A stretch of 41,731 bases of DNA from the NCBI GenBank assembly GCA_965226885.1, contig CBDDEL010000006.1, positions 1 to 41,731 on the forward strand, read 5' to 3'. The stretch comes from Opitutales bacterium. GTDB lineage: Bacteria; Verrucomicrobiota; Verrucomicrobiia; Opitutales; UBA2987. The notes under the pieces are model-generated. The model was not told where the DNA came from. It worked only from the letters and a program-made list of their open reading frames with translations, and searched no databases. The position numbers and the translations under genes are program-made. Below, piece by piece: positions 1 through 41,731 of this stretch (its first letter is position 1; every line of letters begins with the position of its first letter).

Positions 1-117
1 GATCTCCGTCAGTTGATAGGCGTAGGGGGGAACCGATTTCGGCCCCTCGGCTGCCTGCATGGTAACGGCCGTGGAAAAAAACGCTGTAATATATAAAGTT
101 TGTCTAATCCGGTCCAT
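1..117 (-). CDS. 5' end of a gene running off the left edge (MDRIRQTLYITAFFSTAVTMQAAEGPKSVPPYAYQLTEI...); signal-peptide-like N-terminus, possibly ATP synthase F0 subunit a
   Basis: Manual translation from the ATG at 117: 39 open codons with a hydrophobic stretch ending in MQA-AE. The product guess rests only on loose recollection of verrucomicrobial AtpB N-termini. Confidence 0.35.
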   Translation of the reverse strand, partial: MDRIRQTLYITAFFSTAVTMQAAEGPKSVPPYAYQLTEI

Positions 118-257
118 CAATATATGGTGAATAACCTGCTTACCCCCAATCCGTTAAATCAGATGGAGAAACTTGCCTCGCTCGTCAATCCTGAATTGGC
201 ATTATTGAATGCTTTCCTTATTGCCGCATATGCTTCAATTTATATTTTTTTCAGCCT

Positions 258-458
258 ATGCCCCAACCCAAAGATTTGACCGGCCACATCCATGAGATTT
301 TGGAATCCGAAATTCCCCCTGGCGATGCCTCCGGTGTCGAAATAAAGGCCCGTTCACGGCCCATGGCACGGGACGGTTTTACCCTTTTTGTCTATACAGT
401 CCTCATTTTCGCTGTTTTAGCTGAAGCAGTCTCGATTGCCTGGATGGACCTGCTTTGA
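258..458 (+). CDS. Small hypothetical membrane protein (66 aa, one C-terminal TM helix)
   Basis: ATG-started ORF divergent from the gene at 1-117; hydrophobic segment FTLFVYTVLIFAVLAEAVSIAW. Confidence 0.5.
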   Translation: MPQPKDLTGHIHEILESEIPPGDASGVEIKARSRPMARDGFTLFVYTVLIFAVLAEAVSIAWMDLL

Positions 459-1047
459 TTTTGCAGGCGGCAGGCAGTCAGAGAATAGAAGGAATCCATC
501 AGTTCCTGGAAATAAGTAGTTGTTTCAAAAGGCCAGGCCAGCTCTTCTGTAATTTCCCAATCGGGATGTTCTGCAATTTTTCCAGCCGTCCACTGGAAGT
601 ACTCGGGGGAGTCGGTGCGAAAAAACAATTTCCCTCCGGCAACCGTGCGGTTGGCCAGTTTTTCTAAAAACTCAACTTGAATGAGTCTTCTCCGGTGGTG
701 CCGCTTCTTGGGCCAAGGGTCGGGAAAAAGAATAAAATACACTCCAGGCGCACGGAATCAGGTATGGCTTCGAGCATTTCGACTCCCTCCGCCTTGATAA
801 ACAGTAGATTGTTCAGGCTCCGCTTTGTTTTTTTATCATTGGCCAAACGAATGCGTCGGGATATCAAATCGATACCCACGCAAAATCGTTCCGGATGGGA
901 TTGCGCAAAGGCGGTCAAAAAATGCCCGTGCCCACAGCCGATCTCGAGGATAATTTCCGATTTGCCGGTTAATGCTTCCCGGCAATCGTCCGCCAGAGCG
1001 CGACGCCGTTCAATAACTTCCTGCAAATGTTTTTCTTTGGATGGCAA
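392..1047 (-). CDS. trmB: tRNA (guanine-N7)-methyltransferase TrmB, split by a 1-bp frameshift (probable sequence error)
   Basis: ORF 664-1047 has LEIGCGHG and GID (SAM binding); ORF 392-742 has FPDPWPKKRHHRRR and FRTDSPEY. Adding one base to the A4 run at 734-737 joins them (RLECIFILFPDPW). Confidence 0.9.
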
Positions 1048-1142
1048 GGGATTGATTTTTCTTTCCTTTTAACAATAAACAGGTTACAAACTAAATCACC
1101 CTAAAGTGAATACTCTCCGGTCAGGGTTCGGCAATTGCTGTG

Positions 1143-3011
1143 TCAGGCTGAACGACGTTTGGCACACAATGTTACCATGAGTATGCTGATGTCGGCAGGA
1201 TTCACACCACTTATACGGCTGGCCTGCCCTAGATTTGCCGGCTTGATTTGAGATAATTTTTGAGCACCTTCCGCTCTTAAACCTTTAACCTCTTTATAGT
1301 CAATATCATACGGAATTTTTATCCGCTCCAGATTCTTGCCTCGAGATATCTGGCTCAATTCCCGATTGAGGTAGCCTTGATATCGAACGCGGTAGAGAAC
1401 TTCATCGCGGGTGGCCTTATTCAGACTCTTAAAATCCTGCGGTAGCGATTCTTCACAGCCGCCCTTCCTTAGCCAATTGCCAAAGGTCCCTCCCGTAGTT
1501 TTTTCCTTTTCCAATCTGGAAATCCACTTTTCGACATCTTGAATTTTTTGATCAATACTTTTTAAGCGTTTGTTGTTTAAAAGGTTATATTTCTTTGCGT
1601 ACTTCTGCAAGCGAAGTTCGGCGCTACCATGATTGAGCAGCAGGCGGTACTCCGCACGGCTCGTAAACATTCTATAAGGCTCACGCGTGCCTTTAGTCAC
1701 CAGGTCGTCAATAAGGACCCCGATATAAGCCTCCTCCCTCCCGATGATGAAAGGGTCTTGGTTTCGGATTTTCAAAACTGCATTGACTCCTGCCACGAGT
1801 CCTTGCCCAGCCGCTTCCTCATAGCCCGAGGTACCGTTAATTTGTCCGGCAAAAAACAAATTCTCCACGATTTTCGACTCCAGGGAGGGAAATATCTGGG
1901 TTGGAGGGGCGAAATCATACTCCACCGCATAGGCTGGTCGAAGGAGCTCTACATTTTCCAACCCCTTGATACTTCGCAACATATCGAATTGAACGGAAAG
2001 TGGAAGGCTGGTGGAAAGACCGTTTACATACCACTCGTCGGTATGGCGGCCTTCAGGTTCGAGAAAAAGCGTGTGCCGATCTTTATCCGGAAATTTTACA
2101 TATTTGTCTTCAATGCTTGGACAATACCTGGGACCCACTCCTTCAATCTCCCCACTATATAAAGCGGATTTATGCAAATTTTTTTCAACAATCTCCGCTG
2201 TTAGCTGAGTTGTGTAGGATATCCAGCAGGAAACCTGGTCCTTGCCGGGCCGCCAACCTTGTTTTAATTGACCGAGATGTTCCACGTGGAACAAATCCTC
2301 ACCGCCCCGAGTGTCGTAAAAGGCGAACAATACCGGTTCCTTATCTCCTTTTTGTTCTTGAAGTTCGGAAAAATCAATGCTGCCCCCAAGAATTCGGGGA
2401 GGCGTACCGGTTTTCAATCGTTCCAGCTCTATACCAGCTTCGAGCAGGCTGCCAGAGAGTCCTTTAGAGGTAAAGTCCCCCATCCTTCCACCTTCACTGC
2501 GGTTTTGCCCGATGTGCATCAATCCGCGGAGGAATGTCCCCGTTGTAACAATTACAGTTTCAGCGAAAAAATCGTTTCCCAAGTTGGTCCGCACTCCTAT
2601 GACTCGTCCGTTTTTTATGATCAATTCCTCAACTAAAGCCTGGAATAGGTGCAGATTCGGTTGCAACTCAAGGTTGTGCTTCATCCTGAATTGATAGGCT
2701 TTTTTATCGCATTGCGCCCGTGGGGCTTGAACAGCCGGGCCTTTGGATGCGTTGAGCAGACGGTATTGAATCGCCGTGGTATCCGCATTCAATGCCATCT
2801 CACCACCGAGGGCATCGATCTCCCGCACCATGTGGCCCTTGGCTTGTCCACCAATGGCCGGATTGCAACTCATCTGCGCAACAGTATCAATATTGCCAGT
2901 CAGCAGAAGAGTTTCCGCGCCCATGCGGGCCGAGACCAAAGCCGCTTCGCAACCTGCGTGCCCTGCGCCGCATATAATCACTTCATACTTAAACTGAGAA
3001 CCGATGCTCAT
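1143..3011 (-). CDS. mnmG: tRNA uridine-5-carboxymethylaminomethyl(34) synthesis enzyme MnmG (GidA)
   Basis: GAGHAGCEAA, MSCNPAIGG, RLKTGTPPR, GPRYCPSIEDK, AGQINGTSGYEEAA and EPYRMFTSRAEYRL motifs. The ATG at 3011 overlaps the mnmE stop (ATGA). Confidence 0.98.
   Translation of the reverse strand: MSIGSQFKYEVIICGAGHAGCEAALVSARMGAETLLLTGNIDTVAQMSCNPAIGGQAKGHMVREIDALGGEMALNADTTAIQYRLLNASKGPAVQAPRAQCDKKAYQFRMKHNLELQPNLHLFQALVEELIIKNGRVIGVRTNLGNDFFAETVIVTTGTFLRGLMHIGQNRSEGGRMGDFTSKGLSGSLLEAGIELERLKTGTPPRILGGSIDFSELQEQKGDKEPVLFAFYDTRGGEDLFHVEHLGQLKQGWRPGKDQVSCWISYTTQLTAEIVEKNLHKSALYSGEIEGVGPRYCPSIEDKYVKFPDKDRHTLFLEPEGRHTDEWYVNGLSTSLPLSVQFDMLRSIKGLENVELLRPAYAVEYDFAPPTQIFPSLESKIVENLFFAGQINGTSGYEEAAGQGLVAGVNAVLKIRNQDPFIIGREEAYIGVLIDDLVTKGTREPYRMFTSRAEYRLLLNHGSAELRLQKYAKKYNLLNNKRLKSIDQKIQDVEKWISRLEKEKTTGGTFGNWLRKGGCEESLPQDFKSLNKATRDEVLYRVRYQGYLNRELSQISRGKNLERIKIPYDIDYKEVKGLRAEGAQKLSQIKPANLGQASRISGVNPADISILMVTLCAKRRSA
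2278..2293. promoter_or_regulatory. parS centromere-like site (ParB binding), perfect 16-bp palindrome TGTTCCACGTGGAACA inside mnmG
   Basis: Exact palindrome matching the widely conserved bacterial parS consensus, in an origin-associated gene. Confidence 0.85.
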
Positions 3012-4366
3012 TTTCCGATGCAAAATTTGCTGAACAGTTTATCCAGCATGCGCTCGTTGTCGATTTTTCCAATGATTTCGCCCAAGGAGTGCAAAGAAGA
3101 TCGTAAGTCACTGACTACCAATTCAATGGCTTCTCCTTTGGGTAATTTTCGCAATGCCTCGTCGAGTCCCTTTTGGGCCATTTTGAAGGCTCCTGCGTGC
3201 CGCGCGCTGACCACAATTCTATCCTCGCCGGGCACTTCGAGATTCGTTTCCAGTGTTTCCAGAAGTTGCTTTTTTAATTCATCAATCCCTTCACCGGTGA
3301 GGGCGGATGCCTCGCAGTGCGGAAATTGCGGAAAGGTCTGCCGGTGATCCTGTCGATTCGGCAAATCGATTTTATTTTCGATGATAAGCGCTCGTCCGGG
3401 TTTTAATTTATTCTGCAATTCCAGGAGTTTGGGAGGGCAGGGCAGGGTGCCATCCAGCGTCACAAGGACAAAATCCGCCTGCTCAAGTTGTCCCATCGAT
3501 TTGTCGATCCCCATCCGTTCGATATCCGATCCCGGTTTCTGAAATCCGGCCGTGTCAATGAGTCGAATGATATAAGACCCCAGCATGATTGGTTCTTCTA
3601 CAAAATCCCGCGTCGTTCCCGGCTCCTGGCTGACAATGACTCGGTCCTCTCCGGTCAGGGCGTTGAGCAGGCTGCTCTTTCCGGCGTTTGTGGGGCCTAC
3701 AATGACGACTTTGACCCCCTCATGGAGAATGGTGCTGTAATGGCTTGTGCTGATCAATCGCTCCATCTCTACCCTAAGGGTTACCAATTCCTTGAGGGGT
3801 CCCGACTTGTCCTCCGTCGGCAGGTCTTCCTCCGGAAAATCGATGTAGGCTTCGAGGTTTGCAATCATCCCCAACAATTTGTCTATCAGTTGGTTAACTT
3901 TATTTCCAACCGATCCGTCGAGCTGTTTTCGGGCAACTTCAAGGGCTTTTTCACTGCACGCGTGGATGAGGTCTAAAACCGCTTCCGCCTGGCTTAAATC
4001 CATGCGCCCGCTGAGGAAGGCGGTCTTCGTAAATTCCCCCGGTTCGGCTATTCGGCAGCCTCGTGCGAGCAAATCCTCAATCATATTCTGGATAATGAAA
4101 GGATTGCCGTGGCAATTGATTTCCAGCATCTCCTCGCCGGTGTAAGACGCATTTTCAGCATAGAAAATATAGACAACTTGATCGACAGACTTTCCTTCCA
4201 GGTCAATATATTCAGCCAATACTGCCTTTCTGGGACAAGGAGAAGGGGAATCGAAAACTTTTGTTACCAACTGGTGACATATACTTCCGCTTACTCTTAC
4301 TACAGCAATGGCGGATTCACCTGCTGGGGTTGACAAAGCAACTATGGATTCACCGAATGGCATCAC
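3008..4366 (-). CDS. mnmE: tRNA modification GTPase MnmE (TrmE)
   Basis: SYTGEEMLEINCHG, PGEFTKTAFLSGRMDLSQAEAV, G1 GPTNAGKSS, GTTRD, DTAG, NKID and terminal FSKFCIGK. Confidence 0.98.
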   Translation of the reverse strand: MMPFGESIVALSTPAGESAIAVVRVSGSICHQLVTKVFDSPSPCPRKAVLAEYIDLEGKSVDQVVYIFYAENASYTGEEMLEINCHGNPFIIQNMIEDLLARGCRIAEPGEFTKTAFLSGRMDLSQAEAVLDLIHACSEKALEVARKQLDGSVGNKVNQLIDKLLGMIANLEAYIDFPEEDLPTEDKSGPLKELVTLRVEMERLISTSHYSTILHEGVKVVIVGPTNAGKSSLLNALTGEDRVIVSQEPGTTRDFVEEPIMLGSYIIRLIDTAGFQKPGSDIERMGIDKSMGQLEQADFVLVTLDGTLPCPPKLLELQNKLKPGRALIIENKIDLPNRQDHRQTFPQFPHCEASALTGEGIDELKKQLLETLETNLEVPGEDRIVVSARHAGAFKMAQKGLDEALRKLPKGEAIELVVSDLRSSLHSLGEIIGKIDNERMLDKLFSKFCIGK

Positions 4367-4471
4367 ATTGAAACAATCTGTTTAATAAAAGATGGGGAAA
4401 CTAAAGCCTTTACCAAAGGTGACAAGCTTCCGGTTTCAAGCTTTTCATAATAAAAAATGAAAATGAAACCC

Positions 4472-4498
4472 GAATTACGGCCATATTTGTCGTAATTC
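4472..4498 (-). terminator. Possible intrinsic terminator downstream of recA
   Basis: Inverted repeat GAATTACGGC/GTCGTAATTC followed on the minus strand by GGGTTTCATTTTCATTTTTT. Confidence 0.35.
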
Positions 4499-4622
4499 AT
4501 TGGCAGGGGGGTGAAATCAATCAATCTACCGATTAATGCATTTCCCCGGGCGCAGGCACTTCTGCGGGGAGTCAGTCAGTGTTTTATTTTATTCTGGATG
4601 GCTAAGCCGGTGGGCTTGTGAT

Positions 4623-5684
4623 TCAATCCTCGGTATCGTTTTTGCCCAGAATGCTCCCGCTTTGCACACTTACCTTCTCAAAAATCGCTTTGGTCAATTC
4701 TTCCATGATATCGGGATTTTCCGCCAGATAAGCCTTGGAAGCTTCTCGACCCTGGCCGACCAGCTTGCCTTTGTAGGAAATCCAGGAGCCCTTCTTTTCC
4801 AGGATTTTATGCTCTATCCCCAGATCCAGGATGGAGCCGGTCTTGGATATGCCCTCATCATACATGATGTCGAATTCGCATAGGGTAAAGGGAGGAGCCA
4901 CCTTGTTTTTGACCACTTTTAACCGGGTGCGATTGCCGATTACTTTTCCGGAGGTATCTTTGATGGCGCCGATGCGCCGGATATCCATGCGTATGGAGGA
5001 AAAAAACTTGAGAGCCCTGCCGCCGGGCTGAGTCTCCGGACTACCGAACATAACCCCGATTTTTTCCCGAATCTGGTTGGTGAAGAGACAAACGCATTTT
5101 GTTTTGCTTATGGCCGCCGTCAGCCGCCGCATGGCCTGGCTCATCAAACGGGCTTGGGAACCCACCGTGGCATCCCCCATCTGGCCGGACAGTTCCTGCT
5201 TAGAGATGAGAGCGGCCACCGAATCGATGACGACCACATCGATGGCCCCGGAGCGGATCAGTGATTCCGTTATGTTAAGGGCGTCCTCGCCATTGTCCGG
5301 CTGGGAGATCATGAGGTTTTCCAGGTCCACGCCCAAGATTTTGGCATAACGTGGGTCAAGGGCGTGCTCCACATCGATAAAAACTGCGGTGCCACCTTTT
5401 TTCTGGGTTTCGGCGATAAGGCCCAAACATAAGGTAGTTTTACCGGAGGACTCGGGGCCAAAAATTTCGCAGGTGCGGCCGCGTGGCAGCCCGCCCACGC
5501 CCAAAGCCAGATCGATCGCCACAGACCCGGTTGAAAGCACGTCCACTTTCAAATTCGGAGATCCGCCAAGGCACATGATGGCGCCCTCCCCAAATTGTTT
5601 GTTGATCGCCGAGATGGCTAATTCAAGCGTTTTATCGGACGCGCTTTCGGATTTTTTGGTTTTGGTGACAACTTGATTGGCCAT
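4623..5684 (-). CDS. recA: Recombinase RecA
   Basis: GPESSGKTT Walker [43 protein letters not shown] and KNKVAPPF. Confidence 0.99.
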
Positions 5685-5854
5685 AGGTAATCTCGGGTGC
5701 AGTGATTATGAGTAGCTAATTAAATAGAGTTAAAAGACAGGCGCGCTTGCAAATTATTAGCTCAATTTAAATAAAAAAATATTTACATCAAGCAAAAAAC
5801 GTGAAAAAATGTTCACTTATTGAATTATTTAGTTTTTAACCGCAAATAGCACGG

Positions 5855-6538
5855 ATGAGCGCTGATTTCTTAAATGGCCGCAGGCTTGCTTATTCCCACA
5901 TCCTCTGGGACTGGAACGGCACTTTGATGGATGATATCCATTTATGCGTCGAAATCACCAATGCCATGCTGCGGACCCGGCGGCTGCCAGCCATCGACAT
6001 CGCTGTCCACCACGCCCTTTTCGACTTTCCCATCGATGTTTATTATCGACGGCTCGGCATTGACTTTGCCGATGGGGAATTTCCCAAAATCAACCAGGAA
6101 TTCTCGACTCTCTATGAAAAACGCAAAACGGAGTGCCGATTACATCCCCATACACGTGAGGCGCTGGCCAATTTTCAGCAAGCTGGTTTTGAGCAATCGA
6201 TCCTTTCGGCCTACCCCCAGCACACCCTTGAGGAAATTGTGGAATTTTACGGGCTCTCAGGTTTTTTTGGACGGCTCTTTGGCCATCGAAAATTGATGGG
6301 GGAGGGAAAAATCGAAAGAGGCCGCGAATGCCTGGCCGCGCTTGAGACGGAACCGGAAAAAATCCTGCTCATCGGCGATACCTTGCACGATTACGAAGTG
6401 GCCCAAGCGATGGGCATCGATTGCATATTATTGAGTCATGGGCACCACTCCCGCGAACGCCTGCACACATGCGGCGCGCCGGTTTTCGAATCGCTCCAAT
6501 CGGTTCAAGCAAAATTTCTGGGCACGAATCCAGCATAA
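5855..6538 (+). CDS. HAD-superfamily hydrolase (phosphoglycolate phosphatase-like)
   Basis: Motif I variant WDWNGTL, motif II ILSA, motif III K, motif IV IGDTLHD. Confidence 0.88.
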   Translation: MSADFLNGRRLAYSHILWDWNGTLMDDIHLCVEITNAMLRTRRLPAIDIAVHHALFDFPIDVYYRRLGIDFADGEFPKINQEFSTLYEKRKTECRLHPHTREALANFQQAGFEQSILSAYPQHTLEEIVEFYGLSGFFGRLFGHRKLMGEGKIERGRECLAALETEPEKILLIGDTLHDYEVAQAMGIDCILLSHGHHSRERLHTCGAPVFESLQSVQAKFLGTNPA

Positions 6539-6732
6539 ACCCCAGCTTTTTTAGGTCAGGATTCCATTCCCTCGATCTTATTTTCCATTCTACGCCCAAC
6601 AAAGTGCCGTAGGCCGTAGGCACAGCCTTATATTGCTGGAATAAGTTTACCGAGCCGTGCGTCTAATTAAGTTGCCCTAAACCTGCATCTGCCTATAGTT
6701 GTGTTTTTACTTTCTGCCTACCTGCTACCCCT

Positions 6733-7800
6733 ATGGTTTCCGTGCTAGAAGCCCTGAATCGAATAACTCTGTTTAAATGGCATTTGCCAATCCTCGTATT
6801 GGCGGCCCTGGCGTATCCTGCAGCCAGAGCGATGGGGACAACCGTCGAGCTGGAACCGGTGAAGGATAACACCATCTTTTCCGAGAGTAATAACAGCGAT
6901 GGCACCGGTACCACTTTTTTTGCGGGACGAATACGCCGAACCAATGATTTCCGCCGCGCATTGATGGCATTCGATTTGACTGGCTCCATTCCTGAAGGCT
7001 CGGTCATACAAAATGTGACTTTATCAATCCGCGTTGACAGGGATCCCTCCGGGCAACGTGATTATTCCCTTCATCGACTGACAAGAGATTGGGGTGAGGG
7101 AAATTCGAACTCTGGATCATCCGGGGGACAAGGCACCACTGCCCAATCAGGGGCAGACGCAACTTGGGATGAGGCATTTTTCAATGGAGAAGATTGGTCT
7201 CAATCAGGAGGAGACTTTATACAGCAAGCTTCTGCCACAAGTAGTGTGTCAGGAACGGGTTTTGCCGATTGGACCTCTTCGAGCCTAGTGCATGATGCGC
7301 AAACTTGGGTGGATTCTCCATCTACAAATTTCGGCTGGATTCTGATCGGGGAAGAAGGAAGCATTGTCTCGGTCAAAAGATTCAATAGCAGGAATGGTTC
7401 AGCAGCCAATCGCCCGAAATTGACGGTTGAATTTACTCCCGCTCAAATTGGCTGCCAAGATGTATTTTGCGGAGAGGATATACCCGAATTCGACGGCTGG
7501 CGCGCCTCTCCGTGGTATAAGAATTACAATGTGGAATCCTTGCCCTGGATTTTCCATGACGAGCACAGTTGGCAGTTCCTTTCCATTGATAGCACGGAGG
7601 AGGTTATTTTCGTCTGGGATTTGGGTTTGGGTGAGTGGGTCTTTTTGAATGAGAACTCCTATCGGTGGATATTCATTTTCGGGGGCGAAAATGCCGGTTG
7701 GGTTTTTACTTTTAGCGATAACACATCGAACAGGCGCTTTTTCCAGAGGGGTGATAACGGAGTCCTCTTCAGCGTGCCGCCAGATTTGCCTACGAATTGA
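6733..7800 (+). CDS. Secreted DNRLRE-like domain protein with a Trp-rich C-terminal domain
   Basis: Signal peptide ending AARA; DNTIFSE...RRALMAFDL...LHRLTRDWGEG...ATW...NFGWIL...RPKLTVEF pattern; C-terminal GWRASPWY...PWIFHDEHSWQFL region. Confidence 0.75.
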   Translation: MVSVLEALNRITLFKWHLPILVLAALAYPAARAMGTTVELEPVKDNTIFSESNNSDGTGTTFFAGRIRRTNDFRRALMAFDLTGSIPEGSVIQNVTLSIRVDRDPSGQRDYSLHRLTRDWGEGNSNSGSSGGQGTTAQSGADATWDEAFFNGEDWSQSGGDFIQQASATSSVSGTGFADWTSSSLVHDAQTWVDSPSTNFGWILIGEEGSIVSVKRFNSRNGSAANRPKLTVEFTPAQIGCQDVFCGEDIPEFDGWRASPWYKNYNVESLPWIFHDEHSWQFLSIDSTEEVIFVWDLGLGEWVFLNENSYRWIFIFGGENAGWVFTFSDNTSNRRFFQRGDNGVLFSVPPDLPTN

Positions 7801-7913
7801 TGAACACAACCCCAGGCGCCCTCTCCGATGAGGCGAAATTGAAGAAGTAAAAACTCAAGTGTCGATGTTGAATTTCCCCAACACAACCCGAAATTCCTAA
7901 CCCCGGCTGCCCA

Positions 7914-9056
7914 ATGGTCTCCCAGAGAATATCTCTGCCCCGGATACCCCTGCTTAAAGGACGCGCGCCCATACTGTTACTGGCGGCTATGGTTTTTCCG
8001 GTGGTTGAATCGATTGGGATCACCGTCACCCTGGAACCGGTGAAAGATACTACCATTTTTTCTGAAAATGGGGGCAAAAGCAGCGCTTTAGGCGATTTAT
8101 TTGTGGGAAAAACCAATGGCACCTCAGGAACAGACTTGCGACGGGCATTACTGGCTTTTAACATTGAAGGCAATATCCCCGCCGGAGCGGTTATAACGAG
8201 TGTCACTCTTACAATGAGGGTCGAAAAAATTAGTAGATTTTCTGCGGCAAACATTATTGCCGTACATAAGCTGAGTCAAGATTGGGGGGAAGGAAGCTCT
8301 AATTCCAGCAATGGAAGGGGATCTAATGCAACCGCCAACGACGCCACCTGGTCCCACCGTTTCTTCAACACTTCAAATACCTGGAATGTAAGCGGTGGAG
8401 ACTTTTCCTCCACCGTATCAGGTTCATTGAATGTATCGAGTACAGGAACAAAAACCTGGAATTCTACGGTTCAAATGGTAGCCGATGTGCAGGATTGGCT
8501 GGACAACCCCACCAGCAATTTCGGTTGGATACTTTCAGGAGGAGAATCTTCTCCAGGTTCCGCCAAACGATTCACCAGCCGCGAAGGCTCCGCCAGTGTG
8601 CGCCCAAAATTGACTGTTGAATTTACTCCGCCGACCAATCGGCAGCGTTGGCTGGACGCGCATTTCAGCCTTGCCGAGCAGGGAATGCCCGAGGTGAGCG
8701 GGGATAGCGTGGACCTGAGCGGAGATGGGATCAAGAACCTGCTGGCGTATGCATTTGACCTCAATCCACACCTATATCAACCGGAAGAACTGCCCCAACC
8801 GGCCATTGACGACAGCGGTTTTCTTTCACTCATTTATATTCGGGATACACGGGCAGACGACCTGATCTACATCGTCGAGGCCAGCAGCGACCTCTCTACA
8901 TGGACGGAGATGGCTCGAAGCGCGGGCGGAGCCGCCCCCACCGGTTCGGGAACCATTTCCGAAACTACCGGAGCCACCACACGGACGGTCACTGTTTCCG
9001 ATACAGAAGCTGGATCCGAGCGATTTATTCGATTAATTGTTGAACGTCAGGAATAA
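7914..9056 (+). CDS. Secreted DNRLRE-like domain protein (paralogue of 6733-7800) with a different C-terminal domain (DxxGDG..NLLAYAF..NP...VEASSDLSTW...FIRLIV)
   Basis: N-terminal ~240 aa align motif by motif with the upstream gene. The C-terminal domain has a pattern I recognise from verrucomicrobial secreted proteins. Confidence 0.75.
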   Translation: MVSQRISLPRIPLLKGRAPILLLAAMVFPVVESIGITVTLEPVKDTTIFSENGGKSSALGDLFVGKTNGTSGTDLRRALLAFNIEGNIPAGAVITSVTLTMRVEKISRFSAANIIAVHKLSQDWGEGSSNSSNGRGSNATANDATWSHRFFNTSNTWNVSGGDFSSTVSGSLNVSSTGTKTWNSTVQMVADVQDWLDNPTSNFGWILSGGESSPGSAKRFTSREGSASVRPKLTVEFTPPTNRQRWLDAHFSLAEQGMPEVSGDSVDLSGDGIKNLLAYAFDLNPHLYQPEELPQPAIDDSGFLSLIYIRDTRADDLIYIVEASSDLSTWTEMARSAGGAAPTGSGTISETTGATTRTVTVSDTEAGSERFIRLIVERQE

Positions 9057-9103
9057 GCCTCAAATCCAAAAGTTCAAAAATTTTACATGAAGGCCATACT
9101 TAT

Positions 9104-9815
9104 ATGAAGACACGAACAACCACTTCACATTCACTTATTTGGGCAATTCTCTGCCTTTCGATAATTTTTACCAACTCGGCACATGCCGGCACATGCCATT
9201 TTTCTTGGCCAGATCGATGATTTTACGGGCGGAACAACGGGCAATTGGGCCATTGGCAACCTGAACAGTCCATTTGCTCCGGTCAATATTTCAAGCGGGG
9301 GGCCATTTGAAGCCACTGAATCGCCGGATGCATTTTTGCAATTAAGCTCATCCGGCACTTCAGGCGCCGGCAGCAAACTGATATCGTTTAACATAAACCA
9401 GTGGACCGGGGATTATATTGGGGCGGGCGTTACAGAAATCAGCCTCTATTTCAATAATATGGGTTCCAATGCCGTTAACATGCGTCTTGGGTTTTTCGGG
9501 GCGGAATCTACATTCAGCACCCAACAGGGTTTTTCCATCAACCCCGGCAGCGGGTGGCAGGAGTTTACCTTCGACCTGACGGCTGAAGATGTCGTCCTGC
9601 TGAGCGGAACCGCATCTTTCGCCCAGGGTTTTGCCAATATTGCGGAAATGCGCATTTTATCTTCAGTCAATCCTGCCTTTTCCGGTGATCTAATCGCCGC
9701 CACGGTCGGGATCGACAACATCACAGCCATACCTGAGCCGTCCTCAATTCTCCTTTTGTTGACGGGAGTCGCCGGACTGTCCCTGGCAAGGCGCATGAAG
9801 GTAAAACGAGCTTAG
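9104..9815 (+). CDS. PEP-CTERM sorting-domain protein; signal peptide disconnected by a 10-bp tandem duplication
   Basis: C-terminus IPEPSSILLLLTGVAGLSLARRMKVKRA. The ATG at 9104 gives MKTRTTTSHSLIWAILCLSIIFTNSAHA, which joins IFLGQIDDF only if one GGCACATGCC copy (9178-9197) is removed. Confidence 0.85.
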
Positions 9816-9898
9816 GCTTGTCATAAAAGACATTTTCACCAAAGTGGATTTCCGGTTGGTCTGGACGGCCTTTTTTTTGCATTCACTTTAGATTTTCT

Positions 9899-10561
9899 AT
9901 GAAAACAGCTCTTATTTTTTATGGCGGATGGGAAGGCCACCAACCATTGGAGACGACGGAGCTTTTTTCGCGTTTGCTGGAGGAGGACGGTTTTGCCGTC
10001 AATGCCACGGAATCATTGGAAGACCTTGAGGACGTGGCAGACTTGCTCGTTTACGACCTCATCATTCCCAATTGGACGATGGGGGAATTGAGCACTAAAC
10101 AGGCCGATTGCCTGGCCGAGGCGGTGGCCAGAGGCTGTGGTTTAGGCGGCTGGCACGGCGGTATGGGCGATGCCTTTCGCGGTAATACCCAGTATCAGTT
10201 CATGGTCGGCGGCCAGTTTGTCGCCCACCCCGGAAAAATAATTTCTTACACCGTAAATATCACAGATCGCGAGCATCCCATTACCAAAGGTCTGGAAGAC
10301 TTCACCATGCATTCGGAGCAATATTACATGCACGTTGACCCCTCCAACAAGGTGCTCGCCCAAACCACTTTTGATGGAAAAGTGCATCCTTGGATCGAGG
10401 GCGCGGAAATACCGATCGTATGGTTGAGACGATGGGGAAAGGGCAAAATCTTCTACTGCTCCCTGGGGCATGGCATAGAAGATTTTGAAGTGCCTCAATG
10501 TCGTGAAATCATCCGCCGTGGACTCAACTGGGCGGCCCGTCCCGAAGGCGTGGACTGGTAG
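9899..10561 (+). CDS. ThuA-like domain protein (class I glutamine amidotransferase-like fold)
   Basis: GGWEGHQP, GLGGWHGGMGDAFR, VGGQFVAHPG, SEQYYMHVDP and WGKGKIFYCSLGH. Confidence 0.85.
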   Translation: MKTALIFYGGWEGHQPLETTELFSRLLEEDGFAVNATESLEDLEDVADLLVYDLIIPNWTMGELSTKQADCLAEAVARGCGLGGWHGGMGDAFRGNTQYQFMVGGQFVAHPGKIISYTVNITDREHPITKGLEDFTMHSEQYYMHVDPSNKVLAQTTFDGKVHPWIEGAEIPIVWLRRWGKGKIFYCSLGHGIEDFEVPQCREIIRRGLNWAARPEGVDW

Positions 10562-10575
10562 CGATTTTTCTCAAT

Positions 10576-10851
10576 TTAAAAAAGCACCCTGAAATCGGGG
10601 AAGTTTTTTAGTCTCCCCTCGGTGACAACCAGTTTGTCCACCTTGGCCCAGATGGGACCCTTATGACTCCATTGCAGGAATTCATCGAGTTTTGCTTCGT
10701 CGCCCTCGGCTTCAATCCATACGGCGCCATTGGGCTCGTTGCGGGAAAATCCGTTAATGCCCAGCTTTTGTGCTTCACGGCGGGCGGTGTCGCGAAAGAA
10801 GACTCCCTGCACCCGGCCTGAAACCGATAGATTGAGGTGTTTCATATTCAA
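10576..10851 (-). CDS. acyP: Acylphosphatase
   Basis: SGRVQGVFFR and GFSRNEPNGAVWIEAEG signatures. Confidence 0.93.
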   Translation of the reverse strand: MNMKHLNLSVSGRVQGVFFRDTARREAQKLGINGFSRNEPNGAVWIEAEGDEAKLDEFLQWSHKGPIWAKVDKLVVTEGRLKNFPDFRVLF

Positions 10852-10861
10852 TTACAATTAT

Positions 10862-11385
10862 TCAGCTCCATATTTCTGTGAAGACCTGACGGTAAATTTC
10901 CGTATTTTCGGCCGGAAAACAGCAGTAAACAATTCGCTTGAGAACGCTGCCACTTTCGGGAAAGTCTTTGACCACCTGCAAGGCAATGCGCGCAGCTTCC
11001 CTCAACGGGTACCCGTAAACCCCGGCGCTGATGGATGGAAACGCTATACTTCCGATCCCATTATCCTCCGCCAGGACAAGGGAATTGCGATAACAGGCGG
11101 CCAGTAATTCGGGCTCGCCGCAATCTCCACCCTGGTAAACCGGCCCGACCGCGTGAATGACATAGCGGGCCGGCAGAGACGATACCCTTTTGTTATGCGG
11201 GCCTCACCTGTCGGGCATCCGCCTACCCCCCGGCACTCCTCCAGAAGCCCGGGCCCGGCCGCCCGTTGAATGGCTCCGTCCACACCCCCTCCGCCCAACA
11301 AAGCTTTATTGGCCGCATTGACGATCGCCTCCACTTTCAAACGGGTAATATCGCCAGTGATTATTTCTATTTTTTGTGGGGACAT
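10862..11385 (-). CDS. ymdB: Macrodomain O-acetyl-ADP-ribose deacetylase (YmdB-like), frameshifted by 2 extra bases
   Basis: GDIT, IVNAAN and GGGVDGAI motifs. Removing one CT from CTCT at 11175-11178 gives [15 protein letters not shown]...[14 protein letters not shown] ending at TGA 10862-10864; total length 524 = 522+2. Confidence 0.85.
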
Positions 11386-11441
11386 TTCTTAGCAAACTAC
11401 CATAATATAAAGGATTCAATTTTCCACTTAAAACATTCCTA

Positions 11442-12272
11442 GTGAAAATCATTCTGACAGCGCTGCATCTGGAAGCCCGGCCTCTTCTTCAGCATTTCGG
11501 CTTGAAAAAGGATGCGCTATCCCGCCGCCTGCCGGTTTATCTGGGCGATAATATTTGCCTGGCGGTCTGTGGCACAGGCATGGTCAAGGCGGCTGCGGCG
11601 ACTGGCTGGGTGTTGGGAAAATACGGCGGCCAAGGGGCCGTGGCCATCAATTTCGGCCTGGCCGGGTGCGCCCATTATGCAACGCCCATTGGCGAACTGT
11701 TTTCCATCAACAAGATTACCGACCACGCCACACAGCGATCCTATTATCCCGAAATGGCTTTAAAATTTTCATTGCCGGAAAAATCGCTGATTACATGCGA
11801 CCAGCCCGTGACAAGAGATCGCGCCGCGGACATCGGCGACAGCCTGGCCGATATGGAGGGGAGCGGTTTTTTCAGCGCCGCGGCTACATTTTTACCGGTC
11901 GATTGTATCGTCTGCCTGAAAATGGTTTCGGATCATCTGGAAGATAAGAGGCTAGATAAATCGGGGATGACTTCTCTCATTGAGGCCCGCCTGGAGGATA
12001 TCGCCCATGTTGTCAATATGTGCGAAAGCCTGATTGAAAAGGACCGGGATCCGCTAAAGTTGGAGAACAGGTTGTTTTTGGGTGAACTGGCCAAATCATT
12101 GCGCCTGACTGCCACCCAGCAGCATCAACTGTTTGATTGGTCCCGCGGCTATGTCATTCGGACGGGTAATAACCTCGACTTCATCCGGCCCTTTCTGTCG
12201 CGTCAATTCAGCAGCAAAGCCTCCAGAAACCGCATCCTCGAATCCATCAAGCATGAACTTTTGGCAGAATAA
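11442..12272 (+). CDS. Nucleoside phosphorylase / MTA-SAH nucleosidase-fold protein (PNP_UDP_1) with a helical C-terminal extension
   Basis: TALHLEA, CGTGMVKAA, INFGLAG, DMEGSGF and KMVSD motifs. Confidence 0.75.
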   Translation: MKIILTALHLEARPLLQHFGLKKDALSRRLPVYLGDNICLAVCGTGMVKAAAATGWVLGKYGGQGAVAINFGLAGCAHYATPIGELFSINKITDHATQRSYYPEMALKFSLPEKSLITCDQPVTRDRAADIGDSLADMEGSGFFSAAATFLPVDCIVCLKMVSDHLEDKRLDKSGMTSLIEARLEDIAHVVNMCESLIEKDRDPLKLENRLFLGELAKSLRLTATQQHQLFDWSRGYVIRTGNNLDFIRPFLSRQFSSKASRNRILESIKHELLAE

Positions 12273-13269
12273 TTTTTCCCATATTTACGTGGAAAAATCT
12301 TCCCGGCAGCATCGCTTGACAGACAATATTCTGGCCCGATTCCCCAAGGCCGCCCAGATCGAAATCGATAATTACAAGGATGTGTTTGCCCGGGCGGGGC
12401 AGAACTTTCCCCGGCAAAAAAATCGCATTCAACTCATCCTGGCGGAGGAAAAAGGGAAGTTGCTCTACAGCGGGAGCGAGAATGCGCAGGATTTCGGTTA
12501 CCCGAATTTTTATTATAACTCACTTATTCTCAATTGTCTTTACAATTGCGACTATTGCTACTTGCAAGGCATGTATCCCTCCGCCCATATGGTTGTTTTC
12601 GTCAATCTGGAGGATTTTTTCCTGGCCGTCCAAAAAGCCATTGCGGAACGCCCCGACCCGGCCTCTCCGCTCTACCTGCCCATTTCCTACGACACCGATT
12701 TGCTCGCCTTCGAGTCCATCGTCCCGTTTTGCCGCAAGTGGCTCGAATTTTCTCGAACGGAACCCGATTTGCTAATAGAAATACGAACCAAAAGCGCCAA
12801 CTTTAACATTTTAAAAGGCATCGAGCCGCATTCCAGGGCTATTCTTGCCTGGACGCTTTCACCACAATTTGTGGCCGAAAAATATGAAAATGGAACCCCA
12901 ACTACCGAAAGGAGAATTTCTGCCGCCAAAAAGGCGTTGGATGAAGGCTGGCCTGTGCGGCTTTGTTTCGATCCAGTATTACGGTTTCCCAGCTGGGTGG
13001 GCGCTTATAGGCAATTTTTTGCGGAAGTATTCGCCGCTCTGCCGTCCGAAAAAATACGCGATGCCAGTGTGGGAGTTTTCCGCATGAACGCCGGTTATTT
13101 TAAAAGGATCAAAAAAATGAGAAACGACACCGATATCCTGCATCAACCATACGAGAGGAGCGGCAAAATCGTCAGCTACGCGGAAAAGGATCGCAGAGAG
13201 CTGACCGGAACCATCTGTGAGATGCTGAAGAACTACCTACCAACGGAGAAAATCGAAGTATGGACATAG
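12253..13269 (+). CDS. Spore photoproduct lyase (SplB)-like radical SAM protein
   Basis: NCLYNCDYCYLQG (CxxxCxxC with the SPL-type YCYL), EIRTKS, LAWTLSP, VRLCFDP. The ATG at 12253 overlaps the end of the upstream gene. Confidence 0.85.
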   Translation: MNFWQNNFSHIYVEKSSRQHRLTDNILARFPKAAQIEIDNYKDVFARAGQNFPRQKNRIQLILAEEKGKLLYSGSENAQDFGYPNFYYNSLILNCLYNCDYCYLQGMYPSAHMVVFVNLEDFFLAVQKAIAERPDPASPLYLPISYDTDLLAFESIVPFCRKWLEFSRTEPDLLIEIRTKSANFNILKGIEPHSRAILAWTLSPQFVAEKYENGTPTTERRISAAKKALDEGWPVRLCFDPVLRFPSWVGAYRQFFAEVFAALPSEKIRDASVGVFRMNAGYFKRIKKMRNDTDILHQPYERSGKIVSYAEKDRRELTGTICEMLKNYLPTEKIEVWT

Positions 13270-14338
13270 CCATTGTCACTGGCGCAGCCTCCGGCATCGG
13301 CCTGGCCATAGCCCGCCGATTGGTGGCCTTGGGAATGCGGGTTTACGGACTGGGCGGAAATTATGGGGATACACCCTACTCCCATGAATACTTCGTGCCC
13401 ACTCCCTGCGACCTGGCCGACCCGACCGATATTGCTGAGAGGACGGAGATTATCCTGAAAAAAGAAGGTCACATTTTTCTCCTCGTGAACAACGCCAAGA
13501 CCTACCCCTCCACTCCTTTCCTTGATAAAATCAGCCTCGTTGAGTTGGAAAGAGTTCTGCGCGTCAATTTGCTCTGCCCTCTGATTCTGGCCCGGCTGGC
13601 CCTGCCCGGACTGGCTCGCTTGCGGGGTTTTATTGTCAATATCGTTCCCTCCACCGCAGATCAGGCCAAAGGCGGTCCAGCCGGTGCGGCGGCTGCCGGC
13701 GGATTGCGCTGGCTGGGGCAAAGCCTCTTCGAGGAATGCCGCGAAACCGGGGTCAAGGTTACCTCCATCTTTCCGCAGGCCAACGTTTCCATAAGTTCGG
13801 AACCGCAATCTATCCCAGAGAAAAATCCGCAGAGCGTGATTGATGTGGAAGCGCTGGCCGATGCCGTCGAAAGCATCGTGAAGAACCCCCACGGCAATAT
13901 CATTACGGAAATGGTCATACGCCCCCAGCGGCTCCTGGAAAAGCCGGTTCCTCCGCCCATGGACATCCCTTTTCCTCCAGTCAAAGCGATGAACGATCCC
14001 TATCGCCGCCCGACGGCCTCGGATTTGGAAAAAACGAGGACCGCTATCCAGAAAAAAGCGAAGAAGACGGAGGCCAGGGAAAAAAGCGCGCCAATCCGCC
14101 CAACCAAAAAGACTACCGTAAAAAATTTAGGAAGGCAGTCCCAAATCCTCCCCCAAAGCCCAGGGAGAAATCGCGCTCGCTGACCAAAAAAGCAGCCGTG
14201 GAGAAACCCGTAGCAAAGAAGGCTGTCATTAATAAGCCAAAACCAAAAACGAAAACCCCTCCCGAAAAACCCGCAGCAAGGGCGATAAAGACCAAACGCA
14301 ACCGATCCCGAATTCCGAAAAAAAGGATTTTGGAATAG
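13260..14338 (+). CDS. SDR-family Rossmann protein lacking YxxxK, with a Pro/Lys/Ala-rich basic tail; ORF stops at 14183 but probably continues to 14338 across a 1-bp indel
   Basis: TGAASGIG, CDL, LVNNA and VNL motifs. The -1 frame from about 14080 reads KKRANPPNQKDYRKKFRKAVPNPPPKPREK...KKAAVEKPVAKKAVINKPKPK...ILE*. Confidence 0.75.
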
Positions 14339-14443
14339 CTGAAAAATGAAATTCGGGGGGATTTTCACCGAAGGAATACCTCCATTAATCCATTGACCCA
14401 CGCAGTTTAGGCCTTTTTTTACATCAATACTTTATTTAATTTA

Positions 14444-15850
14444 ATGAATCGGGTTTATTTAAAGACTTACGGCTGCCAGATGAACGAAAGGGATTCGGAG
14501 GCGGTCGCCGCCATGCTTCGCAACCGCGGTTACAGCATCGTCCACCATGAAAAGGAGGCGGATGTGGTTTTGCTCAACACCTGCGCGGTGCGCGATCAGG
14601 CGGAACAAAAGGCCATCGGCAAAACCGGTTACCTGGTTAAAAACAAGAGGGCCAACCCCGACTTCGTCATCGGCATCCTGGGCTGTATGGCCCAGAACCG
14701 GGGAACCGAGCTGCTGGATCGGTTGCCGGACCTCGATTTGCTGGTCGGCACCCAGAAATTTCACCGTGTGCCCGATCACATTGATCATATCATGGCTTCC
14801 CTTAAAGGCAGGGGCCCAGTCCCGCGGACGATTGTCGATCTGGACGAGGAGGAGGGCTCCCAAAACACCATTCGCGCCCACAACCCGGAGGAGCGGCGCA
14901 TCAGCGCTTTCGTTTCCATCATGCAGGGCTGCAACATGAACTGCACCTTTTGCATCGTCCCGAAAACACGAGGAAGGGAACGCTGCCGTGCCATTTCCGA
15001 CATCGTGGAGGAGGTGGAAGAACTGGCAGCGGGCGGAACCAGGGAAGTCACCCTGCTGGGCCAAATCGTGAACAGCTACGGGCGGCGCGAGATTCCTTTT
15101 CGGAAGGGGAAAAGCCCATTTGTGCAACTGCTCGAAGCGGTCAACGAAGTTAAAGGCATCGAGAGAATCCGTTTCACCTCGCCCCACCCCAGGGGTTTTA
15201 AAAAGGACCTGATCGAGGCCTATGGCGAATTGCCGAAGCTCTGCGAACACGTTCATTTGCCCCTGCAAAGCGGTTCCAACCGTATTTTGAAGGCCATGAA
15301 CCGCCCCTACAGCATTGAGCGTTATAGGCAGATCGTGGATGATTTGCGCGCCATTGTACCGGATATGTATTTTTCGACCGATATCATCGTCGGTTTTCCG
15401 GGCGAAACGGAGGAAGATTTCGACCTTACGCGGGAGTTTTTCCAGGAAATCGGTTTCGAGATGGCCTACATTTTTAAATACAGTGTGCGCACCGGCACAC
15501 CGGCCGCTGAACTGGAAGACCAAGTCCCCAAAACCGTCAAGGAGGAACGCAACCAGGTTCTGCTGAAAATCCTGGCGGAACGTTCCCTGGCGCGTAACCA
15601 ATCGCTCATCGGAACCACCCAGGAAGTCCTGGTGGAAGGCCCGGCGCGCAAAGGCAAGGGTATACTGGCGGGCCGCACACGGGGAAACCGCAAGGTTGTT
15701 TTGGCCGGAAATCCAGGACTGGCGGGATCGCTTGTGGCCGTCCACATTGAGGATGCCACGGTGGGCACTCTGCGAGGTTCCCTGGTAAAAAATGCCCTAG
15801 GCCAATCACGTCGGCGGGCATCCGAAAGAGCCCTTCAGCCAGCCTTATAA
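14444..15850 (+). CDS. miaB: tRNA (N6-isopentenyladenosine(37)-C2)-methylthiotransferase MiaB
   Basis: TYGCQMNERDSE, NTCAVR, GCMAQ, GCNMNCTFCIVP, RFTSPHP, STDIIVGFPGETEEDF and a C-terminal TRAM domain. Confidence 0.97.
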   Translation: MNRVYLKTYGCQMNERDSEAVAAMLRNRGYSIVHHEKEADVVLLNTCAVRDQAEQKAIGKTGYLVKNKRANPDFVIGILGCMAQNRGTELLDRLPDLDLLVGTQKFHRVPDHIDHIMASLKGRGPVPRTIVDLDEEEGSQNTIRAHNPEERRISAFVSIMQGCNMNCTFCIVPKTRGRERCRAISDIVEEVEELAAGGTREVTLLGQIVNSYGRREIPFRKGKSPFVQLLEAVNEVKGIERIRFTSPHPRGFKKDLIEAYGELPKLCEHVHLPLQSGSNRILKAMNRPYSIERYRQIVDDLRAIVPDMYFSTDIIVGFPGETEEDFDLTREFFQEIGFEMAYIFKYSVRTGTPAAELEDQVPKTVKEERNQVLLKILAERSLARNQSLIGTTQEVLVEGPARKGKGILAGRTRGNRKVVLAGNPGLAGSLVAVHIEDATVGTLRGSLVKNALGQSRRRASERALQPAL

Positions 15851-15861
15851 TTTTGCCGGTA

Positions 15862-16398
15862 ATGTCACTTTTTGCAGCTACCTTAATTACCGGACTGATT
15901 CTGGTAGCGGTCGGCGTCTTCCTTTTTTCGATGAAGGAAAAGGTCGAGACTTTGGCTAAAAAGTCCTTGCGCTCAATGCCGGTGGCAATCCTCACCATGG
16001 GGTTGGGCGGCGGCTGGTTTCTTTACCAGGTGACTCAGTTGGGAGAGGCCGATTTTGGCAATTTCAGGAAACTCCTCTTCGCCTTTTTCCTGGCTGTGGG
16101 GGTGCTGTCTTTCTTCCATGTGCGGGACTTCTTGTCCGTCCGCGGGGCGGCCATACTATGCCTATTGACGGCTAAAGTTGCATTGGACGCCGCCTTCATG
16201 CAACCGCAGGCCAGTCGTCTCCTGCTGGTCGGCTTTGTCTATGTTTGCATCCTGCTGGCGCTATACTTTGGAACGGTTCCTTTTCGGCTGCGCGACTTTT
16301 TTGACTGGCTTTTTAGCCGTGATATCCGGGTCAGGATTTTCGGCTCCCTGTTCACAGTATACGGACTGGTTTTGTGTATTGCAGCCTTCACCTATTGA
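15862..16398 (+). CDS. Hypothetical integral membrane protein (about 6 TM helices)
   Basis: Several hydrophobic segments; packed between miaB and gmk with gaps of 11 bp and 1 bp. Confidence 0.8.
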   Translation: MSLFAATLITGLILVAVGVFLFSMKEKVETLAKKSLRSMPVAILTMGLGGGWFLYQVTQLGEADFGNFRKLLFAFFLAVGVLSFFHVRDFLSVRGAAILCLLTAKVALDAAFMQPQASRLLLVGFVYVCILLALYFGTVPFRLRDFFDWLFSRDIRVRIFGSLFTVYGLVLCIAAFTY

Positions 16399-16399
16399 A

Positions 16400-17014
16400 A
16401 TGACCGCGATTAAGGACTCTACTTCTCTGTTATTGATTGTCTCCGGCCCGGCCGGGAGTGGAAAGACGACCCTTTGCCAGCGTATGATAGAAGAATACCA
16501 GCCCGGCTTGCAACGGGTTGTCACGGCGACCACGAGATCGCCCAGAAAGGGTGAGGTTGAGGGGAAAGATTATTATTTCCTGGATTCGGAAACTTTCGAA
16601 AAAAAGATTCAGGCGGGAGAGTTTTTCGAGCACGCCCATGTGCATATTTACCGCTATGGAGTTTTAAAAAGCGAAATCCATGACAAGCTCGGACAAAACA
16701 TTGACATGATTGCGACCATAGACGTGCAGGGCGCGGCCACCATGCGGCGGGCGGCCAAAGCGGACCCGCTGCTGATGGGCCGAGTGGCCACAATCTTCAT
16801 TTCCCCGCAAAGTCTGGCACAAATACGCGAACGCCTGGAAGGCCGCGGCCAGGACGACGCCGATGAAATTGAAAGACGCTTGCAGGTAGCGCAAAAGGAA
16901 ATGCGTGAATGGGAGAAATTCGCTCATCATTTCCGCAGCAGCGGCCGGGACGAAGATTTCGCCACCCTGAGAAACATTTATGAGGCGGAAAAGGCAAAAC
17001 GAGTCACCATCTGA
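16400..17014 (+). CDS. gmk: Guanylate kinase
   Basis: SGPAGSGKTT, TTRSPRKGEVEGKDYYF, YRYG, IDVQGA and RLEGRGQD; start taken at ATG 16400. Confidence 0.95.
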   Translation: MTAIKDSTSLLLIVSGPAGSGKTTLCQRMIEEYQPGLQRVVTATTRSPRKGEVEGKDYYFLDSETFEKKIQAGEFFEHAHVHIYRYGVLKSEIHDKLGQNIDMIATIDVQGAATMRRAAKADPLLMGRVATIFISPQSLAQIRERLEGRGQDDADEIERRLQVAQKEMREWEKFAHHFRSSGRDEDFATLRNIYEAEKAKRVTI

Positions 17015-17053
17015 AGACAATTTTGATAAGCTCTTGCGTGGGTGTGGATGATT

Positions 17054-20000
17054 TTAATCCAAATAAATCAAGGTACCAGTCGGAGTGGAATAAAGGAAGG
17101 TTTCTACTTCTTTCAGGCAGAAAATAGACTGCACCGCTTGCCTATAAATTCCGACTTGTTTTGCATAACGATTTTTGAGCGTTTCCAGGCAATCTTTGTC
17201 CCCTTGCTCAAACCGGTCGGTTTTCCAATCGACAATGAGCCATTGGCCGCTTTCGGTCTCACGGGCCGCCAGGTCGATGATTCCTTCGTAGGCAGTAGTT
17301 TTATCCGCCTGCCAGAGGAAAGGTATTTCGGTTTGCACAACCCAGCCGCCTTGAGCCAATTTTTCCGCCAGGCCGGATGAGAGGAATCGTTCTATTTCCT
17401 TTTCGCCCCTTGGTTCGTGCGGGCATTTTTTAAGATAATTGCCGAAATGGTTTTTCCAGGCCCGCGGATTCTCGCGCCAGGGGGTTGTTTCCATCATTTC
17501 GTGCCACCAATTCCCATAGGCCGCTCCATCGAAGGCTAGCGACTCCTCTGGAAATTCATGCCCCAAGAGAGGTTCGGGTTCATCCCTTGAGGCCGGGGCC
17601 GCCTCCCAATGAGCCAGGCTGCTGGGCAGGACACGCTGGATAGATTTTTCCGAGAGGGCCTGAGCTTTCTCGAAACAGGCTGCCTCCAGCTTTTCTCCGG
17701 GAGGAATGACGGTTTGGGCGGTTGGCTCCGGCACTGTCTCCTCGTGCGCTTTTTTTAGGGTGCCGGGCAAATCCAGCCATGTCTTGGTGTTTTCTCCATC
17801 GGGCAGAATTTGCAGCTTTTCGGCCAATGAATGAGCCGGTTTGGAAAAAAATTTACTATCATCAATGAGAATGAGCGAGCGCCGGGCACGGGTCGCGGCC
17901 ACATACAGAAGCCTCTCCAGTTCCCGGCTCCTGATTTCCTTTTCTACTCTTGGCAAATCACCCAATTGATGCTGGCTGTCGAGCGCCAACCGGGGCTTAT
18001 GGCCAGCCCCCGCCTGCCTCAGCGCCGGGTAGGTAAATCGTCCATAACCAACCTGGCGGTGGAAATAGGGCAAAATCACGGCATCCCATTCCAGCCCTTT
18101 GGACAGGTGGCAGGAAAGCAATTGCAGGTGACCCTTTTTAATGGAGCCTGCCGCGCTGCGGCGCGAAAACTGACCGGCCAGGGAAATGGCCCATTCCTCC
18201 AGGGATAGTCTCTCATTCTCCGCCCGCGCGGCGGCGGCCAGTAATTCCTCGATTAAAGCGGAAAGCTTGCCTTCATCCTTATCCAGCAAGAGGGAGAGGC
18301 GATCTTGCAGACAAATTGTCTCCACCAGGTGACATGCTGTGTCCATCAAAGTCCTGCCGTTGATTTCCCGGCGGAGATCGGCGAGTTCGGCCAGCGTTTT
18401 GGAAACAATATCCTCTTCTCCGGCAGGATGCAGGATTTGCAAGCGCTGTTTTTGGACATAAACCGCCAGGTCGTGGTCGGATATCCCAAAAATCTCCCGC
18501 AAAACACCGTAGATTTCAAAAGAATTTTCCGGTTGCGAAATTACCGTGAGCAGGGCCGTAAACCAGAGAAAGGCGGGATTGTCCCCCCACGCCTGGCTGC
18601 CCGAATGCAACTGCGTATTGATTCCACGGTCGGACAATGCTCCATGCAAGGCCCGCAGCCACTCGTTACGGGGACAAAGGATGGCTACTTCTGAAAAATC
18701 GTCGGCCTGAAACTTTTCCAGCGGCTGGCTTTGAAACCATGCTGCGAAGGCACCGGCCAACTCTTGCTCGTTACTCGTTTCCAAATCGCCGGGAAGCGGA
18801 AGGTTAATCCTCGAAACCTGGCCCGTATCCGCGCCCATCCGCGCTGACAAGGGAACGAATGAGGCTTGAGCTTGCTGGTTTTCTTCAATGCTATCGCTTC
18901 CCTTTAATATATTGGGGAAGAAGTTGTTGACGGCGGCGACCACAGTCTCGCTGCAACGAAATGTGACTGCGAAAACCAGCTCCTCGGCCGCTCCGCTTTC
19001 GACCAGGCTTTTGTGGATGCGATGATAGGTCGTCAAATCAGCCCGGCTGCTGTAAATGGATTGTTGGGGATCGCCCACCATGCAGAAACGTCCGGGTTCC
19101 GGCGGTTCCACTCCCGTTTCCATCCAGAGACCTTGGGTGGCCGTGGTCGTGGCGGCTGGACGAGTCGCTTCGGTTAAAACCTCGAATTGCCGGGTGTCCG
19201 TATCCTGGGCTTCGTCCAGAAGGACGCGATAACCGGCACCGCGAATTTTGGGGCCGCATTGTTCGTCGCGCACAAGGACGCCAGCAAGATCAATCAAATC
19301 ATCATAGGACAAACGTCCCGAAGCGACGCGGAATTTCCGGTATTGATCTGCGATTTCGCCAATCAGGGCGAGCGAAGCCGTCCCCACCCAATCGCGAAGA
19401 GGCTGAAAACTCGATTTCCAAAGAACCTGAAAATCTTTTCCGCCTTTGGAAAAATCGGGCAGCGGCAGGTAACCGGTTCCTGTTTCCCATTCAGCCAGCC
19501 AGGTCTGGGCGAGTTCCTTTCCCTCCATAATGCCTTGCAAAGCCCTCTTGTTGGGCGGCTCAAAGTTGAGTAGCGGCTCAAAACTCAGCTGTGGAAATTT
19601 TGGTAAAGAGCCAGCTGCAAATCCCCCGGCGGGCAGCCGGTAGCTCCTCGCCAGTTCGAGAATGCGGGGCAGCGGAATATGCCGCATGAGGTGATTTTGC
19701 ACCCCGTCCGGCAAGAAGTTGGTAAATGAATCGTTGCTTCCAAAAAACTCCTGCCAGAGCGCCTGGTCGTCTTCCACGATTTCGAAATCGGAGGGAAGAC
19801 CGGCGGAAGGTCCGAACCGCCTCAACAAATCTCCGCAAAAGCTGTGGATGGTGCCAAAGAATGCGCTGCGCAGTAGACTCACCGCCTCGATTCCGACCCC
19901 TTTGGCCACTAATTCGTTGTGGGTGCGAAAACGCATCTCCTCAGCCGCTTTGTTGGTGTAAGTGACAACGACCAGGCGGGATAAAGGGCTTCCCATTCCC

Positions 20001-20164
20001 ATTGGGCCGGACTGGGCGATATGGACGATGCGCTCCACTATGGCGCGGGTTTTGCCGGTCCCGGCCGGGGCGATGACGGAAAAATTCCTTGCCGTATCCT
20101 GCGAGAAACGATCGCGCTCCGCCTGGTCGACGGGCAAATTGCTGGATTGGGAAGGGTCCATCAT
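17054..20164 (-). CDS. addA: AddA-like UvrD/SF1A helicase-nuclease
   Basis: APAGTGKT, TYTNKAAEEM, GTIHSFC, LDEAQDT, VGDPQQSIY, HLSKGLEW and LYVAATRAR, plus a C-terminal GIIDL...IVDWKT...Q..IY nuclease. ATGA overlap with the addB stop. Confidence 0.9.
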   Translation of the reverse strand: MMDPSQSSNLPVDQAERDRFSQDTARNFSVIAPAGTGKTRAIVERIVHIAQSGPMGMGSPLSRLVVVTYTNKAAEEMRFRTHNELVAKGVGIEAVSLLRSAFFGTIHSFCGDLLRRFGPSAGLPSDFEIVEDDQALWQEFFGSNDSFTNFLPDGVQNHLMRHIPLPRILELARSYRLPAGGFAAGSLPKFPQLSFEPLLNFEPPNKRALQGIMEGKELAQTWLAEWETGTGYLPLPDFSKGGKDFQVLWKSSFQPLRDWVGTASLALIGEIADQYRKFRVASGRLSYDDLIDLAGVLVRDEQCGPKIRGAGYRVLLDEAQDTDTRQFEVLTEATRPAATTTATQGLWMETGVEPPEPGRFCMVGDPQQSIYSSRADLTTYHRIHKSLVESGAAEELVFAVTFRCSETVVAAVNNFFPNILKGSDSIEENQQAQASFVPLSARMGADTGQVSRINLPLPGDLETSNEQELAGAFAAWFQSQPLEKFQADDFSEVAILCPRNEWLRALHGALSDRGINTQLHSGSQAWGDNPAFLWFTALLTVISQPENSFEIYGVLREIFGISDHDLAVYVQKQRLQILHPAGEEDIVSKTLAELADLRREINGRTLMDTACHLVETICLQDRLSLLLDKDEGKLSALIEELLAAAARAENERLSLEEWAISLAGQFSRRSAAGSIKKGHLQLLSCHLSKGLEWDAVILPYFHRQVGYGRFTYPALRQAGAGHKPRLALDSQHQLGDLPRVEKEIRSRELERLLYVAATRARRSLILIDDSKFFSKPAHSLAEKLQILPDGENTKTWLDLPGTLKKAHEETVPEPTAQTVIPPGEKLEAACFEKAQALSEKSIQRVLPSSLAHWEAAPASRDEPEPLLGHEFPEESLAFDGAAYGNWWHEMMETTPWRENPRAWKNHFGNYLKKCPHEPRGEKEIERFLSSGLAEKLAQGGWVVQTEIPFLWQADKTTAYEGIIDLAARETESGQWLIVDWKTDRFEQGDKDCLETLKNRYAKQVGIYRQAVQSIFCLKEVETFLYSTPTGTLIYLD

Positions 20165-23100
20165 GAGGAACTTTTCGCAGAGGGAAACAAAGGGTGGGTC
20201 ATTTCCCATTTTAAGCGCAGCATTTCGGTGTCCAGGGGCAGGGTTGCCATGGGGTATTCCACTGCGACCCCGTATTTTGACCTGACCGGCCCGGTCATTC
20301 CCAATACCCCAGATCGTTGCATTTTGGGAAGAACGGCCCAAAGTGGTTGCAGTTCGGAATCCTGTAACTCTTTCCATGATAACTGATTAAATAATTTATC
20401 CGATGGCTTTAAGACGGACAGACCGATGTCTTCCGCGCCGAGCGAATGAAGGGCCAGGGCGTAGAGGACGACTTGCAATCCCTTCCCTTTTTGCAGATCC
20501 CGGATGCGCAAAGGATTATCCTTTCCCGTTTTGAAATCGATCACCCAAAGAGGGGTTTGCCCAGCCCAAGCGCTGCCGGATTGAGGCGATTCGAGAGGAT
20601 TTTTGGACAACAACAGGTCTATGCGTCCAGAGACGGGCAGGGCGGTTGGCTCTGTTGGATGAAGCTTAAATTCGGTTCCCGGAGGCAAATTCCACTCGCT
20701 GCAGGCATAGGGCCAGCCTTCCAGGGCATCCACAGAATTGGCCAATCCAGCGGCGATGCGCAAAGCCTGGGACCAACCCGATATCCACCAGTCAGGCAAG
20801 GTCCTGCCAGCTTTTTGATAGGCTTCGTTAACGGCCTTTTTTAGTAAATACGCCTTTTCTTCCACATGCCTGGCCCAGCCTCCATCTTGGGGAAATGAAA
20901 CGAACATGCTTTCGGCTTCTAAGGCTGCTTGGCCGAGGCTAAGCCAATCATGGACCCAGGTTCCAATCGTCAGGGGCCAGTTGTTCGGTTCGCTGAAATC
21001 CACGGCTTGGCGAATTCCCAGGATGGTGTTCATCCACACCGAAGCGGGCCGGGTTAAAACCGATTCCCAGTCTTTGCAGGACAACGCCAACCCGCCGGGC
21101 GGTGGCTCGCGATATGCGAATTCAAATTCACCGAAAGGCTTTTCTTTATTCCGCCGGGCATTGTGGGCGCGGAGGAAACGTTGACGGTCTGTTGCCTCTA
21201 ATGAGACCCTGCCGCTTTGTGGAAATGGGGGGAGCCAATGCCGTGTTGCCGAGGCCAATTGGGCCATGGCCTTGTCGTCCAGGTGGCCCCCGGTATCCGC
21301 CCGGTAGAGTTTTAAATAAAGCTCGCTGGGGGTGGCGGCGCGGCTGAAATCATCCTCCGCCTTGAGGGAAGCGGTCGCCGCCAACCGGAGCGTGGTCGAT
21401 TCCAGCAATCCGCCGAAAGCATCCCGTGACAACTGGCGTTGATCGCCCGGACCGAGCAAAAGGCCGCATTTATTTTTAACCGTTAAATGCCCTTCTCCCT
21501 GGGAACCTTGGGCCAGACTGTTTTTGTTCAATGCCTCCAGGCGCTCATCCGACAGGTAGGGTGAGATGGGAGGCTCCGGGGGCCATAAACCGTGATTCAG
21601 GCCGCCTAGTATGAGATGGGAAAAATCCTGCCCTTCGGCCTGCTCATAAGTCAACAGGTGCAGGGGAGAAAAGTCTTGCTTCCCGCAAGTGTGGCGGGTT
21701 AGCCCCGGAGTTTGCAGGATATCGCCCAGCCACCGTAGAAAAACCGACCTCTTGACCGGCTTGATGAGGGCTTTTTTCAGAGGCTCGGCGCGAGCGGCAA
21801 GGAATTCCATTTCGGATTTCCAGCCGAGCCTCTCGAGAGGCCCTTCAGATGCTTGCAAAAAACCGGAAAATGAATCCAGTGAGGGAAGCGCGGGCCATTG
21901 GTTCAATATTTCAAGACCTTTCCCCTCCGTCCGATGCTCACTCAACCACGAACGAATAACACTCAAATGAACGATCAGCAAAACCTTGGCGGCTTCTTTT
22001 AAATCTCTCTCCGCGGATCGAAAAAGCTTGGGAGGATCCATTTCGAGATTTCGCCGAAAACGCAGGAATATGTGAAACGAGGGCAGGCTCTGGTCCCATT
22101 GAAAATCCAGCCAACGATTCAGCAAACTCTGCCGTTTCGATTGCGCGGGGAAATACCCGATATTATCCAGAAAAGGGATATCCAGCCGGGCCAGCCGTGA
22201 GGCCACCTCTCTTCCCAAAATCGAACCCGATGGCGCTAAAATGCCCAGGCGCACGCATTTCGGATCCTGTAAATAAGAGCAGGCACAAGCCGTCATTATC
22301 TCCGCTTCCCGACGAACATTCTCAGCCAAATAAAAATCCATCGAGGAGTGCTCAGGCGCTCCTGGCAAATCCATGGAAAAATTCAGGCATAACCCGGAAT
22401 AGGAAAAATCAATTGCCGGTTCTGCCGCCGAAACCGTTTCCGCCCCTCCAAAAAATTGCTCCCAGGCTCCAGTCCAGATTCTTTCCGGTTGATTTTCACG
22501 GGCCAAAGGCAAACAAACCAATGCTTCGGAGGCATGAGCGCATCCGGCCCGAAGAAGGGCCAGCCATTCCCAGTTCCGGGCCGAAAAGCCGGTCATGAGC
22601 ATGGAATCTATCGGTTTTGAGGCCGATATTCTCTTTCCGCACAGGCGCCAATCCGCCTCCTGGGTAGTTTGCAGGCCAGACTGGGCCAGAAGTTTTTCAT
22701 ACCTGTAAGCCACTCCAGCCCATAATTCACCATCCAGTGACTTACTATCGTGTCCGGCTGCTTTAAGTTTATCCAAAGTGCGTACGAGCGCATCGGGTTG
22801 CTGTTCAAGAATCTCCAAAAAGGGTTCGCCTTCTCCCTGTCCCCATTCAGCTGCCGCAACAGCCATAAAAAGGAGCAAATCTTCGCGCAAGGCGAGGCGC
22901 TTGCGACTGCCTACCGGGGAAGCTTTGAGCAGGAATTCGCGGAGATTTCCCGGACTCCAGAAATGAATCGCGAAAAGCGGCAAACCGGCGCCTAAAGCCT
23001 TCTGTTTGAGAAATGCGGCATAGGCCTGGTTTGGAACGACCACCACGGAGGGACGTTCCGAGGAAGATTGGGATGCGGAAGAAATTTTTTTCCTAAACCA

Positions 23101-23169
23101 GGGCTCGATGACATGGCGCCAGCAATCCTCGAATCCCGCTGCCTGGTAAAGGCGGATGTTGGTGGACAT
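20161..23169 (-). CDS. addB: AddB-like protein (inactive helicase fold plus C-terminal PD-(D/E)xK nuclease)
   Basis: GTWVHDWL, SGRIDL, VIDFKTG and GLQVVLY nuclease motifs; about 1000 aa; translationally coupled to addA. Confidence 0.82.
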   Translation of the reverse strand: MSTNIRLYQAAGFEDCWRHVIEPWFRKKISSASQSSSERPSVVVVPNQAYAAFLKQKALGAGLPLFAIHFWSPGNLREFLLKASPVGSRKRLALREDLLLFMAVAAAEWGQGEGEPFLEILEQQPDALVRTLDKLKAAGHDSKSLDGELWAGVAYRYEKLLAQSGLQTTQEADWRLCGKRISASKPIDSMLMTGFSARNWEWLALLRAGCAHASEALVCLPLARENQPERIWTGAWEQFFGGAETVSAAEPAIDFSYSGLCLNFSMDLPGAPEHSSMDFYLAENVRREAEIMTACACSYLQDPKCVRLGILAPSGSILGREVASRLARLDIPFLDNIGYFPAQSKRQSLLNRWLDFQWDQSLPSFHIFLRFRRNLEMDPPKLFRSAERDLKEAAKVLLIVHLSVIRSWLSEHRTEGKGLEILNQWPALPSLDSFSGFLQASEGPLERLGWKSEMEFLAARAEPLKKALIKPVKRSVFLRWLGDILQTPGLTRHTCGKQDFSPLHLLTYEQAEGQDFSHLILGGLNHGLWPPEPPISPYLSDERLEALNKNSLAQGSQGEGHLTVKNKCGLLLGPGDQRQLSRDAFGGLLESTTLRLAATASLKAEDDFSRAATPSELYLKLYRADTGGHLDDKAMAQLASATRHWLPPFPQSGRVSLEATDRQRFLRAHNARRNKEKPFGEFEFAYREPPPGGLALSCKDWESVLTRPASVWMNTILGIRQAVDFSEPNNWPLTIGTWVHDWLSLGQAALEAESMFVSFPQDGGWARHVEEKAYLLKKAVNEAYQKAGRTLPDWWISGWSQALRIAAGLANSVDALEGWPYACSEWNLPPGTEFKLHPTEPTALPVSGRIDLLLSKNPLESPQSGSAWAGQTPLWVIDFKTGKDNPLRIRDLQKGKGLQVVLYALALHSLGAEDIGLSVLKPSDKLFNQLSWKELQDSELQPLWAVLPKMQRSGVLGMTGPVRSKYGVAVEYPMATLPLDTEMLRLKWEMTHPLFPSAKSSS

Positions 23170-23199
23170 TTTATCTACCTATCCGTCCGGCCACCGACC

Positions 23200-23616
23200 T
23201 CATTCCTCGTCAACCCAGTGAATGGTGACGGGGTTATCGATATCGGGGTGGATACTGTAATTAACAGGGCAAGTTTCCGCCGCATGCCGCAGAGCTGCTT
23301 TAACATCATCGGAATGTTTGCCGGGAACCCAGAATTCAATGGGCAGACCCACGATGCGCCGGGGGGTATCGGAAGACATGATTTTTGTTATTTTGAAGTG
23401 AGCCCCGGCCATATCTACGCCCAACTGCCGGGCTCGGATGCCCATTATAGTGGTCATGCAGGTCCCCAGGGCAGTGGCGCAAAGGTCGGTCGGGGAAAAG
23501 GATTGGCCTTTACCTTGATTGTCCACCGGGGCATCCGTGCTCAGTTGGGCGCCGGAAGGCTCGTGCCGGGCGGAACAATGCAAATCGCCCTCATAAACCG
23601 CAGTTATGGTAACCAT
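23200..23616 (-). CDS. OsmC/YhfA family protein
   Basis: TDAPVDNQGKGQSFSPTDL, LGTC and AETCPV. Confidence 0.9.
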   Translation of the reverse strand: MVTITAVYEGDLHCSARHEPSGAQLSTDAPVDNQGKGQSFSPTDLCATALGTCMTTIMGIRARQLGVDMAGAHFKITKIMSSDTPRRIVGLPIEFWVPGKHSDDVKAALRHAAETCPVNYSIHPDIDNPVTIHWVDEE

Positions 23617-23701
23617 GCGAAAAGTCAAACTCAAGGCGCCAGCCCCTGCAACTCAAAATGAAATCAAAAGGCAAGAAACAACCTACTCGCCTATGACGAA
23701 G

Positions 23702-23723
23702 ACGGGGTTTACCATTACCCCGT
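23702..23723 (-). terminator. Hairpin downstream of the IclR gene (possible terminator)
   Basis: ACGGGGT-N8-ACCCCGT with only a weak U-tract. Confidence 0.3.
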
Positions 23724-23745
23724 GAGAGAAACCAGGCGCTTATCC

Positions 23746-24477
23746 TTATGCATGGGCGGTTTTGAGTAATTCCAGGGTGTGGCGCAAGAGCTGGATGTGG
23801 GGCTGAATTTCCTCTTCCGAAATAGTTCCGCTTAGGGCGATGGCATAGAGTTTGTTTTCCTGGGGAACGGCCAGGGAGGATCGGTTTTCCGGTTCTGCTC
23901 CGGAACCCGGCACAAAGGCGTATCCCTGGGTCCTGATGGCCCGCAAATCCTTGACTAAAGCGGGCAATCCGCCGGCAAATCCGGGGATCGGGCGGCCGAT
24001 AAAGATTTCCTCCACTTTCTCCTGCGAACTACCGGAGAGCAAAGCCAGGCCGATGGCGGAACGGGTGGCCGTTTGCATCTCCATCCGCCCCATGGCCCAG
24101 TCGGCGGGCATGCCCGGCTCGCTGCCGTAGATACCGGTAACGATGCTATTCCAGCACATGCCGAGGGTAATATTATGAGATGGAGTTTGCCGCTGCAAAT
24201 CTTGTAGGGGTTCCTGCATTGCGACCCATAAAGGGGCATTGAAGAGGCTTTGCGAGGCGAGAGCGTAGATACCGGGACCGGCCTGAAATTTTCGGTCGTC
24301 GTCCTGATGAACCAAACCCAGATGGGCAAGAGTTTTGAGCAGGCGGTGGGTCCTGGTTGGTTCGATCTTGAGCAAACGGGACACTTCAATCGAACGAAGA
24401 GATTTCCCGGACGAAGAGAGGGCCTGTAAACAACGAACGCCCTCAATCAGACTATGGTTGGGTTGCGCTGGCAGCAT
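23746..24477 (-). CDS. IclR-family transcriptional regulator
   Basis: N-terminal wHTH (NHSLIEGVRCL...TRTHRLLKTLAHLGLV), effector domain SAIGLALL, IRTQGYA and AIALSG. Confidence 0.85.
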   Translation of the reverse strand: MLPAQPNHSLIEGVRCLQALSSSGKSLRSIEVSRLLKIEPTRTHRLLKTLAHLGLVHQDDDRKFQAGPGIYALASQSLFNAPLWVAMQEPLQDLQRQTPSHNITLGMCWNSIVTGIYGSEPGMPADWAMGRMEMQTATRSAIGLALLSGSSQEKVEEIFIGRPIPGFAGGLPALVKDLRAIRTQGYAFVPGSGAEPENRSSLAVPQENKLYAIALSGTISEEEIQPHIQLLRHTLELLKTAHA

Positions 24478-24481
24478 TATG

Positions 24482-24517
24482 TTGCTTTTATAGCTATATT
24501 TATTGCTATAAATGCAA
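24482..24517. promoter_or_regulatory. Near-perfect 36-bp palindrome just upstream of the IclR start; candidate autoregulatory operator
   Basis: TTGCTTTTATAGC-TATATTTATT-GCTATAAATGCAA, ending 4 bp from the ATG at 24477. Confidence 0.5.
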
Positions 24518-26446
24518 TTATTCTACCATAGTCAAGAATTTGACAGTTTTTTTACGAATTTATCAAAATTCTTTAAAAAACTTTATAAAATCTTGCTTTT
24601 GACTATTTAAAAAGCGCAAAGCGCTTATTACCAACACTGAAAAAACTTGTTTCAGTATGATTTGTATGTAATATCGGACAGTCTAAGATGGGCTTAATGA
24701 AAAAATTATGGCCTCTGGATTGCGGTAGTTTGGGGTTTCTTCGATTATTTAGACGAGAAAAATAAAAGGGTTGTTGCAAAGTTTAAAAACAATTATCTTA
24801 ACACATTGATTGTAAAACGTTTAGAAATGAATGGCAACTGTGTCAGAATCCCCATGAGGCCGCTCGGGAATATTTGTCGGATCGTCGGGGCCGGGTTTTT
24901 CTTGCTAACCCGGATATTTCATGAAGGGTAAAGTTTGGCTCGTTATTGCTATTGGAGATGGATTTCTTTGTATTTTGGGCGGATCGTCTTGATTTTGAGG
25001 TGTTTTTCAGGGTGTAGAGACACTTCCCCCTTTCCCCCATTGGTTCGGTAGCGCCGGGGGCAGCGCCAATGCGCCCTTTAGGTTGGCACCAACCGGCGGG
25101 CCGCATGGTTGAAAAGACTGGCCCATGGATAACTTTCACTTAGATGAAAGTGAATCGTTCGGGTGTTGCGCACGATTACCGCTCCGATCTTGATTAATTT
25201 TAGCCGTAGACTGTGGCATTGGAGCCGCGCCCACTTCGTCCCTTTTAATGCGAACCGGCGCAAGGCTTCCATCAAGGTGTAGGCCAGCCCCGACAAGAGC
25301 AATCGCCACTGGTTGGCCCACCATTTATGCGCGCTGGTGCGTTCGCTGAACAATTGCATCTGTTCCTTGATCCGGTTCTCCATCTCACCGCGGCCACAGT
25401 ATACTTTGTCGTAAAGCTCTTGGGGATCGCCCTGCAGGTTCGTCACCACGAAGCGCGGGTTGGACCCCTGTGCGGTGTGTTCGGCTTTGTGGATGATAAG
25501 GCGTTGGCGCCGCCACGATTTTGCCCCATACTCGAAGTGCTGAAACAGCCGTTGCTTTTTGCCGCTACCCTCGAACCATTGTTTGGCTTGCTCCTGCAAC
25601 TGCCGGGCCGCTTGCTGCAAGCGTGCATGGCGGGCCGTTCCCACTATAAAATAAACCTCGTTGCGCTCGCACCACGAGAGAATCCGATCCCGGCAGAATC
25701 CGCTGTCGGCACGCCAAATAATCCGCGTATGGGGCCAGCTTTGGCGAATCCGTTTAACCAGCAATTTGAGGATGGCCCCGGCATGCTTGCTCGCATCGAT
25801 CTTGCTGGGCCGCAGGTAGGCCACCAGAAGCTGATCGCCGCAAAAAACATACAGCGCACAAAACAGTAATGATCATAATAACCGTGGAAAAAACGTCCCT
25901 CCTGGAGCCCGTGCACCGGATTGTCGGTGGCGTCAAAGTCCAGGATGATCTCTTCGGGTTCCTCGGCAAAGGATCCCATGAACTGTTCGACCAGCAACTC
26001 GTTCAGGGCAAAGGCTGCCCGCCGATCCTGCCCGTTTTCAAAACGACACAAAGTCGGCGCGCTGGCCAACGCTTCAGTGCGCCCCGTTACCGTTTGCAAC
26101 AAAGGATCGCGGCGCAGGGTGTCAAAGTCGTTCAAATCCTCATAGCCCGCCACCAGCCCGTAAACGCGCTGCCGGATCATGGCCAGCATCTCATGGCGCA
26201 CTTTGCCCTTCTGCCGTTTGTCTACTAATTGCCGGGCCGCTTGCTCGGTCAAGCCCAACCGCCGATCCACTTCCCGGATCAAAAGCAGCCCGGCATCCGA
26301 AGTAACCTCACCGCCCTTAAAATCAACCCGCACACGGCGGCCTTTTACCCTTGTCAACTGTAGTTCTAATTGTTTACTTTTTGGTAGTGTTAACATTTTG
26401 AATGTTTAAGCTGTACTTTTTAGCGTGATTATGTTGTGAACTGGGA

Positions 26447-26710
26447 ATGGTCCATATCACAGTAAAATGTCCTCAATGCGGAAGCGATCACATCATCAAG
26501 CACGGCAAGGATCCGAAAGGGGTTCAGAAGTATCGATGCAAGGGGTGTGGTTATCAGTTTCGGCTTCACCCCAAAAGTCGTGAGCATCCTCCGGCGCTGG
26601 TCAAGCAGGTGCTCCGTGCGCACCAAAACCGGATGAGCCTGCGTGCCATTTACCGTACCTTCGGGGTAGCCCCAAAGACGGTCATCGAATGGATTAAAAA
26701 AAAGTCCTGA
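26447..26710 (+). CDS. insA: IS1 InsA-like protein (zinc ribbon plus HTH)
   Basis: CPQCGS...YRCKGC and MSLRAIYRTFGV; ends in the slippery A8G run at 26696-26704. Confidence 0.9.
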   Translation: MVHITVKCPQCGSDHIIKHGKDPKGVQKYRCKGCGYQFRLHPKSREHPPALVKQVLRAHQNRMSLRAIYRTFGVAPKTVIEWIKKKS

Positions 26711-26712
26711 GT

Positions 26713-27171
26713 TTGCCGAAGCTGGAGTCCACTCTGCTTGCCCGCCAGTGTAGTGATGTGCTGGAACTGGACGAGGTGTGGTCATTCTGGGGCGATAAGC
26801 GTTCGGGGCAGGTATGGCTATGGGTAGCCTTGTGTCGACGTACCCGACAGGTCGTCGGGTTTTCTCTGGGTGATCGTAGCGATCAAACGTGCTGGCAGTT
26901 GTATCACAACATCGCCCAGCCCTATCGCGACTGTGCCACCGTAAGCGATTACTGGGAAAGCTACGACAAGGTTTTCCCTCACAACAGCGCCAGCGGGAAA
27001 CAATCCGGCCAAACCGCCCATATCGAACGCTGGAACAATACCTTGCGACAGTCCCTGTCACGCTATGTGCGTAAAACGCTGTCATTCTCGAAGTCTTTGG
27101 TCATGCATTTTCGCGTCCTGTGCTTGTTCATCTGGGAATACAACAGCAATATCAAATATTCGTCATGTTAA
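26713..27171 (+). CDS. insB: IS1 InsB-like DDE domain, expressed as InsAB by -1 programmed frameshift
   Basis: LELDEVWSF, GDRS, SDYWESY and HIERWNNTLRQ...RKTLSFSKS. A -1 shift at A AAA AAG joins InsA to ...VLSLPKLES. Confidence 0.9.
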   Translation: MPKLESTLLARQCSDVLELDEVWSFWGDKRSGQVWLWVALCRRTRQVVGFSLGDRSDQTCWQLYHNIAQPYRDCATVSDYWESYDKVFPHNSASGKQSGQTAHIERWNNTLRQSLSRYVRKTLSFSKSLVMHFRVLCLFIWEYNSNIKYSSC

Positions 27172-27545
27172 CACTACCTACTTTTTGTCATCGCTGATAT
27201 TGCTTTAATGTTTAATCTATCCTGCTGTATATCAGCAGATAAGCATATCAGCGATACTTTTTTTATGAAATTTCCGGGCTAACCCTGCCGGTGGTTAACT
27301 CCTTTATATATGGAGAGGAAAAGAAAATAGAGAACACGGAACGCTCCAATCGCCTGGTCAACCGCGGACGGGACCTGCGGAAAATCGGCGACCTGCAAGG
27401 CTCCCTGCACGATCTCAATGAAGCCGTTCGCATCAATCCCTATAATACCGCGGCCTACGTGCAAAGAGGCATCACAAGAGCCCAAACAAAGGATTTCGAC
27501 GGTTCCTATTTCGATTTCGAGAAAGTGCTGGAAATAGATCCGGGA

Positions 27546-27617
27546 GATATTACAGCCCTCTTCGGTCGCGCCGTCATGCACGATATTACAGCCCTCTTCG
27601 GTCGCGCCGTCATGCAC
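27546..27617 (+). repeat. Exact 36-bp tandem duplication inside the TPR gene (DITALFGRAVMH x2)
   Basis: GATATTACAGCCCTCTTCGGTCGCGCCGTCATGCAC at 27546-27581 and 27582-27617. Confidence 0.95.
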
Positions 27618-27852
27618 GAGATGAAAAATGACATCAATGGGGCCATGCAGGATTTTAATACCGTGCTGCGTTTGAAACCCGACCATAACATGGCCACCTT
27701 TAAACGTGGAAACCTCAAGCTCGGCCTCGGCCTTTATAAAGAGGCGATTGAAGATTATACAAAGGTCATCGATCGAAGACCAAACACTACCACTGTTCTC
27801 TCGGCCCGGGGGATCGCGAAAATGCAAACCGGAGATCTGACTGGCGCCTTAG

Positions 27853-29434
27853 CCCGGATATTTCATGAAGGGTAAAGTTTGGCTCGTTATTGCTATTGGA
27901 GATGGATTTCTTTGTATTTTGAGCAGATCGTCTTGATTTTTAGGTGTTTTTCAGGGTGTAGAGACACTGCCCCCTTTCCCCCATTGGTTCGGTAGTGCCG
28001 GGGGCAGCACCAATGCACCCTTTAGGTTGGCACCAATTAGGTTGGCACCAATCGGCGGGCCGCATGGTTGAAAAGACTGGCCCAAGGATAACTCTCACTT
28101 AGGTGAAAGTGAATCGTTCGGGTGTTGCGCACGATGACCGCTCCGATCTTGATTAATTTGAGCCGCAGGGTGTGGCATTGGGCCCGCGCCCACTTCGTCC
28201 CTTTTAAGGCTAACCGGCGCATGGCTTCCATCAAGGTGTAGGCCAGCGCCGACAAGAGCAATCGCCACTGATTGGCCCACCATTGATGGGCGCTGGTGCG
28301 CTCGCTGAACAATTGCATCTGTTCCTTGATTCGGTTCTCCATTTCACCGCGGCCACAGTATACCTTGTCGTAAAGCTCCTGGGGATCGCCCGGCAGGTTC
28401 GTCACCACGAAGCGCGGGTTGGACCCCTGTGCGGTGTGTTCGGCTTTATGGATGACCAACCGCAGCCATCGCCACGAATCGGCAGCATAGACGAAGTCCT
28501 GGAATAACCGTTGTTTTTTACCCCTTAGTTCGAACCATTCTTTGGCCTGCTTTTGCAACTGCTGGGCGTCTTGCTGCAAGCGTGCATTGCGAGCCATCCC
28601 CACGATGTAACTAACTTCGTTGCGGTCGCACCAAGAGAGTATCCGGTCTCGACAAAATCCACTGTCGGCGCGCCAAATAATCCGCGTACGGGGCCAGCTT
28701 TGGCGAATCCGTTTAACCAGCAATTTGAGGATGGCCCCGGCATGCTTGCTGGCATCGATCTTGCTCGGCCGCAGGTAGGCCACCAGCAGCTGATCACCGC
28801 AAAAAACATATAGCGGCAGAAAACAGTAATGATCATAATAACCGTGGAAAAAACGTCCCTCCTGGAGCCCGTGCACCGGATTGTCGGTGCCGTCAAAGTC
28901 CAGGATGATCTCTTCGGGTTCCTCGGCAAAGGAGCCCATGAACTGTTCGACCAACAGCTCGTTTACCGCAAAGGCCGCCCGCCGATCCTGCCCGTTTTCA
29001 AAACGACACAAAGTCGGCGCGCTGGCCAACGTTTCAATGCGCCCCGTTACCGTTTGCAACAATGGATCGTGGCGCAGGGTATCAAAGTCGTTCAAATCCT
29101 CATAGCCCGCCACCAGCCCGTAAACGCGCTGCCGCAGCATCCCCAATACCTCATGGCGTACTTTGCCCTTCTGCCGTTTGTCCACTAACTGTCGGGCCGC
29201 TCGTTCGGTCAAGCCCAACTGCCGATCCACTTCCCGGATCAAAAGCAGTCCGGCATCCGAAGTAACCTCTCCGCCCTTGAAATCAACCCGCACACGGCGG
29301 CCTTTTACCCTTGTCAACTGTAGCTTTAATTGTTTACCTTTTGTCATCGCTGATATTGCTTTAATTATTGATCTATCCTGCTGTATATCAGCAGTTAAGC
29401 ATATCAACGATACTTTTTTTACGAAATATCCGGG
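27853..29434 (-). mobile_element. IS1380-family insertion sequence, copy 2 (intact transposase)
   Basis: IRs CCCGGATATTTCATGAA / TTTACGAAATATCCGGG; 4-bp TSD TTAG (27849-27852 and 29435-29438); internal 15-bp duplication at 28022-28051. Confidence 0.94.
28037..29347 (-). CDS. IS1380-family DDE transposase
   Basis: Uninterrupted ORF with the same motifs as copy 1; start placed at ATG ACA AAA (29347), which both copies share. Confidence 0.93.
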   Translation of the reverse strand: MTKGKQLKLQLTRVKGRRVRVDFKGGEVTSDAGLLLIREVDRQLGLTERAARQLVDKRQKGKVRHEVLGMLRQRVYGLVAGYEDLNDFDTLRHDPLLQTVTGRIETLASAPTLCRFENGQDRRAAFAVNELLVEQFMGSFAEEPEEIILDFDGTDNPVHGLQEGRFFHGYYDHYCFLPLYVFCGDQLLVAYLRPSKIDASKHAGAILKLLVKRIRQSWPRTRIIWRADSGFCRDRILSWCDRNEVSYIVGMARNARLQQDAQQLQKQAKEWFELRGKKQRLFQDFVYAADSWRWLRLVIHKAEHTAQGSNPRFVVTNLPGDPQELYDKVYCGRGEMENRIKEQMQLFSERTSAHQWWANQWRLLLSALAYTLMEAMRRLALKGTKWARAQCHTLRLKLIKIGAVIVRNTRTIHFHLSESYPWASLFNHAARRLVPT

Positions 29435-30178
29435 TTAGATGATTTTGATCGGGCATTGTATGCCAACCCCCGGCTCTACCGCACCTTATATGCGAGAGGA
29501 AAAGTGTATTTACTGCAGGGTAGAAGAAAAGCCGCCTTGTATGATTTTGAAAAAGCGCTGCACATAAATCGGCAAACCCCAGATGTCTATCTACTCAGGG
29601 GCATGGTTCATCTCACCATGGACCGGCATGCGGAAGCCCTGAGCGACCTTAAAAAAACCCTCAGCCTCTATAAAAAACCTGAAATGGAGGATGATCCCCA
29701 ATTATTATTGTGGTTCACGCGCATGTCACTGGGGAGAGAGGAGGAAGCTCACTCGCGGCTGCAATACCATTTCAAAAAACGGCTGGCCGGGGAAATGGAG
29801 GGCGCCGCCGAAATCCCCGAATGGTATGCGGCCCGCGTCCGCTTTCAATTAGGGAAAATGGAGGATAGATCGATGGCCGCCCCGACTGGGAATGAAATAG
29901 AAAATCCAGAGGCTCAACATCGCAATCAATGCAAATATTATTATTATGCCGCTCTCGACAAATTACTCCGCAAAGATACCGAAACAGCCATACCGCTCTT
30001 GCAAAAATGCCTGCAAACCAAACAATTCAATACCCTCGAATGCATTGGCGCAGGCCTGCAATTGAGAAAATTAAGAGTAAAACTTGAAAAAACCGGGCAA
30101 TTGGCCAAACCTTCCCTATGGCCGGCGGCAACCTGACAATGGTTGCATTATTATGTTTAAAACGGATTGATTGAAAAT

Positions 30179-30823
30179 ATGGACCTGAAGGTAAAATACA
30201 TTAAAGCCAAGGAACGCTGGGCTGAAAAAAAGAAATCCTCCGGATTCGCCCCACTTGAGAAACCCACGGCCAACAGGCTCCCACCTGGACAACACCTGAC
30301 CAAGGGCTTTCCCGTTCTCGATTTGGGCATCCAGCCTAATATTCCGCTGGACCGGTGGAAGCTTAAAATCCACGGATTGGCACGCCACCCCATGGAATTG
30401 AACTGGGAGGCATTTAACCAACTGCCGCAGGTGGAAGACGTCAGCGATTTTCATTGCGTGACCACCTGGAGCAAATACGACTGCCGTTGGGGCGGGGTTC
30501 CCTTTACGGAAATTTACGAGCGGGCCGATCCGCCCAAGGAAGCTAAATATGTGTTCTTCACCTCCTACGATGATTACAGCACCAACCTGCCCCTGGATCA
30601 ACTGCTGGACGACGATGTGCTCATCGCCACTCAATTTGACGGCCAGCCGATCACCCGTGAACACGGGGGACAGGCGCGAATTATCGTCCCCAAACTCTAT
30701 GCCTGGAAAGGCGCCAAATTCGTCCGGGAAATAGAATTCATGGCGGAGGACCGCCTGGGCTTCTGGGAAGTTCGGGGTTACTCCAATACCGCCGACCCGT
30801 TTACCGAAGATCGTTTCGCCTGA
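30179..30823 (+). CDS. Sulfite-oxidase-like molybdopterin-dependent oxidoreductase (YuiH/MsrP-like, no Tat signal)
   Basis: RLPPGQ, DFHCVTTWS (Mo-ligand Cys), YSTNLPL, EHGGQAR, YAWKGAK and GFWEVRGY. Confidence 0.9.
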   Translation: MDLKVKYIKAKERWAEKKKSSGFAPLEKPTANRLPPGQHLTKGFPVLDLGIQPNIPLDRWKLKIHGLARHPMELNWEAFNQLPQVEDVSDFHCVTTWSKYDCRWGGVPFTEIYERADPPKEAKYVFFTSYDDYSTNLPLDQLLDDDVLIATQFDGQPITREHGGQARIIVPKLYAWKGAKFVREIEFMAEDRLGFWEVRGYSNTADPFTEDRFA

Positions 30824-30854
30824 TGTTGGACCGGGCCGCGGCCGAGGCAGCGAT

Positions 30855-32144
30855 TCAGTGGGGCAGGGTGGGGCCGGCGTCTCCTGGGAGTTTTCCTCCG
30901 GGGACGAGTTTTTGGAGTAGTTCGCCTTCGAGGTGGACGGTGCGGGTGGGAAAGGCGATGCTGGAACCGCGGGCCGCGATGGCGTCCATGATTTTCAGGT
31001 TCACCCGCTGCCGAATGTCCATGTGCTCGAGCCAGGCCGTGGTGGTGGTGAAATAATAGACCAGGATGTTGAGGGAGCTTTCTCCGAAATCGGTAAAATT
31101 AACGAGGATGAATTCCTGGTTGACGCCTTCGTCCTCCCGCAGGAGCTGCCTGATGTCCTCGACCAGGGCGGCCATAGTCTCGGTCGGGGTTGCGTAGTCC
31201 ACCCCGACGATCTGTTTGATGCGCCTCTTGGGCATTTGAGACCAATTGTTGATCATCTCGTTGGCGAGAACATTGTTGGGGATGGAGAGCACGGTTTTCG
31301 GCCAGGTGCGAATCTTGGTTGAGCGCAGCCCGATTTCCTCGACGTCGCCATCCACCCGGTCTCCCACGATAATCCAGTCACCCACTTTGAAGGGCCGGTC
31401 CATGGCCAAGGCGAAGGAGCCGTAGAGATTGGCGATGGTGTCTTTGGCGGCAAAGGCAAAAGCGGCGCCTCCCAGACCGAGGGTGGCCAGAATGCCGCCC
31501 ACGGAGTATCCGAGATTGTCGATTACCATGATGACCCCGACGATGATGACGAATACCCGAACGGCTTTTTTTATGAGCGGAACAAAGGCCCCCACCGTGC
31601 TACCCTTCAAATCGCTGATTTTGACCATTATATCGGCCACAACATCAAGAAAGCGCAGAATGCCCCAAAAAACGAGCAGGGTGCTGGCACCCCGGAAAAG
31701 GAGGGTGAAAAAATTAGACAACTCGTCCTCGATCGGCAGGATGGCTATGGCCAGGTAAAGGCCGAAAAACAGGAAAAAGAGGGACACCGGTTTTTCCAGC
31801 GCTTCCAGCAAACGATCATCGTAATCGGACTTGGTGCGGGCCGCCAATTGTTTCAACCGGGCAAATATCTGCCGGGTCAGCACATTGCGAAAAATAAAGG
31901 TCAACAGGATGATGCCGAAACTCCACAGGAGATGCCCGTAGGTGTATTTTCCAATAAATGGTTTCTCCAAAGTATCCGTAATGAGGCCAGGCCAGGCGCC
32001 TTCCAGCACAGCCGGGGCGGAGGCGGCTTCTCCAGCCAAGGGGATGGACAGGAAGAGGACGAAAAATACAAACCTGGAAAGTGAAAATCTCGATTTCATA
32101 AGAGTAACCTGGGTAAACCGGTTCATTAAACTTGGCTCCTTCAT
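30855..32144 (-). CDS. MscS-family mechanosensitive channel
   Basis: LGLGGAAFAFAAKDTIANLYG, DRPFKVGDWI, GDVEEIGLRSTKIRT and IAFPTRTVHL; start codon uncertain. Confidence 0.92.
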   Translation of the reverse strand: MKEPSLMNRFTQVTLMKSRFSLSRFVFFVLFLSIPLAGEAASAPAVLEGAWPGLITDTLEKPFIGKYTYGHLLWSFGIILLTFIFRNVLTRQIFARLKQLAARTKSDYDDRLLEALEKPVSLFFLFFGLYLAIAILPIEDELSNFFTLLFRGASTLLVFWGILRFLDVVADIMVKISDLKGSTVGAFVPLIKKAVRVFVIIVGVIMVIDNLGYSVGGILATLGLGGAAFAFAAKDTIANLYGSFALAMDRPFKVGDWIIVGDRVDGDVEEIGLRSTKIRTWPKTVLSIPNNVLANEMINNWSQMPKRRIKQIVGVDYATPTETMAALVEDIRQLLREDEGVNQEFILVNFTDFGESSLNILVYYFTTTTAWLEHMDIRQRVNLKIMDAIAARGSSIAFPTRTVHLEGELLQKLVPGGKLPGDAGPTLPH

Positions 32145-32230
32145 AGGGAAAGAGCCGCGTCAACAAAAGCATAAAAAGCTCTCTTTAATGCCAAAGAATC
32201 AAAATAAAGACGCCCGGCAAGGGCTACTTA

Positions 32231-34057
32231 GAGGCTGTCCCAAAAGGGTGATTTTTGCGAGGGCTTTTGATAGGCGCTCATTTTAGAGGTATTTGCATTT
32301 GGGAGAGTATCAACTTTGCTCTCCTATGACGTTAGGATACTGGTTTTGGGGTCCGGTTGCCTGGGTTTCTTTGTATGAGCCGACAGTACGGCTGTGAAAA
32401 AGTATTGTCCTTGCTTTTCCGCTCTCTAGGCCGCCGCTTTGGTTTTTAGTTCGTCTTGCTGGGCCAGCATCTTGGCTACTTTCCATAGGTTGTGCGAGAG
32501 TACCGACCAGGCTACGCTGATCGAGCGGTTGGCAAAGCCTTTGCTGCGCAACCGCCCGGCCTGCCAGCGATTCTTCAATACCCCGATCCGCCCTTCGGTG
32601 CTGGCCCGGCGCTTTTGCAATTGCCTGAACAGTGGTTCCTCCATCCGTTTTTTCAACTGCTTCGGATCGCGTGGACAGAGCGCGTCGTAGATTCCCTCCT
32701 GGGCTAACTGCCGGCGGGCCCGCTGGGAGGCAAATCCCCGGTCCGCGCACATGGCCGCTATGGGTTCTTCCAGGTTGAAGCGGTTCTGTCTTTGCAAACT
32801 CTCTTGCATTTGTTCATTTTCGCTTGGAGTTCGGCTGCCGTAGAGTTTCCAGTCCAGCAGGTACCCTTCAACGCTTTCTCCCAAAAACAGGGTGTTGCCG
32901 AACTCGACCTCTTGGCCCGCTTTACCTCGCACAATCACCTGCCCATCGAGTTCGTAAACACTCAAGACTTTCTCTGCGTTTTTCACCTGGCGGCCGCCAA
33001 TGATCCGCTCGTGCGCCTGTTTGATGACCACCGGGATTTGCTCGCTCATGCGCTCCATCCGGGCGAGGATCTGTTGGACCTGTTTTTCGCTGTAATCGCT
33101 TTGCTCCCAGCAGGCTTGCAATAATTCCCGGTGACTGCGGGCATGCTCCCCGATCCGTTTGAGCAGCTTTTTCATCTGCCTCAAGATACCCTTGCGCTGC
33201 CGCGCGCTGTCCTTTCGCCGCCGGCTGTGGGTCATCTGTATGCACAGCCGATTCATCTGCCGAGCCAAGGGCTCCGGTTCGATCGGCATGCGATGGCGCA
33301 AACCGGCCTTCTCGCGGATCAGCCGGATCGCTTTGAGCAACGTGCCGGCTACATCCTTGAGTAATACCCAGTCCGTCGGCCAATGAATGTTAGCCTCCAA
33401 ACAGGTGCCGTCGATCAGGCAAATGGTGGTGTCAATCGGCTTGTCCAATCCCACCTGCCGGGCCAGAAGGGCATCGCCCACCACCTCAGTCAAGGTCCGG
33501 TGCAAGGCCCTCAACTGCTCTTCGCTGAAAAACTTCGAGGCCCGCTCCAGGGTGCTTTTGGAGATGCCCCTGATGCCATCGATCTGCCGGACACGGCAAA
33601 AGTCGGCCAACAGATCGCTGCTGCCCAGAGCCCGCGACAAATGCCGAAACGAAATCCCTCCGAGCAGACGGCCCAGCGTATCCATGCGCAGTGCCTTGAT
33701 GGCAAAACTGGCCCGCTGCCGCCGGGCCTTTAGACCCATTGGCGGCCACCCCTCCAAGGCCAGCTCAATGGCCTGCGATTCCACCTCCGAGTCGATCAGC
33801 AGCCGATCGATTCGATCAATGGTGGCGCGGAAGTTATCGTAATCGAGGCACCGGTCGACCACAGTTAAAGCTGGACGCAGGAGGCATTGGATGGCTATAT
33901 TTTTCATAGTTTTTCATAGAAAGGGCTATATTGATTTTCGCTAACTCAATTATAGAACCCTTTTTTGGCCGGATCGAGCAAAAACTTGCTCTTTCCGGCT
34001 CTTTTTATCAACGTCATCCAGTTGACTATAAAATCTTTATATTTTTGGGACAGCCTC
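32231..34057 (-). mobile_element. IS5-like / ISNCY insertion sequence (1827 bp)
   Basis: Perfect 15-bp IRs GAGGCTGTCCCAAAA / TTTTGGGACAGCCTC; TSD TACTTA (32225-32230 and 34058-34063; readable as 8-bp CTACTTAG if the ends are trimmed by 1 bp). Confidence 0.9.
32426..33907 (-). CDS. DDE transposase (IS5/ISNCY-like)
   Basis: IDGTCLEANIHWPTD, RGKAGQEVEFG, ADRGF and RASTEGRIGVLK. Confidence 0.88.
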   Translation of the reverse strand: MKNIAIQCLLRPALTVVDRCLDYDNFRATIDRIDRLLIDSEVESQAIELALEGWPPMGLKARRQRASFAIKALRMDTLGRLLGGISFRHLSRALGSSDLLADFCRVRQIDGIRGISKSTLERASKFFSEEQLRALHRTLTEVVGDALLARQVGLDKPIDTTICLIDGTCLEANIHWPTDWVLLKDVAGTLLKAIRLIREKAGLRHRMPIEPEPLARQMNRLCIQMTHSRRRKDSARQRKGILRQMKKLLKRIGEHARSHRELLQACWEQSDYSEKQVQQILARMERMSEQIPVVIKQAHERIIGGRQVKNAEKVLSVYELDGQVIVRGKAGQEVEFGNTLFLGESVEGYLLDWKLYGSRTPSENEQMQESLQRQNRFNLEEPIAAMCADRGFASQRARRQLAQEGIYDALCPRDPKQLKKRMEEPLFRQLQKRRASTEGRIGVLKNRWQAGRLRSKGFANRSISVAWSVLSHNLWKVAKMLAQQDELKTKAAA

Positions 34058-34371
34058 TACTTAGGGACTGTGTTGAATCCCATTTTGGTATACCTTAATT
34101 ATAGGCTGGTTGGATTCTGTTAGTCTTGGGGGCCTTGTCCGGGATTGTAATCCTCCTGGCATTCTATCTGAGGAAATTTAAGCCTGAGAGCACTTTCGGC
34201 AGGGGCACCCCATTGGGCCAAGGAACTGATTATGATCTTTTCGGGACAGACGATGGCTGCCTTGGCCTTTCTCCCCTCTTTGGAATGGCTTCGGAGACAG
34301 GTTGAAAGGGTATGTTTTTCCGATACCCCCACCAACTCCAAAAAGAAATAGATCGATATTGGCCTCCTGCT

Positions 34372-35402
34372 TCATGGTGTCGGTGCCTCTTCCGGCAGAA
34401 GCCCTTCGGCCTTGAGATCGACCCATAACTCGTGAGGGATCTGTGCGCGCATTACTCGCACGTTGTCCTCCAGTTCGGCGATCGATGCGGCTCCCGGTAC
34501 CACCGAAATTACCGCTTCGTGCGCGAACGGGAATTGCAGAGCTGCCGCCCGCAGCTCGACTCCATGCCGATCACAGACCACTGTCATGCGTTTCGCTGTT
34601 TCATGCGTTTCGCTGTTTCTACCAGGTGTTCCGGAGCGCGCTGGTAGTCGAATAAGACGGGCTTGTCCAAATCCCGGGCAAGGATGCCGCTATTGTAGGG
34701 ACCGCCAATGGTGAGTTTAACCCCGCGCTCCAGGCAGAGCGGCAGAAACTCGGGCAGCGCCGACTGGTCGAGCAATGTATAGCGTCCGGCTAGAAGTATG
34801 AAGTCCAAGTCGAAGCGTTCGACCATTCTTCCAGTCCGCTCCCACTCGTTCATTCCCATGCCGATGGCTTTTACGGTGCCCTCCCCCCTGAGCTCGATAG
34901 CCGCTTCAAGCGCCATCGCGAATTCATCGTCGGTGTGCTGTCCCCTGTGATCGCTGTCGTGTACAAATAGAATATCGACCGACTCCAACTGTAAGCGCTC
35001 CAGGCTCGACGTAAGCGATGCATGGACGCCTTCTCTGCTGAAATCAAAATCGCAAGCATATTGCGGAATGCCGTCTTCGCTGTAGGGTTCCAAGTTCTCC
35101 GGGTTTAGTGGCCGCAAAACGCTTACAACCTTGGTCGAAATGGCGAACGAGTTGCGCGGGAATCTATTGAGCACCTGCTCGTAGCGTGTCTCGCTTCGGC
35201 CTTCCCCGTAGAATGGCGCGGTATCGAAGTAGCGCACGCCCAGCTCGTAAGCCCGGCAGATCAGTGCCAAAGCCTCTCCAAAGCTTGAGCCGCTAAAAAG
35301 ACCGTCGCCAAGCATCATATCCCCAAGCGGTGCTCCGCCGAGCCCTAATCGTGTCACGGTAACACCGGTATCGCCGATCGCAACTTTCTCGAAAGGGTTC
35401 AT
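34372..35402 (-). pseudogene. Aldo/keto reductase (D-threo-aldose/L-fucose dehydrogenase-like), frameshifted by a 17-bp tandem duplication
   Basis: LGLGGAPLG, YFDTAPFYGEGRSE, STKV, FVHD, AGRYTLLDQ and GPYNSGILA. TCATGCGTTTCGCTGTT x2 at 34584-34617 separates the C-terminal AAALQFP...VVPGA part. Confidence 0.85.
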
Positions 35403-35403
35403 A

Positions 35404-36300
35404 TCACATCAAACCGTAGATGCGTTCGGCGTTTTCGCTGAACAGCTTTGCCTGCTCTTCCACCGGACGCCCGGCAACGATCTCCCGCAACGCCGCAACC
35501 CACTCCGCGAAACTAGCCCTTAAGGTGCACACCGCCCAATCGCTACCAAAAACCACCCGATCCGGGCCAAAACTGTTGAGGCAATGATCCACCGTCGGCG
35601 CCAGCGTCTCGGCCGTCCATCCATGAGGAGCCCGGGCGACGATACCCTAAATCTTGCAGACCACGTTATCCCGCTTCCCCAGCGCCGTCACATCCCGCCG
35701 CCACTGCTCTTTCTCGTGAGTGATGGGGTAATTCGGGATACGCTCGGAAGCGCCGTTGACTATCTGCGGATCGGCGTTGCCGCAGTGGTCCAAAATGAAG
35801 ATCGTTTCAGGACACTGATCTACCAGCCCAACCGCATCGACCAATTCGGAAGGCCGCATACAAATATCGAAACTTTTGCCGAGTTCGCCGAGGTATTGCA
35901 CGTCTTTGACAAATCCCCCCTCCAGACAATGCCCCCTTGCGACGACAGGTACTTGAAGCACCTGTCGAACGCCCTTGATATATGTGGAATCTCTAAACCG
36001 TGTGATCGATTCGCGGAACTCCCCGTAACCCGGATAGCCCGAAATCACCGCGCCAACCATCGGGTTGTCGTCACGCCGGCACATTTCAATCACAAACTCG
36101 GCCTCCGCTACCCGTTCCACGGGCGACACGTCCACTTCCATGTATATCGTCTTGGACACGTTCGACTTCCTTGATGCCTCGAGGTAGTCGCTCATCAGGT
36201 AGTTTTTCCTCAGGGACTCGATTCCCTCCGAATCCAGCCAGGGCAGGGAAAACTGTTCCAAGTTCCACAAATGCTGGTGCGTATCGATTATCGACAACAT
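35404..36300 (-). pseudogene. Amidohydrolase_2 protein (L-fucono/rhamnono-lactonase-like) with an in-frame TAG
   Basis: IIDTHQHLW, KGVRQVL, ILDHCG, CKI*GI (family motif KISG) and FGPDRVVFGSDW. ORFs 35647-36300 and 35404-35592 are in the same frame. Confidence 0.85.
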
Positions 36301-36512
36301 CGGTGTAGTTAATTTGGGAGCAAGGAGTCAGTCAATGTACCTTTTAATCTCCATTCGTTCCACTGGTCCAATTTTAAATGGTGCTCGTTGGTGAAGGCCG
36401 ACAAAGTGCGGAAACGCGGCCCTCGAGATCCACGATTTTTTCCGCTTCCCGGCTCCACTCTCTGGAAGGCCCCGTCCAGGCGATTGAGACTTAGCTGATT
36501 TACTCAGAATTT

Positions 36513-36548
36513 AAACCGTTGACAAACCGTTGACAAACCTTTGACAAA
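36513..36548. repeat. Three 11-bp direct repeats AAACCKTTGAC
   Basis: AAACCGTTGAC, AAACCGTTGAC and AAACCTTTGAC at 36513, 36524 and 36535. Confidence 0.9.
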
Positions 36549-36673
36549 AATAGTGCCGAAATATGCCGTTTTTGGGGTATTATGAGCCATTATGTCCCGT
36601 AATGACAGCAGAAGAAGATTACAGTCTCTTGATTATCAATATGGTAACTGGAGAGAAACCCGATAGATGAAAC

Positions 36674-36710
36674 AAAAAGACGCCCGGATAGTAAAACCGG
36701 ACGTCTCTTT
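36674..36710 (-). terminator. Intrinsic terminator of the EF-hand gene
   Basis: Minus strand AGACGTCCGG-N9-CCGGGCGTCT followed by TTTTGTTT; the one mismatch is a G-U pair on this strand. Confidence 0.7.
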
Positions 36711-36772
36711 CGCTAGATGGGTATCAAGCTTGTAAATCTATTTTTTAATGATTCGCAACGGAGGGGTGGCTA

Positions 36773-37468
36773 TTATTTAACATCCGACTTCTGGTCTCCT
36801 CCCTTGCGGGTACGCGATGCCCGTGCGGCTTTTCTTTCCTCTTCGGATAATTTACCGTCCCCATCGGTGTCGAAACGGGAAATCATTTCTGACCGGCGTT
36901 TTTCCCCGGCAGCCTTGGCGGCGGCTTTCTCCTCGTCGGAAATAACGCCGTCCCCATCGGTGTCAAAGCGTTTTATGCGCTGTTGATTCCTGCGGGAGGC
37001 CCGGTCTGCATTGTCCCCTGGCCTTTTAAATTCTCCGCCTTGCCCTCGGGCCGCGGTTCTTTCTTCCTGGGAGAGCTTCCCGTCGCCATCGGTGTCGAAT
37101 TTCTCCAATCGCTCCGCCATGAATTGTTTCCGGCGCTCCTGAAAGAAGCTGTGCGCTTCTTCTTTTTCCTCCTCGGAAAGGGTCCCGTCGCCATCGGCGT
37201 CAAATTTTTCCAGCATGCCGTCGCGGCCCATACCAGGACCCCTTTTGCCAGGCCCACCGGCCCCAAAACGTTCCCGCAGGTGAGCGCGGACGTTTTCTTT
37301 TTCCTCCTCGGAAATAATTCCGTCGCCGTCCGTATCGAATTTTTCCTTAAAACGCTCAGAACCGGGCGGATAGTCTTTCTCTGCCAGGACCGGAGACTGA
37401 AAGCCGCTCCAAAGAGTCACTGCGGCAACGATTAAAAACAAGTTCAAGAGTTGAATTTGGTATTTCAT
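36773..37468 (-). CDS. Secreted EF-hand repeat protein (five FDxDGDGxI/LSxEE loops)
   Basis: Signal peptide ending VLA-E; five canonical 12-residue Ca-binding loops separated by charged helices. Confidence 0.88.
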   Translation of the reverse strand: MKYQIQLLNLFLIVAAVTLWSGFQSPVLAEKDYPPGSERFKEKFDTDGDGIISEEEKENVRAHLRERFGAGGPGKRGPGMGRDGMLEKFDADGDGTLSEEEKEEAHSFFQERRKQFMAERLEKFDTDGDGKLSQEERTAARGQGGEFKRPGDNADRASRRNQQRIKRFDTDGDGVISDEEKAAAKAAGEKRRSEMISRFDTDGDGKLSEEERKAARASRTRKGGDQKSDVK

Positions 37469-37671
37469 AAATGGTTTGATCTCCTTGATATTAGATTGGC
37501 CGGATGTGCCGGCAAAATACGTCCAGTAAAAAACGACTCTTTTTTAAAAGTTGCAGAAGTTCGTTTAATCGGAAAGGATAATCGTTAATTTTCCTCCTTA
37601 ATCCGGTCAACTTCCGCCCGGCGGGGCCCGGCGGGGGGTTTGAAAATCTATTGTTTAATCCATGTACCAAA

Positions 37672-38055
37672 ATGTACCAAATTACCTTCAGCAAGCAAAG
37701 CATGGAAGAGCTGAACAGGTTGAAAATACCTGATCAGATGCAGTTGGTGGAGAGCATCTCGAACCTCTCGCAGCAGCTGCTGGCTCATCCCCGCGAGCCC
37801 CTGGGCAAGTTTCATCGTGAGGGAAAAACTTTTTACCGCCTGCGGGCGGGTGAGTTTCGCCTATATTTCGAGGTCGAGGGCGATTTGATCAACAATCGCT
37901 ACATATTGCATAAAAATACCCTCACAGACTTTATTGTTCGAACCAAACTGCCCCTCTCACAGGAGCAATTGGCGGAACAGCACCATTCGTTCTGGAAATA
38001 CCTGGAAACATTGACCAAGAAGCTGCCTGATGAGCCAGCTTCCAAGAACCAATAA
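37672..38055 (+). CDS. RelE/ParE-fold protein with a C-terminal extension and no adjacent antitoxin
   Basis: YQITFSKQSMEEL...FYRLRAGEFRLYFEV pattern typical of the RelE superfamily. Confidence 0.75.
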   Translation: MYQITFSKQSMEELNRLKIPDQMQLVESISNLSQQLLAHPREPLGKFHREGKTFYRLRAGEFRLYFEVEGDLINNRYILHKNTLTDFIVRTKLPLSQEQLAEQHHSFWKYLETLTKKLPDEPASKNQ

Positions 38056-38061
38056 TAAAAA

Positions 38062-38952
38062 ATGTCTGCTCAGGAAGACCCGATTCCCAATAGCATTGAT
38101 GCGGCTGAAGCCAGTCGCATTTATTTTCTCCCCAGTTTGATGACTGCGGGCAATCTCTTTTGCGGGTATCTGGCTATCATTCGCTGTATTCAGGCAAAAT
38201 ATGCATCGAGCAAAATCCTCGGAAACACGCCCGATGCCATGGTGGCCGCGCTTGAAGCCGAAGCCACCGGATTTTACACACAGGCGGTCTGGCTCATACT
38301 TTTGGCGGTCATATTCGACACTCTGGACGGGCGGCTGGCCCGCCTTGGGGGTAAGGAATCCTTGTTCGGCAAGGAGTTCGATTCTATAGCCGACATCGTT
38401 TCCTTCGGCATGGCGCCTGCCCTGATGGTATTTTTCCTCATCCTCTCCCCGACCGACGCTTTTCCTTATTTTCGGCAGGTAGGATGGTTGATCGGTTTCA
38501 TTTATCTGTTGTGTGCGGCCGTCCGGCTTGGCCGGTTCAACGTTATCACGCACCCCTTGGTGCATGGCGTCAAACCCCGTGAGTCTGAAGACTATCAGGG
38601 CCTACCCGTGCCCGCGGCGGCGGGCATGATCGCCTCAATCGTGCTCGTCCTCAATCATTACGACCTCAGGGTGTGGTCCTTTTTTCTGCCCATTTTACTC
38701 CTGTTGGTGGCCTTTCTCATGATCAGCACGGTTCCTTATCCAGCCTTTAAAGATATCGGGTGGGATACAAGAACGCCCTTCCGAAGTTTCATTTACCTAT
38801 TTGCCGGGCTGGGCTTGATATTTCTCTACCATAATTTCACGTTTGCAATTATTGCCTTGGTTTACATATTTTATGGCCTATTCAGGCACTTTGGTAAAAA
38901 TAGGTCGAAATTTTTGAAAAAATGGTTCCGTTCGGGTTCGAGACCTTCCTGA
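38062..38952 (+). CDS. pssA: CDP-diacylglycerol--serine O-phosphatidyltransferase (CDP-alcohol phosphatidyltransferase)
   Basis: LPSLMTAGNLFCG, FDTLDGRLAR...SLFGKEFDSIADIVSFGMAPA, RLGRFN and GLPVPAAA. Confidence 0.9.
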   Translation: MSAQEDPIPNSIDAAEASRIYFLPSLMTAGNLFCGYLAIIRCIQAKYASSKILGNTPDAMVAALEAEATGFYTQAVWLILLAVIFDTLDGRLARLGGKESLFGKEFDSIADIVSFGMAPALMVFFLILSPTDAFPYFRQVGWLIGFIYLLCAAVRLGRFNVITHPLVHGVKPRESEDYQGLPVPAAAGMIASIVLVLNHYDLRVWSFFLPILLLLVAFLMISTVPYPAFKDIGWDTRTPFRSFIYLFAGLGLIFLYHNFTFAIIALVYIFYGLFRHFGKNRSKFLKKWFRSGSRPS

Positions 38953-39216
38953 ACGGCTCTTAGCAACCAATTAACATCCTGTGAATTATACCAGAACAAG
39001 AGGGATTTTATTAGGACAGAGACAAAATCAACAAATTGACGGAAGTTATTTTAACGGAAAATGATTTAGATAAATCGTTCGCGTATAATGATTTGAATGA
39101 CTTGTTTAAATTACTAACAACCTATAATAATACTAGATATTTTATAACTTAAATATATGTATATAGATAAAAGTTGTCAAAAACATTCCAAGGCAGCTAA
39201 ATTCATTCATTGAATC
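38953..39216. other. AT-rich spacer upstream of dnaN; candidate oriC or its unwinding element
   Basis: Degenerate DnaA boxes (TGTGAATTA 38980-38988, TTACTAACA 39111-39119) followed by CC and TAA-TAA-TAC-TAG trio-like repeats and an AT-rich tract. Confidence 0.4.
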
Positions 39217-40344
39217 ATGAAATTTAAAATCAATCGCGATCATTTTACCAGTGGCTTGGCTAGAGTCCTCAATGTTGTCGGTACCCGTGCCACGATGCCG
39301 ATTTTAAGCAATGTTCTCATTGAGGCGGAGGAAGGTTTCATTGCCCTGACCACCACAAATCTGGACCTTGGCATACGCTGCAAAATTAAAGCCGTAATCC
39401 TCGATCCCGGCGGCCTCACTTTGCCCGTGCGCAAACTGGCAACCATTATCCGCGAGCTGCCCAATCTGGACGTGGAACTGGAAACCTCTTCCAGCCATCA
39501 GGCGAAAATAGCCTCCGGCGGGTCCCTTTTCCGAATCATGGGAATTGAAAAAGAGGAATTTCCGTCATTGCCCAGTTTCAGTGACGATCATGTTTACAAC
39601 CTAACCCAATCGGAATTGGCGGAGATGCTACGGTGCGTCTCCTATGCCCAGAGCAGTGATGAAGACCGCTATATAATGAACGGGATTTATTTCAATTTTG
39701 AAGAGGGCGCCCTGACTTTGGCGGCGACCGATGGCCGTCGGTTGGCCGTCATAAAAAAGGACTTGGAAACTACCGAGGAAAAGGGAGGCAGCCTCATCCT
39801 GCCGGCCAAAACGGTGGCCGAACTGGAACGTATTCTGGGTGGCGGTGAAACCGTAAAAATCGCCTTCAGCGACCGGCAGGCGGCCTTCGAGCTGAGTAAC
39901 GGCGAAGATGATAAATCCTCCGGCTTGATCGGCAGCACCTATCTGGTTTCTAAAGTGGTCGAGGGCAAATACCCCAATTATCGGCAGGTGATACCGAAGG
40001 AAACCGAACAGCGCATCAAAATCGAGCGAGAGCTACTCCTTGATTGCGTCCGCCGGGCCGCTCTCGTGACGACCGACCAGAGTAGTTCCATCAAAATGAA
40101 AATCCATAACAACCTGATGGAAATCACCGCCTCCAGCCCCGAGTACGGCCAATCTCATGAAACCCTCGCGGTGCAGTTCGAGGGGCCGGAAATATCGGTT
40201 GCTTTCAACCCCGGATTTCTCGCCGATCCCCTCAAGGCGGTGACCAAGGACGAGATTATCTTCGAATTTAAAGACGAACTAAGCCCTGGCGTAGTCCGCA
40301 CCATGGATAACTTTCTCTGTGTCATCATGCCCCTGCGGCTTTGA
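39217..40344 (+). CDS. dnaN: DNA polymerase III beta sliding clamp
   Basis: [49 protein letters not shown] and terminal VIMPLRL. Confidence 0.98.
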
Positions 40345-40423
40345 CCCAAGGGCGCCATCAAAAATAAACATCCCGATTTTTAAAATAATTGAATTTGAAG
40401 GGATTAAGGGAACTTGTGCTTGA

Positions 40424-41314
40424 ATGAATGAAAATTCACATTACCTGATGCAGCAAATATTGTTGTTTTCCCTGGTGGTTTGTTTTCTCTTTTACCAGGA
40501 TCGCCTATCCGTCTCGCCCATTGTAGCCATCTTTAACCGCTGGGTGCGATGGCTAACGATATCCTTCGGGTTGGCTCATATCATCCATATCTGGGGTGTC
40601 AGCGGGCGGCCATTCTGGATTTTGGCGGTTTGCAGTTTCCTCGGCTGGTTCCTCCTCGAAACCATTTACAATTGGTTGGCCATAGCGGCTTTAAGCAAAA
40701 GCCCGGTTCCCCTCTTTCCCAAGTTCAGGGTCAATGACTCGGGTGACGAATGGCCGGCCCAGAAACACTTCATCGGGCTGCGCGAATGGCTCCGGGAAGA
40801 GGGTTATCAACGCATCATGGCATTGCGGGCGGAGATTGTTGAATCGGTAATATTGCGCCTTTCGGTTTATCAAAATGCCTATAAAACCATCCGCCTGCAC
40901 ATCATGTTTTTGCCCCATCGCAGTGGCAACGTCTCCGTTTGCCATATTCTCAGTTCCCAGGGACCGGACGGCTATCGGCTCATCACCGATAATTATTTTC
41001 TGCCCTTCGGTGGATTTTACCCCGAGGCTTGGCTCGTAGAACGCAAACCCTGGACGCGCTCGGTCAGTAAATTGTTAGAACGCCATAAACGACGCCTGCA
41101 AACCTCCGACGAAAAAATTCTACCCTGGGAGGACGACCCCCTGATCGAGATGAACGACCAGCAGCGCATCCTCGAGCGCATCAACACGGACCTCGGCTTT
41201 CTATTTCCCCGGCATTTACAGGAAGACCATGGCAAAATCACCTCGCAAGGGCGCTACCGTTTCTGGAAAGAAATCTGGCTCCTCAACTACTTCGGCATCA
41301 CCTTCGTGAGGTGA
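40424..41314 (+). CDS. Hypothetical membrane protein (three N-terminal TM helices plus a soluble domain)
   Basis: 296-aa ORF with a hydrophobic N-terminal third; no family recognised. Confidence 0.75.
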   Translation: MNENSHYLMQQILLFSLVVCFLFYQDRLSVSPIVAIFNRWVRWLTISFGLAHIIHIWGVSGRPFWILAVCSFLGWFLLETIYNWLAIAALSKSPVPLFPKFRVNDSGDEWPAQKHFIGLREWLREEGYQRIMALRAEIVESVILRLSVYQNAYKTIRLHIMFLPHRSGNVSVCHILSSQGPDGYRLITDNYFLPFGGFYPEAWLVERKPWTRSVSKLLERHKRRLQTSDEKILPWEDDPLIEMNDQQRILERINTDLGFLFPRHLQEDHGKITSQGRYRFWKEIWLLNYFGITFVR

Positions 41315-41332
41315 GAGGTGATCTGATAATTA

Positions 41333-41731
41333 TACCAAATCTCATTAGGTATGATAATAAGTTATTTGGCAGAAGCGTTTGCTTGAATGTGCTGCCAGCC
41401 TCCGCCAACTAAAGAGAGGACTTTTTCAGTGTCCTCCCACCAGTCTTTGAGATGGGTTGCGACGACTTCTTCGAGTCGCTCAATGCTCGGCCACAGTTTG
41501 TTGGCCGTTTGATCCTGTATCATATCCCAAAGTCTTTCAATCGGGTTGAGTTCAGGACTATACGGCGGCAAATTCACGATATGTATGCCCGGGGGGACGT
41601 TGGGGTGCTCCGAGTCGTGCGGATGGAAGCCTGCCCCGTCCCATACAACCACATGTTCCTCCTCAGGATATTGCTTTTTGATCTGTTGGAGGAAAGCCTC
41701 CGTCCACTGTAGATTCGTGCTAGCCCGGAAA
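41333..41731 (-). mobile_element. IS630-family element, truncated by the window edge; transposase C-terminus at 41362->41731
   Basis: VVWDGAGFH...LPPYSPELNPIERLW signature; the likely end TA|TACCAAATCTCA at 41331-41344 fits IS630 TA targeting. Confidence 0.85.

Follow-up and report, generated by a model that had tools for sequence, protein, structure and literature searches.

Three overlapping genes lie on the plus strand of the window, i.e. the whole 41,731-nt stretch of an Opitutales genome that was analysed (Table 1). They encode a nucleosidase-fold protein (P1), a radical SAM enzyme with the SPL fold (P2) and an SDR-fold protein (P3), and according to the ORF list they overlap by 20 nt (12253-12272) and 10 nt (13260-13269), exactly as the original prediction had given. 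The gap between P1 and a divergent macro-domain gene measures 56 nt and contains a promoter-like site, which is a weak candidate for the promoter of P1 (five such sites in the region vs. 3.2 +/- 1.8 in shuffled sequences). Downstream follow miaB and a gene for a 181-aa membrane protein, with synteny limited to the Opitutales. In a quick IQ-TREE tree (SH-aLRT support) the nearest relatives of the host are Opitutales, no Spo0A match above the cut-off was found in its genome (best 70.8 of 200 bits), and P2 is the sole PF20903 match in this 96% complete genome, which holds no SplB-type gene. This supports the earlier description of the host as an apparent non-sporulator.

Table 1. Features of the locus (positions in the window; all on the plus strand).
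Feature	Position	Strand	Details
Promoter-like site	11379-11406	+	36 nt 5' of P1; 9/12 consensus matches
P1	11442-12272	+	ORF, GTG start, 276 aa
P1 residues 1-201, MTAN-like nucleosidase domain	11442-12044	+	AlphaFold model, pLDDT 95.3
P1 residues 202-276, four-helix C-terminal domain	12045-12269	+	Family-specific; high pLDDT
P2, SPL-fold radical SAM enzyme	12253-13269	+	ATG at 12253, 338 aa; inside listed ORF 12133-13269
CX3CX2C cluster motif (C95, C99, C102) with Y101 and Y103	12535-12558	+	Invariant in alignments A1 and A3
Tyr146 codon, at the position of SPL hydrogen-donor Cys140	12688-12690	+	phmmer and profile alignments to 4fhc-type chains
P3, SDR-fold protein with Lys/Arg-rich tail	13260-14183	+	Window reading, 307 aa
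Degenerate catalytic site of P3	13647-13697	+	Pro130, Gly142, Ala146 for consensus Ser, Tyr, Lys
A6 tract at which the frames of P3 and of its closest relative part	14120-14125	+	Comparison with L001
Lys-rich tail continued in the +1 frame	14126-14338	+	Reads KFRKAVPNPPPKPREKSR...NRSRIPKKRILE*

P1 matches Pfam PNP_UDP_1 (PF01048) with 34.6 bits (cut-off 25.1), and its fold agrees with that of MTANs (2h8g, Z 23.2, rmsd 2.6 over 197 residues; Foldseek with the P1 model, E about 1e-13). Its structural neighbours include aminodeoxyfutalosine nucleosidases, the ESM Atlas returned 'MTAN family' and 'hypothetical' clusters only, and the VIA-align matches listed for P1 are filled by the MTAN domain. 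E11, D137-M138-E139, K160 and D164 are nearly invariant among 52 sequences and align with the motifs E, ME and (R)xxSD known from MTAN structures; E11, M138-E139 and S163-D164 match the catalytic E12, M173-E174 and Ser-Asp (D197) motifs (MTAN residue names from the PDB titles of 1z5n and 1z5o). The helices of the C-terminal domain span residues 207-219, 224-241, 246-253 and 259-274 in the AlphaFold model. P1 is not among the TIGR01704 (MTA/SAH nucleosidase) matches of its own genome, where a separate gene encodes the TIGR01704 MTAN (76.6 bits, cut-off 73.8) and 12 other PNP_UDP_1 genes occur besides P1. To judge from these profile scores, P1 would be a member of the superfamily and no MTAN equivalog. 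The separate MTAN and the 12 further genes argue against a general role of P1 in 5'-dA/MTA clean-up, and an MTAN located elsewhere in the genome suggests that P1 is dedicated to the module. The best NCBIfam match of P1 is futalosine hydrolase (TIGR03664), with 41.3 bits vs. a cut-off of 124.7; a role in the futalosine pathway was rejected in view of this score and of the lack of any MqnE (TIGR03700) match in the 96% complete genome.

P3 scores 75.9 bits against Pfam adh_short (cut-off 26.6) and carries the Rossmann TGxxxGxG motif as TGAASGIG. The original prediction described the SDR as degenerate, which holds for the protein of the window and does not hold for the module, in which 43 of the 47 aligned family members possess S...YxxxK. 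The four members lacking it (the window and L012, L050 and L006) all belong to Verrucomicrobia, and P3 of the closest relative (L001) carries the same degenerate catalytic motif; in these alignments the degeneracy is a peculiarity of the Verrucomicrobia versions rather than of the module. Relative to L001, dN/dS is 0.14 for the P3 core and 0.52 for the comparable part of the tail, values that place P3 of the window still under purifying selection. Since the catalytic Ser, Tyr and Lys have been lost and purifying selection nevertheless persists, P3 of this Opitutales genome probably serves a non-catalytic role. The end of the module at 14338, as originally given, was not recovered as the stop of the P3 frame, which in the window lies at 14183, but it does represent the stop of the +1-frame tail, which parallels the full-length, single-frame Lys-rich tail of L001. 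One additional A in the A6 tract would put P3 in frame through to 14338; among contigs from public runs two (X1, X3) are identical to the window at this tract, one (X5) has one extra A and one (X7) has two.

Conservation and predicted assembly of the module

The P1-P2-P3 arrangement occurs far beyond chance. A P1 homologue is present in 77 of 80 related loci, covering at least ten phyla, and lies directly upstream of P2 in 76 of these and 4 kb upstream in L064; the SDR gene directly follows P2 in 58 loci and is missing from the other 22. A second set of 15 loci has P1 next to P2 or fused with it in 14 cases and P3 downstream in 8. When the 848 ORFs of the 80 loci were clustered all against all, no further family exceeded 15 loci, and the surroundings of the module contain no conserved transporter, regulator or SOS gene. 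The original prediction had considered the three genes to be one module and had proposed gene-neighbourhood analysis and modelling of pairwise complexes as checks; the gene order recurs in many phyla, well beyond close relatives, and the modelling, described below, brings P1 and P2 together as well. Comparison of P1, P2 and P3 with the anti-phage models of PADLOC-DB 2.0 yielded 0 families at E <= 0.01, and with housekeeping genes in the flanks a role as a defence system was rejected.

Genes of the P2 type are rare in Verrucomicrobiota (2 of 201 genomes). They are near-universal in the Leptospiraceae (89 of 114 genomes searched, among them every one of the 22 species in the genus to which L. 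interrogans belongs) and frequent in Lachnospirales-type genomes from the gut (32 of 301).

At 90% clustering P2 has 3389 relatives of near its own length, and a further set of 1165 proteins of at least 593 aa matches it at E <= 1e-20. Among the longer matches listed, all 120 proved to be fusions of an N-terminal P1 with a C-terminal P2 when compared with our own profiles (the P1 part of one of these fusion proteins, P0126, is 34% identical to P1 of the window). The C-terminal domain of P1 is retained in 103 of these 120 fusions, where the P1 profile match ends at 260-279, and in one locus (L092) this domain alone is fused to P2.

For the separate proteins of the window, a complex of P1 with P2 is predicted: three runs gave ipSAE values of 0.85, 0.85 and 0.86 (best control 0.00), shared at least 93% of contacts and had partner pLDDT values of at least 89. 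The mark applied to such scores is attained by 116 of 157 solved complexes, against 2 of 215 mismatched pairs; for our own alignments, which were used here, these counts are only approximate. Residues 229-240 and 270-276 of the C-terminal domain of P1 form part of the predicted contact surface with P2. Conservation is not enriched at this interface, neither on P2 (0.63 vs. 0.60 for the rest, permutation p 0.32) nor on P1 (0.42 vs. 0.45, p 0.75), and searches of structures and literature found no solved MTAN-SPL complex. The P2 clade is a dedicated nucleosidase-radical SAM machine, fused or docked, for which no described counterpart was found. The combination was originally put forward as undescribed, and our literature searches indeed retrieved no account of the P1-P2-P3 module and nothing relevant on the P2 clade; closed-access papers may hold such an account.

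The radical SAM enzyme and its relation to SplB

P2 shares the full-length fold of SPL, as its structure model (pLDDT 93.6) reaches TM scores of 0.80-0.82 to 4fhc/4fhf at 20% identity, and it matches the Pfam family SPL (PF20903) with 70.4 bits (cut-off 27). Its cluster motif aligns with the CxxxCxYCY motif of SPL and is invariant in both alignments (15 sequences in A1, 52 in A3). The SAM-binding positions are also kept, with D149, K180 and T201 of P2 at the positions of D143, K174 and S195 of SPL. However, P2 scores 73.3 bits with the SplB model TIGR04070, for which the curated equivalog cut-off is 400, and 59.2 bits with TIGR03886 (cut-off 437.55).

At the position of Cys140, the hydrogen donor of SPL according to the accessible part of PMC3467042, P2 possesses Tyr146, which is invariant in 52 sequences. 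Gly74-Ser75 occupy the Ser75-Ser76 position, no Cys is found at the Cys77-type position known from Clostridium, and a nearly invariant Cys238 lies on the strand neighbouring Tyr146. SPL contacts the base and phosphate of the spore photoproduct through Arg193, Glu268, Tyr339, Arg273 and Lys309. Of these, Arg193 aligns with the nearly invariant Ala199, and the hairpin of P2 is four residues shorter, its tip residues Tyr305 and Lys309 aligning with Ser303 and Lys305 at positions that are both variable in the family; the position of the C-terminal Tyr339 is not conserved in the P2 family either. Near Glu268 and Arg273 of SPL the alignment is ambiguous, with an invariant R277 close by. The ends of the barrel strands carry a set of invariant charged and aromatic residues (Y146, E176, R178, W200, R236, D240, R277). 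Two of the five genomes checked, those of the sporeformers Clostridium oryzae and Thermobrachium celere, contain a true SplB together with a P2-type gene.

The original prediction brought in spore-photoproduct (SP) repair as the known activity of SplB-type enzymes; such a role for P2 is not supported, given the SplB scores, Tyr146, the absent SP-binding and hairpin residues and the coexistence with true SplB. The label 'spore photoproduct lyase' or 'DNA photolyase' is almost certainly wrong for the P2 clade. Of the earlier proposal of a module for nucleoside or DNA-lesion processing, one conserved module remains, and the DNA-lesion half is not supported.

Candidate chemistry

To our knowledge, an MTAN-family nucleosidase is the obligatory partner of a radical SAM enzyme in two pathways only, MqnE-MqnB/MTAN and HpnH-HpnG, and both are adenosylations. 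On this precedent we infer, with a probability of roughly 0.4, that P1 and P2 form a single enzyme unit in which radical adenosylation by P2 is followed by removal of adenine by P1. The unit would act on a polar small molecule instead of SP in DNA and would consume the adenosyl part of SAM, with an MTAN-like, adenine-releasing P1 held against P2 by its C-terminal helical domain. P2 would first cleave SAM reductively, after which, by analogy with MqnE and HpnH, the 5'-deoxyadenosyl radical would add to an unsaturated substrate carbon; Tyr146 would possibly quench the radical in the way Cys140 does in SPL. The adenosylated product would then pass from P2 to P1, which would hydrolyse the adenine off as MqnB/MTAN and HpnG do, and in most lineages a catalytic SDR would finally reduce or oxidise the exposed ribosyl moiety. 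Since the SDR is absent from 22 of the 80 loci and catalytically dead in this genome, such a reduction step could not be essential. Against this explanation as a whole stand DNA-repair genes beside the module in a few loci: a UvsE gene follows it in L078, a DNA polymerase I gene follows it in L068, and a family-4-like UDG takes the place of P1 in the divergent locus L041. Adenosylation in particular has against it that, in the accessible part of PMC3467042, the one SPL-fold enzyme that has been studied works by hydrogen abstraction, with regeneration of SAM proposed for it.

Hydrogen abstraction as the known chemistry of the SPL fold (PMC3467042, accessible part) is the basis of the principal alternative, in which ordinary hydrogen abstraction by P2 sets free stoichiometric amounts of 5'-deoxyadenosine. 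P1, bound or fused to P2, would hydrolyse this inhibitor where it arises, and the SDR would act on the substrate, the product or 5-deoxyribose. This explanation, possible though doubtful, fits the MTAN-type motifs and fold of P1, the predicted complex and the natural fusions. It does not account for the family-specific helical domain and the SDR, and the genome already possesses a TIGR01704 MTAN and 12 further PNP_UDP_1 genes. We know of no other radical SAM family with a nucleosidase of its own, even though all of them make 5'-dA, which also counts against it. Cleavage of by-product 5'-deoxyadenosine by P1 had been suggested in the original prediction and is still a live rival.

By analogy with queuosine salvage, P1 could alternatively act first, freeing a base or a modified ribose from an adenosine-type nucleoside; one of these products would then be the substrate of P2, working as a radical lyase, and the SDR would complete the conversion. 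The invariant charged and aromatic residues listed above, numerous at the ends of the barrel strands, would suit a polar ligand, and QueK/QueL provide the precedent of a nucleoside hydrolase and a radical SAM lyase in one operon; however, QueK belongs to a different nucleosidase family (IPR023186) in the accessible parts of the reports (PMC12632869, PMC11130926, PMC11477304), and the module has no conserved transporter or regulator gene as a neighbour, so that we regard salvage or catabolism of nucleosides as improbable. Reversal by P2 of SP, or of a thymine lesion resembling it, in non-sporulators exposed to UV or desiccation, with P1 and P3 as accessories, could draw on the full-length SPL fold, the retained CxYCYLQ motif and Y103, the UvsE, UDG-like and PolA genes in the three loci mentioned and the link of SplB-like enzymes to UDG in SOS-type operons of another clade (PMC3765255, accessible part), but it is very unlikely given the 73.3 bits vs. 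the 400-bit cut-off, the replacement of Cys140 and Arg193 by Tyr146 and Ala199, the shortened hairpin with Tyr305, Lys309 and Tyr339 unconserved, the presence of the P2 type beside true SplB in two sporeformers, and an obligatory partner with the fold and the ribose-binding Glu of a free-nucleoside hydrolase.

The module is widespread and most likely performs chemistry on small molecules and not the repair of spore DNA. This matters because thousands of genes of non-sporulators carry the annotation 'spore photoproduct lyase' or 'DNA photolyase'. If P2 adenosylates, a rare radical SAM chemistry would be extended to a new fold, and the module would point to an undescribed metabolite. In its most specific form, which we put forward as a tentative idea, the SPL fold would host a third radical adenosylation pathway, in which a polar molecule is adenosylated, the adenine is stripped and an NADP-type SDR converts the ribosyl stub, yielding a C5-extended metabolite. 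The natural fusions and the thermophilic members of the family are ready material for biochemistry.

Comparison with known systems

With SplB (TIGR04070; Geobacillus thermodenitrificans 4FHC-4FHG) P2 shares the fold, the CX3CX2C motif with its flanking tyrosines, the SAM-binding Asp/Lys/Ser-Thr and membership of PF20903. It differs in its low identity (20%), its score (73 vs. 400 bits), the Tyr at the Cys140 position, the loss of the SP-base contacts and of the hairpin tip, and the pairing or fusion of its clade with a nucleosidase (P1 in 77 of 80 loci). SplB-like radical SAM enzymes have been linked to genes of the uracil-DNA-glycosylase family and DUF4130 in SOS-type operons (Aravind et al., 2013, PMC3765255, accessible part). 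These operons likewise pair an SPL-related radical SAM enzyme with a hydrolase of N-glycosidic bonds (cf. the UDG in L041), but there, as far as the accessible text of that study goes, the partner is a DNA glycosylase, whereas in 77 of 80 loci of the module it has the free-nucleoside-type MTAN fold and SOS genes are not conserved beside P1-P2-P3. In Clostridioides difficile queuosine is salvaged by the queuosine hydrolase QueK and subsequently the radical SAM queuine lyase QueL (PMC12632869, PMC11130926 and PMC11477304, accessible parts). The likeness lies in the operon of a nucleoside hydrolase and a radical SAM lyase, the difference in QueK being, in the same partial sources, an IU-type nucleoside hydrolase while P1 is of the MTAN type.

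The succession of a radical SAM enzyme and an MTAN-family nucleosidase is shared with MqnE and MqnB/MTAN. In the futalosine pathway MqnE (aminofutalosine synthase) adenosylates and MqnB/MTAN subsequently takes the purine off the adenosylated product. P2 nevertheless has the SPL fold and MqnE (6xi9) reaches only a TM score of 0.40 to it; MqnE with bound aminofutalosine was among the structures compared with P2. P1 differs from MqnB in its score (41.3 vs. 124.7 bits for TIGR03664), and the host genome lacks an MqnE match. In the biosynthesis of the side chain of bacteriohopanepolyols, HpnH (adenosylhopane synthase) and the nucleosidase HpnG bring about adenosylation and adenine removal, and the ribosyl group is then reduced to the polyol. 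We know of no fusion or complex of HpnH and HpnG. The model that we take to be that of HpnG (TIGR03468) is not among the five NCBIfam families matched by P1 at E <= 0.01, and the invariant charged residues that line the P2 pocket do not point to a hopanoid as substrate. The logic of this pathway, however, would use all three gene types of the module.

Composition and conservation of the module

The three genes lie on one strand and overlap by 20 nt (P1/P2) and 10 nt (P2/P3), as the original prediction had stated. Pfam assigns P1 to PNP_UDP_1 (34.6 bits), P2 to SPL (70.4 bits) and P3 to adh_short (75.9 bits). Against curated NCBI models, P1 scores far below the futalosine hydrolase equivalog (41.3 vs. 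124.7 bits) and P2 far below both the equivalog for SplB, the true spore photoproduct lyase (73.3 vs. 400 bits), and the "SPL family" model TIGR03886 (59.2 vs. 437.55 bits).

Table. Location of the features discussed, in the window unless a related locus or another contig is named
Feature	Location	Strand	Description
P1	11442-12272	+	ORF, GTG start, 276 aa; MTAN-like nucleosidase
P2	12253-13269	+	ORF, ATG at 12253, 338 aa; SPL-fold radical SAM enzyme
P3	13260-14183	+	ORF, 307 aa; SDR-fold protein
A6 tract	14120-14125		
Stop in +1 frame	14336-14338		
Macro-domain gene	10852-11385	-	O-acetyl-ADP-ribose deacetylase-like
Macro-domain ORF	11044-11385		
Secreted-looking protein	7914-9056	+	
Secreted-looking protein	9183-9815	+	
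UDG gene	L041:4435-4986		family-4-like
Alpha/beta-hydrolase gene	L049:3934-4992		PGAP1/LCAT-like
Partial fusion gene	L092:1471-2763	-	
UvsE-DUF1722 gene	L078:6706-7959		UV-damage endonuclease fusion
SDR gene	L012:5990-7213		
SDR gene	L006:5987-7450		
SDR gene	L050:5990-7564		
Four PNP_UDP_1 genes	contig C12, 187-217 kb		

A one-genome-per-species search yielded 549 relatives of P2, of which the best 80 loci were kept. These span Opitutales, Gemmatimonadota, Latescibacterota, Bacteroidota, Balneolales, Lentisphaerales, Bdellovibrionales, Fidelibacterota, Leptospira and many Bacillota. A P1 homologue is present in 77 of the 80, next to P2 on its upstream side in 76 and 4 kb away on that side in L064, and a P3 homologue directly follows P2 in 58. 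Clustering of all 848 ORFs gave no fourth family shared by more than 15 of the 80 loci, and those neighbours that carry an annotation are unrelated housekeeping genes. The three-gene module is real, and the co-occurrence by which the original prediction proposed to judge it extends beyond close relatives to many phyla. The P2-type gene occurs in 2 of 201 Verrucomicrobiota genomes (the window's own included), in all 22 species of the L. interrogans genus, in 89 of 114 Leptospiraceae genomes and in 32 of 301 genomes of the Bacillota order to which locus L078 belongs.

The three loci among the 80 that lack P1 (L041, L049, and L059) all derive from uncultured Leptospiraceae and form their own long branch in a quick tree. 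In L041 the nucleosidase is replaced by a UDG gene that lies upstream, 9 nt from the P2-type gene, and in L049 and L059 by an alpha/beta-hydrolase gene that overlaps the start of the P2-type gene. At a further locus, L092, the P2-type protein has just the C-terminal helices of P1 (positions 215-274 of the profile) as its fusion partner, and no MTAN domain is present at that locus.

In the window miaB lies 3' of the module; in several Opitutales that have lost the P3 gene it directly follows P2. The macro-domain gene on the 5' side, on the opposite strand, is divided over two frames, with one ORF covering only positions 1-54 of the 118 of the Macro profile and the remaining domain in another frame (…FTEIWS*), which is due to a frameshift or to an assembly error. 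Two secreted-looking proteins are also encoded 5' of the module, and the C-terminus of the second (…PEPSS, a hydrophobic stretch and RR) is what we take to be a PEP-CTERM-like sorting signal. In Candidatus Epulonipiscium (L078), a gene for UvsE fused to DUF1722 directly follows the three-gene module.

The nucleosidase and its coupling to P2

Residues 1-200 of P1 adopt the MTAN fold (Z 23.2 against 2h8g; Foldseek E ~1e-13 against bacterial MTANs as well as aminofutalosine nucleosidases). The Glu, Met-Glu and Ser-Asp motifs of the MTAN catalytic site have aligned counterparts in P1 that are nearly invariant in the family; residues 202-276 are modelled as four helices of high confidence but no assigned fold. 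The window's genome encodes a separate MTAN outside the module (a TIGR01704 match) and 12 further PNP_UDP_1 matches above the Pfam cut-off, an unusual expansion of this nucleoside phosphorylase/nucleosidase set. Five of these 12 genes lie on contig C12, four of them within ~30 kb.

Among proteins of at least 593 aa, 1165 match P2 at E <= 1e-20, and in all 120 listed of these the profile matches place a P1-like part N-terminally and a P2-like part C-terminally, i.e., in operon order, with an SDR part in none of the 120. The natural fusion P0126 (655-aa type) is 34% identical to P1 across 174 residues. At 15 sampled loci from the order of L078, P1 is adjacent or fused in 14, and an SDR gene lies downstream in 8, also behind a fused gene. 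Pairwise complex prediction, put forward earlier as a check, came out in favour of the pairing: the P1-P2 model reached ipSAE scores of 0.85, 0.85 and 0.86 vs. 0.00 for the best control; the runs had at least 93% of contacts in common, and the partner's pLDDT was 89 or higher. In the benchmark for this score, 116 of 157 solved complexes reached the mark, as did 2 of 215 mismatched pairs; these counts are only roughly valid for P1-P2, for which custom alignments were used. On the P2 side the predicted interface comprises the first 60 residues and residues 290-299, and on the P1 side loops 90-115 and 148-154 plus the helical domain. The residues of this interface are no more conserved than the remainder of the two proteins and conservation, therefore, adds nothing to the complex claim. 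On the basis of the fusions and the complex model, P1 and P2 are predicted to be one physical unit.

The SDR-fold protein and its tail

The term "degenerate" originally applied to the SDR holds for the window protein but not for the module, since 43 of 47 aligned P3 relatives keep the canonical S...YxxxK; the four without it (window, L012, L050, and L006) are all from Verrucomicrobia. Three of these four genes have a long Lys-rich tail. The Tyr/Lys-less ORFs of L012, L006 and L050, with Lys/Pro/Ser-rich C-terminal tails, measure 408-525 aa vs. ~235 aa elsewhere.

The original prediction ended the module at 14338, but the P3 frame in the window stops at 14183. In the closest relative, L001, whose proteins are 85-88% identical to those of the window, the SDR runs in a single frame through a long Lys-rich tail; in the window an L001-like tail goes on in the +1 frame past the A6 tract. 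Contigs of four public runs include two with the window form, one with one additional A and one with two, and only the +1 A form reads through to 14338 and restores the long frame. Because the tract differs among these contigs, the tail is length-variable between strains or assemblies. Relative to L001, dN/dS is 0.52 for the comparable part of the tail and 0.14 for the SDR core, with 0.15 for P2 and 0.20 for P1. Judged from these ratios, the degenerate core is under purifying selection, and in this lineage it is probably kept for a non-catalytic role.

Comparison of P2 with SPL and the proposed reaction

The match between the P2 model (pLDDT 93.6) and SPL extends along the full length of P2 (TM 0.80-0.82, 20% identity). 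With residue roles as set out by Benjdia et al. (2012; PMC3467042), P2 keeps the cluster cysteines, the two adjoining tyrosines and the SAM contacts Asp143, Lys174 and Ser195 (SPL numbering). Unlike SPL, however, it has an invariant Tyr146 at the position of the hydrogen-donor Cys140 and a nearly invariant Ala aligned with Arg193; its beta-hairpin is four residues shorter, and neither Tyr305 and Lys309 of the SPL hairpin tip nor the C-terminal Tyr339 is conserved. The alignment around Glu268/Arg273 is ambiguous. The original prediction of a module for nucleosides or DNA lesions is, therefore, upheld as to one conserved module but not as to lesions, since the lesion features of SPL are absent from P2.

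The P2 family has its own invariant charged or aromatic residues at strand ends (Y146, E176, R178, W200, R236, D240, and R277), which suggests that its ligand is polar, and a nearly invariant Cys238 on the strand next to Tyr146. Both Clostridium oryzae and Thermobrachium celere have a SplB scoring 411 bits as well as a P2-type gene scoring 61-78 bits; P2 is not redundant with SplB. In the window's genome P2 is the sole SPL-family gene, nothing scored above the cut-off for Spo0A, and MqnE was not found.

The module couples a dedicated adenine-type nucleosidase to an SPL-fold radical SAM enzyme. Because of this coupling, the lack of lesion features and the presence of a general MTAN elsewhere, we infer that P2 would consume the adenosyl moiety of SAM and pass it to P1. 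Radical adenosylation followed by adenine removal by P1 seems the best explanation (probability about 0.4), and we rank it first because an adenosylation-nucleosidase-reduction logic would employ all three genes. Second, and somewhat less probable, is on-site clearance of the by-product 5'-deoxyadenosine by P1, a role that the P1-P2 coupling would also suit, with the general MTAN arguing instead for transfer of the adenosyl moiety. A salvage route in which the nucleosidase acts first, as in QueK/QueL, is improbable. DNA repair by P2, to which its fold might point, is very improbable given the missing lesion features.

Radical adenosylation would place the module beside MqnE followed by MqnB/MTAN and HpnH followed by HpnG, in which the nucleosidase is an obligatory partner of the radical SAM enzyme and which, to our knowledge, are the only two such pathways. 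Each of the two is an adenosylation, which in the hopanoid pathway is followed by reduction of the ribosyl group.
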